Shown one piece after another: positions 1 to 64,000 of a stretch of 64,000 bases of DNA. Position 1 is the first letter of the stretch; each line of letters opens with the position of its first letter. Under the pieces are notes generated by a model, which saw only the letters and a list, made by a program, of their open reading frames with translations, did not search any database and was not told the DNA's origin. A program made the position numbers and the translations under genes. The stretch comes from Gemmatimonadota bacterium (lineage in GTDB: Bacteria > JBHIER01 > G020348925), in the NCBI GenBank assembly GCA_020348925.1, contig CP070758.1, positions 4,107,688-4,171,687 on the forward strand, read 5' to 3'.

Positions 1-1
1 T

Positions 2-1084
2 GTCAGGGTCCTGTATCCCTATGGCTACGATGATGATCCTTTCGTATATGGGGGCAGGACTCGGCGCATACCGGATTCCTGGGACCATCATGATTTGCTT
101 GTCAACGGTCCTTCGGGTATCGAATACATCGTTGCGGTCGCGAGTGCGCGGCCCATCACCATACCCCATTGGCGGAGGTATTATGATACCCGCTACGAAC
201 CGAACCCTGACCTTATCGACCGCATTACAGGTGATCCTTACGAGGGCATGTTCCACCTGACGAATCTTATCGTACCCGTCGGGTCTCGCGAGCAGGAATA
301 TATCACAAACAGCACTTACTTTTACATCGAGCAACGAGTATGGTACCCTCGCTATATGTGCTATGATTGCCACCGGCCTCGCCCCGTCTCTTTTCATCCG
401 TATGTGGATGTCTGCCTTGGTTTTGAAATCGTCATCGTTGATTATGACTGGTACGATGACTGGGCATACTGGAGACCACACCACCCGCCAGTCCGCTACC
501 GTCGGGGTTGCTGGAGGGTCAGACGACGGACCCAGACAGCACAGACGACGTATACGAATGAGCGGTATGCACGCCGGCGAGGATTTAAGAACATTGGATT
601 TTCCAAAACCGATGTGGCACCTGTCGACAGAGAAAAGGTGCGAAGCGATTTGGAACACACGTCAGATATTGAGCGGCGTCGTGGGACAGGTCGTTCGACA
701 GTACCTCCGAACCCCACGGATACAATGAAGGAAAATATCATAAAAGAACAGAGTCCCTCGAGAGAACGCTCGAAGTATGATGCGCAATACGAACGCCGCA
801 CAGAGCCAACGCTCCCTGAACGAAAACAGGAAAAAACGTCTCCGGAAGATGTGAAAAAGAGAACGGGCAAGACGTCCAAACGGCAACAAAGTTTCTGGGA
901 TAAGATTACTGATTGGAATAAGAAAAGCAAGAGTACACCCAGTGTTTCAAAGCCGAAATCGAAACCGGAAGAAAAGAAATCATCGAAGCCACACAAGGCA
1001 ACGCCTTCGAAAAAAAGGAAACCATCCACGAAAAGCTCACCACCCAAGAAGGGTACGTCGAGCAAAGGGAGAAAAAAGAGATGA
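2..1084 (+). CDS. DUF4384-like protein, 5'-truncated, with Y/W-rich middle and basic low-complexity tail
   Basis: Frame open from base 2 (VRVLYPYGY...VNGPSGIEYIVAVAS), resembling the end of a DUF4384 domain; K/S/P-rich C-terminus. Confidence 0.55.
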   Translation, partial: VRVLYPYGYDDDPFVYGGRTRRIPDSWDHHDLLVNGPSGIEYIVAVASARPITIPHWRRYYDTRYEPNPDLIDRITGDPYEGMFHLTNLIVPVGSREQEYITNSTYFYIEQRVWYPRYMCYDCHRPRPVSFHPYVDVCLGFEIVIVDYDWYDDWAYWRPHHPPVRYRRGCWRVRRRTQTAQTTYTNERYARRRGFKNIGFSKTDVAPVDREKVRSDLEHTSDIERRRGTGRSTVPPNPTDTMKENIIKEQSPSRERSKYDAQYERRTEPTLPERKQEKTSPEDVKKRTGKTSKRQQSFWDKITDWNKKSKSTPSVSKPKSKPEEKKSSKPHKATPSKKRKPSTKSSPPKKGTSSKGRKKR

Positions 1085-1155
1085 GCTTTCGCCCTGTTCA
1101 CAGTATCGCTCTGTTCCTGACGAACACTGCACGGAATCTGAAAAGGAGGTTGACG

Positions 1156-2397
1156 ATGAAGCCCTGTTTCAAGAAACGGATAATAACCCTGGGAGTCATT
1201 CTATCCCTCACCGGAATATGTCTCTCCGGGGACGGCTATGCTCAAGACGAAGTGCTTATCGGTAAGTTCTTCGGATCGGGGGCCCGTGCCATGGGTATGG
1301 GTGGTGCTTTCCTGGCCGTAGCCGATGATTATTCAGCACTCTATTGGAACCCTGCCGGTCTTGCCCAGATCCCCCGCCTCGAAATCTCCGGCTCCCTCTC
1401 TCACGATCGCATGAGGAACAACGCAACGTATTATGGTTTTGGCATGAAGGACTCTCAATCAAAGACTCGCCTGAATGCTCTCGGTCTGGCCTATCCCCTA
1501 CCAACCGTTCGAGGAAGTCTCGTTTTGGGATTGGGTTACAACCGTCTCAGTAGCTTCGACAATCTGTTAACCATAAACTCAAACAGGATGCCCACGCAAT
1601 ATGTCGATGCCCTGGAAACCGAATCGGGTGGATTGAGCGCGTGGTCAATCGGCGGGGCCATCGATGTCTCACCGTCGCTCTCACTGGGAGGAGCCCTTAA
1701 TATTTGGACGGGAGATGACAGGTATACGTGGGATTATCTGGTCTCCGATACCCAAGATCCTTTTCGGGATTATCGGTATCTTGACACCATCGATGGTGAT
1801 TACAGTGGCGTTGGGTTGAAATTCGGAGCTCTTCTCCGCGCCCGAAGATATGCTTCCTTCGGACTGACCGTTACCTCTCCTGTCACCTTTACGGTCAAAG
1901 AATTCTGGACGCAGCAAACCGACACACTGTTTTTCAGGTATTACGATGAGGGGGAGTTTGAATATGAAATCACAACGCCGTACCGCGTCGGTCTGGGTGG
2001 TTCCATCGCTTTCCGCCATCTTACACTTGCCGCCGATGTCGAATACGTGGATTGGACTCAGACCGAATACAAAAGCCCCTACTGGATGATTTCGGACAAC
2101 TGGGTCTTCAAAAATTCCTACCGAGAAGTCTATACGTATCATATGGGTGCTGAATATGCGATTCCCAGATCCGATGTGACCCTGCGGGCCGGGTATTACA
2201 ACGACCCACTCCCCCGCAACGATGGTCGGATTCAAAGAGACAGGGACTATGTAACGGTCGGCGCCGGTTTTCTGGTCGATAATACGGTCAAGATCGACGT
2301 CGCTGTTGTTCACGGTCTTTGGGAAAAAACCACCGACAATCTGACGGAGAAGATTCAGGCCGACAGAGTTTTTCTGTCTATGGCTTACCGATTCTAA
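1156..2397 (+). CDS. Outer-membrane beta-barrel protein, OmpP1/FadL family
   Basis: Signal peptide; GARAMGMGGAFLAVADDYSALYWNPAGL motif; C-terminal YRF; AGGAGG RBS before ATG 1156. Confidence 0.85.
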   Translation: MKPCFKKRIITLGVILSLTGICLSGDGYAQDEVLIGKFFGSGARAMGMGGAFLAVADDYSALYWNPAGLAQIPRLEISGSLSHDRMRNNATYYGFGMKDSQSKTRLNALGLAYPLPTVRGSLVLGLGYNRLSSFDNLLTINSNRMPTQYVDALETESGGLSAWSIGGAIDVSPSLSLGGALNIWTGDDRYTWDYLVSDTQDPFRDYRYLDTIDGDYSGVGLKFGALLRARRYASFGLTVTSPVTFTVKEFWTQQTDTLFFRYYDEGEFEYEITTPYRVGLGGSIAFRHLTLAADVEYVDWTQTEYKSPYWMISDNWVFKNSYREVYTYHMGAEYAIPRSDVTLRAGYYNDPLPRNDGRIQRDRDYVTVGAGFLVDNTVKIDVAVVHGLWEKTTDNLTEKIQADRVFLSMAYRF

Positions 2398-2419
2398 ATC
2401 GAAAAAGGAGGTGCCCATC

Positions 2420-3067
2420 ATGTCGAAAAAATATGCCAATGTTTTGATCGTGTTCGGTATCCTGATGATCGTCATGACAACATCCGGATGTTACACAGTA
2501 CTTCAAATGCGCTCGGGTAACGCCTGTTATCGAGAATACTGTTATGACGCTGATTACGATTTCTATGATCCCTGGTACGATCCTTTTTTCTCCTATCATC
2601 CGTACTCCCATTATGGATACGTATCGACCTATTATCAACCCTGGACCTATTGGTGGAGAAATCCGTATTGGACGTACCCCTATTATTACACAACTCGCTA
2701 TTCTCCCTATAGTCCTTACGACTGTGGATCGCTAAAATGGCAAAAGAGCTCTCGGAGGCGGGGATTTCAGACGCGTCCCTCATCACCCACGTCTGTCACG
2801 TCGAGGCGTTCGATCACCTCGCAAGGCTCTCTTGGGAGGGATGAAAAAAGACTGAAAACGTTGCGGAAGATAGGAACCGGTGTCACGTCAAAACCAGTAC
2901 GGAGAACGGGCATAAGTCAAACTCCAACTCCACCCCCCCGAACGATCAGTCGATCGACTCCGGCGGTCACGAGACAAACATCCAAAACCTCGAGTCCGAG
3001 TTCCAGCAAAGCAGCAGCCCCATCCCGGAGTGCAACCTCTGCAAGGAGACGAGGTTCACAACGATAA
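2420..3067 (+). CDS. Hypothetical lipoprotein (Tyr/Trp/Pro-rich, S/T/R-rich tail)
   Basis: Lipobox-like TTSGC after a hydrophobic stretch; AGGAGG RBS. Confidence 0.7.
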   Translation: MSKKYANVLIVFGILMIVMTTSGCYTVLQMRSGNACYREYCYDADYDFYDPWYDPFFSYHPYSHYGYVSTYYQPWTYWWRNPYWTYPYYYTTRYSPYSPYDCGSLKWQKSSRRRGFQTRPSSPTSVTSRRSITSQGSLGRDEKRLKTLRKIGTGVTSKPVRRTGISQTPTPPPRTISRSTPAVTRQTSKTSSPSSSKAAAPSRSATSARRRGSQR

Positions 3068-3135
3068 CCAGACAGAAAACTCGAACACGAACAGGAACGT
3101 GTGCTCGCGAGGGGTGGTTTTACCCGAAGGGCAGG

Positions 3136-3170
3136 GCGGTTGACGATAGGCAGCGTCGACCGCTATTTTC
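3136..3170 (+). terminator. Probable intrinsic terminator
   Basis: GCGGTTGACG-loop-CGTCGACCGC followed by TATTTTC. Confidence 0.55.
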
Positions 3171-3192
3171 ATGGCACACACGGAAAAAGGTG

Positions 3193-3221
3193 TTGACAAT
3201 GTTGAAGCGAAGATATATTAT
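3193..3221 (+). promoter_or_regulatory. sigma70-type promoter
   Basis: TTGACA-17 nt-TATTAT upstream of the ORF at 3266. Confidence 0.65.
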
Positions 3222-3265
3222 ACTGAAAACATAATTTCCGTTCACCCGATGGGAATGTCGAGTCG

Positions 3266-3790
3266 ATGAAAATCACGTACAACCAAATTTGCATCATCAG
3301 TGTCCTTCTTGCGGTCGGAATTTTCGCAGACACGTTCGGTCGCAACGCCACAGACGTTTCCCCGAGCAAAAAACCTCAAACTCCGAAAGAAGTTTTCAAT
3401 GATATCCGGAGAGCATGGCAAGGGGCTGACGTTCAAAAGCTTATGGACTATCTGGGTGATGTCAAAACAATCATCTCTTTCGAAAATGAGGGACTTGAAA
3501 GTGGTTTATACAGTCGAAATCAAGCCTATTATCTATTCGAAAACCTGTTTCAAAATACAAAGACTAACGATTTCACTTTCGTTAAAATTATCGAAGTTCA
3601 AGAAAGAAACACCAATCCCCATGCCTTCGCAAATCGCACATATATGCGATTGCGTGACGGGAGTCAACTCAGCGATCAGATTTACATTGCCCTTACCATG
3701 GTCAACAACCGATGGTTCATCACACACATCATGTCACTTGAAAAATCCAAGAAACAGCATCCGAGCAGTGGCTCCAATGTGGGTCCATAA
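3266..3790 (+). CDS. Secreted NTF2-like / DUF4783-like protein
   Basis: Signal peptide; SGLYSRNQAYYLFENLF resembles DUF4783. Confidence 0.55.
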   Translation: MKITYNQICIISVLLAVGIFADTFGRNATDVSPSKKPQTPKEVFNDIRRAWQGADVQKLMDYLGDVKTIISFENEGLESGLYSRNQAYYLFENLFQNTKTNDFTFVKIIEVQERNTNPHAFANRTYMRLRDGSQLSDQIYIALTMVNNRWFITHIMSLEKSKKQHPSSGSNVGP

Positions 3791-3847
3791 ATTTGAGAGT
3801 TGCTTCTGACGCTCCCCTCTCAATCCTTTCTCAGTCAATGAAAACTT

Positions 3848-6800
3848 ATGGAAATATTCACTACGATATTCAACACGCTTACAAAAATCGAAAAAAATAA
3901 AAATCAGAATTGGATTGTGCTCGTCTTCACAGCCACACCTCTGATCCTGTTGAGTATTGATGTTGCTTATCAACACTCTTTTCTGTCAATTGTAACGACC
4001 ATACTTTTACTCATTCTCTACATCTTTCTTCTCTATATGTATTGGAGAAAGAAACGAGTGACTGGCTTTCGTCCTCATCGGTATTTTCTTCCGGTCATCT
4101 TACTTTTACTGGCCGTTCCCTTAGGATCGAAAATACATTTCGAAATCAATTCGTACAACGCAAAAAGAAATTGGGAAAGCCTCTCTCGATCGTCACTGCG
4201 TAAGGACGCTGAGACAATCCGGAACAGTTTTCAGGATGTGCTTCGTTCAGCGGAACAACTCGCCAGAAATGTTGCGGACCATCCTACATTGAAAAAAGCA
4301 CTCGGAGATCCCAATATCGAGAACCGAGCCACCATTTTTCAAATTCTGTCTGATATTGATCCTGAATTTCACGGCGATTACGGTCTTGAAGTATTTGACA
4401 AAAATAGGCAGAGCGTTGCCTGGAGAGGTGTCACGTTTCCACCACAAGAGCTCTTAAAACAGCATATCTCCATTGTCACCGGTCAAATATACACAACGCT
4501 GTGCGTCGGAGAACATGTGCTCAACACACCGGACGGACAAGTGCTGGGTTCATTCTTTGTCTACAGACCATTACGACTGAACATTCCAATTCAGATAAAA
4601 TCGCTTCGACAATGGAGCTTTGAAAAAGATGTATCCGCGAATATCCGTGCACCATTTCGTCTCGATTTTATTACCACCAGCAGGGATAACATTGATTCAG
4701 GCGTGTGGCTCCCGTCTGACAATGAAGAGTTTTCCGTAACACTCTCGGATCTGGAGAACAATACCCTCGGGGTGGCTCGTTTATCCAAACCCTCATATGA
4801 AAGCTACATGCGTGTGCAGCGTACAAAATCCATCAGGATTTCAATCCTTTTTCTCGGACTCATCTTTGTGTACGTTCTCATAAGACTCCTCAGAATTCTT
4901 TACTTCTCTGTTCTTCAGGAGCGAAACCGACACGAAAAAATCTCTCGAAGGTACTTTGTGACTTTTTGCACAATGACCATTGTGTTATGGACCGTCCGAT
5001 ATGGACTCCTGTTTATCGGATTTCCTGCGAAGGTCCTTACTCTTTCAATCTTCGACCCGATCCACTACGCGTCTCCCTTCTTCCTTGGCATTTCTCGCTC
5101 CGCCGGTGAGCTTCTGATAACTCTCATTGTTCTCATAGTGAATATCTATCTGGGGTGGAGACTTTTCCTCTTTTCAAAAAAAGGGACCACCGCACGAATT
5201 CCGTCCAGAATTTTCGCTCTCATTGCTGTACTGCCAATTGTGGCGCTCATCCATTTTCTCTTCGAGACGTACATCTCAGGCATACGGAGTCTTGCACACG
5301 ACTCAACCCTGAGTTTCTTCAACTATCTTGAGCTGTTCTCTTCTCTCCCCCTGCTCGTTACGATGACAAACCTTTTCCTGTTGAGCCTGGCAACTCTTTC
5401 CTTCAGTCTGCTTGGCCTCTGTCTGATCGAACACCTTCTCCGGAATGCAATAGGATCTCAGATATCACGGTGGACCTGGATTTTCTTTGCCTATAGTCTC
5501 GCAGGGGCGCTCTGGCTACTTGCAACAAACCAGCCGACATACCTCATTGAGAGAATGTGTTTTATTCTCGCTCTCCTGATGCTTGCTTCTGTGACAGACC
5601 GTTTCCTTGTCGCAGCGACTGGAAACAGGTGGGTTTTTTTATTCATACTTACAGGCATTTGTGCCATTCTCTCTTTTCCAATTTTTCGTAAGGAAATAAT
5701 GAAAGAGGAGGATCTTCTTATCCGTCAGAGAACCGTGGAAGCTCTCCAACCAACGGAAAGTTGGATCCGTTTTGTTTTGGAGAACAGTCTGGATTACTTT
5801 GGCCAGAGCATGAATATTCAAAAATCCCTCGCCGATAAGGAACATATAAATCTTGCGAGTCTGGCGTTCGTAGAGTGGGCGAGAAGTCCTCTCAGCCATC
5901 TGAATTTTGGAAGCTCGATCACTATTTTGGATGAAGCGGGTTCGAATGTCAGTCAATTCGATATTTCTACGCCTGTTGGACTGGAACAAACGGCTGCATC
6001 CGTTCTGCAGGAAATTGAGGACGTGAGCGGAAAATTCATCACGCTGAGCAGAGCTCATATCGAAGGGCAAGAGATAGACCTCTATTCAGGTGCAACTCCC
6101 GTTTTTGACGAGGGGAAATTGTACGGGGCAGTCATTGTAAACATTCCTGTCGCAAAATCTCCCTGGGGTGCATTGACCAGACTGAGTGGCGTATACCCCA
6201 CACCCCTTCGCCCCTTTGAACCCGGAGGACAGCTCACTCACAAATATGGACCGACCGAATTGGTCGTCGCAATGTACGAGAGAGAAACACTCGTCGAATC
6301 AACCGCTCCGGCTTTTATCAGAGGGCGACGTCCATCCGAAGAAATCCTCAACAAGATGTTCGACGAAAAAATAGAATATTTACGCATTTGTGAAAAAATC
6401 GGTGACAGACAATTCGTAAATTTCTATTTTCCTCAAAAAGGCGAAAGCGTGGTCGGAATGGTCTCAGTCGGTTACGGGAAAGCAGAAATATGGACGATCA
6501 TCCACGACTGTTTGCGCTTGCTCTTTACCTATCTCCTCTTGATCATATCATTGTACGGCTTGTATCGGATCAGCGTTGTCGTTCTTCGAGGCAACATCCG
6601 CGGTATCATATCTATTAAACGGTTTCAAGACAAACTGCTCTTGTCCTTTGCGATGCTCATCATATTTCCCATGCTTGTTATGGCTTTTCTGGGCCGTAAT
6701 GTTGTTCTCTCTCAGCAGGAGGACTGGATCCGATCTCGTATCGAAGAGGATCTCACGCGTGTTCGTGCGCTTCTTGACGAAGAGACGATCACTGCTGCTC

Positions 6801-8356
6801 GAGAAATTGCATCCAACCCTGAGATCATCGATTTTCTGAACCAACCCGAGGAACACCAACTCACCGCACTTCGTCCAAGGAAGGAAACGATTACGCTTTG
6901 TAACGCTGAGGGTGATGAGCTTTGGAGTAATGCAGCGGGACGAGCAAGCGATGAAATAAGAGATCGGGTGAGATTCACGTATACGCCACGCGTTTTTTAT
7001 TCTCATGCACCCTTCCTTGCTATCGGGTCCGTTGTTCCTATCATCGATGCCGAAAAGGAGAGCGAGTATATTGGATCCGTTGAATATCTTCGACCTATCG
7101 ACGATGCACTGTGCAAAAGATTGAGCCAAAGAGTGGGACGTGACATTAATGTATATCACAGGGGTATCGAAATCGCCTCGACACGCCCGGAGTTATTCCA
7201 ATCCGAGTTCCTCATGAAAAAACTTCTTGGCGACGCTTTTCTGAACATTGAACTCCTCGATAGAAAATTTTTCTACGCGAAAAGAATAATGGGAACGCAT
7301 CCGTACATCGAAGGCTATCAGCCCCTGAGAGACATTCTGGGCAGAACCGCCGGTGTTCTTTCCATTCCTACCATCTATCAGGAACAAACCGTACAACAGG
7401 AGACGGCGAAAACAATTTCTGTCATACTGGTTATCTATGGGCTCGTTCTCTGTGCGACCCTCCTCGTCGGACTCATTCTATCACGACGAATCTCCTCTCC
7501 CGTACGAGAGCTGACAAAGGGCACACGGCAGATCGCATCCGGTGATCTCAGTTTTCGAATCGAGATGAAGGCCAAGGACGAACTCGGCGATCTCGTTGCC
7601 TCGTTCAACAAAATGACTGAAGATTTAAGATCGAGTCAGCAGAGGCTCGTGCAGGCGGAAAAAGACGCTGCCTGGCGAGAGATGGCCCGTCAGGTTGCGC
7701 ACGAAGTCAAAAACCCACTCACCCCAATGAAACTCTCGATCCAGCATCTCGTACAGGCTTACAAAGATAAGGCAGAACATTTTGAAAAGATTCTCTCAGA
7801 GACAACCACAATGGTTTCGGATCAGATTGATGTTCTCAGAAACATTGCCTCGGAGTTTTCCTTGTTCGCCAGATTACCGAAAAGAAAAGTCCAGGCGTGT
7901 CAAGTTCAAGATATTATGCAGGAAAGTCTGCGCTTGTTCAGTGATAGTTTTACAGGAATCACGCTCGTTACTGAGTACGAAAAGTCTCTCTCTCCCATCC
8001 TGGCCGATCCGGAGGAACTGCAGCGAGTCTTTGTCAATCTGATCCAAAACGCCATCCAAGCAATGCAAGGTGGAGGTACTCTGAACATTGAGATATCAAC
8101 GCAACGTATGCGAGATAAAAATGGAGAACAGCAATACATCATCATCCGCATTATTGATACCGGCTGCGGAATCCCGGACGACCAGAAGGAAAAACTCTTC
8201 GAACCGAGCTTCTCGACCAAAACCGATGGAACGGGTCTCGGATTGGCCATATGCAAAAGGGTCATTGATGATCTCGGAGGAAACATTGACATTGACAGCA
8301 CCGTCAACGTGGGGACAAAAGTCACCTTGATCCTGCCGGTTCATCGGAACGTCTAA
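3848..8356 (+). CDS. Large multi-TM sensor histidine kinase (NtrY-like, HAMP-HisKA-HATPase)
   Basis: AWREMARQVAHEVKNPLTPM H-box; NLIQNAIQA, DTGCGIP and GTGLGLAI boxes; HAMP segment; many TM helices. Confidence 0.92.
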   Translation: MEIFTTIFNTLTKIEKNKNQNWIVLVFTATPLILLSIDVAYQHSFLSIVTTILLLILYIFLLYMYWRKKRVTGFRPHRYFLPVILLLLAVPLGSKIHFEINSYNAKRNWESLSRSSLRKDAETIRNSFQDVLRSAEQLARNVADHPTLKKALGDPNIENRATIFQILSDIDPEFHGDYGLEVFDKNRQSVAWRGVTFPPQELLKQHISIVTGQIYTTLCVGEHVLNTPDGQVLGSFFVYRPLRLNIPIQIKSLRQWSFEKDVSANIRAPFRLDFITTSRDNIDSGVWLPSDNEEFSVTLSDLENNTLGVARLSKPSYESYMRVQRTKSIRISILFLGLIFVYVLIRLLRILYFSVLQERNRHEKISRRYFVTFCTMTIVLWTVRYGLLFIGFPAKVLTLSIFDPIHYASPFFLGISRSAGELLITLIVLIVNIYLGWRLFLFSKKGTTARIPSRIFALIAVLPIVALIHFLFETYISGIRSLAHDSTLSFFNYLELFSSLPLLVTMTNLFLLSLATLSFSLLGLCLIEHLLRNAIGSQISRWTWIFFAYSLAGALWLLATNQPTYLIERMCFILALLMLASVTDRFLVAATGNRWVFLFILTGICAILSFPIFRKEIMKEEDLLIRQRTVEALQPTESWIRFVLENSLDYFGQSMNIQKSLADKEHINLASLAFVEWARSPLSHLNFGSSITILDEAGSNVSQFDISTPVGLEQTAASVLQEIEDVSGKFITLSRAHIEGQEIDLYSGATPVFDEGKLYGAVIVNIPVAKSPWGALTRLSGVYPTPLRPFEPGGQLTHKYGPTELVVAMYERETLVESTAPAFIRGRRPSEEILNKMFDEKIEYLRICEKIGDRQFVNFYFPQKGESVVGMVSVGYGKAEIWTIIHDCLRLLFTYLLLIISLYGLYRISVVVLRGNIRGIISIKRFQDKLLLSFAMLIIFPMLVMAFLGRNVVLSQQEDWIRSRIEEDLTRVRALLDEETITAAREIASNPEIIDFLNQPEEHQLTALRPRKETITLCNAEGDELWSNAAGRASDEIRDRVRFTYTPRVFYSHAPFLAIGSVVPIIDAEKESEYIGSVEYLRPIDDALCKRLSQRVGRDINVYHRGIEIASTRPELFQSEFLMKKLLGDAFLNIELLDRKFFYAKRIMGTHPYIEGYQPLRDILGRTAGVLSIPTIYQEQTVQQETAKTISVILVIYGLVLCATLLVGLILSRRISSPVRELTKGTRQIASGDLSFRIEMKAKDELGDLVASFNKMTEDLRSSQQRLVQAEKDAAWREMARQVAHEVKNPLTPMKLSIQHLVQAYKDKAEHFEKILSETTTMVSDQIDVLRNIASEFSLFARLPKRKVQACQVQDIMQESLRLFSDSFTGITLVTEYEKSLSPILADPEELQRVFVNLIQNAIQAMQGGGTLNIEISTQRMRDKNGEQQYIIIRIIDTGCGIPDDQKEKLFEPSFSTKTDGTGLGLAICKRVIDDLGGNIDIDSTVNVGTKVTLILPVHRNV

Positions 8357-8411
8357 GGATCCATTGAAAAATGGCTTCATGTTGAACGACCGAAATGAAT
8401 CTCTTCGACAC

Positions 8412-8446
8412 AAAAAGCCCACCGAATGACCTTCGGGCGGGCTTTT
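8412..8446. terminator. Bidirectional intrinsic terminator
   Basis: AAAAAGCCCACCGAA-loop-TTCGGGCGGGCTTTT between convergent genes. Confidence 0.75.
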
Positions 8447-8521
8447 GTTCAAAAGAGCATGAGGCTACTCCAGGAATCTTCACACGATGAACAGCGCACC
8501 TGAATCCCTGGGTGCAGTCTA

Positions 8522-9523
8522 TTACCTGTCCTTCATCTTTTCGATTTCGCGCTCGAGTTTTCTGAGGCGTTTCTGGAGATCCCGCAGAGCATCTTCCTCG
8601 ATATCTCCACGGAGTCGGTACTGCCACATCTTATCCTGGAGTTCATCCTCCTCGTCAAAGTGTTCCCAGCGTTCGAGATAGTCATCGAAATATGGCCTTC
8701 CAATGTATGGAAGCTCAAAGACGTTTCGTTTGGATCGGCGATATTTTTGGGGAGTTTTACCAATTTCCGCACGAATCATTTGTTTGCTCTTGTTCCGTAT
8801 GACTTCAATTTCAACTTCTTCCCCTTCCACGGATTCACGGACAGCTTCAATGAGTTCCGCAGCATCGTCGATTTTCTCGCCGTCAAACGAGACAATCACA
8901 TCTCCTGCCTGCAGACCGGCTTTCTCCGCAGGACTGTCTTCGACCACCTCGGTAACAAGGACACCGTCACCATCGGAGACTCCAAAATATTCACCCAATT
9001 GTTCGGTCACATTCTGGAGATGGATACCCAGCCACCCTCTCCTTTCCGCCTTCTCCTTCAAGAGATGAGGTTTTACCCTGTCTCTCTGTTCAAACCAGTA
9101 TCCATGACCCTCTGATTTCTCCTGGATTGTGGCTGTGACCGTCAATTCCCGCCCTTTCCGAACGACTACGATGTCGACCTTTTCGCCTGGATCGGTTGCT
9201 CGAACTTTGCGGATCAGGTTCCCTGTATTCGAAATCGGCTTTCCATCATAGCGGATAATAACGTCTCCTTCTTGTATCCCGGCCTCCTTGGCAGGGCTGC
9301 CGTCTTCAACATCGTTGACCAATACACCCACATCACGGTCATAGTCCATGGCTTCCTTGAGCGCCGTCGTCAAATCCTGAATAGAGACGCCCAGCCAGCC
9401 ACCTTCATCGTCCGTTTTCCACAGAAATGCTTCTTGGGAAGAAGCAACGGCTGAGCACATAAGAAGGCCACCGATACATACGGTAAACACTGTGACATAG
9501 GCAAGGCGATGGACGTTTCTCAT
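8522..9523 (-). CDS. Secreted tandem-PDZ protein with no protease domain
   Basis: Signal peptide; two GWLG...SPA..AG..GDVI PDZ repeats; coiled-coil C-terminus; AAGGAGG RBS. Confidence 0.85.
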   Translation of the reverse strand: MRNVHRLAYVTVFTVCIGGLLMCSAVASSQEAFLWKTDDEGGWLGVSIQDLTTALKEAMDYDRDVGVLVNDVEDGSPAKEAGIQEGDVIIRYDGKPISNTGNLIRKVRATDPGEKVDIVVVRKGRELTVTATIQEKSEGHGYWFEQRDRVKPHLLKEKAERRGWLGIHLQNVTEQLGEYFGVSDGDGVLVTEVVEDSPAEKAGLQAGDVIVSFDGEKIDDAAELIEAVRESVEGEEVEIEVIRNKSKQMIRAEIGKTPQKYRRSKRNVFELPYIGRPYFDDYLERWEHFDEEDELQDKMWQYRLRGDIEEDALRDLQKRLRKLEREIEKMKDR

Positions 9524-9833
9524 CGTCTGCACCTCCTTCGAAAAAGTTGGATATCTCACCCCCTACTGTTGAATTAAACTTATTCTATAAGGAAAAGGTT
9601 CCAAGTTATCCAATTGTGATTTGAAATGAAGCTCTGCGTCTTTCCCTGTCCGTTCCCAGTGAAAGGTTTTGCTCAATGAAGCTGTGATAAAAATGTTGCA
9701 TTTCATATTGAAATCTCATAATTTCCATGTCCATTGCATGAACCGTTTTCACCAGAATCGTAAAGCGTGCTTTTTCATTCAATTCATAACGTGGTGTGAA
9801 ACATAGAGAAAAAATCGTCTCAAAGGAGGTCTC

Positions 9834-11474
9834 ATGTCTGGACATTCTTTAACATCGAGGGTGCTTGAACAACGTTCAGTATGTTTCTCAACGTGCACTG
9901 TTTGTGCTATATTTCTGTTTTTCCAATTCTCGCCTGTCGTTGCACAGAGTACTGATTGGATTGATGGGCGCCCGGATGGCTGCACCACAATTACTATAGG
10001 AAGAAAGGCCTCCAAAGAAGGCTGGGTTACAACGTCTCACACCTGTGACAGCCATCGCACGCGTTCGTGGTTGGACATCATGCCGGCAAAAAACCATAAA
10101 AAAGGGGCACCGGTCACTCTGGTGAAACGCACGAATGAGGATTCACTGGCCATGCCGGCATACACCCACGTACCGGTCGGTGAAATCCCACAAGTTGAAC
10201 ATACGCATGGCTTTATTAATACGGCGTATCCGTGTATGAACGACCATCAATTGGCGATCGGCGAATCGACCTTCGGTGGGCGAAAATCCCTTCATTCCGA
10301 GCAAGGTCTTATTGATTGTCAACAGCTCGTGCAACTCATGCTTGAACGATGCACAACTGCCCGGGAAGCCATCCAATTGGCCGGTGACCTGACGAAAGAA
10401 TATGGCTATATCGATGAGGGGGAATGTTTGACCGTTGCCGATACAAGGGAAGTCTGGCACCTGGAAATTGTTGGACCTGGAGCCGGAAACGTCGGTTCAA
10501 TCTGGGCCGCGCAACGCGTCCCAGATGATCATGTTTCTGTCAATGCCAATGCCAGTCGTATCCGTCACATCGATCGTCATGATCCAGACTCCTTCATGGC
10601 CTCAGAAAATGTGTTCTCGGTAGCCCAGGACAGTGGATGGTGGAACCCGAAATCGGGACCTTTTGAATTCTGTTACGCCTACGACCCCGAGGGTCGCACA
10701 TCGTTCGCCGCCCGACGGCGAGAATGGCGTGTGCTGGACCTGGTGGCACCATCTCTGAAACTTCATCCCAATTCTGAAAACTACCCTTTCTCCGTGAGGC
10801 CAGATACGCTGGTCACGTTGGAGAAATTGGTCTCAATTTTCCAGGACTATTTTGAAGGGACAGATTTCAATTTTATCAAAAACATCACCTGGACCAACGA
10901 AGAGGGGAAAACGGAAATCTCCCCTCTGGCCAACCCGTTTATGCCATACGACATGAACCACATCTTTAACATTAACGGTGGTTGGGGCTGGCGCGGGGAG
11001 CGCCCCATTGCCCGATGGTACACCATGTATGCCACCATCACCCAATCCAGGGATCAGCTGCCGCATGAAATCGGCGGGGTCGTCTGGCTCGCTTTTGACA
11101 ACGTGGCATCATCAATTTACGTACCGCTCTATTGCGGTATTACTGATGTTCCACAATCTTTTAAAACACCTGGCCGGGTAAACGGCTACACTCGGGATTC
11201 CGCCTGGTGGGCCTTTAATCGGACCGGGACTTTGGCTGCTCAGAGATGGGGTGACATGCGCCAGGACGTCGAAGCCGTCTGGGGACCGCTCCAGACCGAA
11301 TTGTTTGCAAATCAGAAAAGGATCGAAAAAGAGGCCTTGGCTCTTTTCGAAAAAAATCCAAAGGAAGCGAAAGCCTTCTTAACCGACTACAGCAAAAAAT
11401 GGGGCGAAAAAGTAGTAAAGGAATGTTGGGATCTGGGGGATCATCTCTGGACGAAATACGATGAGAAGTTTTGA
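9834..11474 (+). CDS. Peptidase family C69 dipeptidase
   Basis: Signal peptide then Ntn-hydrolase nucleophile CTTI; MNDHQLAIGEST and IWAAQRVPDDH motifs. Confidence 0.88.
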   Translation: MSGHSLTSRVLEQRSVCFSTCTVCAIFLFFQFSPVVAQSTDWIDGRPDGCTTITIGRKASKEGWVTTSHTCDSHRTRSWLDIMPAKNHKKGAPVTLVKRTNEDSLAMPAYTHVPVGEIPQVEHTHGFINTAYPCMNDHQLAIGESTFGGRKSLHSEQGLIDCQQLVQLMLERCTTAREAIQLAGDLTKEYGYIDEGECLTVADTREVWHLEIVGPGAGNVGSIWAAQRVPDDHVSVNANASRIRHIDRHDPDSFMASENVFSVAQDSGWWNPKSGPFEFCYAYDPEGRTSFAARRREWRVLDLVAPSLKLHPNSENYPFSVRPDTLVTLEKLVSIFQDYFEGTDFNFIKNITWTNEEGKTEISPLANPFMPYDMNHIFNINGGWGWRGERPIARWYTMYATITQSRDQLPHEIGGVVWLAFDNVASSIYVPLYCGITDVPQSFKTPGRVNGYTRDSAWWAFNRTGTLAAQRWGDMRQDVEAVWGPLQTELFANQKRIEKEALALFEKNPKEAKAFLTDYSKKWGEKVVKECWDLGDHLWTKYDEKF

Positions 11475-11588
11475 GCCTCACGGACACCGCGAGCCATCGT
11501 TTGGATGAAATACTCCCCTTGCAGATCTCAAAATGCGCAATTCTCAAGAAGGGCGCTGCACTGCTTTCGGGCCGAGATACTCTCGTCC

Positions 11589-12341
11589 CTATTCTTTATT
11601 TGTCGAGAGTTGTGTTCTCACCGACTCCGTAGCCTCTCTGACCCTCCGCTCATCACCCAAATAGAAGTGAGACTGAACCTTCAATTCCTTGTCGAACTCA
11701 TACACCAGGGGAATACCTGTGGGAATGTTGAGCATGACGATGTCCTCATTCGACATGGTATCCAGATATTTCACGAGCGCTCGGATACTGTTTCCATGAG
11801 CTACGACGAGAACTTTCTTTCTCTTTTCCAATTCAGGGACAATTGTTCCGTGCCAGTACGGGAGGACTCTCTCGAGGGTGCGCTTTAAGGATTCGGCTGC
11901 AGGCAACAAATCCTTCGGTATCCCCGTATACCGAGGATCATGGATTGGATGACGACTGTCGGATTCAGACAGTGAATGCGGTGGGACGTCGTAACTGCGC
12001 CGCCACAAATGGACCTGCTCGTGTCCGAATTTTTCCGCCGTCTCCTCTTTATTGAGACCCTGCAGATCGCCGTAATGGCGTTCGTTGAGCCGCCACGACC
12101 GATGCACCGGAATCCACATGAGATCCATATCGTCCAGAATGATCCAGAGGGTTCTGATGGCCCGTTTGAGCACCGACGTGAAAGCGATATCGAAGGTATA
12201 TCCCTCTTCTTTCATGACCCGAGCTGCTTCATGAGCCTCCCGAAGACCTCTTTCCGAGAGATCAATGTCCGTCCATCCGGTAAATCTGTTCTCCAGATTC
12301 CAGAGGCTCTCACCGTGTCGAACAAAAACGAGTTCCATCAT
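11589..12341 (-). CDS. gpmA: 2,3-bisphosphoglycerate-dependent phosphoglycerate mutase
   Basis: RHGES, FTGW.D, LNERHYG.LQGLNK, AHGNS motifs. Confidence 0.97.
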
Positions 12342-12359
12342 CGAAGCACACCTCATTCA

Positions 12360-13274
12360 TCATACCCTTGAGTAAATGTTCCAGGCTTCATCCACGCTCT
12401 TGTTTTCAATGGTAACGGCGAAAATGGCATCGCACATCCTTACAGCCTCATCGAGTCCCTTCTGGTGGATGTTCCGACCGGTGGCATTTCCCGAAGCCCC
12501 GCTCACATGGATCTGATCGTGAAGTTCCTGGAGAAAATCCTTCGGAGCCCTACTGGAACCACCGGCACACACAACCTTGGTTCTGCCAGCCGCCAAAATG
12601 GCCTCTTGAAATACTTCCGCCGATGACGCCTTCTCTTTCTTCGGATAATTGACTTTGACAAAATCGGTACCAAGGCAGCCGGCAACACCCGCTGCACCTG
12701 CAATCAGGTGCGGATCCCGCTCATCCGATACAGCTTTCCCCCGAGGATACACCCACAAAACCGTCACGAGACCTTGCGTATGGGCTTCGTACACGATTTG
12801 CGTTGCCTGATGAAGCATGTCGGCTTCAAATTCGCTTCCCAGGTAGATTGTATACCCCACACCGAGGATCTTCAGTTCGCTCTCTTTCTGAAATTCGACC
12901 ACTTGATGGACATCGAGACACTGATTGCTGAACGGATCCATCTGCTTGGTACTGACAAGATTCGTCTTCGAATTCAGTTTGACCAGGTACGGCACGTCCC
13001 GATAATCCATCCCATAGCGCGCTATGAGACCGAGCTGCGTCGCAAAAACACCGATCTTTCCCTTGTGGGCGATCCGAAAAAGATGCTCAGGATCGGCATC
13101 ATCAGGATGAATCCCCTCCCCGAAAAAATCGTCGTTGAGATGCTCCACCTTTTGGTCGCCGGCAAAAAGCATGAGTCGACCGCTCGCTTTCGTTATTTCC
13201 ATAAAGTTTCTTCGATAGGCATCCTGGGCGTGCCGGGGGACATCAAGGGGAACAAGAATGTCTGATATCTTCAT
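12360..13274 (-). CDS. Class I (DhnA/archaeal-type) fructose-bisphosphate aldolase
   Basis: DQKVEH, VGYTIYLGSE, LWVYPRG, DFVKVNYP, GRNIHQ motifs; adjacent to gpmA. Confidence 0.88.
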   Translation of the reverse strand: MKISDILVPLDVPRHAQDAYRRNFMEITKASGRLMLFAGDQKVEHLNDDFFGEGIHPDDADPEHLFRIAHKGKIGVFATQLGLIARYGMDYRDVPYLVKLNSKTNLVSTKQMDPFSNQCLDVHQVVEFQKESELKILGVGYTIYLGSEFEADMLHQATQIVYEAHTQGLVTVLWVYPRGKAVSDERDPHLIAGAAGVAGCLGTDFVKVNYPKKEKASSAEVFQEAILAAGRTKVVCAGGSSRAPKDFLQELHDQIHVSGASGNATGRNIHQKGLDEAVRMCDAIFAVTIENKSVDEAWNIYSRV

Positions 13275-13339
13275 GGTTCTTCTCCTTTTGTTATCTCTTT
13301 TTCAGGGACTTCGGTCTGGAGGCACATACCTGCATGGGT

Positions 13340-13732
13340 TCATTCTTCCGCTATGACGCAATCGGCTTCAATCTCCACAAGCCAATCCTCTTGGACGAAT
13401 CCTTTGACTTCGACAAAGGTACACGCGGGTTTGATGTGAGAGAAATATTCCCCGTGAGCTTTTGCGGCCTCCTTCCATGCAGAGATGTTTTTGAGCATGA
13501 TCCTCGTTCGAATCACATCCTCAAGGTTCCCACCCGCTTCTTCAAGCACTCTTTTCATAATCTCCAAGCAGTACCCTGTCTGGCCGTAGACATCGCCTTT
13601 ATGTGCGGTCGAGCCATCGGGAGCAATCGGTGCTGTTCCCGACACGGAAATCATATTGCCGATCCTTACCGCTCTCGAGAAGCCAATGACGTCTTCATAA
13701 GGAGAACCCGATGAAACGTTTTTTCGATCCAT
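13340..13732 (-). CDS. RidA (YjgF/UK114) family protein
   Basis: GFSRAVRIGN..SVSGT and LVEIEA motifs. Confidence 0.9.
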   Translation of the reverse strand: MDRKNVSSGSPYEDVIGFSRAVRIGNMISVSGTAPIAPDGSTAHKGDVYGQTGYCLEIMKRVLEEAGGNLEDVIRTRIMLKNISAWKEAAKAHGEYFSHIKPACTFVEVKGFVQEDWLVEIEADCVIAEE

Positions 13733-13748
13733 CTTTTTCCTTCCAATC

Positions 13749-14450
13749 CTATTTTTCAGCTGTTTCCTGCAAAACAGTCTCTACTTTCGAGCGGATCAAA
13801 TCGGCGTGGGTGAAATCGAATGCCACGTCCTCCGCACCGAAGTTTTTGGCCAGCGCCTCCAATGTCTTGCGGGTCGAGTTTTGGACTTCGGATCGCATCT
13901 TTTGTACAAGATGATCAGCCATCTGCGCAGCTTGCTGCTTTGCTTCTTCCTTGAGACGATTCTTATCCTCTTCTGTCGAACCAGAACCGAAAGCTTTCGT
14001 AAGGAGACCGGGCAGTAGCCACGGCAACAGTTTTGCGCTTTGTTCATCGTAGAAGCTGATATCCCGGATGTGTACCTCGTAAATGCACTTCGGCATTTTT
14101 AAAAGATAGCGGTTATCACCCCTGCCCTCGATGACAAAATGTGGGCTCTGGAGATCGTACCGAAAATCGATTTCGAATTCGAATATCATGGCCATCTTCT
14201 TTGTCGACACGAGCCATTGAAAATATTTTTTCCCTCGCTCTCCGAACCAGTGTTCCGCCGTCGTAACAATCTCTTTCGTGATAATTTTGAACACGACGAG
14301 CTCACCGACGGACCGAAGGTCCTCGATGGATGTATGGATCTGCACTTTTGGTCCCGATGAGCCGCGCCGCAATTTCATAATCCAGAGTATGATAAAGAGG
14401 AGAACGGCAAAACCAAAACCCAAAATTCCTGAAAGAAGTATTGCTTCCAT
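13749..14450 (-). CDS. DUF4230-like membrane-anchored protein
   Basis: N-terminal TM; VGEL...KEIVT pattern and C-terminal helices typical of DUF4230. Confidence 0.6.
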   Translation of the reverse strand: MEAILLSGILGFGFAVLLFIILWIMKLRRGSSGPKVQIHTSIEDLRSVGELVVFKIITKEIVTTAEHWFGERGKKYFQWLVSTKKMAMIFEFEIDFRYDLQSPHFVIEGRGDNRYLLKMPKCIYEVHIRDISFYDEQSAKLLPWLLPGLLTKAFGSGSTEEDKNRLKEEAKQQAAQMADHLVQKMRSEVQNSTRKTLEALAKNFGAEDVAFDFTHADLIRSKVETVLQETAEK

Positions 14451-14602
14451 ATCCGGTTTCCCTTTCTCGTAAACTGTTCAATACGTTTCTCAATGGTAGT
14501 TCTTTAAACTTTTCAGTTCCGTTGAGGATTCATAATAATTTTTACGTTCATACCGCCAAGCTTTTCACCGTTTCAAAACATGCCTCTCTGTGATGGGTCA
14601 CC

Positions 14603-15013
14603 TCATGAATGGTGTGTCATCAATATATAGGAAAACGAGAGCGCTACCAAATCGCCGACGATGGAGCTCACAAATATGATGGCTGTAAGGAATGCATGTC
14701 CTGGAAATTGACCTGCTATGAAAAGCGGCAGAAGAACACCGATCAACCAGATCGACTTGAAACATAGTTGCATGAAGAGAAGCGGTGCAAATTTCAGAGG
14801 GGATCGAAGGCCGAGCAGTGATCCTATACCGAATGCGATCAATACACTGGCATACGCGCCAAATACGACCGGATCCTGAACCGGAAATCCAAGGGTTGAT
14901 TGAATTGTATGTGGAATACACAGCATTGCTACACCACATCCACCGGCCCCGACAAAAGTGTAGATATACACAAACCGCAGCCAACGCCATCTTATTCTGA
15001 AATTGTGAGACAT
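14603..15013 (-). CDS. Hypothetical membrane protein
   Basis: Four hydrophobic segments; PLLFMQLCFKSIWL. Confidence 0.65.
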   Translation of the reverse strand: MSHNFRIRWRWLRFVYIYTFVGAGGCGVAMLCIPHTIQSTLGFPVQDPVVFGAYASVLIAFGIGSLLGLRSPLKFAPLLFMQLCFKSIWLIGVLLPLFIAGQFPGHAFLTAIIFVSSIVGDLVALSFSYILMTHHS

Positions 15014-15567
15014 TTTTTTTGTTCCCCTTCCCCGAAATGAAGGATGAGACTCACTTCACCGGTTGTAATAACCGTTTTGAAAACGACGGCTCCTATTGCC
15101 AGGACTGCATAGAAACCCAATATGGTGCTCACCGGTCTCAGCACAAACGGAAATTCGGGAATGCCGAAAAGGATGCCTTCCTCAACACTAAAAATATTTT
15201 TTCCACCAATCCACAATACGACGGGAATAGTGATGAAGGAAACCGCGGGGAGACAGGTGTACAGGGAAAGTGAAAGCGCCGTTTTCAGGGCCTGCCGCAC
15301 TGACGTGCGGGCCCGCAGCCACAAACCGAACACGACACCCCAGACAAAAGCCATCCCCACGCTCAACACCGGTATCCCCATTCCCACGGCCATAGAAAGA
15401 CATTCAATGCAATAGACCCCAACAAGAAAAACAGAATAGCGAAATACACTCTTTGATTTTTCGACCACCTGCCCGACACGTTTGGCAAGAGGCACGGGAC
15501 ATCCCATTCCAGCTATGACATTTATGACCGCTAACACAATGAACACCGTTGACTCATGAAAATTCAT
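14992..15567 (-). CDS. Hypothetical membrane protein
   Basis: Multi-TM ORF overlapping the start of the next gene. Confidence 0.65.
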   Translation of the reverse strand: MNFHESTVFIVLAVINVIAGMGCPVPLAKRVGQVVEKSKSVFRYSVFLVGVYCIECLSMAVGMGIPVLSVGMAFVWGVVFGLWLRARTSVRQALKTALSLSLYTCLPAVSFITIPVVLWIGGKNIFSVEEGILFGIPEFPFVLRPVSTILGFYAVLAIGAVVFKTVITTGEVSLILHFGEGEQKKCLTISE

Positions 15568-15638
15568 TCTGTGTATCCTTCAGCTTGATTTACAGTCGAT
15601 CCGAAAACATTCGTAATGACAATGCTCGTTGTCAGTCT

Positions 15639-16208
15639 TCACACCACCTCTCTTCCTATTGAAAATGCCTGGGCCAGGAACTCCCCGATTTTATAATAGA
15701 TGCGATTGCCGGGAGAGAAGGCAATGGGATTGACCTTCTTTATGTCAGGAAGTCCCGCCTCGTCAAGGACGGTTTCATCCGCTTTCACGTCCATGATCTT
15801 CCCGATGAATTGTGTGTGGAGTCCTAATTCAAGGGTGTGGAGAAGCTGACATTCTAAAATTAAAGGGAATTCCTTCACATACGGAGCATCCACCAAGTCA
15901 CTCTTGACAGGCGTTAAGCCGGTTGTTGAAAATTTATCCTTTTTCCTGCCTGAAGTGATTCCGAAATAGTCTGCTTCTTTAACATGTGCTTCAGAAGGAA
16001 TATTGACGGTGAAGGCTTCTCGTTCGACGATATTGCCGTAAGAATACGTTGCTTTTCTGAGAGAGAGGGCAATACAAGGTGGATCCGAGCAACACAGCCC
16101 TCCCCAGGCAACCGTCATGACGTTCGGCTTACTCTCTTCGTCATACGTTCCGACAATGAAAACTGGCGTAGGGAAAACAATGGTTTTTACTTCCACAGAT
16201 TTTTTCAT
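15639..16208 (-). CDS. Flavin reductase-like / flavoredoxin family protein
   Basis: PTPVFIVGTYD, NVMTVAWGG, DYFGITSG, LGLHTQFIG motifs. Confidence 0.92.
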   Translation of the reverse strand: MKKSVEVKTIVFPTPVFIVGTYDEESKPNVMTVAWGGLCCSDPPCIALSLRKATYSYGNIVEREAFTVNIPSEAHVKEADYFGITSGRKKDKFSTTGLTPVKSDLVDAPYVKEFPLILECQLLHTLELGLHTQFIGKIMDVKADETVLDEAGLPDIKKVNPIAFSPGNRIYYKIGEFLAQAFSIGREVV

Positions 16209-16226
16209 TTTTACTCCCTCGTTTTA

Positions 16227-16949
16227 TCACCTCATCGGTTTCTCACAATACGACTGATATCTCTCCCGCTGCTCTCGCAAAGAACCACCGTGCCACAATT
16301 GCTGTTCTCCCATGAAAGGCGTCTGCCTCCCACAAATCCGGTTTTGAAAACGCGTTTTTTCCCTTTCCATATCAACGACTGTCGATACAATCCGTACGGC
16401 TGAAACCTGCCAGAGGCTACATCTCCGATAAAAAATCAAATAGGACACTTGCGACACCATGAGTGGGGCATTGTCTGCGAGCACTCTCATGGTGTTCTCC
16501 ACAAGCTCCGTAACGGTTCACTTTGGATATCATAATTTCTCAATAATTTATGTCGATTGTTGACCAAATAGAAAATACAAGTCGTCCCAACAAGAACGCA
16601 GAGCAAAAAACGGTGCAGTGTATCGAAAAAGCAGAGCCCGGAATTTGAAAGGACTCCTCTTTTCCTGCATAGAGATACTATCCGGCAGGCGTGAGAGATC
16701 GATATACCTTTCTGCGAAAAAGACGAATTATTGCCAGAACGCAAAATATCTCTTGAACAACATCTCCCACATTGAATCCGAGGGCAATGGTAACTCCCAT
16801 TTCCCCGATCCACCTCTTTGGCTCATGGAGACTCATTGAAACAGCGATATCATAGTTGAAAATTCCTGTTTGGGCCATCAACAACATGAGGACATTGACA
16901 GCAAAAAACAAAATTACGATTCAATAAATGATACCTCTGTGTAGGACAT
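16227..16949 (-). pseudogene. Degraded membrane-protein gene
   Basis: AAGGAG RBS and ATG at 16949 hit TAA after 11 codons; a hydrophobic reading continues in a shifted frame (LFFAVNVLMLL...) and is broken again by TAG at 16678. Confidence 0.4.
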
Positions 16950-17126
16950 GAACTCCTTGAATAAACGTTGATGCGTATTGTCACGTGCAGACTTTGGGAG
17001 AGTATGACCTCTTCTGGATTTTCGAACGTATTCTGGTAACAGCAATTTCGGAAACTTGAATCGTTTTGCCGGATATGAAAACAGAATCCGTAACCGATAT
17101 GTTATCCCATATTCCTTTCAAAGCGA

Positions 17127-20072
17127 TTAGGGAGAAACCTTCATAATGAATTGAATCTTTTCTCTTTCATTGGCTTTGATAGTAATATATTTCGTTTCCG
17201 TCGTGTATCCGTCCTTAATAATCTGTACCTGATGCTGGCCCACGAATAAATCGCGAATAACCTTAGGTGGTGTACCATGCGTTTTTCCGTCAATCCATAT
17301 CTCACCAAAAACTTGGTTCCTGTACTCATCGATACAGGTAATATTGAGCGATCCTTTTGCCGTGAAGTCATGCGACACAGATGCCACCTCATTGTCACCA
17401 ACGTGCACCCTCCTCTCATGCGGAAAATAGTTCGGATGTGTCAGTCTGAGCTTGTGACTGCCAGCAGTGATCTTCTCGAAAGTTCCCTTTTCCTTCGTTG
17501 TTCCCAAGCTTTTCCCATCGACAAAAACTTCCGCCCAGGGCGTCGCATGAATTTTAAGAGATCCAAAAACGACGGCATCCTCAAGTGATGATAATATGAA
17601 CTGTTCGGGATGTTCTTGTCCAGGCCGAAACGTGAGCAGTGTTTCGAGAGGGACAAAACCTTCCTTCATGATATTGATAAGATGTTCCCCCGGTTCTAAC
17701 GAAAGTGTCAACGGTGTTTGATCTTCGTATTCTAAACTGTCAATCCAAAGGCTGGCACTTTCAGGGACAGTGGAGACGATAAATGTTGACGGGAGAGGCG
17801 ACAGACGAGAACGCGAGGTGTCGACAGCACCTTGAGAAATATTGACGCGACCCTCCCAGGGCGTGTACCCAGGAAGATGTAAGGTCAGAGTATGAGCACC
17901 GATTTTCAGTTGTTCAATTTGCACAGGTGTTGTGCCACGAGAAACATCATCGAGTACAACCTGCGCACCGGAGGGATCACTCTCCACTGAAAGTCCTCCA
18001 AATGATTTTGAAAGGGGTAAAATCAGATCAATCTTATCGCTCTCCTTCAAGGAAAACCGATGGACTTCCTCCGCATAATCGGACATTGAAATGTGAAACG
18101 TGTGCTCCCCCAACACGATTTGTTCCTTCGTCATCTTCAAGGGAGTGGTTCCAAGAAATACGCCGGCTTCGGTAACGGAGGCACCGGGGGGTTCTGTTTT
18201 CAGGACCAAGGCGAACGGCGTCATGAGTTCAAAGTAATAGATCGCTGCAGCACCAAGCACAAGAACAAGCATAATGGCCATTAAAACAACGATGCGTCTT
18301 GCTCTCTTACGACGATGGGGTTTTTTCTTGGATGGTGTACCTCTATCACCGGAAAGTTTCTCCTTGGCCAAACGGAGATCCTCGATCATCTCCTCTCCGG
18401 TTTGATAGCGTTTCTCTTTTTCTTTTTGGAGGGCTTTGAGCACGATCCGATCAAGCTCTTCCGGAATACTGGGATTTTTTTGGGAGGGTGCCATAGGAAT
18501 TTCATTGACGTGTCGATACATGGTTCCCACGGCCGTGCTCCCCTCGAAAGGCACTTTGCCCACCAGCATCTCATAGAGAACAATTCCCAGAGAGTAAAGG
18601 TCGGCTCTTCCATCCGTCTCTTTTTCCCCTCGTGCTTGCTCGGGGGACATATACTGAGGCGTGCCGATACTCGTTCCGGTCGTCGTTAAACCACCGCTGT
18701 CAGCAGCTCTCGCAATACCGAAATCGAACACTTTCGTCACTTTCAGCTTACTGATCATAATATTGTGCGGTTTTATGTCGCGGTGGATAACACCGTGCTT
18801 GTGGGCAAAATCGAGAGCTTTGCACGTATCCCAAGCAATATCGAGGACTTGTTGAATCGGCAGCGCCCCTTTCTCCTCAATAAGATGTTTAAGGTTCTTT
18901 CCCTCAATGTATTCCATGATAAAATAGTGAATGCCGCTCTGTTGGCCAATCTCGTAAATCTGAATAATGTTGGCATGATTCAATCCCGCGGCAGCCCTCG
19001 CCTCACGTCGAAAACGACCGAGAAACTCTTGATCCCGAGTATACTGTTTTGGGAGTACTTTCATCGCAACGATCCGATTCAGTGACGTCTGAAGGGCCTT
19101 GTAGACGACACCCATACCACCCCGTCCAATTTCTTCGATGATCTGATAGTTCCCCACCGTTTGCCCAATGAGCTCCTCCGGGTCAAGAATTCCAGTTCCC
19201 ATTTCTCCCCCACCGGGGGTGATATCATGACCCGGCGTCGTCGGGGTCGGTGTTCCCTCCAGGAGTCTTTTCGCCGCCTTCAAGTCTCCCAGCATCTCCT
19301 CCATGGTCTGGTATCGATATGCCTTATCCTTCTCCAAAGATTTTTGAAGGATCGTTGCCATAGCCGACGCCAGTACCTGAGGAATGACCTCAACGGGTTC
19401 CGGATCTTCATTCAGCAGTGAATAGAGAATGGCCGCTTCATGCTCCCCTCGAAAAGGGCGATGGCCCGCTATCATCTCATAAAGAACGACCCCCAAGGAA
19501 AACACATCGGTTCGGTAATCAACCTCCAACCCCTGAGCCTGCTCAGGAGACATATACGAAATGGTACCCACAGTGCTTCCTGTTCTGGTAAGACGGCTCA
19601 CCCCTTTCAACTTGGCCAGTCCAAAGTCCATAATTTTTACGAGACCGCGAGGAGTCACCATGATGTTATCGGACTTGATATCCCGATGAACGATCCCCTT
19701 TTTATGGGCTTCGGAGAGACCGTCGGCAGTTTGAATAGCGATATCCAACACTCTCTCAATAGGAAGTGAATCTGAACCGAGAACATCACTCAGGGTCTGA
19801 CCCTCGACATATTCCATACAGATAAACTCCAGACCTCCCTCCTCGAACATATAATAAATCGTGGCGATATTGGGATGATTAAGGGCTGAGCTGGCTTGGG
19901 CTTCTTGCGCAAGGCGTTTCTTTGCATCTTCATCGGAAGCAAGTTGGGGTGGAAGACATTTCAGGGCAACGGGTCTGTTCAGTTTCGTATCCTCTGCTTT
20001 AAACACCGCTCCCATGCCTCCCTCACCCAGCTTCTCGACTATTTTGGAATGCGATACAACGTTCCCAATCAT
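17127..20072 (-). CDS. Hanks-type Ser/Thr kinase with two tandem kinase domains, TM helix and PEGA repeats
   Basis: Two sets of GxGGMGxV, VAxK, HRDIK and DFG motifs; TM near aa 595-615; S.P.GA.V..DG..G.TP PEGA repeats. Confidence 0.93.
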   Translation of the reverse strand: MIGNVVSHSKIVEKLGEGGMGAVFKAEDTKLNRPVALKCLPPQLASDEDAKKRLAQEAQASSALNHPNIATIYYMFEEGGLEFICMEYVEGQTLSDVLGSDSLPIERVLDIAIQTADGLSEAHKKGIVHRDIKSDNIMVTPRGLVKIMDFGLAKLKGVSRLTRTGSTVGTISYMSPEQAQGLEVDYRTDVFSLGVVLYEMIAGHRPFRGEHEAAILYSLLNEDPEPVEVIPQVLASAMATILQKSLEKDKAYRYQTMEEMLGDLKAAKRLLEGTPTPTTPGHDITPGGGEMGTGILDPEELIGQTVGNYQIIEEIGRGGMGVVYKALQTSLNRIVAMKVLPKQYTRDQEFLGRFRREARAAAGLNHANIIQIYEIGQQSGIHYFIMEYIEGKNLKHLIEEKGALPIQQVLDIAWDTCKALDFAHKHGVIHRDIKPHNIMISKLKVTKVFDFGIARAADSGGLTTTGTSIGTPQYMSPEQARGEKETDGRADLYSLGIVLYEMLVGKVPFEGSTAVGTMYRHVNEIPMAPSQKNPSIPEELDRIVLKALQKEKEKRYQTGEEMIEDLRLAKEKLSGDRGTPSKKKPHRRKRARRIVVLMAIMLVLVLGAAAIYYFELMTPFALVLKTEPPGASVTEAGVFLGTTPLKMTKEQIVLGEHTFHISMSDYAEEVHRFSLKESDKIDLILPLSKSFGGLSVESDPSGAQVVLDDVSRGTTPVQIEQLKIGAHTLTLHLPGYTPWEGRVNISQGAVDTSRSRLSPLPSTFIVSTVPESASLWIDSLEYEDQTPLTLSLEPGEHLINIMKEGFVPLETLLTFRPGQEHPEQFILSSLEDAVVFGSLKIHATPWAEVFVDGKSLGTTKEKGTFEKITAGSHKLRLTHPNYFPHERRVHVGDNEVASVSHDFTAKGSLNITCIDEYRNQVFGEIWIDGKTHGTPPKVIRDLFVGQHQVQIIKDGYTTETKYITIKANEREKIQFIMKVSP

Positions 20073-20105
20073 GAAATCAATCTCCAGATAGAAACGACTT
20101 CAATC

Positions 20106-22994
20106 TTAATCTGCCTTTTGCATCTCGCTTTTCAAAGACTCGAATTTAAGTCGAAATTCCGGTGAAAAACTCTCGTCGAGGGCATTCTCGGGATGCAACT
20201 GAATTGATTTCTTGAGAGCTTCCTCGACTTTCGACGAATGTTCAGAAAATGGGAAATAGGAGTACGCCAACCATAAATATGCCTCGGAGAGATCCTCGTC
20301 GTTCATTTCCTGAGTCGTGATGGCCTCCAAAAAGGCCGTTTGAGCGCGTTCAAACTCAGCAGAAAGGTGTAACCGCCTTCCTTCTTCGAGCAGATATCGC
20401 GCCTGAGGCGTCGTCTTCTTGATCCGTTGAAGTTGAATCACACCCACATCGAGTTGAATGCCCTCTGAGACATTGAGATTTTCCACGACATGCTCGACGT
20501 ACTCCTGAGCACGTATGGCGAGTCTATAAAGACCCGCATACAACCCTGGAGTCTGAAACATACCATTTTCAGCACGGGCAGTCACAGTGGTAATTTCCTT
20601 GTCTTGACTGAAGAGTGTCACGAGAGCACCGACATGCGGCGGGCTGACAAAACCGACAATACTGCCCGGTTTTTTCACATAGGTTGTATCATAGGCGACC
20701 CTTCCGCTTTCCACGACCATGGTGTGAGGTATCACCGGACTGACATACCCTTTCGCCTCCACTTCAATCGCGTACTCACCAGGCCTGACGTCAAGAAACA
20801 CAAAACAACCATCGTCTGGGTTCACTGTCGCTTCGGCTATATATTGCAGATCTTTTTTAAGACGAACCCTCGCCTCGGATACTTTCGGAACGACCACCCC
20901 GGAGATCGAACCGTTCTCCTCCAGGAGTATCATGTCAGTTCGAACGACCCGTCCAGGAACAATTTGCACCGCCACCTGATTCGTTTGAACGTATCCCGGA
21001 GCCTTAATCTGGATCGTGTACTCATTTGGGGGAATACCACTCACAAAGAAGGAGCCATCCCAAAAGAGTGAATCGATTGTGACAGGTTGTCCGTGGAGAT
21101 AGAGTGCAACGTGGCCACTCTCCGGAACCGGCTCCACACAACCTTCGACAGCACCGTCCTTCAAATGGGTCAGACGGAATATTGATATCCGGTTATGTTC
21201 GGCGTCGGAGACATATATCTTTCCCCCAGGACCCAACTCGATGTGTGTCGGTTTGCGAAACTGACCAATGAGATTCCCTGAAGAAGCGAAACGCACCATC
21301 GGACGCCGTTCGCGGTCATACACATGAATTCCGGTTCGGGTATCTAACACGTAAATATTTCCACTCGTATCGACATCAACGCTGACCGGATCTTGAAACG
21401 GTCCTCGCTCCTCATCGCCAATGAACGACATTCTGCTGCCGTTCGGTCCCAAGATGCTTACGGTGCGGCTCCCCTCTTCCACCACGTACACTTTCCCATC
21501 GACTGCCACAACCCCTTGAACCGGCTTTCGAAGAGGTGCACCTGTATCACCGGCAATCATTCTCAGAAAAGCACCCTCAGCATCCAGTACCTGAATACGA
21601 TTATTATTTTTATCCGCGACATAGAAATTGCCCTTGTCGTCAAGCGCCACAGCATGAGGTCCGTTAAATTCCAATGAACCTCCGCCCTTTTTCCCCAACT
21701 GACCTTGAAACACTCCGGAATCGCTCCATTGTTGAAGGCGATTGTTGCCCGTATCTGCGACATGGAGGATCTTGTTTTGACTCCAGACGATGCCCATCGG
21801 TTTTTTGAGACGGCCAGGATCCGCACCTTCGCCCCCAAAATTCATCAAAAAACTCCCCGCCCATGTATAGACATAAATCGAATTGAACTCCCCGTCTGCA
21901 CAGTATACGTTCCCCTCGTAATCCAGCGTAAACGAATTGAGACCTCGCGAGTTGGGTGCGCTGGAATGTTCGAAATCACCGATCCAGACAACACCTTTGG
22001 GAAGCATCTGCTCTGAGGGTACGACCAGTCTGTTTTTCCTTTCATCGAGGCCCACCAATGAAAATTGTTGAATATTGTAGTTTTTATTGTCCGCCACATA
22101 CAACGTGCCCTTCCCATCGACAAGAACAGCATTTGGACTTCTGAACTCGCCGCGCCCCTGCCCTTTTACCCCTAACCGAGCATAGTACGAGGGGGGCTTG
22201 CCTGGAGTGACGGCCGAGCCGATGATAAAAACGTTGCACCGCTCGATGTCTGTGACGTACAGAGTACCATCACCTTCCACAAAGATTCTTCCAGGAGCGG
22301 AAAGTGTAAATCTGGGCTCACTTCCCGGCATCACAGTGTTGAGCAACCGAAAATTATAATCAAAGACATGAATTCCAGCACCCTCGGCATCCAAAACATA
22401 GAGATTTCCCAAACGATCGACGCCGATATCCACCGGCTTCCCGAGGTCTGCCAACCGTCCCATGTAAATCCCCTGATTGTTGTAACAAAATACGTACCCC
22501 TTCCGGTCAGCCACGAACAGGCGTCCAAATTTATCACACGCAATACCAGTAGGTTCGGAGAGTTTGGTCTCTGAATCATCCGCGGGTCCAAAGCACCTGA
22601 GAAAACGGCCCTTCTCGTCGAAAACGAGAATTTGCCCGTTTGCACCGTCTCCGATGAAAAAATTCCCACGCGCGTCTGTTGCAAAACAGTCAGCCTTGCC
22701 CAGGGTGTATTCAGATTCTCGTTGGGAAAGAGATATTATGACTTTTGCGGCAAGCGAGTCCAGAAGAGCGATTGAAGCATCATCGTTCAGCAGGTACACG
22801 CTCCCGTCTGCGCCGACATCCATGTCCACCACCCGTGCGGCACGTTGGCTGACAAAGTCGACGCGGACGTGTTGGGCATGACTCGGAACTCCCGTGAAGA
22901 GAAGAAAAGCGGAACACACACCGGCGAATATTCTCACCACTTCCGTTACGGTTCCGTGAAACGCCTGCGATGACATGGAGGACCGTCGAAACAT
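20106..22994 (-). CDS. Secreted NHL-repeat protein with carboxypeptidase-regulatory-like beta-sandwiches and a TPR-like end
   Basis: Repeated F..P..VA.D..G..YVAD..N.RIQ; repeated G.I.G.V.P...G.F....V.PGEY segments. Confidence 0.85.
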   Translation of the reverse strand: MFRRSSMSSQAFHGTVTEVVRIFAGVCSAFLLFTGVPSHAQHVRVDFVSQRAARVVDMDVGADGSVYLLNDDASIALLDSLAAKVIISLSQRESEYTLGKADCFATDARGNFFIGDGANGQILVFDEKGRFLRCFGPADDSETKLSEPTGIACDKFGRLFVADRKGYVFCYNNQGIYMGRLADLGKPVDIGVDRLGNLYVLDAEGAGIHVFDYNFRLLNTVMPGSEPRFTLSAPGRIFVEGDGTLYVTDIERCNVFIIGSAVTPGKPPSYYARLGVKGQGRGEFRSPNAVLVDGKGTLYVADNKNYNIQQFSLVGLDERKNRLVVPSEQMLPKGVVWIGDFEHSSAPNSRGLNSFTLDYEGNVYCADGEFNSIYVYTWAGSFLMNFGGEGADPGRLKKPMGIVWSQNKILHVADTGNNRLQQWSDSGVFQGQLGKKGGGSLEFNGPHAVALDDKGNFYVADKNNNRIQVLDAEGAFLRMIAGDTGAPLRKPVQGVVAVDGKVYVVEEGSRTVSILGPNGSRMSFIGDEERGPFQDPVSVDVDTSGNIYVLDTRTGIHVYDRERRPMVRFASSGNLIGQFRKPTHIELGPGGKIYVSDAEHNRISIFRLTHLKDGAVEGCVEPVPESGHVALYLHGQPVTIDSLFWDGSFFVSGIPPNEYTIQIKAPGYVQTNQVAVQIVPGRVVRTDMILLEENGSISGVVVPKVSEARVRLKKDLQYIAEATVNPDDGCFVFLDVRPGEYAIEVEAKGYVSPVIPHTMVVESGRVAYDTTYVKKPGSIVGFVSPPHVGALVTLFSQDKEITTVTARAENGMFQTPGLYAGLYRLAIRAQEYVEHVVENLNVSEGIQLDVGVIQLQRIKKTTPQARYLLEEGRRLHLSAEFERAQTAFLEAITTQEMNDEDLSEAYLWLAYSYFPFSEHSSKVEEALKKSIQLHPENALDESFSPEFRLKFESLKSEMQKAD

Positions 22995-23066
22995 CCCAGC
23001 AATTCACCTTCCTAAAAAAACCGCCATGAACCCACATGGGCTCTCGGACATCTTATAAGATTATAA

Positions 23067-23095
23067 ATTATAAGCTATTGAAAAGAAAAAAGCAA
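23067..23095 (-). promoter_or_regulatory. sigma70-type promoter for the NHL-kinase operon
   Basis: TTGCTT-17 nt-TATAAT on the minus strand. Confidence 0.55.
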
Positions 23096-23158
23096 GTTTT
23101 TTTAACAATCGCACTTTTTCCGGTCATTCCGGGACCTTCCTTTTTTTTCGAATTTCTC

Positions 23159-23187
23159 TTGACTTCACCTTCATTTAGGGATATTAT
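23159..23187 (+). promoter_or_regulatory. sigma70-type promoter for the phosphatase gene
   Basis: TTGACT-17 nt-TATTAT. Confidence 0.55.
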
Positions 23188-23262
23188 TGGGTATTACTTA
23201 TTCTTGCCTCGGGTACGGAACAGGCATCCTGACTGCAACTCATTCACCGGACGAACGCCACT

Positions 23263-24549
23263 ATGACGGAAAAATCATTAGAGTCCCTCCAGGAAGAAAA
23301 CAGACGTCTCCACAGGGCTGTTGAGGAACTGTCCATCCTCAATGACCTCGCCCGAGTCATTAGCTCCACTTTGAGCGTCAATCAGATTATGGAATTGATT
23401 GTCCAGAAATCGGTAAAGACCATCGGCGTGGAACAAGGGTCGATAACCCTCCTCTCCACCGAGGAAGCAGCTCCCATGAAGACGCTGGTTCGGGGTGCGG
23501 ACTCAAGTTACGGAAAAATGCCTTACCACATAGGGGTCAACCTCACAGGCTGGATGATCAAGCATCAAAAACCACTCATCACGAATGACCTGCAAACCGA
23601 CCCTCGTTTCAGAAGCCTCAAGGATGTGGAAATCAACATTAAATCTATCTTGAGCGTTCCTCTGAAAGTGAAAGATCGTCTCATCGGATCCGTCAATCTC
23701 TTCAACAAACTGAAGGGATCGTTCACCGATGCTGACCAGCGGCTCCTTTCGATCATAGGGACTCAATCGGCTCAAGTGATCGAAAATGCTCGCCTCTATG
23801 AGGAGGAGCGTGAGAAGGAGCGACTCATGAGGGATCTCATTACGGCGCGAGAGATCCAGATGAGTCTCCTGCCCGACGACAATCCGCAGCTACCGGGTGT
23901 GGATATAGCCGGGCGCAGCATCCCCGCGTTTGAAGTCGGTGGTGATTATTTTGATTTTGTCCCCTTGGAGGACAACCGGCTCGCCATTACGCTCGGGGAT
24001 GTCTCAGGCAAAGGCATACCTGCCGCGCTCCTTATGTCAAACCTTCAGGCGGCTCTTCGAAGTCAGGCCTCCTCCTCCCCTCTCCCCAAACCGTGTATCA
24101 CTCAGGTCAACAGACTGCTCCATTCATGTACAAGCTCCGAGAAATTCGTGACACTCTTCTACGGCATCTTTGATGCTCAAAAGAGATCCCTCCATTATAC
24201 AAATGCCGGTCACAATCCTCCGTTGGTCATAGATCCTCACGGAGAGTATTCAACCTTAGATGTCGGAGGCATAGTAATCGGTGCCGTTCCTCAGTTTCCA
24301 TATGAGGAAGGGATCATACAATTGAATCCGGGACATATTTTGGTCATGTACTCCGATGGTATAACCGAAACCGAAAACGAAAAGGAGGAACAATTCGGCG
24401 AAGAGAGATTGATCCGCATAATCCGTGAGCATGCTGATTTGAAGGCTACAGAAATCTCAGAAAGAATTATCGACCAAGTGAATTCCTTTTCACAAGAGAG
24501 CCCCCAACAAGACGACATGACCCTCATCGTTATGAAGGTGTTGGAGTAG
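23263..24549 (+). CDS. GAF-domain SpoIIE/RsbU-type PP2C phosphatase
   Basis: VGGDYFD, GDVSGKG..AAL, NAGH, YSDG and DDMT motifs; N-terminal GAF. Confidence 0.93.
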   Translation: MTEKSLESLQEENRRLHRAVEELSILNDLARVISSTLSVNQIMELIVQKSVKTIGVEQGSITLLSTEEAAPMKTLVRGADSSYGKMPYHIGVNLTGWMIKHQKPLITNDLQTDPRFRSLKDVEINIKSILSVPLKVKDRLIGSVNLFNKLKGSFTDADQRLLSIIGTQSAQVIENARLYEEEREKERLMRDLITAREIQMSLLPDDNPQLPGVDIAGRSIPAFEVGGDYFDFVPLEDNRLAITLGDVSGKGIPAALLMSNLQAALRSQASSSPLPKPCITQVNRLLHSCTSSEKFVTLFYGIFDAQKRSLHYTNAGHNPPLVIDPHGEYSTLDVGGIVIGAVPQFPYEEGIIQLNPGHILVMYSDGITETENEKEEQFGEERLIRIIREHADLKATEISERIIDQVNSFSQESPQQDDMTLIVMKVLE

Positions 24550-24632
24550 TACGTCTTCATATCCGAGATGGAGTTGTTCTCCCATTCTCAATACATCCAC
24601 TCCTTATCACACATTATGGAATATTTGGCAAG

Positions 24633-24675
24633 CTTACTCCAAACTTCCGAAGTCTTGGAAACTTCAGAAGTTTTC
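24633..24675. repeat. REP-like palindrome
   Basis: AAACTTCCGAAGTC-TTG-GAAACTTCAGAAGTTT imperfect inverted repeat between convergent genes. Confidence 0.5.
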
Positions 24676-24804
24676 TCTTACAAAGAAAAACCGCCCCAAT
24701 CTTATGACCGGAGCGGTTTCTTCATTCCTTTACTTTTCGATCCCTCGCTTCAGCTCAGGACATGCTCTTCAACCTATTAACTTAGTAACTTTGTAACTTG
24801 GTTT

Positions 24805-25160
24805 TCACTTCATCAACACCATCTGCCTGGTGGCGGTAAAATCGTTCGCCTCGATCCGGTAGAAGTAGACGCCGCTGGGCAGGCCCGCCGTATCCCAGGA
24901 GAAAGTGTAATAGCCGGCATCCAGACCATCGTCAACCAACACCGCCACCTCCTGTCCCAGCATGTTGTACACCCTCAGCCTCACCTGACTGTCCTCAGGC
25001 AAGCCAAACTCAATATTGGTCTCGGGATTGAAAGGATTCGGATAGTTCTCCAATAAAATATATTCCTCTGGAACAATTCCCCCCTTTGTCGCCAGAGGTC
25101 CCCGAAAATGTGGCAGCCGCCTCACTTCCATTGTCACGTCCACACTGTGTGTCACATCGC
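24805..25160 (-). CDS. C-terminal T9SS-type/FlgD-like sorting domain of a secreted protein, truncated by the gap
   Basis: NYPNPFNPET.I.F.LP....V.L.VYN.LGQEV..L...SGVYFY..MVLMK. Confidence 0.85.
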
Positions 25161-25260
25161 NNNNNNNNNNNNNNNNNNNNNNNNNNNNNNNNNNNNNNNN
25201 NNNNNNNNNNNNNNNNNNNNNNNNNNNNNNNNNNNNNNNNNNNNNNNNNNNNNNNNNNNN
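25161..25260. other. Assembly gap (100 N)
   Basis: Run of n; genes on both sides are truncated. Confidence 1.
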
Positions 25261-25262
25261 GA

Positions 25263-25868
25263 TGCTCCGGGCACGTTCTCTACAGGACAGCCGATTTTGC
25301 CAACTTCAAAAATCTGGCTCATCATAATCTTGAAATGATCAAGGAGAGCGGGGCCAGGTGCGTCGTCTTCTCCTGCCCGGAGGGGTACGCCACCTTCAAG
25401 CATCTCTATCCGAAATTCTTCAGGAAACTGAAATTTGACATCGTCCATATTATCGAACTGGTAGCTAACAGAGTAAAAAGTGATGAAATCACATTGAAAG
25501 AGAATCATGGTAAAGTGACGTATCAGGATCCGTGCCGTTTGGGGCGATTCATGGGCATCTACGATGAGCCCAGGACAATTTTGAAGGGGATCCCGGGTAT
25601 TGAATTTCAGGAAATGGCCCGCAGCGGTCCTGATGCCCTGTGCTGCGGGTCCAGCGGCTGGATCAACTGCACCCGGGTCAACAAGAAGATTCAGATCGAG
25701 CGGCTCAAGGAAGCCCTTGACACCGGCGCTGAGACACTGATCACAGCCTGTCCCAAGTGCAACATCCATCTGAGCTGCGCCATGCGGGACGATCCTGATG
25801 TGAACATTGTGATAAAAGATATGACCACACTCTTAGCGGAGTCCTTAGGAGGAAAACGTGCCAAGTGA
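25263..25868 (+). CDS. CCG-domain Fe-S oxidoreductase (HdrD/GlpC-like), 5'-truncated
   Basis: [20 protein letters not shown] and TACPKC motifs. Confidence 0.9.
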
Positions 25869-27165
25869 CGTCTTGGTCATCGGTGGCGGAATCGCCGGCA
25901 TACAGGCCTCACTCGATCTGGCCGAGATGGGCGTTCAGGTCCACATGGTGGAGCGCAAGCCCAGCATCGGCGGGGTCATGGCCCAGCTCGACAAAACCTT
26001 CCCCACCAACGACTGTTCCATATGAATTCTGGCGCCGAAGATGCTGGATGCCGGTCGGCATCCCAAGATCAACATGCTGGCTTACAGTGAAGTGAAAAAA
26101 GTGTCGGGGGTGGCCGGGAACTTCACGGTCAAGGTTCTGAAAAAAGCCCGCTACGTCAAGGAGGATATCTGCAACGCCTGCGGTGATTGCCTGGAAAAAT
26201 GCCCGGTCAGGAAGATTCCAGACGACTTCGACATGGGGCTCCGCAACAGGCGGGCCATTTATCTCTACTTCTCCCAGGGCATCCCCGCCGTCATGACCAT
26301 TGACCAGGACCACTGCATGTATCTCACCAAGGAGAAATGCGGCGTCTGCCAGAAGGTCTGCCAGAAGGGCGCCATCGACTACGATCAGAAGGACGAGACC
26401 CTGAGCCTCGGTGTGGGTGCCATCGTCCTGGCTACCGGACTGGACATCTTCGATCCGGAATCCCTGACCCAATATGGCTACGGAAGGTTGCCCAACGTGA
26501 TCACCGGGCTGGAATACGAGCGGCTCATCAACGCCACAGGCCCCACAGGTGGTCATCTCAAGAGAAAATCTGACGACCAACTGGCCAAGCGAGTCGCCTA
26601 TCTGCAGTGCGTCGGGTCCAGGGATCTGAACAACTGCTCCTGGTGCTCCAGCGTCTGCTGCATGTACTCCATCAAGGATGCCATGCTGGCCCGGGAGCAC
26701 GATCCGGATGCGGTCTCCTATATTTTCCATACCGACTTTCGCAACGTGGGCAAGTGGTTCCAGAAGTACGAGATTCGCGGCAGGGAGGAGTACGGCATCA
26801 ATTACGTAAGGGGCCGGGTGGCTGAAATTTCCGAGGACAAAGATCACAATCCCATCCTCTGGTACGAGGATACTGAGACACGGGAGGTGAAAAGCCTGAC
26901 CGTGGACATGGCTGTACTGGCGACAGCGGCCAAACCCAGCGCAGGATCGGACAAACTGGCAAAACTTTTGGGTGTGAAACTGAATCCGTCGGGATTCGTG
27001 AAGACGAACCTCCCCTATCCCACGGACACCAATATCCCCGGGATTTACGCCTGCGGCTTCTGCCTCGGCCCGGCCGACATTCCGGAGTCGGTGGCCCAAG
27101 CCAGTGCCGCCGCCAACCGCGCTGCGGAGGTCGTCTTCAGAAAAGATTTGAAAAAGAGCGCGTGA
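25858..27165 (+). CDS. hdrA: Heterodisulfide reductase subunit A-like protein, probable selenoprotein (UGA 26023-26025)
   Basis: AGGAGG RBS and GTG 25858; [13 protein letters not shown] motif; [20 protein letters not shown] in frame with ORF 26041..27165; ferredoxin motifs; CVGSRD..CSSVCC. Confidence 0.9.
26046..26063 (+). promoter_or_regulatory. Candidate bacterial SECIS hairpin for hdrA
   Basis: GGATGCC-GGTC-GGCATCC; G-starting loop 27 nt after the UGA. Confidence 0.65.
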
Positions 27166-27207
27166 TAGATGTAAAATAAGAAAATATAAGAAGGATATAA
27201 TCAGAAT

Positions 27208-27295
27208 TGTCATTCTGAACGGAGTAATGAAAAGTGAAGAATCTCACTTTTAAGATAACAGATTCTTCGCCCGACAAATCGGACTCAGAATGACA
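27208..27295. repeat. TGTCATTC...GAATGACA palindromic intergenic element
   Basis: TGTCATTCTGA...GAAGAATCT / AGATTCTTC...TCAGAATGACA. Confidence 0.75.
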
Positions 27296-27315
27296 GAATC
27301 AGGAAGAAAGATAAC

Positions 27316-28992
27316 ATGGAAGAAATTCGCATAGGTGTTTTCGTCTGCAACTGCGGCACCAATATCGCCGGTTTTCTGGACACGAAGGCCGTGGCCGAGT
27401 ACTCCAAGAAACTGCCCCACGTGGTTTTCACCAGAGAAAACCTCTACTCCTGTTCCGAGGCCGGCGTCACGGACATCAAGAACGCCATTATCGAAAATAA
27501 GCTCAACCGGGTTGTGGTGGCGGCCTGCACGCCCCGGACCCACGAGCCCCTCTTCCGGGCTTCCTGCGAGGAAGCGGGCTTGAATCCCTTCCTCTTCGAG
27601 TTCGTCAACATCAGGGAGCAGGATTCCTGGGTCCATAAGAACGAATGGGAGAATGCGACTGACAAGGCCAAAGATCTCATCCGCATGGGTGTAGCCCGGG
27701 CGGCCTACCTCGAGCCGAAGAAGGCCATCATCGCTGACGTTGAGGAGAAGGCGCTCGTCATGGGCGGTGGCATATCCGGGCTGAGCGCGGCCCTCTCCCT
27801 GGCCGATCGTGGGTTCAAGGTCTATCTGGTTGAAAAAGAGAAGGAACTCGGCGGAATTCTGAGAAACATCTACCGCATATACCCCTCGAACATCGATGCC
27901 GCGGACCTGTTGGCACAGAAAATTGGTGCTGTGAAAGAACACCCCAAAATCGACGTGTTCACCTCCTCCGAAGTGTCGGAGGTGAAGGGGTACATCGGCA
28001 AATATCAAATCACTATCGAACACAAGAGGGGCAAACCGAAGCAGCTCAATGTGGGCGTAATCATTGTCGCCACCGGCGCCTCCGTCCTTGTTCCCGAGGA
28101 TATGTACAATTACGACGGAAAGAATGTGATCACCCAACTCGAACTTGAACAAAGATTGAGGGATAATAGTTTCGACGCACAGAACGTGGTCATGATCAAA
28201 TGCGTCGGGGCGCGGGTGCCGGAACGGGTCTACTGCTCCCGCATCTGCTGCATGACGGCCATCAAAAACGGGATAATCATCAAAGAAAAAAATCCAAACG
28301 CAAAGGTTTTTATCCTCTACCGCGACCTCATGTGCTACGGCGACGACAACGAGGAGTTGCTGCGCCAGGCCAAGGAGCACGGTATCCGTTTCGTCGGTTA
28401 CTCGCTGGAGCATCCGCCGGTTGTCGAGAACGGTACGGTGAACGTTCGGAGCAGCCTCCTGGGCAAGGAATTGTCCCTCGAGAGCGATTGTGTCGTGCTG
28501 GCCACGCCCATAATACCCCAGTCAGGTTCCGGGACCGTCTCGAAGATGCTCAAGGTACCTCTCGATGAGACGAAATTCTTTTTGGAGGCCCACATCAAAC
28601 TCCGGCCCGTGGATTTCGCCACAGATGGTATCTACATCTGCGGCACGGCCCACTGGCCGGCGGCCACCAATGAGAGTGTTGCCCAGGCTTTAGGGGCAGC
28701 AGCCCGGGCTTCCATTCCGCTGACCAACAAACAGGTGAACGTCGAGCCCATCGTCTCCATGCTTTTCGACGAGGATCTGTGCCGGGGCTGCGGCATGTGC
28801 GCCTATCTCTGTCCCTACGGGGCCATTGAAATGATCGAGACGGAGAAAGGCACCAAGGCCAAAATGATCGAGGTCGCCTGCAAGGGCTGCGGTGTATGCG
28901 GGGCCACCTGTTACAAGCGGGCTATTAAGATGAGCCATTACACGAACGAACAGATCGAGGCCCAGATAGAGGCGGCGTTTGAAGAGAGATGA
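27316..28992 (+). CDS. hdrA: HdrA-like FAD/Fe-S protein, second module
   Basis: RIGVFVCNCG.NI, VAACTPRTHE, GGGISG, YCSRICC, FLEAH.KLRPVDF; C-terminal 2x[4Fe-4S] motifs. Confidence 0.9.
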   Translation: MEEIRIGVFVCNCGTNIAGFLDTKAVAEYSKKLPHVVFTRENLYSCSEAGVTDIKNAIIENKLNRVVVAACTPRTHEPLFRASCEEAGLNPFLFEFVNIREQDSWVHKNEWENATDKAKDLIRMGVARAAYLEPKKAIIADVEEKALVMGGGISGLSAALSLADRGFKVYLVEKEKELGGILRNIYRIYPSNIDAADLLAQKIGAVKEHPKIDVFTSSEVSEVKGYIGKYQITIEHKRGKPKQLNVGVIIVATGASVLVPEDMYNYDGKNVITQLELEQRLRDNSFDAQNVVMIKCVGARVPERVYCSRICCMTAIKNGIIIKEKNPNAKVFILYRDLMCYGDDNEELLRQAKEHGIRFVGYSLEHPPVVENGTVNVRSSLLGKELSLESDCVVLATPIIPQSGSGTVSKMLKVPLDETKFFLEAHIKLRPVDFATDGIYICGTAHWPAATNESVAQALGAAARASIPLTNKQVNVEPIVSMLFDEDLCRGCGMCAYLCPYGAIEMIETEKGTKAKMIEVACKGCGVCGATCYKRAIKMSHYTNEQIEAQIEAAFEER

Positions 28993-29042
28993 CAGATAAT
29001 AGATAGTAGATGGTAGATTGCAGATATTAGATTGTAGATGAT
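28987..29042 (+). repeat. 7-nt-period tandem array (AGATNNN)x8
   Basis: AGAT at 28987, 28994, 29001, 29008, 29015, 29022, 29029 and 29036. Confidence 0.9.
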
Positions 29043-29054
29043 TGGAGACATGAG

Positions 29055-29492
29055 GTGAGTATTTTGAATGCAGGATATAAAAAATTGAAAATATACCAAC
29101 TCGCTCATGAACTGGCCCTTCAAGTTCATAAGATGTCTTTGAAGTTGCCGAAATTCGAAATGTATGAAGAAGGTAGTCAGGTCAGACGTTCATCAAAATC
29201 CGTATCAAGCAATATTGTAGAAGGTTATTCCCTCAGAAGATACAAGGCAGAATACATTCGTTACCTTTTTAGAGCATACGCTTCATCTCAGGAAACAGTC
29301 GAACATCTCACCTATTTACATGAAACGGAGTCCTTGAAGGATACTCGAATTTATAAGAAGTTTATAACCAAATATTCTGAATTGAATAAGATGCTTTTCT
29401 CATTCATTAGATCAGTAGAAGAAATGCATGAAACAGATTTATTCTCATTTGACAAGGAGCATTCCATCAAACATCTGATATCTACTATCTGA
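29055..29492 (+). CDS. Four-helix-bundle protein (23S rRNA IVP / Avd-like family)
   Basis: YKKLKIYQ.A, LPKFEMY..GSQVRRSSKSV.SNIVEG, YL..A..S..ET..HL; AT-rich compared with its flanks. Confidence 0.88.
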   Translation: MSILNAGYKKLKIYQLAHELALQVHKMSLKLPKFEMYEEGSQVRRSSKSVSSNIVEGYSLRRYKAEYIRYLFRAYASSQETVEHLTYLHETESLKDTRIYKKFITKYSELNKMLFSFIRSVEEMHETDLFSFDKEHSIKHLISTI

Positions 29493-29500
29493 TATCTTAA
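29466..29500 (+). repeat. 7-nt-period array (ATCTNNN), reverse complement of the upstream array
   Basis: ATCT at 29473, 29480, 29487 and 29494; degenerate ATCA at 29466. Confidence 0.8.
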
Positions 29501-29544
29501 TTGAACTATGCACTACGTTACGTTTAGATTCTTACGGTGAAGAG

Positions 29545-30342
29545 ATGAGTGAAGACTACAGACCTAAGATCATCGCCTTCTGCTGCAACTGGTGAGCGTA
29601 CGGAGCAGCTGATCTCGCCGGGGTAGCGAGAACGCAATATCCAACCGATGTCCGGATCATCCGGGTCATGTGCTCGGGGCGGGTCGATCCCGCCTTGGTT
29701 ATAGATGCATACCTCCACGGGGCAGATGGCGTCTTCGTCGGGGCCTGTCTCCGGGGTGAATGCCATTACTCCACCGGAAACCTCGAGGCCGAGGGGAAGA
29801 TGCTCTTGACCCAAAAAATTCTGAAACAGCTGGGCATTAACCCGGATCGGCTCGTCATGCGTTGGATGTCCAGCGCCGAGGGGGCCAAGTTCGTCCGCTT
29901 CACGACGGAGTTCCAGGACAGTATCAAAGAGCTCGGACCCATGGGTTACAGCGAAGGCATCGACAGAAAAGAAATCGAGCTCAAACTGACGGCGGCCAAG
30001 AGTGTTGTGGAGAGCAAGAAGGTACGCTGGGTTGTTGGCAAACGGACGGAATTTCTAAACGACGGCAACCTCTACGGAGAGGTGTTCACCGAGCACGAGA
30101 TCAACCGTCTCTTCGAGGAGGTCGTGCTCGACGAATGCATCATTCAGGAAATTCTGATGCGTACCATGAAGAAGCCGCACACGGTGCACAAATTGTCGGA
30201 GCGGATGCATCTCCCGAAATTCAAAGTGCTGCGCCACCTGGCCGACATGAGAAGGATGGGCCTGGTGAGCCACGTCGGCTTTGACAACAACAGTCCACTC
30301 TGGCAGGCCGGAGAAGTGAAAACAGCTGCCGTCTTGAAATAA
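29545..30342 (+). CDS. mvhD: MvhD-like [2Fe-2S] subunit, probable selenoprotein (UGA 29593-29595), with C-terminal extension
   Basis: MSEDYRPKIIAFCCNW-UGA-AYGAADLAG...IRVMCSGRVDP...GACLRGECHY, in frame with ORF 29668..30342. Confidence 0.9.
29613..29631 (+). promoter_or_regulatory. Candidate SECIS hairpin for mvhD
   Basis: TCTCGC-CGGGGTA-GCGAGA, with a possible lower pairing GCGT/ACGC. Confidence 0.5.
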
Positions 30343-30349
30343 AATAGAG

Positions 30350-30560
30350 GTTCCCCTTATCAAAGGGACTACCCAAAAAATCCCCCTTATTAAAGGGAGA
30401 TTTAGGGGGTTGTTAAAATGAAAGAAACACACATTAGTCACTTAGTTTTATATGAACAATTGAGATAAATACCTCTCTGTGTCTCCCCTTCATAGGGGAG
30501 ACAATAAGGAAGTCCCCTTATCAAAGCTTATCCTGAGCCAAGTCGAAAGAGGGGATTCAG
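30350..30560. repeat. Cluster of CCCCTT...AAGGGG palindromes with a nested mini-insertion
   Basis: Several CCCCTTATYAAAGGG units; one is interrupted by CTTATCCTGAGCCAAGTCGAAAG. Confidence 0.65.
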
Positions 30561-30586
30561 GAAATTGTTGAAAGAAAAAACACAGT

Positions 30587-32290
30587 ATGAGTGAAGAAAA
30601 GAAAAACGGATCGGTTTTAGTCGTCGGTGCAGGCATTGCGGGCATCCAGTCGGCGTTGGACCTGGCCGAGCGGGGGATCAAGGTCTACCTGCTGGATAAT
30701 GCCCCGGCCATCGGGGGTGCCATGTCCCAGCTGGACCGGACCTTTCCCCATGGCAAACCGGCCCTGTGCCAGATCAGCCACAAGCTTGACGCTGTCTACC
30801 GCCATCCCAACATTGATCTGATAACCAACGCCAATTTAGGACGAATGAAGGGTGAGGTCGGTAACTTCGAAGTCACCATCCAAAAGGACCCCTTTCGGGT
30901 CAACGACAAATGCAACAATTGCGGGGTCTGTGTCCAGGTCTGTCCCATCAAACCCTATGATACATTTAATGAAGGACTGACGCTTCGGACTGCCATCGAC
31001 GTTCAGAACCAGTGTCCTGTACCGCCCATATACAACATCGACAAGGAGACGCCCATCTGCGTGGAGACCTGCCCGGTCCACATCGACATTAGAAAATATG
31101 TAGGTCAGGTGGCCAACGGGCAATTCCTGGAAGCTTTGGCCACTGTTCGAGAGCGGAATCCGCTGCCGGCCATCTGCGGCCGGGTGTGCAACCATCCCTG
31201 CGAGGACGCCTGTAACAGAGGCTGGCAGGATGAGCCCATTGCCATCGACGCGTTGAAGCGGTTCGTGGCCGACTATGAATTGAAGCTCGCCCGAGAGGGA
31301 AAACTTCCCAAGCCCAAGCCGCCAAAGAAGGTCTACAAGGAGAAAGTGGTCATCATCGGGGCCGGCCCCGCCGGGCTCACCGTGGCCCACGACCTCGCCT
31401 TGAAAGGCTACGAATCGACCATTTTCGAGGAAGCCCCTGTCCCAGGCGGCATGCTCTGGCTGGGTATCCCTGAGTACCGTTTACCACGGGACATCATTCA
31501 GACCGAAGTCGATTACATCTGCGACATGGGTGTCGAATTGAAATTGAACACACCCATCGGTCCTGATCTGACCATCGACGATCTGCTCAAACAAGGTTAC
31601 AAGGCCGTCTTCATCGGCGTCGGCGCCCACAAGGGATTGAAACTCCGCGTTCCCGGCGAGGACGATTTTGAGGGTTTTCTTGACTGCATCGTCTTTTTGC
31701 GGCGGGTTAATCTTGGCGATCACTCAAAGCCCGGTGAGAAAGTGGTCGTCATCGGTGGTGGCAACTCGGCCATCGACTCGGCCCGCACGGCCCTCCGTCT
31801 GGGCAGCGACGAGGTGACGATCCTCTATCGACGCTCGCGCAAGGAGATGCCGGCCAACCCGTGGGAGATCGATGAGGCCGAGCACGAGGGTGTGAAGATT
31901 CACTACCTGGCCGCACCGGTTGAAATTCTTGGCAAGAACGGGAAGGTCGTCGGCATGAACTGCACGCGCATGGAGTTGGGCAAGCTCGACGCCAGCGGAA
32001 GGCGCCGCCCCATTCCTGTCGAAGGTTCCGAATTTGAGGTTGAGGCCGACGTGGTCGTTCCTGCTATCAGTCAGGAGCCTGACATCTCTTTCCTGCACGA
32101 GGGACACGGACTGGAGATTTCCAAGTGGAACTCCTTCGTCATCGACTCCCGGACCAAGATGACCAACCGGCCAGGTTTCTTCTCCGGTGGCGACGCGGAT
32201 ACAGGACCGTCGGTCGTCATCGAGGCTATTGCCGCCGGCCACGCGGCGGCTAACGGCATTCACAATTACTTGAGAGAACTGGCAAAATAA
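30587..32290 (+). CDS. HdrL-like N-terminal part: HdrA fragment fused to an NfnB/GltD-type NAD(P)H oxidoreductase
   Basis: VLVVGAGIAG; ferredoxin motif; C..TCP.H.DI, CGRVCNHPCE, IIGAGPAGL, GIPEYRLP and GGGNSAID motifs. Confidence 0.85.
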   Translation: MSEEKKNGSVLVVGAGIAGIQSALDLAERGIKVYLLDNAPAIGGAMSQLDRTFPHGKPALCQISHKLDAVYRHPNIDLITNANLGRMKGEVGNFEVTIQKDPFRVNDKCNNCGVCVQVCPIKPYDTFNEGLTLRTAIDVQNQCPVPPIYNIDKETPICVETCPVHIDIRKYVGQVANGQFLEALATVRERNPLPAICGRVCNHPCEDACNRGWQDEPIAIDALKRFVADYELKLAREGKLPKPKPPKKVYKEKVVIIGAGPAGLTVAHDLALKGYESTIFEEAPVPGGMLWLGIPEYRLPRDIIQTEVDYICDMGVELKLNTPIGPDLTIDDLLKQGYKAVFIGVGAHKGLKLRVPGEDDFEGFLDCIVFLRRVNLGDHSKPGEKVVVIGGGNSAIDSARTALRLGSDEVTILYRRSRKEMPANPWEIDEAEHEGVKIHYLAAPVEILGKNGKVVGMNCTRMELGKLDASGRRRPIPVEGSEFEVEADVVVPAISQEPDISFLHEGHGLEISKWNSFVIDSRTKMTNRPGFFSGGDADTGPSVVIEAIAAGHAAANGIHNYLRELAK

Positions 32291-32303
32291 AGATATATCG
32301 ATT

Positions 32304-34715
32304 ATGAAGAAGCCAAAGTTTATTCCTGAATTCAAAGACATCCCGACGAAGCGGAGGAAGATGGCGGAGCTCTCCCTGGAGGAACGCCACCTCAGTTTTG
32401 AGGAGGTGGAGCTGGGCTTCACCGAGAAGGAGGCGGTTGCTGAGGCGAAGCGCTGCCTGAGCTGCCGTCGCTGCATCGGCTGCGGCCTGTGTCTGGCCGA
32501 GTGCGACCCCCAGGCCATCGTCTACGACCAGAAACCGGAAAAGATCACGCTCAATGTCGGTGCCATCATTCTCGCTCCGGGATTTGCGGAGTTCGATGCC
32601 AAGCGCAAGCGGGACCTGGGCTACGGTAACTCGTTCAACGTCATCACCAGCATCGAATTCGAGCGCATCCTGAGTCCCACCGGTCCTTACGGTGGTGTCG
32701 TCATGCGCCCCTTCGACGGCGAGATTCCGAAGCGTATTGCTTTCATCCAGTGTGTCGGCTCCCGTGAGGAGGGTCTGGGTGCCAATTTCTGCTCAAACGT
32801 GTGCTGCATGTACGCCTTGAAAGAGGCCATTGCCGCCCACGAGAGAATTCCGGATCTGAACGTAACCTTTTTCCATCGGGACATCCGCCCGCTGACCAAG
32901 GGCTCGGAGGACTATTATCTGAAAGCGAAAAACGATCTCTGCTTCACCTTCAACCGGGCGAATGTAGATACTATCCAGGAGGATGAGACGACTGGAACCG
33001 TCACGGTTGAATACTCGGAGAATGGAACCTCTCAAACTGGCGATTTCGATCTCGTCGTTCTTTCAGTGGGACTACATACACCCACTGCCGCGAGAAAAGT
33101 ATTACGCTCGACCCGCATCAGACCGAATAAATACGGTTTCTGCCCGGTCAGTGCTTTTACTCCCTTAAATACTCCAAACGAAGGAGTGTATGTCGCCGGC
33201 GCCTTCAGCGGTCCCAAGGATATTTCCGAGACCATGGCCCAGGCCAGCGGCGCAGCCGCCAAGGCCGCGGCCGCTATCTCGGCGAACGGCTCGAGACCCG
33301 CACCATCGGAAAAGAGAAAGACAACATTCAAGGATGAAAAAGCACGGATCGGCCTCTTCTTCTGTCAGTACGGAAATAGCACCCAGGGTAATTTCGATCT
33401 TGAAGCGCTGAAAAAACACGCTGAAAAATTGCAGGATGTAATCCACGTCGGCGAAAGTCTTTACTGCTGCCTCCATCAGGGCAGGCAGGAGATACAAGGC
33501 GCCGTGCAGGAGAAAGGCGTCAACAGAATCGTGATAACCCCCTGTTATTCGAAATCCCATCATCAGCTCTTCGGAGAACTGGCAGGTGAATTCGGACTCA
33601 ATCCGGAACACGTCGGAATTGTCGACTTCGGTTTTGGTTGTGGGGATATCGAGGAGGCCAAAAAGAGCATCGCTCAAGCTATCGAGAACGTCCGGGCAGG
33701 AACATCTCAGGAGATAGAGCAGTCAGCACCTGTCCCTGCGGCTTTGGTTCTCGGTGGCGGTCTCACCGGCATGACGGCCGCCCTCGATGTGGCCGAGCAA
33801 GGGTTTGAGGTTCATCTCGTCGATAAGGCGGACACATTCGGCGGACACATGCAGAGTCTCAGGTATCTCCTCGGTGAAGAAGATCCCATGGAGAAAGTGA
33901 AATCGATCATTGAGCGGATTGAAGCCCACGAAAAAATTCACGTACACACACACGCACTCCTGAAGAAACTCGAGGGTGAAGTCGGACACTTCAAGTCCAC
34001 TCTTTCAGAAAACGGCACAGAAACTGTTCTCGACCACGGCGTTCTCATTGTCACCACTGGCGCTTCGACCTACAAACCTGATGAGTTTCACTACGGCAAA
34101 GATCAAAACGTTCTAACTCAAACCGAACTTGAGCAGAAATTGAAAGATGGTGAATTCAAGGGCAAGAACGTCGTCATGATTCAATGCGTCGGATCGCGGG
34201 ACGAGGCTCATTCTTATTGCAGCCGTATCTGCTGCGAAGAGGCCATCAAAAATACTCACAAGATTAAAGAGGTGAATACCGAGGCTCAGGTAACAATCCT
34301 TCACAGGGACATGAGGGTGTATGGATTCAACGAGGATTATCTCACAGAAGCTGAGGAAAAGGGTGTCCAATTTATCAGAATGGACGGACCTCCCGACGTG
34401 AGCAATACGAATGGTCTGACCGTATCCGTTGTCGATCGATATACAAAGAAAGAGACAAAACTCAATCCGGATCTTGTCGTTTTGAGCACAGGACTTGTTC
34501 CTTCAGAAAATAACATTGAATTAGCTCGGTTATTAGATATAAAATTGGATAAAGATGGATTCTTCCAAGAGGCCGACTCCAAGATGAGACCTGTCGACAC
34601 GGACAGAGAGGGCATTTTTATCTGCGGCCTCGCTCACTCCCCACAATCCGTGTCCGAAAGCCTCTCCCAGGCCTCCGCCGCCGCCGGCAAGGTAGGACTC
34701 ATCCTGGGAAATTGA
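32304..34715 (+). CDS. HdrL/HdrA-like multidomain FAD/Fe-S protein, C-terminal part
   Basis: EAKRCLSC..C..C..C; FIQCVGSR..CSNVCC; second GGGLTG and CSRICC; K.RPVD. Confidence 0.88.
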   Translation: MKKPKFIPEFKDIPTKRRKMAELSLEERHLSFEEVELGFTEKEAVAEAKRCLSCRRCIGCGLCLAECDPQAIVYDQKPEKITLNVGAIILAPGFAEFDAKRKRDLGYGNSFNVITSIEFERILSPTGPYGGVVMRPFDGEIPKRIAFIQCVGSREEGLGANFCSNVCCMYALKEAIAAHERIPDLNVTFFHRDIRPLTKGSEDYYLKAKNDLCFTFNRANVDTIQEDETTGTVTVEYSENGTSQTGDFDLVVLSVGLHTPTAARKVLRSTRIRPNKYGFCPVSAFTPLNTPNEGVYVAGAFSGPKDISETMAQASGAAAKAAAAISANGSRPAPSEKRKTTFKDEKARIGLFFCQYGNSTQGNFDLEALKKHAEKLQDVIHVGESLYCCLHQGRQEIQGAVQEKGVNRIVITPCYSKSHHQLFGELAGEFGLNPEHVGIVDFGFGCGDIEEAKKSIAQAIENVRAGTSQEIEQSAPVPAALVLGGGLTGMTAALDVAEQGFEVHLVDKADTFGGHMQSLRYLLGEEDPMEKVKSIIERIEAHEKIHVHTHALLKKLEGEVGHFKSTLSENGTETVLDHGVLIVTTGASTYKPDEFHYGKDQNVLTQTELEQKLKDGEFKGKNVVMIQCVGSRDEAHSYCSRICCEEAIKNTHKIKEVNTEAQVTILHRDMRVYGFNEDYLTEAEEKGVQFIRMDGPPDVSNTNGLTVSVVDRYTKKETKLNPDLVVLSTGLVPSENNIELARLLDIKLDKDGFFQEADSKMRPVDTDREGIFICGLAHSPQSVSESLSQASAAAGKVGLILGN

Positions 34716-34793
34716 TACCCCTCTACATCCCTCTCCCCAACTTCCCTTTCATATCTTACGGATTAAAAGCAGCCTGTCCCCTTTTTCGATTTC

Positions 34794-35255
34794 CTACTCC
34801 TCCTTATGCTCAAAAAAGATCTTGTTGACGATCTTCCAGCCTCCCTCGAATTTATACAGGGACAGATAATCCGTATATTTCAGTCTCTCCCCTTCAAAAA
34901 ATTCGATTTTGGCGATGGCCGCATTCCCCGTTATATCAATGAGGGGATATTGAAAGGTGACTTTCTCCTCCGGAGGGTACTTGCCCTCTTTCTTCCGCTG
35001 TTCAACGGATTCGATCCAGCTGTAGATGGGATACTTCCACAGGCTGTTATTGCTGATACCCAGAATGGCAAAACCCGGATGGAAACCTTTCTGCACAGCG
35101 TTAACATTTCCAATATTGATGAGTCCCTCTTCGTACGCTTCCTGAATGACGTTTTGGACAGCAGTTCTCTCGGCACCAATATCGATATCGCTCTGACTAA
35201 AGAGTCGAATCGAGACCAGTATGAGAACGACCAAGACAACAACAAGCTTCTTCAT
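34794..35255 (-). CDS. Secreted NTF2-like (putative lumazine-binding family) protein
   Basis: Signal peptide; IDITGNAAIAK...YTDYLSLYKF..GWKIVNK. Confidence 0.8.
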   Translation of the reverse strand: MKKLVVVLVVLILVSIRLFSQSDIDIGAERTAVQNVIQEAYEEGLINIGNVNAVQKGFHPGFAILGISNNSLWKYPIYSWIESVEQRKKEGKYPPEEKVTFQYPLIDITGNAAIAKIEFFEGERLKYTDYLSLYKFEGGWKIVNKIFFEHKEE

Positions 35256-35413
35256 TGCGATCCCCCTTTCAAAGTTGATATGAGACCTGAATACAATGAA
35301 CTGCAATGCATTTGACTGATGCTGCCCAATTATTGTTTCGTTTATCAGACTGTGCTTACTGATGTATTACCACCACAGAAGTTTTTCGAGCTGTTACCTC
35401 AACATTAAAAATC

Positions 35414-35487
35414 AATCCTTCTCTATCTCTCTTTTCAAAAGGAAGAAGTTCATCCCCTCCTTTTTCAAAAGAGGATTGGGAAGGATT
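35414..35487. repeat. CTCCCTTT..AAAGGGAG-type composite palindrome, degenerate copy
   Basis: Similar to copies at 37678, 41578 and 42764. Confidence 0.6.
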
Positions 35488-35676
35488 AAAAATGTCTTAA
35501 AAATGTTGACGCGTCCCATTTCATTCTACCCCGAATATCTGAAACCTTTTTGACATAAAAAGTTACTAAACTCTTATAATGGGAGAGCGAGACTCAGCCA
35601 GTCGGAATTCTTCGACGAGCTTCATGAGCATTAGACCGTTCGACCCCAATAAAGACTTCATTTGACAGGGGGAAAT

Positions 35677-37518
35677 ATGTCCAAAAAACATCTTATCTTC
35701 AGCACTCTTATCCTCCTGGGATTTTCTGCCATCCTTCGGGCCTTTTCAGGCGGGCCGATGGATAACATGGCCGGCAACCCTCCGGCATTTAATACTTGCA
35801 CCTTCTGTCATGTTACCTACCCCCTCAATTCGGGAAACGGGTACATGTATGGCGAGGGTTTACCGTCTGAGTATACTCCCGGAGAAACATACACACTAAC
35901 AGTAACGCTCTACGATCCCGGACAGAGTCGCTGGGGCTTCGAGTTGACCGCTCTCTACGGAAACGGCCAGCAGGCGGGAACCTTCATCATCACCGACGAT
36001 ACAAACACCCAGTTGTCGGATAATCCAGGATCAAGCCCGGATTTCGTCAAGCATACCTCCGCCGGGACTTTCGCCGGCACCCTCGACGGCCCGGTTACCT
36101 GGTCCTTTGACTGGGTCGCACCTTCCCCGGCCGTGGGGACAATTACATTCTATGGCTCGGGTCTCGCCGCCGATAACAATAATTCCCATTCCATGGACTA
36201 TGTATACAGGGGCAAGGCGTTCTCAGCACCTCCTTCAAGCTGTAACACAGGCGATCCGGATGACAATGGCACGGTTAACGTGCTGGATGTAGTGAAAGCA
36301 GTCAACCACATCTTAGGACTCGATGTCCTCGAAGGGGATGCCTTCTGTTGGGCCGACTGCAACGCTGACGGAGTTGTAGACGTTCTCGACGCCCTCGGCA
36401 TCGTCAACACAATTTTGGGCATCGGCGAATGCGGCTCCGGCGGAATATATAAATACGTCCAGCCGCCGGAGACAGGTGACGGCTGGCTGACGGCGTCACT
36501 GGCCGATGTGGGCATGGATGAGGACGATATCGATGCGGCCGTCGAGGGAATATTAACTGAAGAATACCAGCGGGTGCACGGTCTGGTCATTATCAAGGAC
36601 GGGTATCTGGTATTTGAGGAGTATTTCGAGGGCGAAGTCTACAACAACCCGACGAGCATAGGTCCTATCGTCCAGTTCGACAGGGACAGGATCCACAACC
36701 TGGCCTCGACGACCAAGAGCATCACCTCGACCATGGTCGGCATCGCCATCGATCAGGGATTCATCTCCAGCGTACAGGAGAGCATCTATCAGATTTTCGA
36801 TGAATACGATGGTTTGAGTGACGAGTTGAAGGAAAAGATGACTATCGAGCATCTCTTGACCATGACGGCCGGCTGGGAGTGGGATGAGAACACACAGATG
36901 ACCTCCGAAAACGACCTCTACCTCTTCAACACCAGTCCGAATCCTATCCAGTTTCTCCTGTCCCGACCCATGGAAGCCGAACCGGGCTCGGTGTGGTGTT
37001 ATAACGGAGCCGGTGTAACCATGCTGGGAAAAATCATCGATCGCGCTTCGGATTTGGACCTGGAGGATTTTTCCGTCCAGTACCTGTTCGGGCCTCTGGG
37101 CATCACCGATTATTGGTGGCCCTATATTCGATCCGATCTGGTCGCCGCCCACGGCGACCTCAAGCTGCGCCCCCGGGACATGGCCAAGATCGGTCAGCTG
37201 TTCCTCGAAGGCGGCGTCTGGAACGGACAGAGGATCGTGTCCGAAGAATGGGTGGAGCAATCGACGCAGATCTGGTATGAATTCGATCATACCTGGTGGG
37301 GAGGCAGTGACGGTTACGGGTACCTCTGGTGGCATATACCCTTTCATGTAGGAGGCGAAACGTACAGGGCCTACACCTCCATGGGCTGGGGTGGCCAGTA
37401 CATCATGATCTTCGAAGAACTCGATATGGTCGTCGCTGTCACCGGCGGGAACTACTTCACTGCGGAACCGGTGTACGAGATCGTGCAGAATCACATCCTC
37501 CCGGCGGTAGTAGACTGA
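35677..37518 (+). CDS. Secreted Reeler-like + dockerin + serine hydrolase (beta-lactamase family) fusion
   Basis: CTFCH; YTPGETY...WGFELT...WSFDW.AP; GDPDDNGTVNVLD and ADCNADG..DVLD; STTK (SxxK); LRPRDMAKIG; GWGGQ. Confidence 0.85.
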   Translation: MSKKHLIFSTLILLGFSAILRAFSGGPMDNMAGNPPAFNTCTFCHVTYPLNSGNGYMYGEGLPSEYTPGETYTLTVTLYDPGQSRWGFELTALYGNGQQAGTFIITDDTNTQLSDNPGSSPDFVKHTSAGTFAGTLDGPVTWSFDWVAPSPAVGTITFYGSGLAADNNNSHSMDYVYRGKAFSAPPSSCNTGDPDDNGTVNVLDVVKAVNHILGLDVLEGDAFCWADCNADGVVDVLDALGIVNTILGIGECGSGGIYKYVQPPETGDGWLTASLADVGMDEDDIDAAVEGILTEEYQRVHGLVIIKDGYLVFEEYFEGEVYNNPTSIGPIVQFDRDRIHNLASTTKSITSTMVGIAIDQGFISSVQESIYQIFDEYDGLSDELKEKMTIEHLLTMTAGWEWDENTQMTSENDLYLFNTSPNPIQFLLSRPMEAEPGSVWCYNGAGVTMLGKIIDRASDLDLEDFSVQYLFGPLGITDYWWPYIRSDLVAAHGDLKLRPRDMAKIGQLFLEGGVWNGQRIVSEEWVEQSTQIWYEFDHTWWGGSDGYGYLWWHIPFHVGGETYRAYTSMGWGGQYIMIFEELDMVVAVTGGNYFTAEPVYEIVQNHILPAVVD

Positions 37519-37569
37519 CGCAAAAACAAGTCTACTAACAGAGAGGTTGAATGATTTTAAGTTTTAGAT

Positions 37570-37656
37570 GCCCTTAAGCCTGAGCCTACGAAGGCTTCGG
37601 GCTGGATTTCTTTTTGCTCCTTTTTCTTTGACCAGCAAAGAAAAAGGAGGGATAAT
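37570..37656 (+). repeat. ~87-bp direct repeat, copy 1
   Basis: GCCCTTAAG.CTGAGCCTACGAAGGCTTCGGGCTGGATTTCTT...CTTTG.CCAGCAAAGAAAAAG. Confidence 0.85.
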
Positions 37657-37677
37657 AGCTATAAATGCAAAAAGTTA

Positions 37678-37750
37678 AATCCCTCTCAATCTCCCTTTAA
37701 AAAAGGGAGAAGCTCATTCCCTCCTTTTTTAAAGGAGGGTTAGGGAGGAT
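37678..37750. repeat. CTCCCTTT..AAAGGGAG composite palindrome
   Basis: TCTCCCTTTAAAAAAGGGAGA...CCCTCCTTTTTTAAAGGAGGG TTAGGGAGGAT. Confidence 0.75.
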
Positions 37751-37803
37751 CGCTAATATCCCAGAAATTAAAATTCATGGGAATGGATATGACAATTTAA
37801 AGC

Positions 37804-37891
37804 GCCCTTAAGACTGAGCCTACGAAGGCTTCGGGCTGGATTTCTTTGTGTTTCTTTTTCTTTGGCCAGCAAAGAAAAAGAAGAAGATAAT
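37804..37891 (+). repeat. ~87-bp direct repeat, copy 2
   Basis: Near-identical to 37570-37656. Confidence 0.85.
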
Positions 37892-37941
37892 TATTGAAGA
37901 AAAATGAACATTTTTCACCCTTTCACAAAAGGAGGCCATCC

Positions 37942-39918
37942 ATGCTCCGACATGCTCTTTTACTCGTGGTCGGCGTCTGCCTGCTGTGCTGCTCCCTCCC
38001 TGCCCTGGCTGGAGAGATCCACAGGGCCATCGAAGCGGGGGACCTGGCCCGCGTCAAACAGATCCTGGAAACCGATCCCGGCGCGCTAACCCAGCAGGAC
38101 GATAACCAGTTCCGCTATCTGCCCATTCATATCGTCGCCGATGTGGGCAACATCGAGATCGCCCGCCTGCTTCTGGATGCCGGTGCCGATATCGACGCCG
38201 GTGACAGCGATAACAGCACCGCCCTGGGTATCGCGGCCATGCGAAGGCACGGAGAATTAGTTGCCTTTCTCATCGAACGGGGCGCCGATATCAATCACCG
38301 CGATCGCAAGGCCGACTGTCCCCTCAGCTTCGCCGCCTACGGCCGGGACGAGGCCATCGTCCAGCAGCTCCTGGATGCCGGTGCCGATCTCTATTATCGC
38401 AGTCCCCAAGGGGAGACGCTCCTGCACGTCGCCAGCGGGCGGGGCCTGCGCGGTTTCGTGGAGCATCTGCTGGAAAATGGTGCGCAACTCGATGCCCAAA
38501 CGGGGAACGGCGGCACCCCTCTCGGTTATGCCGCCATGCAGGGACAGGCCGAGATCGTTCAACTGCTCCTCGATCGGGGTGCCGATCCGAATCCAGCCCA
38601 GCCCGGGGAAGTTTCACCCCTGATTTTCACAACCTGGCGGGACCAGACCGAGTGCGCCCGGATCCTGCTGGAGAAGGGTGCCAACGTCGATCATCTTGCC
38701 CATCGAAATTACAACGCTCTGATTTACGCCGCTGAGAACTGCTCGACCGACATGGTCAAACTGCTCATCGACTACGGCGCCACCGTGAATCACACCAACG
38801 AGGACGGGGAGACGGCCCTGGTCAAGGCCGCTGCCCGAGGACATGCCGAGCTTGTGGAAGCCCTCTTGACGGCCAACGCCGATCCGAACCTGGGTACTGA
38901 CGGCGGAGGACGGACAGCCCTGCAGCTGGCCTCAATTGGAGGTCATCTCGAAGCGGTGCGTCATCTGGCGGCCGGCGGTGCTAACCTGAATGCTGCGACA
39001 CCGACCGGTGAAACCCCGCTTCATCTCGCCCGGTACTACGGGCACGGCAAGCTCGCCCAGATGCTCGCGGAGAAAGGCGCCAAAAGCCGCGGCTCGAAGC
39101 ATATTAATCGTTGTCTGGAAGCTATAGGTGAGGTGAACAAGGAGGAAGCTGTGGTTTGGTTCCTGGGCCACAGCGGTTGGGCCGTCAAGACCAAGAACCA
39201 CCTGTTGATCTTCGATTACTTCTCTGAGGGGGAGAATCCGCTCAAACCGGCCATCTGCAACGGGCACATCACTCCCACTGAAATAGCCGACTACAAAGTA
39301 GCCGTTTTCGCGTCTCATCATCACGGCGATCATTTCGACGCAGCCATCTTCGACTGGGGCGATCAGATTGATGACATCACCTACTTCATCGGACTCCAGC
39401 CCGAGGACGCACCGCCCTATGTCTTCATGCCAGAGCGGATGGAGAAATCCTTCGGCGATCTCAAGCTCACCACCATCCACTCCACCGACGCCGGTGTCGG
39501 CATGGTGGTCGAGGTCGACGGTCTGACCGTTTTCCATGCCGGCGACCACGCCAACGGCCGCATCGGTCTCATGGAAGAATTCACAGACGAGATCGATTTT
39601 CTGGCAAACCGGGGTCTCAGACCGGACATCTGCTTCATGGGCATCCGTGGCTGCAGTCTTGGACAGCCGGACGAAGTCAAGGAAGGCATCCACTACACCC
39701 TGAAGACCCTCAAACCGAAAGTTTTCATTCCCATGCACGCCCGCGCCCAGGGCCACCTCTACCGCGAGTTCATCGACGAATGCCAGCCTTTATTCAAGTC
39801 GGTCCAGATGGTAGCCCCTGATAACCGCGGCGATCACTTCGTCTACAAAAAGGGAAAAATCGAAGACCCGAAACAGACAGGAATATTCATGGACCGGGCT
39901 GATATGGGTGACGAGTAG
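37942..39918 (+). CDS. Secreted ankyrin-repeat protein fused to a metallo-beta-lactamase-fold hydrolase
   Basis: AGGAGG RBS; signal peptide; about 10 G.TPL..AA..G ankyrin repeats; WFLGHSG, SHHHGDH, FHAGD and IPMH motifs. Confidence 0.88.
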   Translation: MLRHALLLVVGVCLLCCSLPALAGEIHRAIEAGDLARVKQILETDPGALTQQDDNQFRYLPIHIVADVGNIEIARLLLDAGADIDAGDSDNSTALGIAAMRRHGELVAFLIERGADINHRDRKADCPLSFAAYGRDEAIVQQLLDAGADLYYRSPQGETLLHVASGRGLRGFVEHLLENGAQLDAQTGNGGTPLGYAAMQGQAEIVQLLLDRGADPNPAQPGEVSPLIFTTWRDQTECARILLEKGANVDHLAHRNYNALIYAAENCSTDMVKLLIDYGATVNHTNEDGETALVKAAARGHAELVEALLTANADPNLGTDGGGRTALQLASIGGHLEAVRHLAAGGANLNAATPTGETPLHLARYYGHGKLAQMLAEKGAKSRGSKHINRCLEAIGEVNKEEAVVWFLGHSGWAVKTKNHLLIFDYFSEGENPLKPAICNGHITPTEIADYKVAVFASHHHGDHFDAAIFDWGDQIDDITYFIGLQPEDAPPYVFMPERMEKSFGDLKLTTIHSTDAGVGMVVEVDGLTVFHAGDHANGRIGLMEEFTDEIDFLANRGLRPDICFMGIRGCSLGQPDEVKEGIHYTLKTLKPKVFIPMHARAQGHLYREFIDECQPLFKSVQMVAPDNRGDHFVYKKGKIEDPKQTGIFMDRADMGDE

Positions 39919-39986
39919 TCTTCTTCTACACCTAAGTTAGTGAAATGTTCTAAGCGTTAGATCTTGTAAAATATCGCCAGTGATAG

Positions 39987-40027
39987 AAAAACGCCAGCGG
40001 TCTCATAAAGATCGCTGGCGTTTTTTC
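39987..40027. terminator. Bidirectional intrinsic terminator
   Basis: AAAAACGCCAGCGGTCT-loop-AGATCGCTGGCGTTTTTT. Confidence 0.8.
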
Positions 40028-40162
40028 TCCTTGAACTTTGCAACTTATTCTTCTCTTCGACTTTCAAATCTTTCGACCTTCAGAAGCAGGAGGACGAGAC
40101 TCCGGCGAGCAGAACTGTTTTCGAAATTTTCAATCTTTATTTATAGTTCTTACCTCATATTT

Positions 40163-41101
40163 TCAAAATCCACTCCCATGCAACACAACAATCTCGTAGA
40201 CATATTCACCAGACTTCAAATCACTATCCATAAAATACCATGGGTAATGCATTTCTTCAATTGCTTCCTTCAATGAGACATAATCAGATCCTACAAGAAT
40301 AACTCCTTCTTCCGGTATATCCGAGAGCTTCGTCTCAAATGACCATTGAATAGGTTCGTTCCTATCATGGATGGCTATATAAAAAGTATCCAAATCATCA
40401 TAGGAAAGACCGTAACCTCCACTTCCATTTAGATTATATATCCACTCTCCCTCATAGTAGGCAACCTGTTTATTCCACAAAGAATATTCCTTAAAGTGAT
40501 TGAATATCTCTTCATCAGCCCCCACATTCCCGTATAAATGATCCGAGAGCGTTATCCTGTCACCAAAGGGCCATTCCTCAAGTATTGTTTTTGAAGCAAT
40601 TGTTACTTTTCCGGATTGAACATCTTCCTTAAGCATTGTGATGACTTGTTGCAAATAATCGATAATAGTGTGTAATTCATCAGGCCAGTTCGATTCACCA
40701 CAATGGTTAGCGCTACAGTGTCCTGATGCCACGATTTCTTTCCGTGCTGTAGATGACTCAAGTGTAATTGTGTAAACCAAGTCGTCCATAATGACTTTAT
40801 CCGGTAAATATTGTGAATCTAATCCAAGAAAATTATTAACCATCAAGGTATTATAAATCTCATTCAGTTTTTCTTCATCCAGAATAGTATGTACTATGTA
40901 ATTGCGACTGGTATACGAGGCACTGTCACTTTTCGCAACAGTTAACGTGTTATTCCCTCCACCAACTCCTCCGGACATATTATATCTGAGAAAATATTCA
41001 TTAGAAACACTTGAATTGGTGATTGAATTATTATTGCAGGAGATGTTTAGAAATAGACACATAAGTGAAAGAAATGGCAGGAAATAAACTATTCTTTTCA
41101 T
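40163..41101 (-). CDS. Hypothetical lipoprotein
   Basis: Lipobox-like LNISC; AT-rich; AAGGAG RBS. Confidence 0.7.
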   Translation of the reverse strand: MKRIVYFLPFLSLMCLFLNISCNNNSITNSSVSNEYFLRYNMSGGVGGGNNTLTVAKSDSASYTSRNYIVHTILDEEKLNEIYNTLMVNNFLGLDSQYLPDKVIMDDLVYTITLESSTARKEIVASGHCSANHCGESNWPDELHTIIDYLQQVITMLKEDVQSGKVTIASKTILEEWPFGDRITLSDHLYGNVGADEEIFNHFKEYSLWNKQVAYYEGEWIYNLNGSGGYGLSYDDLDTFYIAIHDRNEPIQWSFETKLSDIPEEGVILVGSDYVSLKEAIEEMHYPWYFMDSDLKSGEYVYEIVVLHGSGF

Positions 41102-41390
41102 AATAATCTACTCCTTGGTTTATCTCGTCAAATGTCAGATCATATCATTATTGAACAGCGATACCTCACTCACTCTGCGTCACACAGATTATCTTAACTT
41201 ATTTTTACCTTCGATAAGAAAGACGTCCTTGGGAAAAAAGAGTTTCATCTCGATCTTCTTTGCTCTCATTTCCTCTTATGTTCTCTACTCCCTTTGATGA
41301 AAAATGTATTATCTTACATCTATCATCTGCCAATTTTGACTTTTTTAATTTTTGAACTCTTTAGCTTCGAAAATCGGTAAGTGAAATGTA

Positions 41391-41681
41391 ATGACACACA
41401 GCAATGGGTTAAAAGTCAAGCCCTTTTTCTGATGCCCTTAATACCCATCCCCACTCCTCTGGATCATCCGGTCGAGCCGGATGATGACACTGGGTGGGGT
41501 GGATCATCTGATTAAGCTTGATGAGGACATTGGGTAGGGTTGATCACCCTCTCAAACCTGACAATGACCCTTATTTAATCCCTCTCTTTCTCCCTTTACA
41601 AAAGGGAGAAGCTCTGATCCCTCCTCCTTCATATGGGAGACTTTGATCCCTCCTTTTTCAAAGGAAGGTTAGGGAGGACTA
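41391..41681 (+). repeat. ~290-bp composite direct repeat, copy 1
   Basis: Aligns with 42531-42838: TTAAAAGTCAAG, TAATACCC, GGATCA...GGATGATGACA units, CTCCCTTT palindromes. Confidence 0.8.
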
Positions 41682-41777
41682 TTAAAGAATGCATGCCATT
41701 CTCAAAGTCTTAACAGCTCGATGGAGTCTCTCTCTCCCTATAATTCAAAAAAATCAAATTGTACTCCCGCTCCTCAA

Positions 41778-41993
41778 TTATGCAGGAACTTCGCAATAGG
41801 TTGAGTATGTCCGAGGAGGTGGAATAGGCTCACCGTCTTCCTTGAGACCTTCGAGGTGAATCTCGATTGCCTCTTTCATGGTTATTTCAACTTCTTCTTT
41901 CGTCTTACCTGTTGCCACGCAGCCGGGAAGATCTGGTGAGAACGCCGAATAACCAGTGTTCGTTTCCTCAATCACTATCAGGTATTTACTCAT
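41778..41993 (-). CDS. hicB: HicB-family antitoxin
   Basis: YSAFSPDLPGCVATG.T.EE.....EAI..HLE. Confidence 0.9.
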   Translation of the reverse strand: MSKYLIVIEETNTGYSAFSPDLPGCVATGKTKEEVEITMKEAIEIHLEGLKEDGEPIPPPRTYSTYCEVPA

Positions 41994-42175
41994 CTCAACC
42001 CCGCCTGTTTCAAGACACTGTTTAGAGTACCAGGTGCAAGATCGTCGCTCAGCTTGCCAGCAATCGTGACTCGCGCCCGCTTATGTGGGTGCTTGTATTG
42101 ACGATGGCCGCTTCGAGCCTTGACCCGATACCACCCATCTACCTCTATTATCTTAATGATCTCACGAACTTTCAT
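41990..42175 (-). CDS. hicA: HicA-family toxin (mRNA interferase)
   Basis: MKVREII..IE.DGW......HRQYKHP....VTI......L..GTL.S.LKQAGL. Confidence 0.9.
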   Translation of the reverse strand: MKVREIIKIIEVDGWYRVKARSGHRQYKHPHKRARVTIAGKLSDDLAPGTLNSVLKQAGLR

Positions 42176-42258
42176 TCGACTATCGTATAATCAATGTTCA
42201 ACGCGGTCAACTCGAAAAACTATTAATCACATAATCTCCAGACAACACCATACTATTA

Positions 42259-42462
42259 TTATTCCCTGAAGGCTTCTTCTAATGGAATTCCATTTAACTT
42301 CTCTTCCCTATAAGCCTTTAATCTTTTCTCCGCTTCCTCTACCCATACAGTATCTAATTCTTGATTTGGTTCATCTAGACTTTTCAGTAAATCCTCCACA
42401 ACCATAAATCTCTCTTCTGGTTTCAGCCTCAATGCATGCTCAAGGATTTCCTTCGCACCCAT
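42259..42462 (-). CDS. Putative addiction-module component (orphan antitoxin)
   Basis: AL.L.PEER......L..SLD......W.EEA.KR. Confidence 0.8.
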   Translation of the reverse strand: MGAKEILEHALRLKPEERFMVVEDLLKSLDEPNQELDTVWVEEAEKRLKAYREEKLNGIPLEEAFRE

Positions 42463-42530
42463 TGAGCCTGCCTCTCACAAGAATTGCTTAAACGTAATGT
42501 ATCCTCCATGTCTCCCATCAATTGAATGAA

Positions 42531-42838
42531 ATGATATGAAATAACGGATTAAAAGTCAAGCCTTTTTCTGGTGTCCCTAATACCCGCCCCATCCCTTCTG
42601 GATCATTTTGTTAAGCCTGTCCTGAGCAGTTTAACTTCGCTCACTATAAACTCCGTCGAAGGGCCGGATGATGACATTGGATGGAGCGGATCACCCGGTC
42701 AAGCTGGATGATGACATTGGGTGGGGTGTATTACCCCCTCAACCAGACAATGATCCTTATTTTATCCCTCTCTTTCTCCCTTTAAAAAAGGTAGATTTTT
42801 ATCCCCTTCTTTTTCAAAGGAGGGTTAGGGAGGATTAC
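42531..42838 (+). repeat. ~300-bp composite direct repeat, copy 2, with nested insertion and a minus-strand promoter
   Basis: Homologous to 41391-41681; TTGACT-17-TATCAT on the minus strand at 42531-42559. Confidence 0.8.
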
Positions 42839-42897
42839 AAAAAAGGCACGCTATTTTCGTGCCTGAAGAGCCCTGCGGAATCTCACCTTCAGTACGA

Positions 42898-43371
42898 CTA
42901 CTGCTTCTTCCAATATTTTTTCAATAACACCAACTGTCCCAAGTGATAAGCATTGTGATCGGCGATGAGCAATATTTCTCGGAATATTGTATATTTTGGT
43001 GCGTGAGGGAGTGGTGCGTATAAGTCTGTCTCCGGATTTTTTACCATCTCCTCCGCCGATCGAAGATCGGTAAAAAAGTTTTTGACCGCCCTTTCCCACA
43101 TCTCCTGAGTTGCTTCAACTTCTTTTGAAGGCCAATACCCCTGAGGCCACTTCGGGGAAACATGATCCGGATTTCTTATAAACTCAATAATGTCCCATTG
43201 TGCAAGTCTCATGTGCTCCAGTAATTGCCACGGCGTATAGTCGATGTGCGGAACGTGCGTATTGATGTGTTCAAGGGGAAACTCAGCCAGTCCTTGTTCA
43301 ACCGATAGATGGGCATTGTGATCTTTCAGCACAGCCAACAATTCTTTTCGTATCACTTTTTCTGTATCCAT
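42898..43371 (-). CDS. DinB family protein
   Basis: TPWQLLEHMRLAQ.DI, WP.GYWP, DHNAYHLGQ. Confidence 0.88.
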   Translation of the reverse strand: MDTEKVIRKELLAVLKDHNAHLSVEQGLAEFPLEHINTHVPHIDYTPWQLLEHMRLAQWDIIEFIRNPDHVSPKWPQGYWPSKEVEATQEMWERAVKNFFTDLRSAEEMVKNPETDLYAPLPHAPKYTIFREILLIADHNAYHLGQLVLLKKYWKKQ

Positions 43372-43534
43372 AATGAAATTATTCCTCCTTCATTTTTTAA
43401 CTCAGTGATAAAATTGGGCCTCATACTACTTCCACAAGGAGTCGTCAGCTGGTTTCCAATGTATTAAGTATCGTAGTATGTATCCTCGTCGCACTTCTTT
43501 CCACGGTCTTTTTCGGAGAAAGAATATTATCGCT

Positions 43535-44497
43535 CTATACAACGAAATCATTTTTCACTCTTTTCGCAATTGCTAAAATATGGTGTCCATCCGACCCGCA
43601 GCATCCCCCCAAAACTTTTACTCCAAATCGCCTGTGGAGTTCGACCATGAGCTCGGCAAACTCTTCGGGCTCCGATGTATCAAGGTATTCGAGATTGTTA
43701 AGCTCTTCAGGGGTTTTTGATGAAGTGTTGGCTTGAAGCCCGAGAATTCTCGTTCGTAGTTTGTCTGAATATTTTTCCTCATGATTCAGAGCCTGTTCAA
43801 AAATGGACGGATGAACACAGTTGATCATATAGAAATACGGTGGTGGGTCTGTCTCCGTATCGATAGCCTCAATCGCCTGATGAATCGGTGTTCCGTCAAG
43901 CAATGTTCCTTGAGGTCGTATCACAAAACTGAGGATATACGGAAGATCATAACTGGACAAAACCGAACCAATCCCTTGGGCTTCCGACATCGCCGGCAAT
44001 GTCGCGGCTTTAATAAAGTCCACACCACTCTTCGCTAAGGCCTCAGCCTGTTCCCGATGAAATAAGGTTGCTTCTTCCTGCGATAGAGCTTCTTCAGGAC
44101 GATAGGCATCCCCTTTGCACGCCATCATTCCACCAATGAAAACAGATCGGGCATACTCCCCGTATGTCGCGCGGATATCTTTAAGAAAACCGACACAGTC
44201 CCTGTTGACATGTGCATGCGTGGAATACTTCGATTGCCGGAGTCTTTCAGGATTTGCCCGCCAGCTTGGAGCCAAGGCCATAAAAGGAAGATCAAATTGG
44301 CGACCTACACCAATATATTCACCATACATTTGCTTGAGCACCTCCCGTCCTTTCTCCTCGTAGATCAAGCCGGCGTGGGCGATCCAAGGATCCAATTCAA
44401 TCGACGGATGCCTCCGAATCCTCTCCACCATACTACCCTCTGTCAAGATCACGGGAGACTTCCCAAACATCCCTACAAAATTCTTCATCTGCGTCAT
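43535..44497 (-). CDS. Homocysteine S-methyltransferase family protein
   Basis: ILTEG, INCVHP and GGCCG zinc-binding motifs. Confidence 0.88.
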   Translation of the reverse strand: MTQMKNFVGMFGKSPVILTEGSMVERIRRHPSIELDPWIAHAGLIYEEKGREVLKQMYGEYIGVGRQFDLPFMALAPSWRANPERLRQSKYSTHAHVNRDCVGFLKDIRATYGEYARSVFIGGMMACKGDAYRPEEALSQEEATLFHREQAEALAKSGVDFIKAATLPAMSEAQGIGSVLSSYDLPYILSFVIRPQGTLLDGTPIHQAIEAIDTETDPPPYFYMINCVHPSIFEQALNHEEKYSDKLRTRILGLQANTSSKTPEELNNLEYLDTSEPEEFAELMVELHRRFGVKVLGGCCGSDGHHILAIAKRVKNDFVV

Positions 44498-44730
44498 CTC
44501 TCAACAGGTAAAATGGGAGCACACCCATCTGTGGGTTGAAAAGTCAAAAAGTTTAAAGTCGAAAAGTTTCCCTTAATAGACATCACTTTCCGATTCAGAG
44601 AGTCCTTTCTTTTCCAAATCTTTCTCTAACTGCCCTTTCGACAGGCTCAAGACAGGCTTTATAAAAGGGAGAAGCTTACAATCCTGCGACCTCTACCTAA
44701 CCCGAATAGTGCGTAAATAAAAACAAAAGC

Positions 44731-44815
44731 TGTCATTCCTGCGCATGCAGGAATCTCCTCGATTTGCACAGCAGATTCTCAATGAAGGAGATTCCGGGAT
44801 AAACACGGAATGACA
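44731..44815. repeat. TGTCATTCC...GGAATGACA palindromic element
   Basis: TGTCATTCCTGCGCATGCAGGAATCTC...GAGATTCC...GGAATGACA. Confidence 0.75.
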
Positions 44816-44914
44816 TAGCACACAATCTTGGACAATGCCGTGGAACATTGTTCAAAATCCATATTCTTTTTAACTCTATAAATATGATCATGTTGAGTTA
44901 CATTTATATTGATT

Positions 44915-45655
44915 TTATGAATAATTCAGGCTCAATGCTTTTTTCAACACATAGATAATCCAGGGTGGAATTCGTGTTTCATTGACCCACTCATACGGCT
45001 CATCCTCTCTTGCCAGAGGTTTATACACTTTGACTATCTCCAATCCGGTCCTCTTGTAGACTTTTTCATAATCTTCATGGGACCAGACAACATCCTCCAC
45101 CGGTCTCTGATCCTCTACGTCCGTCATGATTATTTTTACCTTATCCCCGCTTCTTGCACATTTATTTTCGGGAAAGTCCTTGGTCGTAAATGACGCCCAT
45201 TCGTGTGTATAAATTTCAGGTGCAGAGACCAAGTTAACCATTTTCCCATCACTCTTGAGCAGTCTTGCTATCTCTTTAAAATTTTTCACCTTTTTTTCCA
45301 TTGTTGGGATATTATCGAATGTAAATACAGACAATACAAGATCGTACGTATTATCTTCGAATTTACTGAAATCGCCATCCTCGACAAGACAATAATCCCC
45401 TTCGGGATCAGTCTCTCTCGCTTTCCGGATCATATCCTGTGCGATATCAATCCCGGTCGTTTCAAAGTCCAATTTTCGCAGAAACCGTGCCGAGCGTCCC
45501 GTACCACACCCAAAATCGATCGCTTTTTTTCCTCTGACATGTTCATTTATGATATCCGGCAAATCACGAAAGGCCAGATAATAGGTGCCGGGAAATTCCA
45601 GTTTCGCATATGAATCTGCACGTTTTTCATCCTCATACACATTGTAAAAATCCAT
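44915..45655 (-). CDS. Class I SAM-dependent methyltransferase
   Basis: IDFGCGTGRS motif I; GIDI; YDLVLS. Confidence 0.9.
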   Translation of the reverse strand: MDFYNVYEDEKRADSYAKLEFPGTYYLAFRDLPDIINEHVRGKKAIDFGCGTGRSARFLRKLDFETTGIDIAQDMIRKARETDPEGDYCLVEDGDFSKFEDNTYDLVLSVFTFDNIPTMEKKVKNFKEIARLLKSDGKMVNLVSAPEIYTHEWASFTTKDFPENKCARSGDKVKIIMTDVEDQRPVEDVVWSHEDYEKVYKRTGLEIVKVYKPLAREDEPYEWVNETRIPPWIIYVLKKALSLNYS

Positions 45656-45857
45656 AATCAGATCCCCTTTGGTTAGCCGTTGGAGCAGATCCCAATTTCA
45701 TTCCTCTCAATCGGCCCCTTCGACAGACCCACGACAAACTGTGTGACAGGAAGAAGTATAAGACCTCAAACTCATTGATTCGATAAAAAAGGGGGGAGAT
45801 TCAGTAACACGCCTGGAATCGCCCCCACTCAATACAATCAACAATAATACAGAACCT

Positions 45858-47354
45858 CTAAGACGCCTCAGGTACTCCTTCCTGGCCGGAAGGAAGCTCC
45901 AAGCCGTACCCCTGTCTTCTGTCGGTCCTTTTCAACTTATACGCGAGGAAGATGGAAATGATACCCAGGAAGACAAGCATAAAGATAGCCCAGGTGTAAT
46001 TATACGGCGGGATGACGCCCGTCGCCTTCAATTCCTCAATTCTCTGGGGAATCTCATTCATACTCACACCATTGGCAATGAGTTGCGCTCTGGTCGTCTG
46101 AATCTGTTCTACGATCCTGGGGTTCGTAACGTTCACCATCTTGCCTATGCCCCAGAAAAATGCCGAGAGACCGTAATTCTGGATCGTGAACATCGTCGCG
46201 TAGGCCGTACCAAGACGGTTCTCTGGGACGATCTTGGCGACTGAAGGCCACATGGCGGCGGGGACCAGGGAAAAAGCAACACCAAGGGCTAACAATCCCA
46301 AATAGCCGATGGCCACGCTATTGATGACAGACAGTGAGAGGTGCGCAAAAATCAGAAGAAGTGAGCCCACGATCATGACGCTGGCAGCTTTTCCCTTCTT
46401 GTCGATCATTCTTCCGAAGATGGGCGTAAAGAGTATCGTTCCCAGGGGAATCAGGCTCGTCACTTTGGGACCGTTATGAAAGAATGCTGCTACTTTCTGC
46501 CAGAAAGACAACCCGGAAAGGTCCGGCAGCGTCAGCGAAAAACCGAATTTGTTCACAAGCAAATCCGGGGCATACTGAATGAAGGGAAAGACCGCAGCAT
46601 AGAAAGCGACACACAGGAGTGCGATGTAAATGAACGAAGGGTTCGTAATCAGGTTTGTCAGATCTTTAAACCTGAATTGATCCTCCTCGGAAGACCCTTC
46701 AGCTTCGGCGAGGTCGCTTCGTTGTTTATCGATTTTGACATCAAAGATGAGATAAGCAAGGAACATGATGAAGGCGAGACCGATCAAGGATGCTGCGAAA
46801 ACGAGACCGGTGTAAGCATTTCCGCCGGCGATGTCGACGCCAAAAAAGTTTGTGCCCGCCGATCCCAAACGGCCAAAGCCGACATTGATCGCCATGGCCA
46901 GGGCCAGTTCATAGCCCTTGAACCATTTGACAATGGTCCTGGAAACCATGACACAGACCGTTTCGAGACCCGTTCCGAATAAAATTCTGCCAACGATCAT
47001 CCAGGTCAGCATGGTGCCTTCGTCCTGCCCGAAAACACCTTTGCTGGCAAAAGCAACGATGAATGCCCCGCCGGTCGCGAGAAGACTGAAAATGGTCCCG
47101 GTCTTGCGAATGCCCCATCTGTCCAGGGCGATGCCGCCGACAATAATCATCAGAGCCAGGTTCGCCCAGGTGGTCGAAGCGACGAGCAAGCCGAACTGGC
47201 TGCTGTCGAAACCAAGCTGGCTCTCCATCAGACTCTTCAACGGCCCGAGACAATCGTTGAACCAGTAGGTGGAAAACAACAATCCGCTGATGAGGACCAG
47301 GACGGTCCAGCGCAGCGGCGCCGATGCGTTCAACATCTTTTTCGCGAGCTCCAT
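45858..47354 (-). CDS. MFS transporter
   Basis: About 12 TM helices; GGIALDRWGIRK motif A; GR.LFG.G; FGRMIDKKG. Confidence 0.92.
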   Translation of the reverse strand: MELAKKMLNASAPLRWTVLVLISGLLFSTYWFNDCLGPLKSLMESQLGFDSSQFGLLVASTTWANLALMIIVGGIALDRWGIRKTGTIFSLLATGGAFIVAFASKGVFGQDEGTMLTWMIVGRILFGTGLETVCVMVSRTIVKWFKGYELALAMAINVGFGRLGSAGTNFFGVDIAGGNAYTGLVFAASLIGLAFIMFLAYLIFDVKIDKQRSDLAEAEGSSEEDQFRFKDLTNLITNPSFIYIALLCVAFYAAVFPFIQYAPDLLVNKFGFSLTLPDLSGLSFWQKVAAFFHNGPKVTSLIPLGTILFTPIFGRMIDKKGKAASVMIVGSLLLIFAHLSLSVINSVAIGYLGLLALGVAFSLVPAAMWPSVAKIVPENRLGTAYATMFTIQNYGLSAFFWGIGKMVNVTNPRIVEQIQTTRAQLIANGVSMNEIPQRIEELKATGVIPPYNYTWAIFMLVFLGIISIFLAYKLKRTDRRQGYGLELPSGQEGVPEAS

Positions 47355-47490
47355 ACATCACTCCTTTCAAGGTTTCCGCCTTATACTGTCGATAAGGTCG
47401 GGCCGCAAAAAGTAAAAAAATAGTACTAAACCGAAAAAATTGCTGTGTCTGTGCACTACAATTGGAGTCTTCTCAATTATATAAGATAAA

Positions 47491-47519
47491 ATAATATAAA
47501 ATATTGGGTTAAATGTCAA
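47491..47519 (-). promoter_or_regulatory. sigma70-type promoter for the MFS gene
   Basis: TTGACA-17 nt-TATTAT on the minus strand. Confidence 0.6.
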
Positions 47520-47663
47520 GTCTTTTTCTCCGCTCTTGTCCTGAACTCACGATCTCTTTTAAATAATGTTCCACCTTCAATCACAGAGAACTTAGCATCA
47601 CGGATTCGACGTAATGGTTGGCATGTGCCCAGTAATACGAATGAATCACTTCGACGCGCAACG

Positions 47664-48386
47664 TTACAGGAACAGACTTTGATTCAGATTATGATCCTGG
47701 CCGAGGGATACCTTCAGTGCAGTTCTGGCCAGGAGTCGTGTGGAGTCAAGAACGGGGAGAGGACAATCCTTGCGGTCAACGAGAAGAGGAATTTCTGTGC
47801 AGCCCAGCACCACCGCATCGCAACCACGGTCTTTCATTTTCTGAATGACACCATTAAAATAGAGTCTGGACTCCTCCGCGAACACACCGTTGACGAGTTC
47901 CGTGAAGATGATAGTGTCAATTCTTTCACGATCATCTTCATCCGGGATCTTGCATTGAACATCGAAACTATTCAAGGCGTTGGGATATACAGGCCCGGTC
48001 ATCAAGCACTTCGTGCCGGTGATGGCCAAACACGAGAAATTCTGAAACCTGGCTTGCTGTCCCACAATTTCGGCAATGTGGAGCCATGGGATAGGAGAAT
48101 CCTTGACGACCTGATCAAAGGCCTCGTGGATAGTATTATCCGGACAGATCGCAAACTCAGCCCCGATACCGGCCAATTTCCGTGCGGACGAAAGCATGAG
48201 TTTCCCAACCTCGGACCAATTCCCTGATCGAATGTGGACCATGTACTCCGCCAAAGGGTGAGTATGCATGGACACCTCGGGGTGCATATGCTCGCCCATG
48301 AGTGCGGGTGCTTCAGTGCAGAGCGTTCGGTAACACAGGGCAGCGCCCTCTGCACTGCAGGCTACGATTCCGATGTGTTTGGCCAT
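47664..48386 (-). CDS. Aspartate/glutamate racemase family protein
   Basis: ICPDNTIH and VLGCTEIP catalytic cysteines. Confidence 0.9.
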   Translation of the reverse strand: MAKHIGIVACSAEGAALCYRTLCTEAPALMGEHMHPEVSMHTHPLAEYMVHIRSGNWSEVGKLMLSSARKLAGIGAEFAICPDNTIHEAFDQVVKDSPIPWLHIAEIVGQQARFQNFSCLAITGTKCLMTGPVYPNALNSFDVQCKIPDEDDRERIDTIIFTELVNGVFAEESRLYFNGVIQKMKDRGCDAVVLGCTEIPLLVDRKDCPLPVLDSTRLLARTALKVSLGQDHNLNQSLFL

Positions 48387-48541
48387 TTTTGTTTCCTTTC
48401 TGGAACCTGCTCTTGGTTGCATGCACTCATAGGGTCGTATACTCTTTTTTCGTCGCTGGCTTTCTCAGGCGGATAGGGAAATTACTACGTCCGGAACAAT
48501 CAGAACTGGCAATGATATCCATACGGTAATTACCCCTCGGA

Positions 48542-49369
48542 TTATCCACACTCCAACTCTTCAATGTTTTCCAGATCAATCTGGATTTCATTTCCCGCCG
48601 TCTCTTTCAAGTACTTTTTCCATGAAGCCTCAATCTCGTCTATTGTAGAACCCAACGATCCGGACAGATCCCCACTCCCATTCATCCACAGGTCACGTAA
48701 AGCATCCGGGCCGTACCTGTTGCGGACGAATCCTATGACGCTGGCGGCGTAAAAGCCGGCACGAATCTCGCCCAGCTCCGCGAAGTTCCGAAAGAGCTCA
48801 TGAAGCGGCGGAAGCTGATCTTGAGACAGGAGGTAGCTTGCGATCTCGTCAACGCTGTACTCCTGACACCACCCGTCGCAAGAGACGGCGACTCCTTCGA
48901 CCATCCACCTGCTGGTTGGGTCAGGTGTTCCCCACAAACTCATCGAGAGTACGTGAGTGATCTCATGTGTATCGAAGGAACGCCATTCGGGATTGAGTAC
49001 CAGGAAAACACCGCTCCCGGTCCAGTCCGCATAACCGGCAACCGGCCGACCGATAATTCGGTCCATCTCTTTCCGAGTATCAACGTAAAAAACGTGAAGA
49101 ATCCTATCGTACCCAGGCTCTCCAAGGAATTTCAACACTTCCTCAACAGATGCTTTCGCGCTGCGAACAAGCATCACGCGATGTCTTTCGGCAAAAGAAT
49201 CCGGTTTGTAGAACAGTCTTACATCCTCTGCCTCGAATGACCTCCAATGGAAACTTGAGTCATCCAGTGCCCTCTTAACCAGACTCACATATTCCTGGGC
49301 AGAGAATACTGATGCAAGGGCCAACGCTATGAAAACAAATCCAATTAATGATGCGGTACATCTTTTCAT
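48542..49369 (-). CDS. Secreted peptidase-MA-like metalloprotease
   Basis: Signal peptide; HEITH; W.VEGVA; Y.....GF. Confidence 0.7.
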   Translation of the reverse strand: MKRCTASLIGFVFIALALASVFSAQEYVSLVKRALDDSSFHWRSFEAEDVRLFYKPDSFAERHRVMLVRSAKASVEEVLKFLGEPGYDRILHVFYVDTRKEMDRIIGRPVAGYADWTGSGVFLVLNPEWRSFDTHEITHVLSMSLWGTPDPTSRWMVEGVAVSCDGWCQEYSVDEIASYLLSQDQLPPLHELFRNFAELGEIRAGFYAASVIGFVRNRYGPDALRDLWMNGSGDLSGSLGSTIDEIEASWKKYLKETAGNEIQIDLENIEELECG

Positions 49370-49372
49370 CTA

Positions 49373-50065
49373 TCAATGTAACCTATTTTCAAAAAACAAT
49401 TTCCCCAGATAAAAAGCCTCGTTCAGTTGCAGGAGATGACCTTTTACTCTCTGATTTTCCTTTTGCCATTCAGTAAAATGATGCTCGGAGGAGAAAAAAT
49501 TGATGTTTTTGCACAGCGATGTTGCTGCACAACACGAATACTCCAAATCACACCACACTACTGTACTCTCAGGTTTCAAGAAGGTTATCTTCTTGTCCTC
49601 GATTTCTATTTCAATGCTCTCACCACAATGGTGACATTTTGAATCAATAGAAACATCGCACTGAAACATGAATGGAACTCCCAAGGCATCGATAGCACAC
49701 ATCGTATAGATTTTTCCATATCCTTCTCTTTTCAGAGTAACAGTATGAGATGTTTCGGAGCCAGAAAAAGGGTATGCGGCAGCTATGGTTTTTTCATTTT
49801 CGTCCAGATGGATGACATCATATTGATCCAGTTTCTTCAAAATGGCATCCATCTTCTCATCTTGATATTGGGTAAATGCTTTTTTTATCTCATCAATAGA
49901 TGGTATTCTTCCCAAAACAGGTGACTGGGTCAATATAAATCTTTTAACGTCGTTTTCCTCAGGTGAGAGCGTTTTCCCGAACTTCGCTTCCATGTTTTCA
50001 ACACAACATGCTTCTTCAAAAATATTTTTTGTCCTTTCTGTAGCTTCAGGTTTTATTGCAGACAT
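49373..50065 (-). CDS. Organomercurial lyase (MerB)-like protein
   Basis: AYPFS...T.H.V; CAIDALG (Cys/Asp pair); S.C.HCG; LC.NINFF. Confidence 0.78.
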   Translation of the reverse strand: MSAIKPEATERTKNIFEEACCVENMEAKFGKTLSPEENDVKRFILTQSPVLGRIPSIDEIKKAFTQYQDEKMDAILKKLDQYDVIHLDENEKTIAAAYPFSGSETSHTVTLKREGYGKIYTMCAIDALGVPFMFQCDVSIDSKCHHCGESIEIEIEDKKITFLKPESTVVWCDLEYSCCAATSLCKNINFFSSEHHFTEWQKENQRVKGHLLQLNEAFYLGKLFFENRLH

Positions 50066-50261
50066 GGTAGAACCATTCCTCCTTGAAAGATGTTCGTCCT
50101 CTGTTCACAGCACTATGGACCAATTCTTAATGCTTAACGAAATTGAAGTATACCTCGTCCCTCAATGTATCTTTCTTCGCTGTCTCTGAAATCCAAAAAG
50201 TATTTAAACTCCCCAAGAAAGATTCTGCAACGGTTTTGGGATCTTTTTCACTGAGAGGAAA

Positions 50262-50540
50262 TTACTCTCTGTTCTTCATCCTCCCTTGAACTTCCTGAAA
50301 CTGTGATCGCACCCGACAACCGGCTAAAGACATGACAATAGACTGGACGATCCCAATTTCATCATCAGTAATGCCTTCCTTCTTGGCTACACCAAGATAG
50401 TGTTCCATTCAAGGATAACAGCCGACTGCCATTGCCGCAGCAAGATGGAACAAGAGTGTCATATTGGGATCTAATACATCGTTGTTTCGTGCCGAAGCCT
50501 GAAATTCATCAAACGCCCTCTCTTGTTTTCTGGGAAGCAT
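50262..50540 (-). CDS. CMD/AhpD-like protein, probable selenoprotein (CYP-UGA at 50409-50411)
   Basis: GGAGG RBS and ATG 50540; HLAAAMAVGCYP-UGA-MEHYLGVAKKEGITDDEI... open to TAA 50262, 92 aa. Confidence 0.8.
50381..50397 (-). promoter_or_regulatory. Candidate SECIS hairpin
   Basis: TCTTGG-TGTAG-CCAAGA beginning 11 nt after the UGA. Confidence 0.55.
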
Positions 50541-50695
50541 ATCCCCCTCCTTTCTTGACGTCATTTTATACCTTTTGACCAACTGCTTCTTATGGTGAGT
50601 CATTACGAAATATCCTGAAAGAACTGCCAATATATATGGTGTGACACGTTTGTAGAATTGAGCCGTGCTTTGTTCAAGCTCCTTTCCGTTCTTGT

Positions 50696-50998
50696 CTATT
50701 TGTTGACACAAAAAGGTGCTACTTGTGTCCGGTAAATATCAATCTTTTTCCACACATTCCCGATAATATAGGGCTCTTCTTTCAGCCATTGTTGCTCAAG
50801 CTCGTCCCGAGTAGGAAATTCACAAACAATCATCGAGCCGATCATCACCCCATCATCGTTCAAGATACCGGCCGCATATAACCATTTGCCACTGTCGAAC
50901 ATTTCCTTGGCTGTTTTCAGATGATCCTCACGAACCGCCAATCTTCGCTGCAATGCCCCTTCATCAGTATCATCATAAGCTATAACGATAAATTGCAT
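50696..50998 (-). CDS. YciI family protein
   Basis: R..VR..HL, GSMIV..F, W...EPY. Confidence 0.88.
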   Translation of the reverse strand: MQFIVIAYDDTDEGALQRRLAVREDHLKTAKEMFDSGKWLYAAGILNDDGVMIGSMIVCEFPTRDELEQQWLKEEPYIIGNVWKKIDIYRTQVAPFCVNK

Positions 50999-51183
50999 GT
51001 TTAACCTCCCCGGCTAAAAGTTATCGTACAATCAATCTTGGCATAACTTACCCCCACCTACTGTCACTTGGTTTCTAAATGAGAGCTTTTCATCTGTCAC
51101 TTATGGCATAAAACAGAGTTGTACAGCTATCTCACTACAAACGAAATCACAATTGGCTCAGAGCATCACACATCGTCTCTGCA

Positions 51184-52227
51184 TCACTCAAACTCTCTCA
51201 TTGCCTCCAATAATGCCTTCTCCACCGGCTTATCACCCATCCAGTGGCCGGCTCTTTCGGCAATAATGAGCTTTGATTTGGGCAGTTTCTGATGCAATCG
51301 ATACGCACTAATACAGGGACAGACCATATCGTACCGTCCGTTCACAATTATGGTGGGAATATCTTTAATTTTATTCGTATCACTCAGCAATTGACCTTCT
51401 CCGAGAAAACAGTTGTTGGTCATGTAGTAATTTTCCAGAAGTGCAAAGGCATAGATGCTATCCATCACAGCTTCGACTCCAAGATACTCATCAATATACT
51501 CATCCGTCGTCTCGAGTGCACCAACCTTGAACTCATATCGTGTCCAAAGTTTACTGTATTGCTCCCTGGTACTTGCATCTTCGCTCTGGATCAACTCCAA
51601 AAGGATTTCTGGAAGGGGTCGCTCGTCGTTCCTCCGCAACTCACCGAACAATTCGTCGTATACTTCCGGGAAAAAAGGGCGTGTACCACCATGGTAAAAA
51701 TGATCGATCTCCTCCTGTGTCGCAGTGAAGACGCCTCGCAGAATAAGACCCCCCACGTTGTCAGGATATGTCTCTGCATATGCCAGACCCAATGTCGTTC
51801 CCCAAGAGCCTCCAAAGAGAATTATCTTCTTAAGATTTAGATGTTTCCGAAGCCGTTCTATATCTTGCACCAGATGTTGCGTCGTATTCTCGCGAACCTC
51901 GGCAAACGGCTTGGATTTTCCAGCGCCGCGCTGATCGTGGAGCACTATAAGAAATTTCTCGGGATTGAAAAAACGACGATATTTCGGAGAACACCCTGAT
52001 CCAGGACCACCATGGAGGACGAAGACGGGCTTGCCGTCCGGGTTTCCGCAGAGCTCGTAGTAGATTTGATGAATATCCGAAACCTTGAGATAGTCAGTAA
52101 AGTACGGTTCTATCTTTGGCCAGAGTGCAATCTCTTCGCCTTCTTCGCAGATACTCTTCTCGGTAAAAACAAAGAGTCCCACGAAAATGAATAAAGTGAA
52201 TAAAATAAAATATTTAATACGGCTCAT
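51184..52227 (-). CDS. pip: Proline iminopeptidase with an N-terminal signal-like segment
   Basis: HGGPG, DQRG.G.S.P, FGGSWG, GRYD..C and AGH motifs. Confidence 0.92.
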   Translation of the reverse strand: MSRIKYFILFTLFIFVGLFVFTEKSICEEGEEIALWPKIEPYFTDYLKVSDIHQIYYELCGNPDGKPVFVLHGGPGSGCSPKYRRFFNPEKFLIVLHDQRGAGKSKPFAEVRENTTQHLVQDIERLRKHLNLKKIILFGGSWGTTLGLAYAETYPDNVGGLILRGVFTATQEEIDHFYHGGTRPFFPEVYDELFGELRRNDERPLPEILLELIQSEDASTREQYSKLWTRYEFKVGALETTDEYIDEYLGVEAVMDSIYAFALLENYYMTNNCFLGEGQLLSDTNKIKDIPTIIVNGRYDMVCPCISAYRLHQKLPKSKLIIAERAGHWMGDKPVEKALLEAMREFE

Positions 52228-52576
52228 CGGTACTTTCCTCTCAATAAGGTTTTTAGAAAGATTAGTATTTATACAGCGCAAAACCTCTTAGAATTTTTAC
52301 TTCTTCATACATTAGACAAATTATCTTAATTTTTGTTACTTATAATTTTCAACCCTCATAAGATCTTATAAGAAAGGAAAGACTTAAAACCTACCCGGGG
52401 TGGTGTCAATAATGTTGTAATCAGGAATGCCAGGGGAGGGGTTGCTTTTAGATTCCCGACCTTGCCTCCGCACGAACAAGCTTACGCTTGTACACATCTA
52501 CTGGAAGTTGATAAATTACGAAAATGGTATGTTACATATAGGAATTAACAAATAACTAAACATTTTCCTGCCGTCA

Positions 52577-55500
52577 TTACTCAAGCTCTCCCATCAGTAC
52601 CTCAACCGCCTTTTCGAGTTGTCGGTCCATACCTTCTGCTACATCACCCGGTTGCACCTCGACGATGTAGTCCGGTACGGCACCCACCTTCTCCATGTTG
52701 GCTATATTACCCTTTACGTACCAGCCCCGAAACGGAATACGGAACCAGGAGCCGTCAATCAGTGTGGTCCCGCCTGTGCTTATCACTTCCCCCGGAGTCG
52801 TCATACCCACCAGTTTCCCGCGCTCCAGAGTTTTGACAGCGTGGGAAAAAATTTCGGCGTTGCTGTACGAGTACTGGTTACACATGGCCACCATCGGCTT
52901 GCTCCAGGCGTAGAGGGGTCGCCGGGATTGAGGATACCCTTCCCTCCCACCACGAGGAACAGTAATTGCGTGAGGTTTCGGTGACAATATGGCCAGCAGA
53001 TAATCGGTCGTCCAGCCACCGCCGTTGTTCCGCACATCGACGACAAGTCCTTCCTTGCCATGGGCGACCGAGTAAAGCTCCATCTCAAACCGTTCCAAGC
53101 TCGGAACGCCCATGCCGCGAATATGCAGGTACCCGATCTTTCCGTCGCTCTCTTTATCAACCCAATCCTGCTTCTCCTTTACCCAGCGATCGTACTCTTT
53201 ATTCATATATTCGCCATAATTGATGGGACGGACGACTACCCTTCGCTCCTGGCCATCTTTTCCCTTTACGTCAACCTGAACCTTCTCGCCAACCTTGTCA
53301 ATGAGCTGTTCGTACAGATTCGTATTCCCCTCAAGCGGTATCCCGTCGACCGCCAGGATAACTTCTCCGGGCTCCAGTCTCCTCCCCTCGTGATCGCAGG
53401 GCCCACGGGGGAGAACGGTCTCGATCCGTAATCCATTTCCAGTGTACGATTCATCGTAGGTCAACCCCAACAGGCCTGTTGTGATGGAAACTTCGGGATC
53501 AGGACCGTAAATCCCAAGATGAGAAGCGTTCAGCTCACCGATCATGAGTCGAACCACATCGTAGAAATCCTCTTGAGACTGAACTCGGGCGGCCATCGGA
53601 CGATACTTCTCCTTGATCGCACCCCAATCAGCTCCATGAAATTTGGGATCGTAAAAGGAGTCGTTGAGTATTCTCCAGCCCTCGTCGAACATCTGCAGTC
53701 GCTCGGCCTGGTGATCGATGACGAGTCGGGCTGCATAGGCGTATCCTTTGCCGTCCTCGCCATCCTTGGAGATTGAGTGGAAGGTTCCGCCGCTCTTCAT
53801 GTAATAGATCTTTTTGCCCTCAGCATCCCATTTTATGTACAAGGGATCCACTCCACCGTCGGTCAATTGTTTTAAATCCTCGCCGTCCCATTCGACCACC
53901 CAGAGATCATTCTTTCCCTCATTATTTGAAGAAAAGGCGAACATTTTGCCATCAGTCGATACGGCCAACTGCCCTTCCTCACCGGGCAGGGACGTGATAC
54001 GCCGCAGACGCTTGTGTATATCTTCGAAGTCGATCCTCACTTCTATTTTTACTTCTTTCTTCTTCTCCCCATTTTCCTCTTCATCATCCTCTTTTTCATT
54101 TTCCTCTTCGTCCTCCCATTCCTCCTTTGTCATCTCGTCATCTTTGCGCTGGAGAAAGACGAACCACGCATCCTCAGTATCGCCCAGACGTCGTGAGATG
54201 AACCCCAGCTTTCTTCCGTCCTCGGACCAGACCGGCCCGAAATCATTATCCGGGTGCTGCGTGATATTTACTGGTGCACCGCCGTCAGCAGGCATGATGA
54301 ACACATCCTGGTTGAACTCTTCATCGTCCCGCGAGAAGGTGATCCATTTACTGTCAGGCGACCATGTGAAGGTCGGCTCAGCCCATCCTTCCAGGATACG
54401 CTTTTCTCCACTTCCATCGCGATTCATGGTCCACATCTCTCCGTTGCCCCGAATAAAAGCGATCTTCTTCCCGTCAGGGGAGAACCGAGGCCCGTGGTCC
54501 TCTTCCTTCGAGTCGGTTAATTGGACGACATCTCGGTTTAAAGATTTCGAGAGTCGTTTTTCATCGGGATCAGTTGAATAGGCAAGATAAATATCACGGT
54601 TCCCGTTCCGGTCGGAGACAAAAGCAAGGGTGTCCCCGTGAGGTGCCCAGCCGATGTCATAATCCCGAGCAGGATTGTCTGTAATTCTCATGGCCTTCGT
54701 GCTTTCATCTTCATCCATTTTCGTGACAAAAATCTCACCCCGGATGACGAAAGCGGCCTCCTTCTCGTCATGTGATACTTCCATTTCCGTGGCTTTACTG
54801 GAAAATGTCGTGCGCTCGATTGGATTGGCTTTTTGGTCGCTGGCCGCGAAGATCTCGACTTTCCTTGGATCATGTTCTCCTGTTTTCAAAGTCCAGATGT
54901 CAGCACTCTGTTCATAGGCAATGACGCTGCCGTTTCGAGAAATTGAAGAAAACCGTACTCCATCCTCTTTGTGATAAGTCATTTGTCTTTTACTCGATCC
55001 ATCGATGTCCGTTTGCCAGATATTAAAGGTTCCAGTTTCATCAGAAACATAGTAGATGGTTCGGCTGTCGCTGCCCCACATGGGCCAGTGGTCGTAGCCA
55101 TTGTGATTTGTGAGCTGTCTGTACCTTTTCGTTTTGAAATTATAGAGCCAGACATCCATTTGCCCGCTGCCCCGGTAATTTTTGCGCCACCATCGATCCC
55201 GACCGCGCACAAAGGCCAACCACTCATTGTCCGGTGAGACCTTGCCCTCGTCCATGTATTCCGAAACCACTTTTATCGGTGTCCCTCCATCCCGATCGAC
55301 CTGCCACAGAACGGGGAGCCGGTGATAGACAAAATTTCTCCACGAGGCAAAGATGAGTCCACGACCGTCCGGCCACCAGTCGCACACATAATCGCTGTTG
55401 GAGAAATGGGTCAGCTGCTCAGGCTGACCGCCCCGGACGTCCATGACGAAGATGTCATCGTTGCCATTGCGGTTTGATGAAAAGGCGATCTCCTGACCGT

Positions 55501-55732
55501 CCGGCGACCAGATCGGAAATTTGTCGTAGGCCTCATGAACCGTAATCCGCGTCCCCCACCCTCCATCAATGGGCACCGTCCACAGATCCCCGGCATAGGA
55601 GAAGGCCAGGGTGTTCCCATCCGGCGAGGGCGCCGGATACCGCCCCATGACAATCGGATCAGCCCCGAAGCAAGGGATATTTAAAAGGATTGCTGTGATA
55701 GAAAAGAATAGAATAAACCGAAAGTTCATCAC
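52577..55732 (-). CDS. Tricorn protease-like S41 peptidase
   Basis: PD40/beta-propeller repeats; ELNASH; PDZ; DVRNNGGG; S.S.AE; G..PD. Confidence 0.92.
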   Translation of the reverse strand: MMNFRFILFFSITAILLNIPCFGADPIVMGRYPAPSPDGNTLAFSYAGDLWTVPIDGGWGTRITVHEAYDKFPIWSPDGQEIAFSSNRNGNDDIFVMDVRGGQPEQLTHFSNSDYVCDWWPDGRGLIFASWRNFVYHRLPVLWQVDRDGGTPIKVVSEYMDEGKVSPDNEWLAFVRGRDRWWRKNYRGSGQMDVWLYNFKTKRYRQLTNHNGYDHWPMWGSDSRTIYYVSDETGTFNIWQTDIDGSSKRQMTYHKEDGVRFSSISRNGSVIAYEQSADIWTLKTGEHDPRKVEIFAASDQKANPIERTTFSSKATEMEVSHDEKEAAFVIRGEIFVTKMDEDESTKAMRITDNPARDYDIGWAPHGDTLAFVSDRNGNRDIYLAYSTDPDEKRLSKSLNRDVVQLTDSKEEDHGPRFSPDGKKIAFIRGNGEMWTMNRDGSGEKRILEGWAEPTFTWSPDSKWITFSRDDEEFNQDVFIMPADGGAPVNITQHPDNDFGPVWSEDGRKLGFISRRLGDTEDAWFVFLQRKDDEMTKEEWEDEEENEKEDDEEENGEKKKEVKIEVRIDFEDIHKRLRRITSLPGEEGQLAVSTDGKMFAFSSNNEGKNDLWVVEWDGEDLKQLTDGGVDPLYIKWDAEGKKIYYMKSGGTFHSISKDGEDGKGYAYAARLVIDHQAERLQMFDEGWRILNDSFYDPKFHGADWGAIKEKYRPMAARVQSQEDFYDVVRLMIGELNASHLGIYGPDPEVSITTGLLGLTYDESYTGNGLRIETVLPRGPCDHEGRRLEPGEVILAVDGIPLEGNTNLYEQLIDKVGEKVQVDVKGKDGQERRVVVRPINYGEYMNKEYDRWVKEKQDWVDKESDGKIGYLHIRGMGVPSLERFEMELYSVAHGKEGLVVDVRNNGGGWTTDYLLAILSPKPHAITVPRGGREGYPQSRRPLYAWSKPMVAMCNQYSYSNAEIFSHAVKTLERGKLVGMTTPGEVISTGGTTLIDGSWFRIPFRGWYVKGNIANMEKVGAVPDYIVEVQPGDVAEGMDRQLEKAVEVLMGELE

Positions 55733-55962
55733 ACCCTCCTCTTCAAAATAGTATTATCCAGAGTTACTGCTTCATCGGATTATCTGACTGCTTGTGCTGA
55801 TATCATCACGTAAGCGGGCAACTCCAATATTAGGTTTGGATTATATGGCGGGAAAGACGTTGCACTCCAAACCCTAAGTGCCAAATCATAGATCGGTTTG
55901 TAACGGATGGGAGTGCAACTCCCACCAGAGCAATGCACCCCAATATAAACATGGCGTATATT

Positions 55963-56373
55963 CTATAATCCTGCAAATATCAAATAAACCCAATTCGCCA
56001 AGATCGTTCCAACCAGGAGAATACGGATGACAGGTTTGGCATCGTCGAACTGAACCACCTGAATCCGTCTGTTTGCTATATGCAATACAAATGCACTCAA
56101 TGCCCAAACACCAACAGCAAAACTGACAAGGACGAAGAGCGGATTAACGAGAAAAGCGCCCACAATGTTGAATTGACTTAAGAGAATGCCGCTACGCGTT
56201 GTTCCGCAAGTCGGACAGGGAAGCCCGGTGACACGATGAAAGGGACAACGGGGCAAGAGTGCAGTCAGCTCTGATAAAAACCGGGCACCGACAAAACAGA
56301 AGACGCCAATTCCACCGTAGACCAGCCCCAGGTCCAAATCACCTTTTTCTTTCTGAACAACTCTGATTTTCAT
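55963..56373 (-). CDS. DUF2752 domain membrane protein
   Basis: CPFHRVTGLPCPTCGTTRS...AF..NP. Confidence 0.88.
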   Translation of the reverse strand: MKIRVVQKEKGDLDLGLVYGGIGVFCFVGARFLSELTALLPRCPFHRVTGLPCPTCGTTRSGILLSQFNIVGAFLVNPLFVLVSFAVGVWALSAFVLHIANRRIQVVQFDDAKPVIRILLVGTILANWVYLIFAGL

Positions 56374-56518
56374 ACAATGAATGAAGAATCTTTTTTAATA
56401 TCCAGCTTGGTTTATTTATAAAATTGGTCAGAAATAATTTAACATATTTCTTTAATCTGACTTATGAAAGCTATTCGCCTTGAATTCCGTTCGTTTATGT
56501 TTTCAACAGTAACCCTGC

Positions 56519-56631
56519 CTGTCATTCCGGGTTTATCCCGGAATCTCCTTAGTAGAGAGGAAATTGAGCCAACCGAGAAGATTCCGGCACGGAGTTTACC
56601 CCGTATTCTATTACGGTGGCCGGAATGACAG
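56519..56631. repeat. CTGTCATTCCGG...CCGGAATGACAG palindromic element
   Basis: 12-bp terminal inverted repeat with internal hairpins. Confidence 0.75.
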
Positions 56632-56665
56632 CTTGTGATTAAAGCAAAGTAGAGACTCGTACCTA

Positions 56666-57412
56666 TTAATAGCCGCCCCGAAAGCTCGACATGAAGACCA
56701 TGATGCCGAAAAACGTCAATCCGCAACAGAGGATGGCCGGCAGGAATACGGCCAACACAGCTCGTCCTGTTGTTGTCTCGTGTGCTTCCCTGAGTCCGAT
56801 GACCTGCAGCACAAGATTCCAGATGCCCCCAACAAATCCACCACAAAAAGGGACGATACCCCATAACTGGGCACTGGAAGCATAACATACAACCCTGAAT
56901 GTCGTTTCAAAGCCTCGATTGGCTCCACCAACGATGAGCAGGCAGACGTGCAGGATACCACTGGCGATGAATAATCCGGCGACGACAAGCGCCGGTGAGA
57001 TGAAAAACAGAAACGTCATCCCGGCCATCTGGGTCCCCATATACCCGAAACCACCTCGATCCATAAAGGACGGCATAAAGACCGACATGCCTTGCCACAT
57101 GAGGGCAAAGAGCAAACCGATTTCACACACAATAAAGCCATATAAGAGAGGTCCACCCAAGCCACCTTCTCTCTGCATGCCGGAGTAAAATTTCACAGGA
57201 TTGAAGAGCACCTGCATCAAAGTATCTATAAATGCTCTTACAAATCCCAGATTTTCCCTGTCATCCCACGGTGAATTATACGAGATCACCTCCTCTGCCT
57301 GAATGGTCTCATCACCCTCAACAGTGGCCAGACTTGCAGCACAATAGGGACAATAGTGACCTTCACCAACATGAGGTACAGTTTTACCACACTCCGGACA
57401 CCGCACTTCCAT
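56666..57412 (-). CDS. Zinc-ribbon YIP1-family membrane protein, paralog 3
   Basis: CPECG..CPYC; SPWDDR; FETTFRVVCYA; 5 TM helices. Confidence 0.8.
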   Translation of the reverse strand: MEVRCPECGKTVPHVGEGHYCPYCAASLATVEGDETIQAEEVISYNSPWDDRENLGFVRAFIDTLMQVLFNPVKFYSGMQREGGLGGPLLYGFIVCEIGLLFALMWQGMSVFMPSFMDRGGFGYMGTQMAGMTFLFFISPALVVAGLFIASGILHVCLLIVGGANRGFETTFRVVCYASSAQLWGIVPFCGGFVGGIWNLVLQVIGLREAHETTTGRAVLAVFLPAILCCGLTFFGIMVFMSSFRGGY

Positions 57413-57458
57413 ATCTTCTCCTTTCACGATGTGTTGCTAAATGTATTTCTCTACTTTT

Positions 57459-58190
57459 CTAATCGATAACATGCGGCAATGCTATAAGAAGAATGAGAGC
57501 GATACATCCACAGCAGAAGATGGCCGGTAGCAGCACCGCTAAGGCTGCTCTTTCAGTTGAGATTTCGTGTGTCTCTCTGATGCCTATTATAGTCAATACC
57601 AGATTCCAGATGAGACCGACACACCAGCCACAGCAGGGAATGATTTCCAAAAGATCAGTGCTTGAAGCATAGCAAACAACTCGAAACGTTGTCTCGAAGC
57701 TTTTCTGTGCCCCCCCAACAATGAACAAACACACATGAAGAATGGCACTGAAAATGAACAGCACGGCCAATACAATAGCCGGAGAGGCGAAAATGAAAAA
57801 CGTAATCCCTGCCGCCTCACCCACAAAATCGCCGAAACCATTCTGATCCACAAAGGGAGGGACAAAGACCGACATCCCTTCCCACATGAGGGAGAAGAGA
57901 AATCCGATCTCGCCCAAAATAAAACCGTATAAGAGCGGACCGGCCAGTCCACCTTCTCGAGGCATCTTTGAAAAAAAATGGACAGGACGAAACATCACCT
58001 GTTTCCAGGTTTCAACCAGTGCATTAAAAAATCCCTGTTTTTCTCTATCGTCCCATGGGGAAGAGTATTCCTTGTTTTGACCGGATGCACTTTCCCTTTT
58101 CCCGGAAGGGTTCCCTCCACAATGTGGACACGTATTATCTTCTCCTCCTTCCGAAAAGGATCTTCCGCACTGCGGACATTGTTCTTCCAT
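57459..58190 (-). CDS. Zinc-ribbon YIP1-family membrane protein, paralog 2
   Basis: CPQCG..CPHCG; SPWDDR; FETTFRVVCYA. Confidence 0.8.
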   Translation of the reverse strand: MEEQCPQCGRSFSEGGEDNTCPHCGGNPSGKRESASGQNKEYSSPWDDREKQGFFNALVETWKQVMFRPVHFFSKMPREGGLAGPLLYGFILGEIGFLFSLMWEGMSVFVPPFVDQNGFGDFVGEAAGITFFIFASPAIVLAVLFIFSAILHVCLFIVGGAQKSFETTFRVVCYASSTDLLEIIPCCGWCVGLIWNLVLTIIGIRETHEISTERAALAVLLPAIFCCGCIALILLIALPHVID

Positions 58191-58355
58191 ACTTTCTCCT
58201 TAATAGAATTTGCGGCTCTTCACACTTCCGATATGGATATAAAACTCTATACTGCGTTATAATAAAACAGAATGTCCAATGAAGCTCTATGATTCTCTCA
58301 TAGGTTTATACCAAGACTGTCCTTATTAGACACACTCACGATTGATGTGTTTCGA

Positions 58356-59108
58356 TCAGTTTCCCCAGTATTCAAACCACTCGCTGATGTGAGGAAAAGC
58401 TAAGAAAAAGGCTAAAACAAGAAATCCGCAACACGCGACAGCAGGCAGACTGTACGCCAGTAAAGCTCTTCCAGTCGAAATTTCATGGGCCTCTCTGACG
58501 CCAATGATGTTGAGCAATGTGTTCCACAGCCATGCCCCGAGCCACCCGCAAAACGGTATGATGTTGAAAAGATTTGCCCCGGCCGCATAGCAGATAACCC
58601 GAAACGTTGCTTCGAAATCGCGCCGCGCACCACCGACGATGAAAAGACACAGGTGCAGAATTGCGGCAGTTATAAAATAGCCCATGATGATAAACACAGG
58701 CGACAGGAGAGCACCAATTACAAGGGCTACCATACCCATACTCAAACCCATCGCCTCCAATTGATCGTACCTCTCGCCGAAAGTACCCATCATCATGAAT
58801 ATCCCCTGCCAAAAGAGGCTGAAGAGAACCGCAATCTCCCCTACAATGAAACCGTACAGTAAAGGTCCTCCGTAACCGCCTTTTAACGGCATGGCGGCAA
58901 AGAATTTCGTCGGACGGAAGATCGACTCTACCCACGTCTCGAACAGAGCCCGAAAGAAACCTCTATTGGCGCGATCGTCCCATGGAGAATATCCGTGGCT
59001 TTCCTCACGGATATCGCCACTTTTGAGGCTCCTTCCGCAGAATGTGCAAAATTGAACGTTCTCCCAATTCTCAATTGCTTTTCCACAACTCGGACAATTC
59101 ATATTCAT
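58356..59108 (-). CDS. Zinc-ribbon YIP1-family membrane protein, paralog 1
   Basis: CPSCG..CTFCG; SPWDDR; FEATFRVICYA. Confidence 0.8.
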   Translation of the reverse strand: MNMNCPSCGKAIENWENVQFCTFCGRSLKSGDIREESHGYSPWDDRANRGFFRALFETWVESIFRPTKFFAAMPLKGGYGGPLLYGFIVGEIAVLFSLFWQGIFMMMGTFGERYDQLEAMGLSMGMVALVIGALLSPVFIIMGYFITAAILHLCLFIVGGARRDFEATFRVICYAAGANLFNIIPFCGWLGAWLWNTLLNIIGVREAHEISTGRALLAYSLPAVACCGFLVLAFFLAFPHISEWFEYWGN

Positions 59109-59180
59109 AAGATTCCTTTCATCAGGTGTTATCGCGTATCCCTGCGAATTCGCTCAGAACGGGAACGACAATGGCACATC

Positions 59181-61874
59181 CTAATGTGCTTCGTACCAAT
59201 TGTTACCAACCCCAAGATCCACCTTCACAGGAATCGAAAGGGTTATGGCCTCCTCCATCTCCTTCTTAATAATCTCTGAGGCCACGTCCAATTCAGCCAC
59301 CGGTACTTCGAAAACAAGTTCATCGTGAACCTGCATGATCATTTTCGTCTTCAGTCTCTTCTTCGTCACAACATCCGCAATATTTATCATCGCCACCTTG
59401 ATGAGATCCGCGGCTGTGCCCTGAATAGGAGTATTGATGGCCGTCCGCTCGGCAAATTCGCGCCTGCGCCGATCCTCCGAATTAATCTCAGGAAGATAGC
59501 GGCGACGGTTCAGTAAGGTCGTAACATACCCCAGCCCTTTGGCCTTTTGGACAGTCGTGAATGTGTAATCCCGAACGCCGGGATAGCGCTCAAAATAGCC
59601 GTCAATGAAAGCCCGTGCCTCCTGCGGATCCATCTCCAACTGCTGGGCCAATCCATAAGGCCCCATACCGTACATGATGCCGAAATTGACGACCTTGGCC
59701 TGACGGCGGTGATCCGGTGTAACTTCCTCGGGATCGATATCGAAAACCAAGGCCGCCGTCCGCCGATGGACGTCCTCGTCATCCAAAAAGGACCGGCGTA
59801 ACGTTTGATCTCCGGAAAGATGGGCCATGATGCGGAGTTCGATCTGCGAATAGTCCGCCGACAGTATGACGTGCTCGGAGTCGGCAGGGACAAACGCCTT
59901 TCGGATCTCCCGGCCGATCTCCGTCCGGACAGGAATGTTTTGGAGATTGGGATCGGAACTGGAAAGCCTTCCCGTCGCCGTGACCGTTTGGTTGAACGAG
60001 GTGTGGATCCGCCCTGTTTCAGGATGAACCAAAAGTGGAAGGGCATCAACGTACGTGGATTTCAGTTTCATCAACTGTCGATAGTCCAATATTCTCTTGG
60101 GCAGCTCGTGCTCTTTGGCCAGCTCCTCCAGAACACTCACGTCAGTCGAAGGGCCCGTCTTCGTTCTTCGCACGATGGGGAGATTCAGCTTCTCAAAAAG
60201 AATGACGGCCAATTGCTTTGGTGAGTTGATATTGAATTGCCCCTCGGCCAATGAATAAATTTCCTCGGCCAATCCCTTCAGATCATGCTCCAGTCTGTCC
60301 GACATCGACTCAAGAAATGCGACATCAATAGAAACCCCATTCATCTCTATTTTCGCCAGGACGGATACGAGGGGCATCTCAACGGTACGGAACAGGTCAT
60401 CCAATTCCAGGCTCCTCAGTTTCGGTTCGAAGAGCTTCCGCAACTGGAGGGTAATGTCGGCGTCCTCACAAGCGTATTCCGCCGCCTTCGAGACAGGGAC
60501 ATCGGCCATACTGATCTGTTTCTTGCCGGTCCCGATGAGATCGCTGATGGGAATCATTTTATGATTGAGGTTCTCGAGACTGAGCGTCTCAAGGTTATGT
60601 TGCCTGCCCGAAGGGTTCAGCAAGTAGGAGGCCACCATGGTATCGAAGTCGATCCCTCGAAGATGAATACCGGCTCGAGACAGTACAATCATATCATATT
60701 TAATATTCTGCCCACATTTTTGAATGCCTGGATCTTCGAGGAGTGGTCTCAATGCATCCAACGTGCGTGCGAGATCCATAGTTCTTCCCGTTGAATGGCC
60801 CACGGGAATATAGAAAGCTTCGTGAGGTGAATGGGCCAGGGACAAACCGACGATATCCGCCAGCATCGGATTCTGACTCGTCGTCTCCAAGTCAATGGTG
60901 AACCTTCCTTTTTCTTGAAGTACACCTGCAAGACTATCGAGTTCGGACTGTTCATGAATGGTATGATACTGTGTTTCCTGCGCGGGAGCCTGCGGAGTTA
61001 TTTCCTGGAGAAGCTTGGTGAATTCAAGATCCTTGAAAAGCACGGTGAGCTTCTCGATATCCCATGCTTTCAAGGAGAGCTCATCAGGGCCAATCTCCAG
61101 TGGAACGTCGGTCTCGATGGTCACCAACTGTTTCGACAGGCGGGCTTTATCTTGGTTTTCAAGAAGACGCTGACGAACGTTTTTTCGAGGTATCTCCTCG
61201 GCATGATCCAAAACCCCCTCCAGAGATCCGTATTTTTGAATCAACGCAATGGCTGTCTTTTCACCGATCCCCGGCACACCGGGCACATTGTCCGATTGAT
61301 CGCCCATGAGGCCGAGCACATCGACCATCTTCTCCGGCCCCACTCCAAATTTCTCTTTGACCACATCCTCGTCGATGATTTCACTTTCCTCACCGCTCCT
61401 CTTGGGATTGAGCACTGTGATATCGGCGTCGATCAACTGCATAAAGTCCTTGTCCCCTGTGACGAGTATCGTTTCCATGCCTTGCTCCTTGGCCATCCTG
61501 GCCAGGGTTCCCATCACATCGTCGGCCTCGAATCCCTCCTTCTCAAGTACGGGCAGCCGCATGGCCTCAATAACCTCCCGAATTCGCGGCAACTGGTCCC
61601 GCATGTCATCCGGCATCTTTTCCCGGGTTGCCTTGTATTCGGCATATTGTTCGTGCCGAAACGTGGGGGCGGCCGTGTCGAACACCACGGCCAGGTAATC
61701 CGGCTTCTCGTCTTTCAGCAAACGCATGACGGCGTTCGTGAAGCCGAAGACGGCGCTGGTATTCTCCCCTTTGGATGAGATGAGCGGATTTCGAATGAAG
61801 GCAAAATAGGAGCGGTAGGCCAGGGCCGAACCGTCAATAAGGAAAAGCCTCTTTTTACTCACTGTATTATCCAT
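59181..61874 (-). CDS. polA: DNA polymerase I
   Basis: 5'-3' exonuclease (LIDGS..AYR, EADD), 3'-5' exonuclease, DYSQIELR, AK.VNFG, QVHDE. Confidence 0.98.
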   Translation of the reverse strand: MDNTVSKKRLFLIDGSALAYRSYFAFIRNPLISSKGENTSAVFGFTNAVMRLLKDEKPDYLAVVFDTAAPTFRHEQYAEYKATREKMPDDMRDQLPRIREVIEAMRLPVLEKEGFEADDVMGTLARMAKEQGMETILVTGDKDFMQLIDADITVLNPKRSGEESEIIDEDVVKEKFGVGPEKMVDVLGLMGDQSDNVPGVPGIGEKTAIALIQKYGSLEGVLDHAEEIPRKNVRQRLLENQDKARLSKQLVTIETDVPLEIGPDELSLKAWDIEKLTVLFKDLEFTKLLQEITPQAPAQETQYHTIHEQSELDSLAGVLQEKGRFTIDLETTSQNPMLADIVGLSLAHSPHEAFYIPVGHSTGRTMDLARTLDALRPLLEDPGIQKCGQNIKYDMIVLSRAGIHLRGIDFDTMVASYLLNPSGRQHNLETLSLENLNHKMIPISDLIGTGKKQISMADVPVSKAAEYACEDADITLQLRKLFEPKLRSLELDDLFRTVEMPLVSVLAKIEMNGVSIDVAFLESMSDRLEHDLKGLAEEIYSLAEGQFNINSPKQLAVILFEKLNLPIVRRTKTGPSTDVSVLEELAKEHELPKRILDYRQLMKLKSTYVDALPLLVHPETGRIHTSFNQTVTATGRLSSSDPNLQNIPVRTEIGREIRKAFVPADSEHVILSADYSQIELRIMAHLSGDQTLRRSFLDDEDVHRRTAALVFDIDPEEVTPDHRRQAKVVNFGIMYGMGPYGLAQQLEMDPQEARAFIDGYFERYPGVRDYTFTTVQKAKGLGYVTTLLNRRRYLPEINSEDRRRREFAERTAINTPIQGTAADLIKVAMINIADVVTKKRLKTKMIMQVHDELVFEVPVAELDVASEIIKKEMEEAITLSIPVKVDLGVGNNWYEAH

Positions 61875-61911
61875 GGTTCGAGACAAGAATTCGTATCACT
61901 TCTTCGCCGTT

Positions 61912-61940
61912 ATTATAACTTAAAATCTGTTGCCAGGCAA
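61912..61940 (-). promoter_or_regulatory. sigma70-type promoter for polA
   Basis: TTGCCT-17 nt-TATAAT on the minus strand. Confidence 0.6.
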
Positions 61941-61979
61941 CTCTTTTTCTGAAAAATAATGAACGGCGGAGCCAATTTG

Positions 61980-62014
61980 AAAAAAACCGCCGGAGAAAGA
62001 ACATCCCGGCGGTT
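61980..62014 (-). terminator. Intrinsic terminator after ahcY
   Basis: AACCGCCGG-loop-CCGGCGGTTTTTTT on the minus strand. Confidence 0.75.
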
Positions 62015-62060
62015 CTGGAATTTTGACCTTTGAATTTCTGATTTGAAGTTTTGAATTTCC

Positions 62061-63329
<1,269 letters not shown>

Positions 63330-64000
63330 TTATAATCCCTTCTTAAGATCAGCAACCTTATCCCGCGCTTCCCAGGTAAAATCCTCTTCCTCGCGGCCGA
63401 AATGGCCGTAGACTGCAGTCTTCTTGAAGATCGGCCGCTTCAGTTTGAGATGCTCAATCATTCCTCTGGGAGTAAAATCGAAATGTTCCCTGATCAATTT
63501 CTCAATCTTCTTATCGGAAATCGTCCCAGTCCCCTGCGAATCGACCATAATCGACACGGGTTCGGTGACACCGATGCAATAACCAAGCTGAATCTCGCAC
63601 CTCTCGGCCAAACCCGCCGCAACGACATTCTTGGCCGCATACCGTGCCATGTAGGAACCGGAGCGATCAACCTTCGTCGGATCCTTTCCGGAGAAGCAGC
63701 CCCCGCCGTGACTCCCGACGCCACCGTATGTATCGACGATGATCTTTCGACCCGTTAAACCGGTATCAGCCATGGGACCCCCAATAACAAACCTTCCCGT
63801 CGCGTTAATATGATAGACCACGTTCTTTCTGTCGACAAGATGCTCGGGAATAATGGGCAGGATCACCGTTTCTATGATATCGCTTTTCAGTTTCTTGACA
63901 TCGACATCAGGATCATGGTGCGCACCTATGACCACCGTATCCACACGCACAGGTTTTCCCTCCCGATATTCTACGGTTACTTGCGTTTTTCCATCGGGTC
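63330..64000 (-). CDS. metK: S-adenosylmethionine synthetase, 5'-truncated
   Basis: [45 protein letters not shown]. Confidence 0.98.

What the first reader, a model, noticed from the sequence alone, without database searches (positions are those of the whole stretch)
28987..29500. Four-helix-bundle gene bracketed by mutually complementary 7-nt-period arrays inside the hdrA-mvhD junction
Seen: eight AGATNNN units in exact 7-nt register (28987-29042) begin in the last codons of hdrA. An AT-rich four-helix-bundle ORF follows, then ATCTNNN units in the same register (29466-29500). The arrays are reverse complements: AGATAGTAGAT (29001-29011) pairs perfectly with ATCTACTATCT (29480-29490), and several registers are possible. 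Known: this protein family (23S rRNA IVP) is encoded in rRNA intervening sequences that are excised from long stems, and it is homologous to the Avd RNA-binding protein of diversity-generating retroelements; hdrA and mvhD are normally adjacent. Inference: this is a compact ~510-bp element whose ends fold into a slippable RNA or ssDNA stem that loops out the gene from an mRNA operon. It could be a mobile or self-excising intervening cassette, or a regulatory unit whose protein binds the periodic repeats. I know of no description of such a system.
Basis: partly seen in the sequence, partly recalled or inferred. Interest (0 to 1): 0.85.

Follow-up and report, generated by a model that had tools for sequence, protein, structure and literature searches.

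The report
Four-helix gene between mirrored heptamer arrays
A small gene of the '23S rRNA intervening-sequence protein' family sits between two mirror-image runs of 7-base repeats inside an energy-metabolism operon, and the same layout recurs across unrelated bacteria, which hints that this orphan protein family works together with the long-unexplained heptamer repeat arrays of bacterial genomes.

Summary
Eight AGATNNN units (28987-29042) and four ATCTNNN units (29473-29500) bracket a 145-aa PF05635/TIGR02436 gene. The gene lies in an AT-rich 514-bp insert between hdrA and a selenocysteine mvhD.

It is not a local oddity. In 32 of 56 PF05635 loci from 17 genomes, the upstream flank is reverse-complementary to its own downstream flank beyond the 99th percentile of mismatched pairs. 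The arms are tandem 7-nt (24 of 32) or 8-nt (5 of 32) units, and the unit differs from locus to locus.

In 5 of 5 units tested, the unit beside the gene is also a dispersed family of about 14-42 arrays in that genome. It is found 0-2 times in each of 40 other genomes. Period 7-8 arrays are about 13 times denser in PF05635-positive genomes (p = 0.0008).

The layout matches ORF-bearing 23S rRNA intervening sequences: a terminal stem cut by RNase III and heptamers before the ORF in Coxiella. It also resembles REPIN-RAYT gene-repeat pairs.

Best reading: an IVS-like cassette whose periodic arms are the cis partner of the encoded basic pentamer.

Not shown: stem formation, RNase III cleavage or protein binding. 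No RNA data exist. This link did not turn up in my literature searches.

The parts
27316..28992 (+). hdrA-like gene (558 aa). Its last sense codon AGA and its stop TGA are supplied by the first repeat unit.
   Evidence: ORF. Pfam Pyr_redox_2 and Fer4 hits. The orthologues end ...FEE-stop and ...FNE-stop, without the extra R.
28987..29042 (+). Upstream arm: 8 tandem AGATNNN units.
29044..29048 (+). GGAGA, a Shine-Dalgarno-like word 6 nt before the GTG start. An in-frame TTG at 29064 is an alternative start.
   Evidence: Read. Inference only.
29055..29492 (+). PF05635 / TIGR02436 gene ('23S rRNA intervening sequence protein', four-helix bundle), 145 aa, pI 9.3.
29473..29500 (+). Downstream arm: 4 tandem ATCTNNN units, plus a degenerate ATCAAAC at 29466. 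It overlaps the last codons and the stop of the ORF.
28994..29497 (+). Inverted repeat 28994-29018 / 29473-29497 (25 nt, 80% complementary). It closes a 454-nt loop that holds the gene. The terminal stem appears in both the MFE and the centroid fold.
29545..30342 (+). mvhD/FlpD gene with an in-frame TGA (29593-29595, FCCNW-U-AYG) and a C-terminal ArsR-type HTH. It is the downstream neighbour, not part of the cassette.
   Evidence: The same TGA is present in orthologue L049.

Best explanation
The 514-bp AT-rich segment 28987-29500 is one copy of a widespread gene-plus-repeat module. A PF05635 gene (a basic four-helix bundle, and a relative of the pentameric proteins XCC0516, BT_0352 and Avd) lies in the loop between two inverted arrays of 7-8-nt tandem units. 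It is the mRNA-operon counterpart of the ORF-bearing intervening sequences of 23S rRNA. Shown: the anatomy, its recurrence across the family, and the fact that in other genomes the same unit forms a genome-specific dispersed array family. Inferred: (1) The cassette is transcribed with hdrA-mvhD, since no promoter-like or sense terminator-like site was found inside it. (2) In that transcript the two arms pair into a long, periodically interrupted stem. (3) This stem, or the single arrays, is the cis partner of the encoded pentamer, roughly one unit per protomer. This would parallel Avd, which grips its RNA stem-loop with all five protomers. (4) The stem is also a likely RNase III substrate, as in rRNA IVSs, so the cassette mRNA and the flanking cistrons can be separated or tuned. 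The relationship between gene and repeats is of the REPIN-RAYT kind: one gene flanked by inverted copies of 'its' repeat.
For: Family-wide inverted arms: in 32 of 56 loci the score of the upstream flank against the reverse complement of its own downstream flank exceeds the 99th percentile of 2852 mismatched pairs from different genomes. It exceeds the 95th percentile in 39 of 56. The reversed-but-not-complemented control passes in 2 of 56. Arm period is 7 nt in 24 of the 32 and 8 nt in 5. Arrays (TRF score >=30, >=3 copies) occur in 66 of 112 flanks against 7 of 156 control windows from the same loci, with a median of 4.7 copies. In the window's own genome, 37 neighbouring array pairs were scored and only 2 reach an inverted score >=26. 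Both flank PF05635 genes. All 4 paralogues (22-31% identical) have arms with different units. Dispersed families in other genomes: 83 matches, about 20 arrays, in G027. 72 matches, about 21 arrays, in G027. 126 matches in G036 against 0-1 in each of 40 other genomes. 71 matches in G012 against 0 elsewhere. 29 matches in G040 against 0-2 elsewhere. Cargo-less inverted pairs of the same units exist. Genome-level link: 29 arrays in 624 kb of 18 PF05635-positive genomes against 3 in 842 kb of 23 negative genomes. Mann-Whitney p = 0.0008, Fisher p = 0.0015. The two closest cross-genome protein pairs keep similar units: arm scores 30 and 33, among the top 4 of 457 pairs. Protein: pLDDT 91.3. TM 0.90-0.94 to 2gsc, 0.78-0.84 to 2rld, 0.71-0.83 to Avd chains. 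Both PDB relatives are deposited with 5 chains. pI is above 8 in 34 of 42 proteins. Avd's five protomers contact one RNA stem-loop (preprint 10.1101/2023.10.23.563531, passages). The Coxiella IVS has a 28-bp terminal stem cut by RNase III in vitro and heptamers before the ORF (PMC4990558, passages). An RNase III gene is present in the own genome. No promoter-like site and no sense terminator-like site lie inside the cassette.
Against: There is no RNA evidence at all. The whole-region fold is not more stable than shuffles (z = -0.21). At this locus the arms are only 80% complementary, and the reversed-arm control folds as well as the real arm. Across 34 stems there are 1269 Watson-Crick positions but also 199 non-compensated mismatches. 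Wobble G-U (67) exceeds A-C (48) only weakly (p = 0.09), so selection on the sense RNA is not demonstrated. By the strict threshold 24 of 56 loci show no significant inverted arms. Protein similarity does not predict unit similarity overall (Spearman 0.07, permutation p = 0.13). For this copy the other AGATNNN arrays of the genome are mostly coding: 25 of the 30 arrays found sit in a T9SS sorting-domain motif. A non-coding dispersed family is therefore not shown here. Pentamer formation by this protein could not be modelled.
Confidence: 0.55

Rival explanations
1. A purely selfish IVS-type insert. The inverted arms exist only to form an RNase III stem that cuts the cassette out of any host transcript (rRNA, tRNA operon or mRNA operon), so that insertion is tolerated. 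The protein has nothing to do with the repeats.
For: The architecture is the same as the Coxiella IVS, for which RNase III cleavage was shown in vitro. The cassettes sit in transcribed spacers: here between hdrA and mvhD, and in 4 of 56 loci directly after same-strand tRNA genes. An RNase III gene is present.
Against: This reading does not explain why the arms are tandem 7-8-nt units rather than any inverted repeat. It does not explain why the same unit is dispersed at 14-42 other arrays per genome. It does not explain why array density tracks the presence of the gene.
Confidence: 0.2
2. Target preference. Heptamer array hairpins are pre-existing features of some genomes, and PF05635 cassettes preferentially land, or survive, in their loops. 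The association would be positional, not functional.
For: Cargo-less inverted array pairs with short loops exist (L094, L096, L097). There is no overall correlation between protein and unit. The same hdrA-mvhD junction holds other inserts in orthologues: hairpins in L049, and an A-rich tract plus a HicB-like ORF in L050.
Against: The seven paralogues of one genome have seven different units. The two closest cross-genome orthologue pairs keep similar units, as expected if gene and arms travel together. The paralogues are old (22-31% identity), and no sign of recent hopping was seen.
Confidence: 0.15
3. A DNA-level mobile element. The arrays would be terminal inverted repeats recognised by a transposase or recombinase acting in trans (MITE-like with cargo), or they would extrude as a cruciform.
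For: The ends are inverted, the base composition looks foreign, and one tandem duplicate with identical 5' parts exists in G040 (L027/L079).
Against: No target-site duplication is visible at the borders (by eye). No transposase lies in or beside the cassette. No near-identical copies exist in the own genome. A 454-nt loop makes a cruciform unlikely.
Confidence: 0.07
4. A chance resemblance of two low-complexity tracts at this locus.
For: The reversed arm pairs as well as the real arm. AGAT-type words are common in this genome.
Against: The family-wide statistics.
Confidence: 0.02

Closest known systems
ORF-bearing intervening sequences of 23S rRNA (Leptospira; Coxiella 'S23p' IVS)
   Same: The protein family is the same. 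The ORF is enclosed by terminal inverted repeats that form a stem. In Coxiella there are 3-4 tandem heptamers just before the ORF, their number varies among strains, and RNase III cuts the stem in vitro (PMC4990558, passages read).
   Different: This cassette sits between two protein-coding genes of an operon, not in helix 25 or 45 of 23S rRNA (no rRNA in the window). Both arms are themselves tandem arrays. In other genomes the unit is also a dispersed family.
REPIN-RAYT systems (REP sequences and their associated tyrosine transposase; recalled, no paper read here)
   Same: One gene is flanked by inverted copies of a short repeat. That repeat is dispersed through intergenic DNA of the same genome, often as inverted pairs that form hairpins. 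Different paralogues go with different repeat families. The genes are old and low in copy number.
   Different: Here the repeat is a tandem array of 7-8-nt units, not a palindromic REP. The protein is a small four-helix bundle with no known catalytic motif, not a Y1 transposase.
Avd of diversity-generating retroelements
   Same: It is a homologous fold (TM 0.71-0.83) and a basic pentameric barrel. In the cryo-EM RNP all five protomers contact one RNA stem-loop, with flipped-out bases held between protomers (preprint 10.1101/2023.10.23.563531, passages).
   Different: No reverse transcriptase, template repeat or variable repeat lies beside this gene. The NCBIfam Avd equivalog was matched, far below its cut-off, by one of the four paralogues (not the window's copy): 21 bits against 80.
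Dispersed heptamer arrays of bacteria (GGGAATC in Xanthomonas and GGGGAYT in Nostoc, PMC4692102; TAACTGA in Beggiatoaceae, cyanobacteria and Bacteroidetes, PMC4679880; STRR of cyanobacteria, recalled)
   Same: These are genome-specific tandem heptamers, mostly intergenic, sometimes in convergent pairs (70 pairs in X. campestris), and of unknown function. A post-transcriptional network with an unknown factor has been proposed (passages read).
   Different: Neither paper mentions the S23/IVS protein family: 0 occurrences of 'S23', 'intervening' or 'four helix' in the searches. The supplements were not available to me.
Ring-shaped proteins that read tandem RNA repeats (TRAP, HutP; recalled)
   Same: They are a mechanistic analogy only: an oligomeric ring in which each subunit binds one unit of a short tandem repeat.
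   Different: The folds are unrelated. No binding data exist for PF05635 proteins.

Membership tests
PF05635 / TIGR02436 (23S rRNA IVS protein, four helix bundle protein) | Profile match above the curated cut-off | tested here: met
   Pfam 84.6 bits against 33.8. TIGR02436 85.9 bits against 24.
PF05635 / TIGR02436 | Four-helix-bundle fold like XCC0516 (2gsc) and BT_0352 (2rld) | tested here: met
   Model pLDDT 91.3 with four long helices. TM 0.90-0.94 to 2gsc and 0.78-0.84 to 2rld.
PF05635 / TIGR02436 | Homopentameric barrel | not testable with these tools
The only indirect hint is that 2gsc and 2rld each hold 5 chains.
ORF-bearing 23S rRNA intervening sequence | Inserted in a 23S rRNA gene (helix 25 or 45) | tested here: not met
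   No Rfam family, and so no rRNA, in the 64-kb window. The neighbours are hdrA and mvhD.
ORF-bearing 23S rRNA intervening sequence | Terminal inverted repeats that enclose the ORF in a stem-loop | tested here: met
   Arms of 25 nt, 80% complementary. The terminal stem appears in the MFE and centroid folds.
ORF-bearing 23S rRNA intervening sequence | Excision by RNase III | not testable with these tools
   No RNA run is available for this sequence. An RNase III gene is present in the genome.
REPIN-RAYT-like gene-repeat pair | Gene flanked by inverted copies of a repeat that is dispersed in the same genome | tested here: inconclusive
   Met for 5 of 5 units tested in other genomes. For this copy the other AGATNNN arrays are almost all coding.
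REPIN-RAYT-like gene-repeat pair | The gene encodes an IS200/IS605-type tyrosine transposase | tested here: not met
   The only Pfam match is PF05635.
Diversity-generating retroelement | Reverse transcriptase with template and variable repeats next to the Avd gene | tested here: not met
   The neighbours are hdrA and mvhD, and no other ORF fits in the 514 bp. The rest of the genome was not searched for an RT.
MITE / insertion sequence | Target-site duplication and near-identical copies | tested here: inconclusive
   No duplication is seen at the borders by eye. The four genomic copies are 22-31% identical as proteins.
CRISPR array | Repeats of more than 20 nt separated by unique spacers | tested here: not met
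   The units are 7 nt long and head to tail.

The most novel reading that the evidence does not exclude
PF05635 proteins are the missing trans-acting partners of the tandem 7-8-nt arrays that litter many bacterial genomes (the STRR-type, TAACTGA-type and GGGAATC-type repeats). Each paralogue, as a pentamer, would read its own unit in RNA or DNA. It would be encoded inside an inverted pair of that unit, and the dispersed arrays would be its regulon or its progeny. rRNA intervening sequences and DGR Avd would then be two specialised offshoots of this system. In this genome the window's paralogue would pair with AGAUNNN arrays, which are embedded, with strong synonymous-codon bias, in the sorting-domain coding part of 41 type IX secretion cargo genes. 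That sub-case is less likely, about 0.15.
Probability: 0.35. Interest if true: 0.9.

Novelty: new variant of a known kind. Interest (0 to 1): 0.8.

Why it matters
Two orphan phenomena would explain each other. Tandem heptamer arrays have been known in cyanobacteria for decades and were later described in Xanthomonas and Beggiatoaceae, and no function or factor has been assigned to them. The PF05635 'S23p / IVS protein' family is common: it was found in 18 of 41 sampled genomes, with up to 19 hits per genome. It has two crystal structures and no known role outside DGRs.

A gene-repeat partnership gives both a directly testable hypothesis, namely binding of a pentamer to about five units. It recasts rRNA intervening sequences as a special case of a cassette that also lives in tRNA and mRNA operons. 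It suggests where the DGR accessory protein Avd came from.

There is also a practical point. Such arrays next to PF05635 genes may be read as CRISPR arrays by automatic pipelines. '23S rRNA IVP' is listed among CRISPR-linked genes in a figure legend of PMC10910872. That this is a false positive is my speculation.

Tried and rejected
- **RNA evidence.** No RNA run was available for this sequence. Read laying therefore used DNA contigs only.
- **Joints in the DNA contigs.** The contigs show joints such as 28965 to 29559 with 37 other letters between, and 28984 to 29563. They come from other organisms at under 90% likeness, with sides of 20-36 nt. They are only weak hints that hdrA and mvhD lie adjacent without the cassette elsewhere, and they are not empty-site alleles.
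- **Same-family genome.** The only genome of the same family (G001) has its contig end inside mvhD, so it gives no junction.
- **Whole-region fold.** It is not better than shuffles.
- **RNA.duplexfold on 150-200-nt flanks.** It gave large energies for mismatched partners too and was not informative: 12 of 56 loci fall below the 1st percentile.
- **Crude gene-context analyses.** Array position relative to genes and neighbour orientation (upstream same strand 26, opposite 22; downstream same strand 35, opposite 16) were too noisy to interpret.
- **Lenient TRF threshold.** A score of 24 was dropped because 47 of 156 control windows passed it.
- **PADLOC.** It gave only a marginal BrxL hit (E 9e-4), which I disregard.
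- **Pentamer modelling.** It was not possible.
- **Supplementary files of papers.** They were closed. The repeat lists of PMC4692102 and PMC4679880 and Table S3 of the DGR preprint might show or contradict the link, and I could not see them.
- **Literature searches for the link.** Only the Coxiella paper mentions heptamers next to this ORF.
Full report
**1. The observation**

The sequence holds eight AGATNNN units in exact 7-nt steps at 28987-29042. It holds four ATCTNNN units at 29473-29500, preceded by a degenerate ATCAAAC. Tandem Repeats Finder and the repeat finder report both arrays, and an inverted repeat 28994-29018 / 29473-29497 of 25 nt that is 80% complementary.

The hdrA ORF ends at 28992, inside the first unit. 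The enclosed ORF 29055-29492 (145 aa) matches PF05635 (E 6.6e-24) and TIGR02436 (E 2e-24) above their cut-offs. GC falls to 0.32-0.40 in the segment, against 0.55-0.62 on both sides.

An RNA fold of 28975-29515 pairs the two arrays in both the minimum-energy and the centroid structures. The whole fold is no more stable than shuffles, however (z = -0.21). The arm duplex is -29.1 kcal/mol against -19.1 +/- 3.4 for shuffles of the downstream arm (3 of 500 as low). The merely reversed arm gives -31.4, so this locus alone is weak evidence.

**2. The gene and its neighbours**

- The model of the protein is confident (pLDDT 91.3) and consists of four long helices.
- Foldseek places it with XCC0516 (2gsc, TM 0.90-0.94), BT_0352 of the 'S23 ribosomal protein family' (2rld, 0.78-0.84) and DGR Avd chains (0.71-0.83).
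- Both sequence-detectable PDB relatives are deposited with five chains.
- The protein is basic (pI 9.3), and 34 of 42 family members aligned here have pI above 8.
- Upstream lies an HdrA-like flavoprotein. Downstream lies an MvhD/FlpD protein with an in-frame TGA (FCCNW-U-AYG) and an ArsR-type HTH.
- No Rfam family, and so no rRNA, lies in the window.
- No sigma-70-like promoter and no sense-strand terminator-like site lie in 28800-29700. That fits co-transcription with the operon but does not prove it.

**3. Is it an insert?**

Two orthologous loci were found with HdrA 67% and 65% identical. Their hdrA genes end ...FEE-stop and ...FNE-stop. Here the gene reads ...FEER-stop, and the extra AGA and the TGA are supplied by the first repeat unit. 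The array therefore begins exactly where the native stop stood.

Neither orthologue offers an empty site.
- L049 has a 337-nt spacer with no ORF. It holds hairpins built from CCAACGGAT-type words (27-nt arms, 89% complementary), followed by a Sec-containing mvhD.
- L050 has an A-rich periodic tract followed by a HicB-like ORF (PF15919, E 5.6e-10), and then the contig ends.

The junction is thus a variable spot that holds different small inserts in each lineage.

DNA contigs of four coded sediment runs include joints from the end of hdrA to the start of mvhD, for example 28965 to 29559 with 37 other letters between. They come from other organisms and have short sides, so they count only as a weak hint. 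No RNA run was available for this sequence.

**4. The layout is a property of the family**

The window's genome has four PF05635 genes, 22-31% identical to each other. All four are flanked by periodic arrays whose two sides are reverse-complementary, and each has a different unit: GAGCAGAG-type, AAAGTNNN-type, AAAATGC-type and AGATNNN.

A family search in 41 genomes found the family in 18. All but one of these genomes are related to the window's genome only at domain level.

I took all above-cut-off hits except three groups: the half-length hits of G018, two hits at contig starts (G005:C13:372-617 and G001:C536:54-347), and one full-length above-cut-off hit, G036:C3:57107-57415. For that hit the 56-row table made labelled its place 'L042', a label that belongs to another locus; the hit's own flanks were never fetched or scored. 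This gave 56 table rows from 17 genomes, of which that one does not represent the hit it names.

| Test | Result |
|---|---|
| Upstream 200 nt vs reverse complement of own downstream 260 nt, above the 99th percentile of 2852 mismatched different-genome pairs | 32 of 56 |
| Same, above the 95th percentile | 39 of 56 |
| Reversed, not complemented control | 2 of 56 |
| Direct comparison (loci with arrays in both orientations) | 11 of 56 |
| Upstream arm period among the 32 positives | 7 nt in 24, 8 nt in 5 |
| TRF arrays (score >=30, >=3 copies, period 6-9) in flanks | 66 of 112 |
| Same in control windows of the same loci | 7 of 156 |
| Median copies per array | 4.7 (IQR 4.2-6.0) |

A laxer TRF threshold had to be dropped because 47 of 156 controls passed it. 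Of the seven hits with internal stops, only one passes the inverted-repeat test.

In the window's own genome I found 168 arrays of period 7-9. Of 37 neighbouring pairs, only two have an inverted score of 26 or more, and both bracket PF05635 genes.

**5. The arms are not private**

In G027 the unit beside one paralogue (AATGGCT) gives 83 matches in about 20 arrays. Four further inverted pairs are among them, and the reversed control gives 0. The unit of another paralogue (CAAGGCT) gives 72 matches in about 21 arrays.

| Unit (genome) | Matches in its own genome | Matches in each of the 40 other genomes |
|---|---|---|
| GAACTGA (G036) | 126 | 0-1 |
| GGTAAAR (G012, which has a single PF05635 gene) | 71 | 0 |
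| GAAGACA (G040) | 29 | 0-2 |

For GAAGACA the reversed control is uninformative, because the word is nearly palindromic.

These five units were chosen because their arrays were clean, which is a selection. Some dispersed sites are inverted pairs with short loops or with no convincing ORF between them (L088, L094, L096, L097). The seven paralogues of G027 carry seven different units.

As a blind genome-level test I took the first 20 kb of contigs 1 and 2 of every genome. For single-contig genomes I took two set positions. I counted period 7-8 arrays with TRF score >=36 and >=3 copies.

| Genomes | Arrays | DNA sampled | Genomes with at least one array |
|---|---|---|---|
| 18 PF05635-positive | 29 | 624 kb | 10 of 18 |
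| 23 PF05635-negative | 3 (all AT-rich 8-mers) | 842 kb | 2 of 23 |

Mann-Whitney one-sided p = 0.0008 and Fisher p = 0.0015. There are caveats. One positive sample happens to include a PF05635 locus. Genome size, GC content and lifestyle may confound the comparison.

**6. Does the protein track the unit?**

Over 457 cross-genome pairs of the 32 positive loci, protein similarity does not predict arm similarity (Spearman 0.07, permutation p = 0.13). The two closest protein pairs (normalised scores 0.69 and 0.64) do have arm scores of 30 and 33, among the top four of 457. The other two of the top four belong to dissimilar proteins. Gene and arms therefore seem to stay together over short evolutionary distances, but no general recognition code is visible.

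**7. RNA stem or binding sites?**

In 34 stems I counted 1269 Watson-Crick positions, 67 G-U, 48 A-C and 199 other mismatches. The excess of G-U over A-C is what a sense-strand RNA helix predicts, but it is weak (p = 0.09).

At this locus the four conserved letters of each unit pair and the three variable ones mostly do not. The helix would therefore be periodically interrupted.

This is not at odds with protein recognition. [quoted passage not shown] Flipped-out bases sit in the crevices between protomers and are held by the same residues of different protomers (preprint 10.1101/2023.10.23.563531, passages read). A median of about five units per arm would fit one unit per protomer. That fit is my inference, not a result.

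**8. What is in print**

For the Coxiella 23S IVS, the passages I read describe several features (PMC4990558):
- a 28-bp terminal stem;
- cleavage by RNase III in vitro;
- an ORF of this family;
- three to four tandem heptamers before the ORF, whose number differs among strains.

Heptamer arrays as such are described for Xanthomonas and Nostoc, with 70 convergent pairs in X. campestris (PMC4692102). They are also described for Beggiatoaceae, cyanobacteria and Bacteroidetes, mostly upstream of start codons, with a proposed but factor-less post-transcriptional network (PMC4679880). In neither text do 'S23', 'intervening' or 'four helix' occur.

Searches for the family name, its Pfam number, 'S23 ribosomal', 'Avd-like', STRR and heptamer terms found no paper that links the family to flanking or dispersed arrays outside the Coxiella IVS. 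Supplements were closed and subscription journals are not covered, so this is absence from my searches, not proof of novelty. The REPIN-RAYT comparison and the STRR history are recalled, not read here.

**9. Reading**

I file the protein in PF05635. I do not file the element as an rRNA IVS, because the location test failed. I do not file it as a REPIN-RAYT system, because the enzyme test failed. It works most like both: an IVS-type stem-loop cassette in a transcribed spacer, and a gene embedded in inverted copies of a repeat family.

- My best explanation (0.55) is that the arrays are the cis partner of the encoded pentamer, and that the arm stem is in addition a likely RNase III site.
- The main rivals are a purely selfish IVS whose protein is unrelated to the repeats (0.2) and mere insertion preference for pre-existing array hairpins (0.15).

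**10. The window's own copy**

In this genome the AGATNNN class is dominated by coding arrays. Of the 30 AGATNNN arrays found, 25 lie in the motif NPFN..TDIRYQI.D of type IX secretion sorting domains.

In 41 such motifs the codons are strongly biased towards the heptamer:

| Codon in the motif | Count | Genome-wide share of that codon |
|---|---|---|
| AGA for Arg | 30 of 39 | 0.18 |
| ATA for the second Ile | 31 of 38 | 0.17 |
| GAT for Asp | 35 of 36 | 0.61 |

Shared ancestry of these domains could explain part of this bias. Whether this paralogue has anything to do with those mRNAs is open.

Noticed in passing
window 29593-29595: mvhD/FlpD has an in-frame TGA in FCCNW-TGA-AYG. The same codon is present in the orthologue L049, so it is probably selenocysteine. 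No SECIS element was looked for.
   Followed up: partly
own genome G000:C1, e.g. 4069718-4069762, 4079342-4079390, 2676867-2676923 (outside the window): 25 of the 30 AGATNNN arrays found lie inside type IX secretion C-terminal sorting domains and encode TDIRYQI.D, which is (GATATCA)n read through three frames. In 41 such motifs the synonymous codons are strongly biased towards the heptamer: AGA 30 of 39 Arg, ATA 31 of 38 Ile. This points to nucleotide-level constraint or to gene conversion. The downstream arm of the cassette is antisense-like to these tracts.
   Followed up: partly
window 24764-24806 and 44539-44569: There are two more short-period arrays in the window, of AACTTNGT-type and AAAGTCAA-type 8-mers. 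They belong to the same class as the flanks of another PF05635 paralogue of this genome, at C1:2517783.
   Followed up: no
own genome G000:C1:1045643-1046140 and 2368858-2369854: A HEPN-like ORF and a HicB/HicA-like pair are bracketed by 8-nt GCACCCCT-type arrays in direct, not inverted, orientation. The HEPN-like ORF is also preceded by an ATCTNNN array that ends at its start codon. The domain names are by eye and were not scanned.
   Followed up: no
L049:3153-3489 and L050:4174-4712: The same hdrA-mvhD junction holds other inserts in two orthologous genomes. One has three hairpins of CCAACGGAT-type words and no ORF. The other has an A-rich periodic tract followed by a HicB-like antitoxin ORF.
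   Followed up: partly
L040, L055, L058, L059: Four PF05635 genes lie directly downstream of same-strand tRNA genes. In L055 the gene sits between tRNA-Ser and tRNA-Arg, with AATCGAR-type array hairpins on both sides. These are stable-RNA operons, like the rRNA setting.
   Followed up: partly
G018, 19 hits (e.g. C7:104028-104554, C2:122174-122711): These are half-length PF05635 matches arranged in divergent pairs. They are a different sub-architecture and I left them out of the survey.
   Followed up: no
L032 (G001:C131): In the only same-family genome, a PF05635 gene is embedded in a chain of repeated modules. Each module has a conserved about 25-nt leader followed by a GAGCRRA-type array, and a cargo-less hairpin of the same units lies just upstream.
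   Followed up: no
PMC10910872, figure legend: '23S rRNA IVP' is listed among genes linked to CRISPR arrays in a large clustering study. The periodic arrays beside these genes might be picked up as CRISPR-like repeats. This is my speculation and was not checked.
   Followed up: no
   Followed up: no
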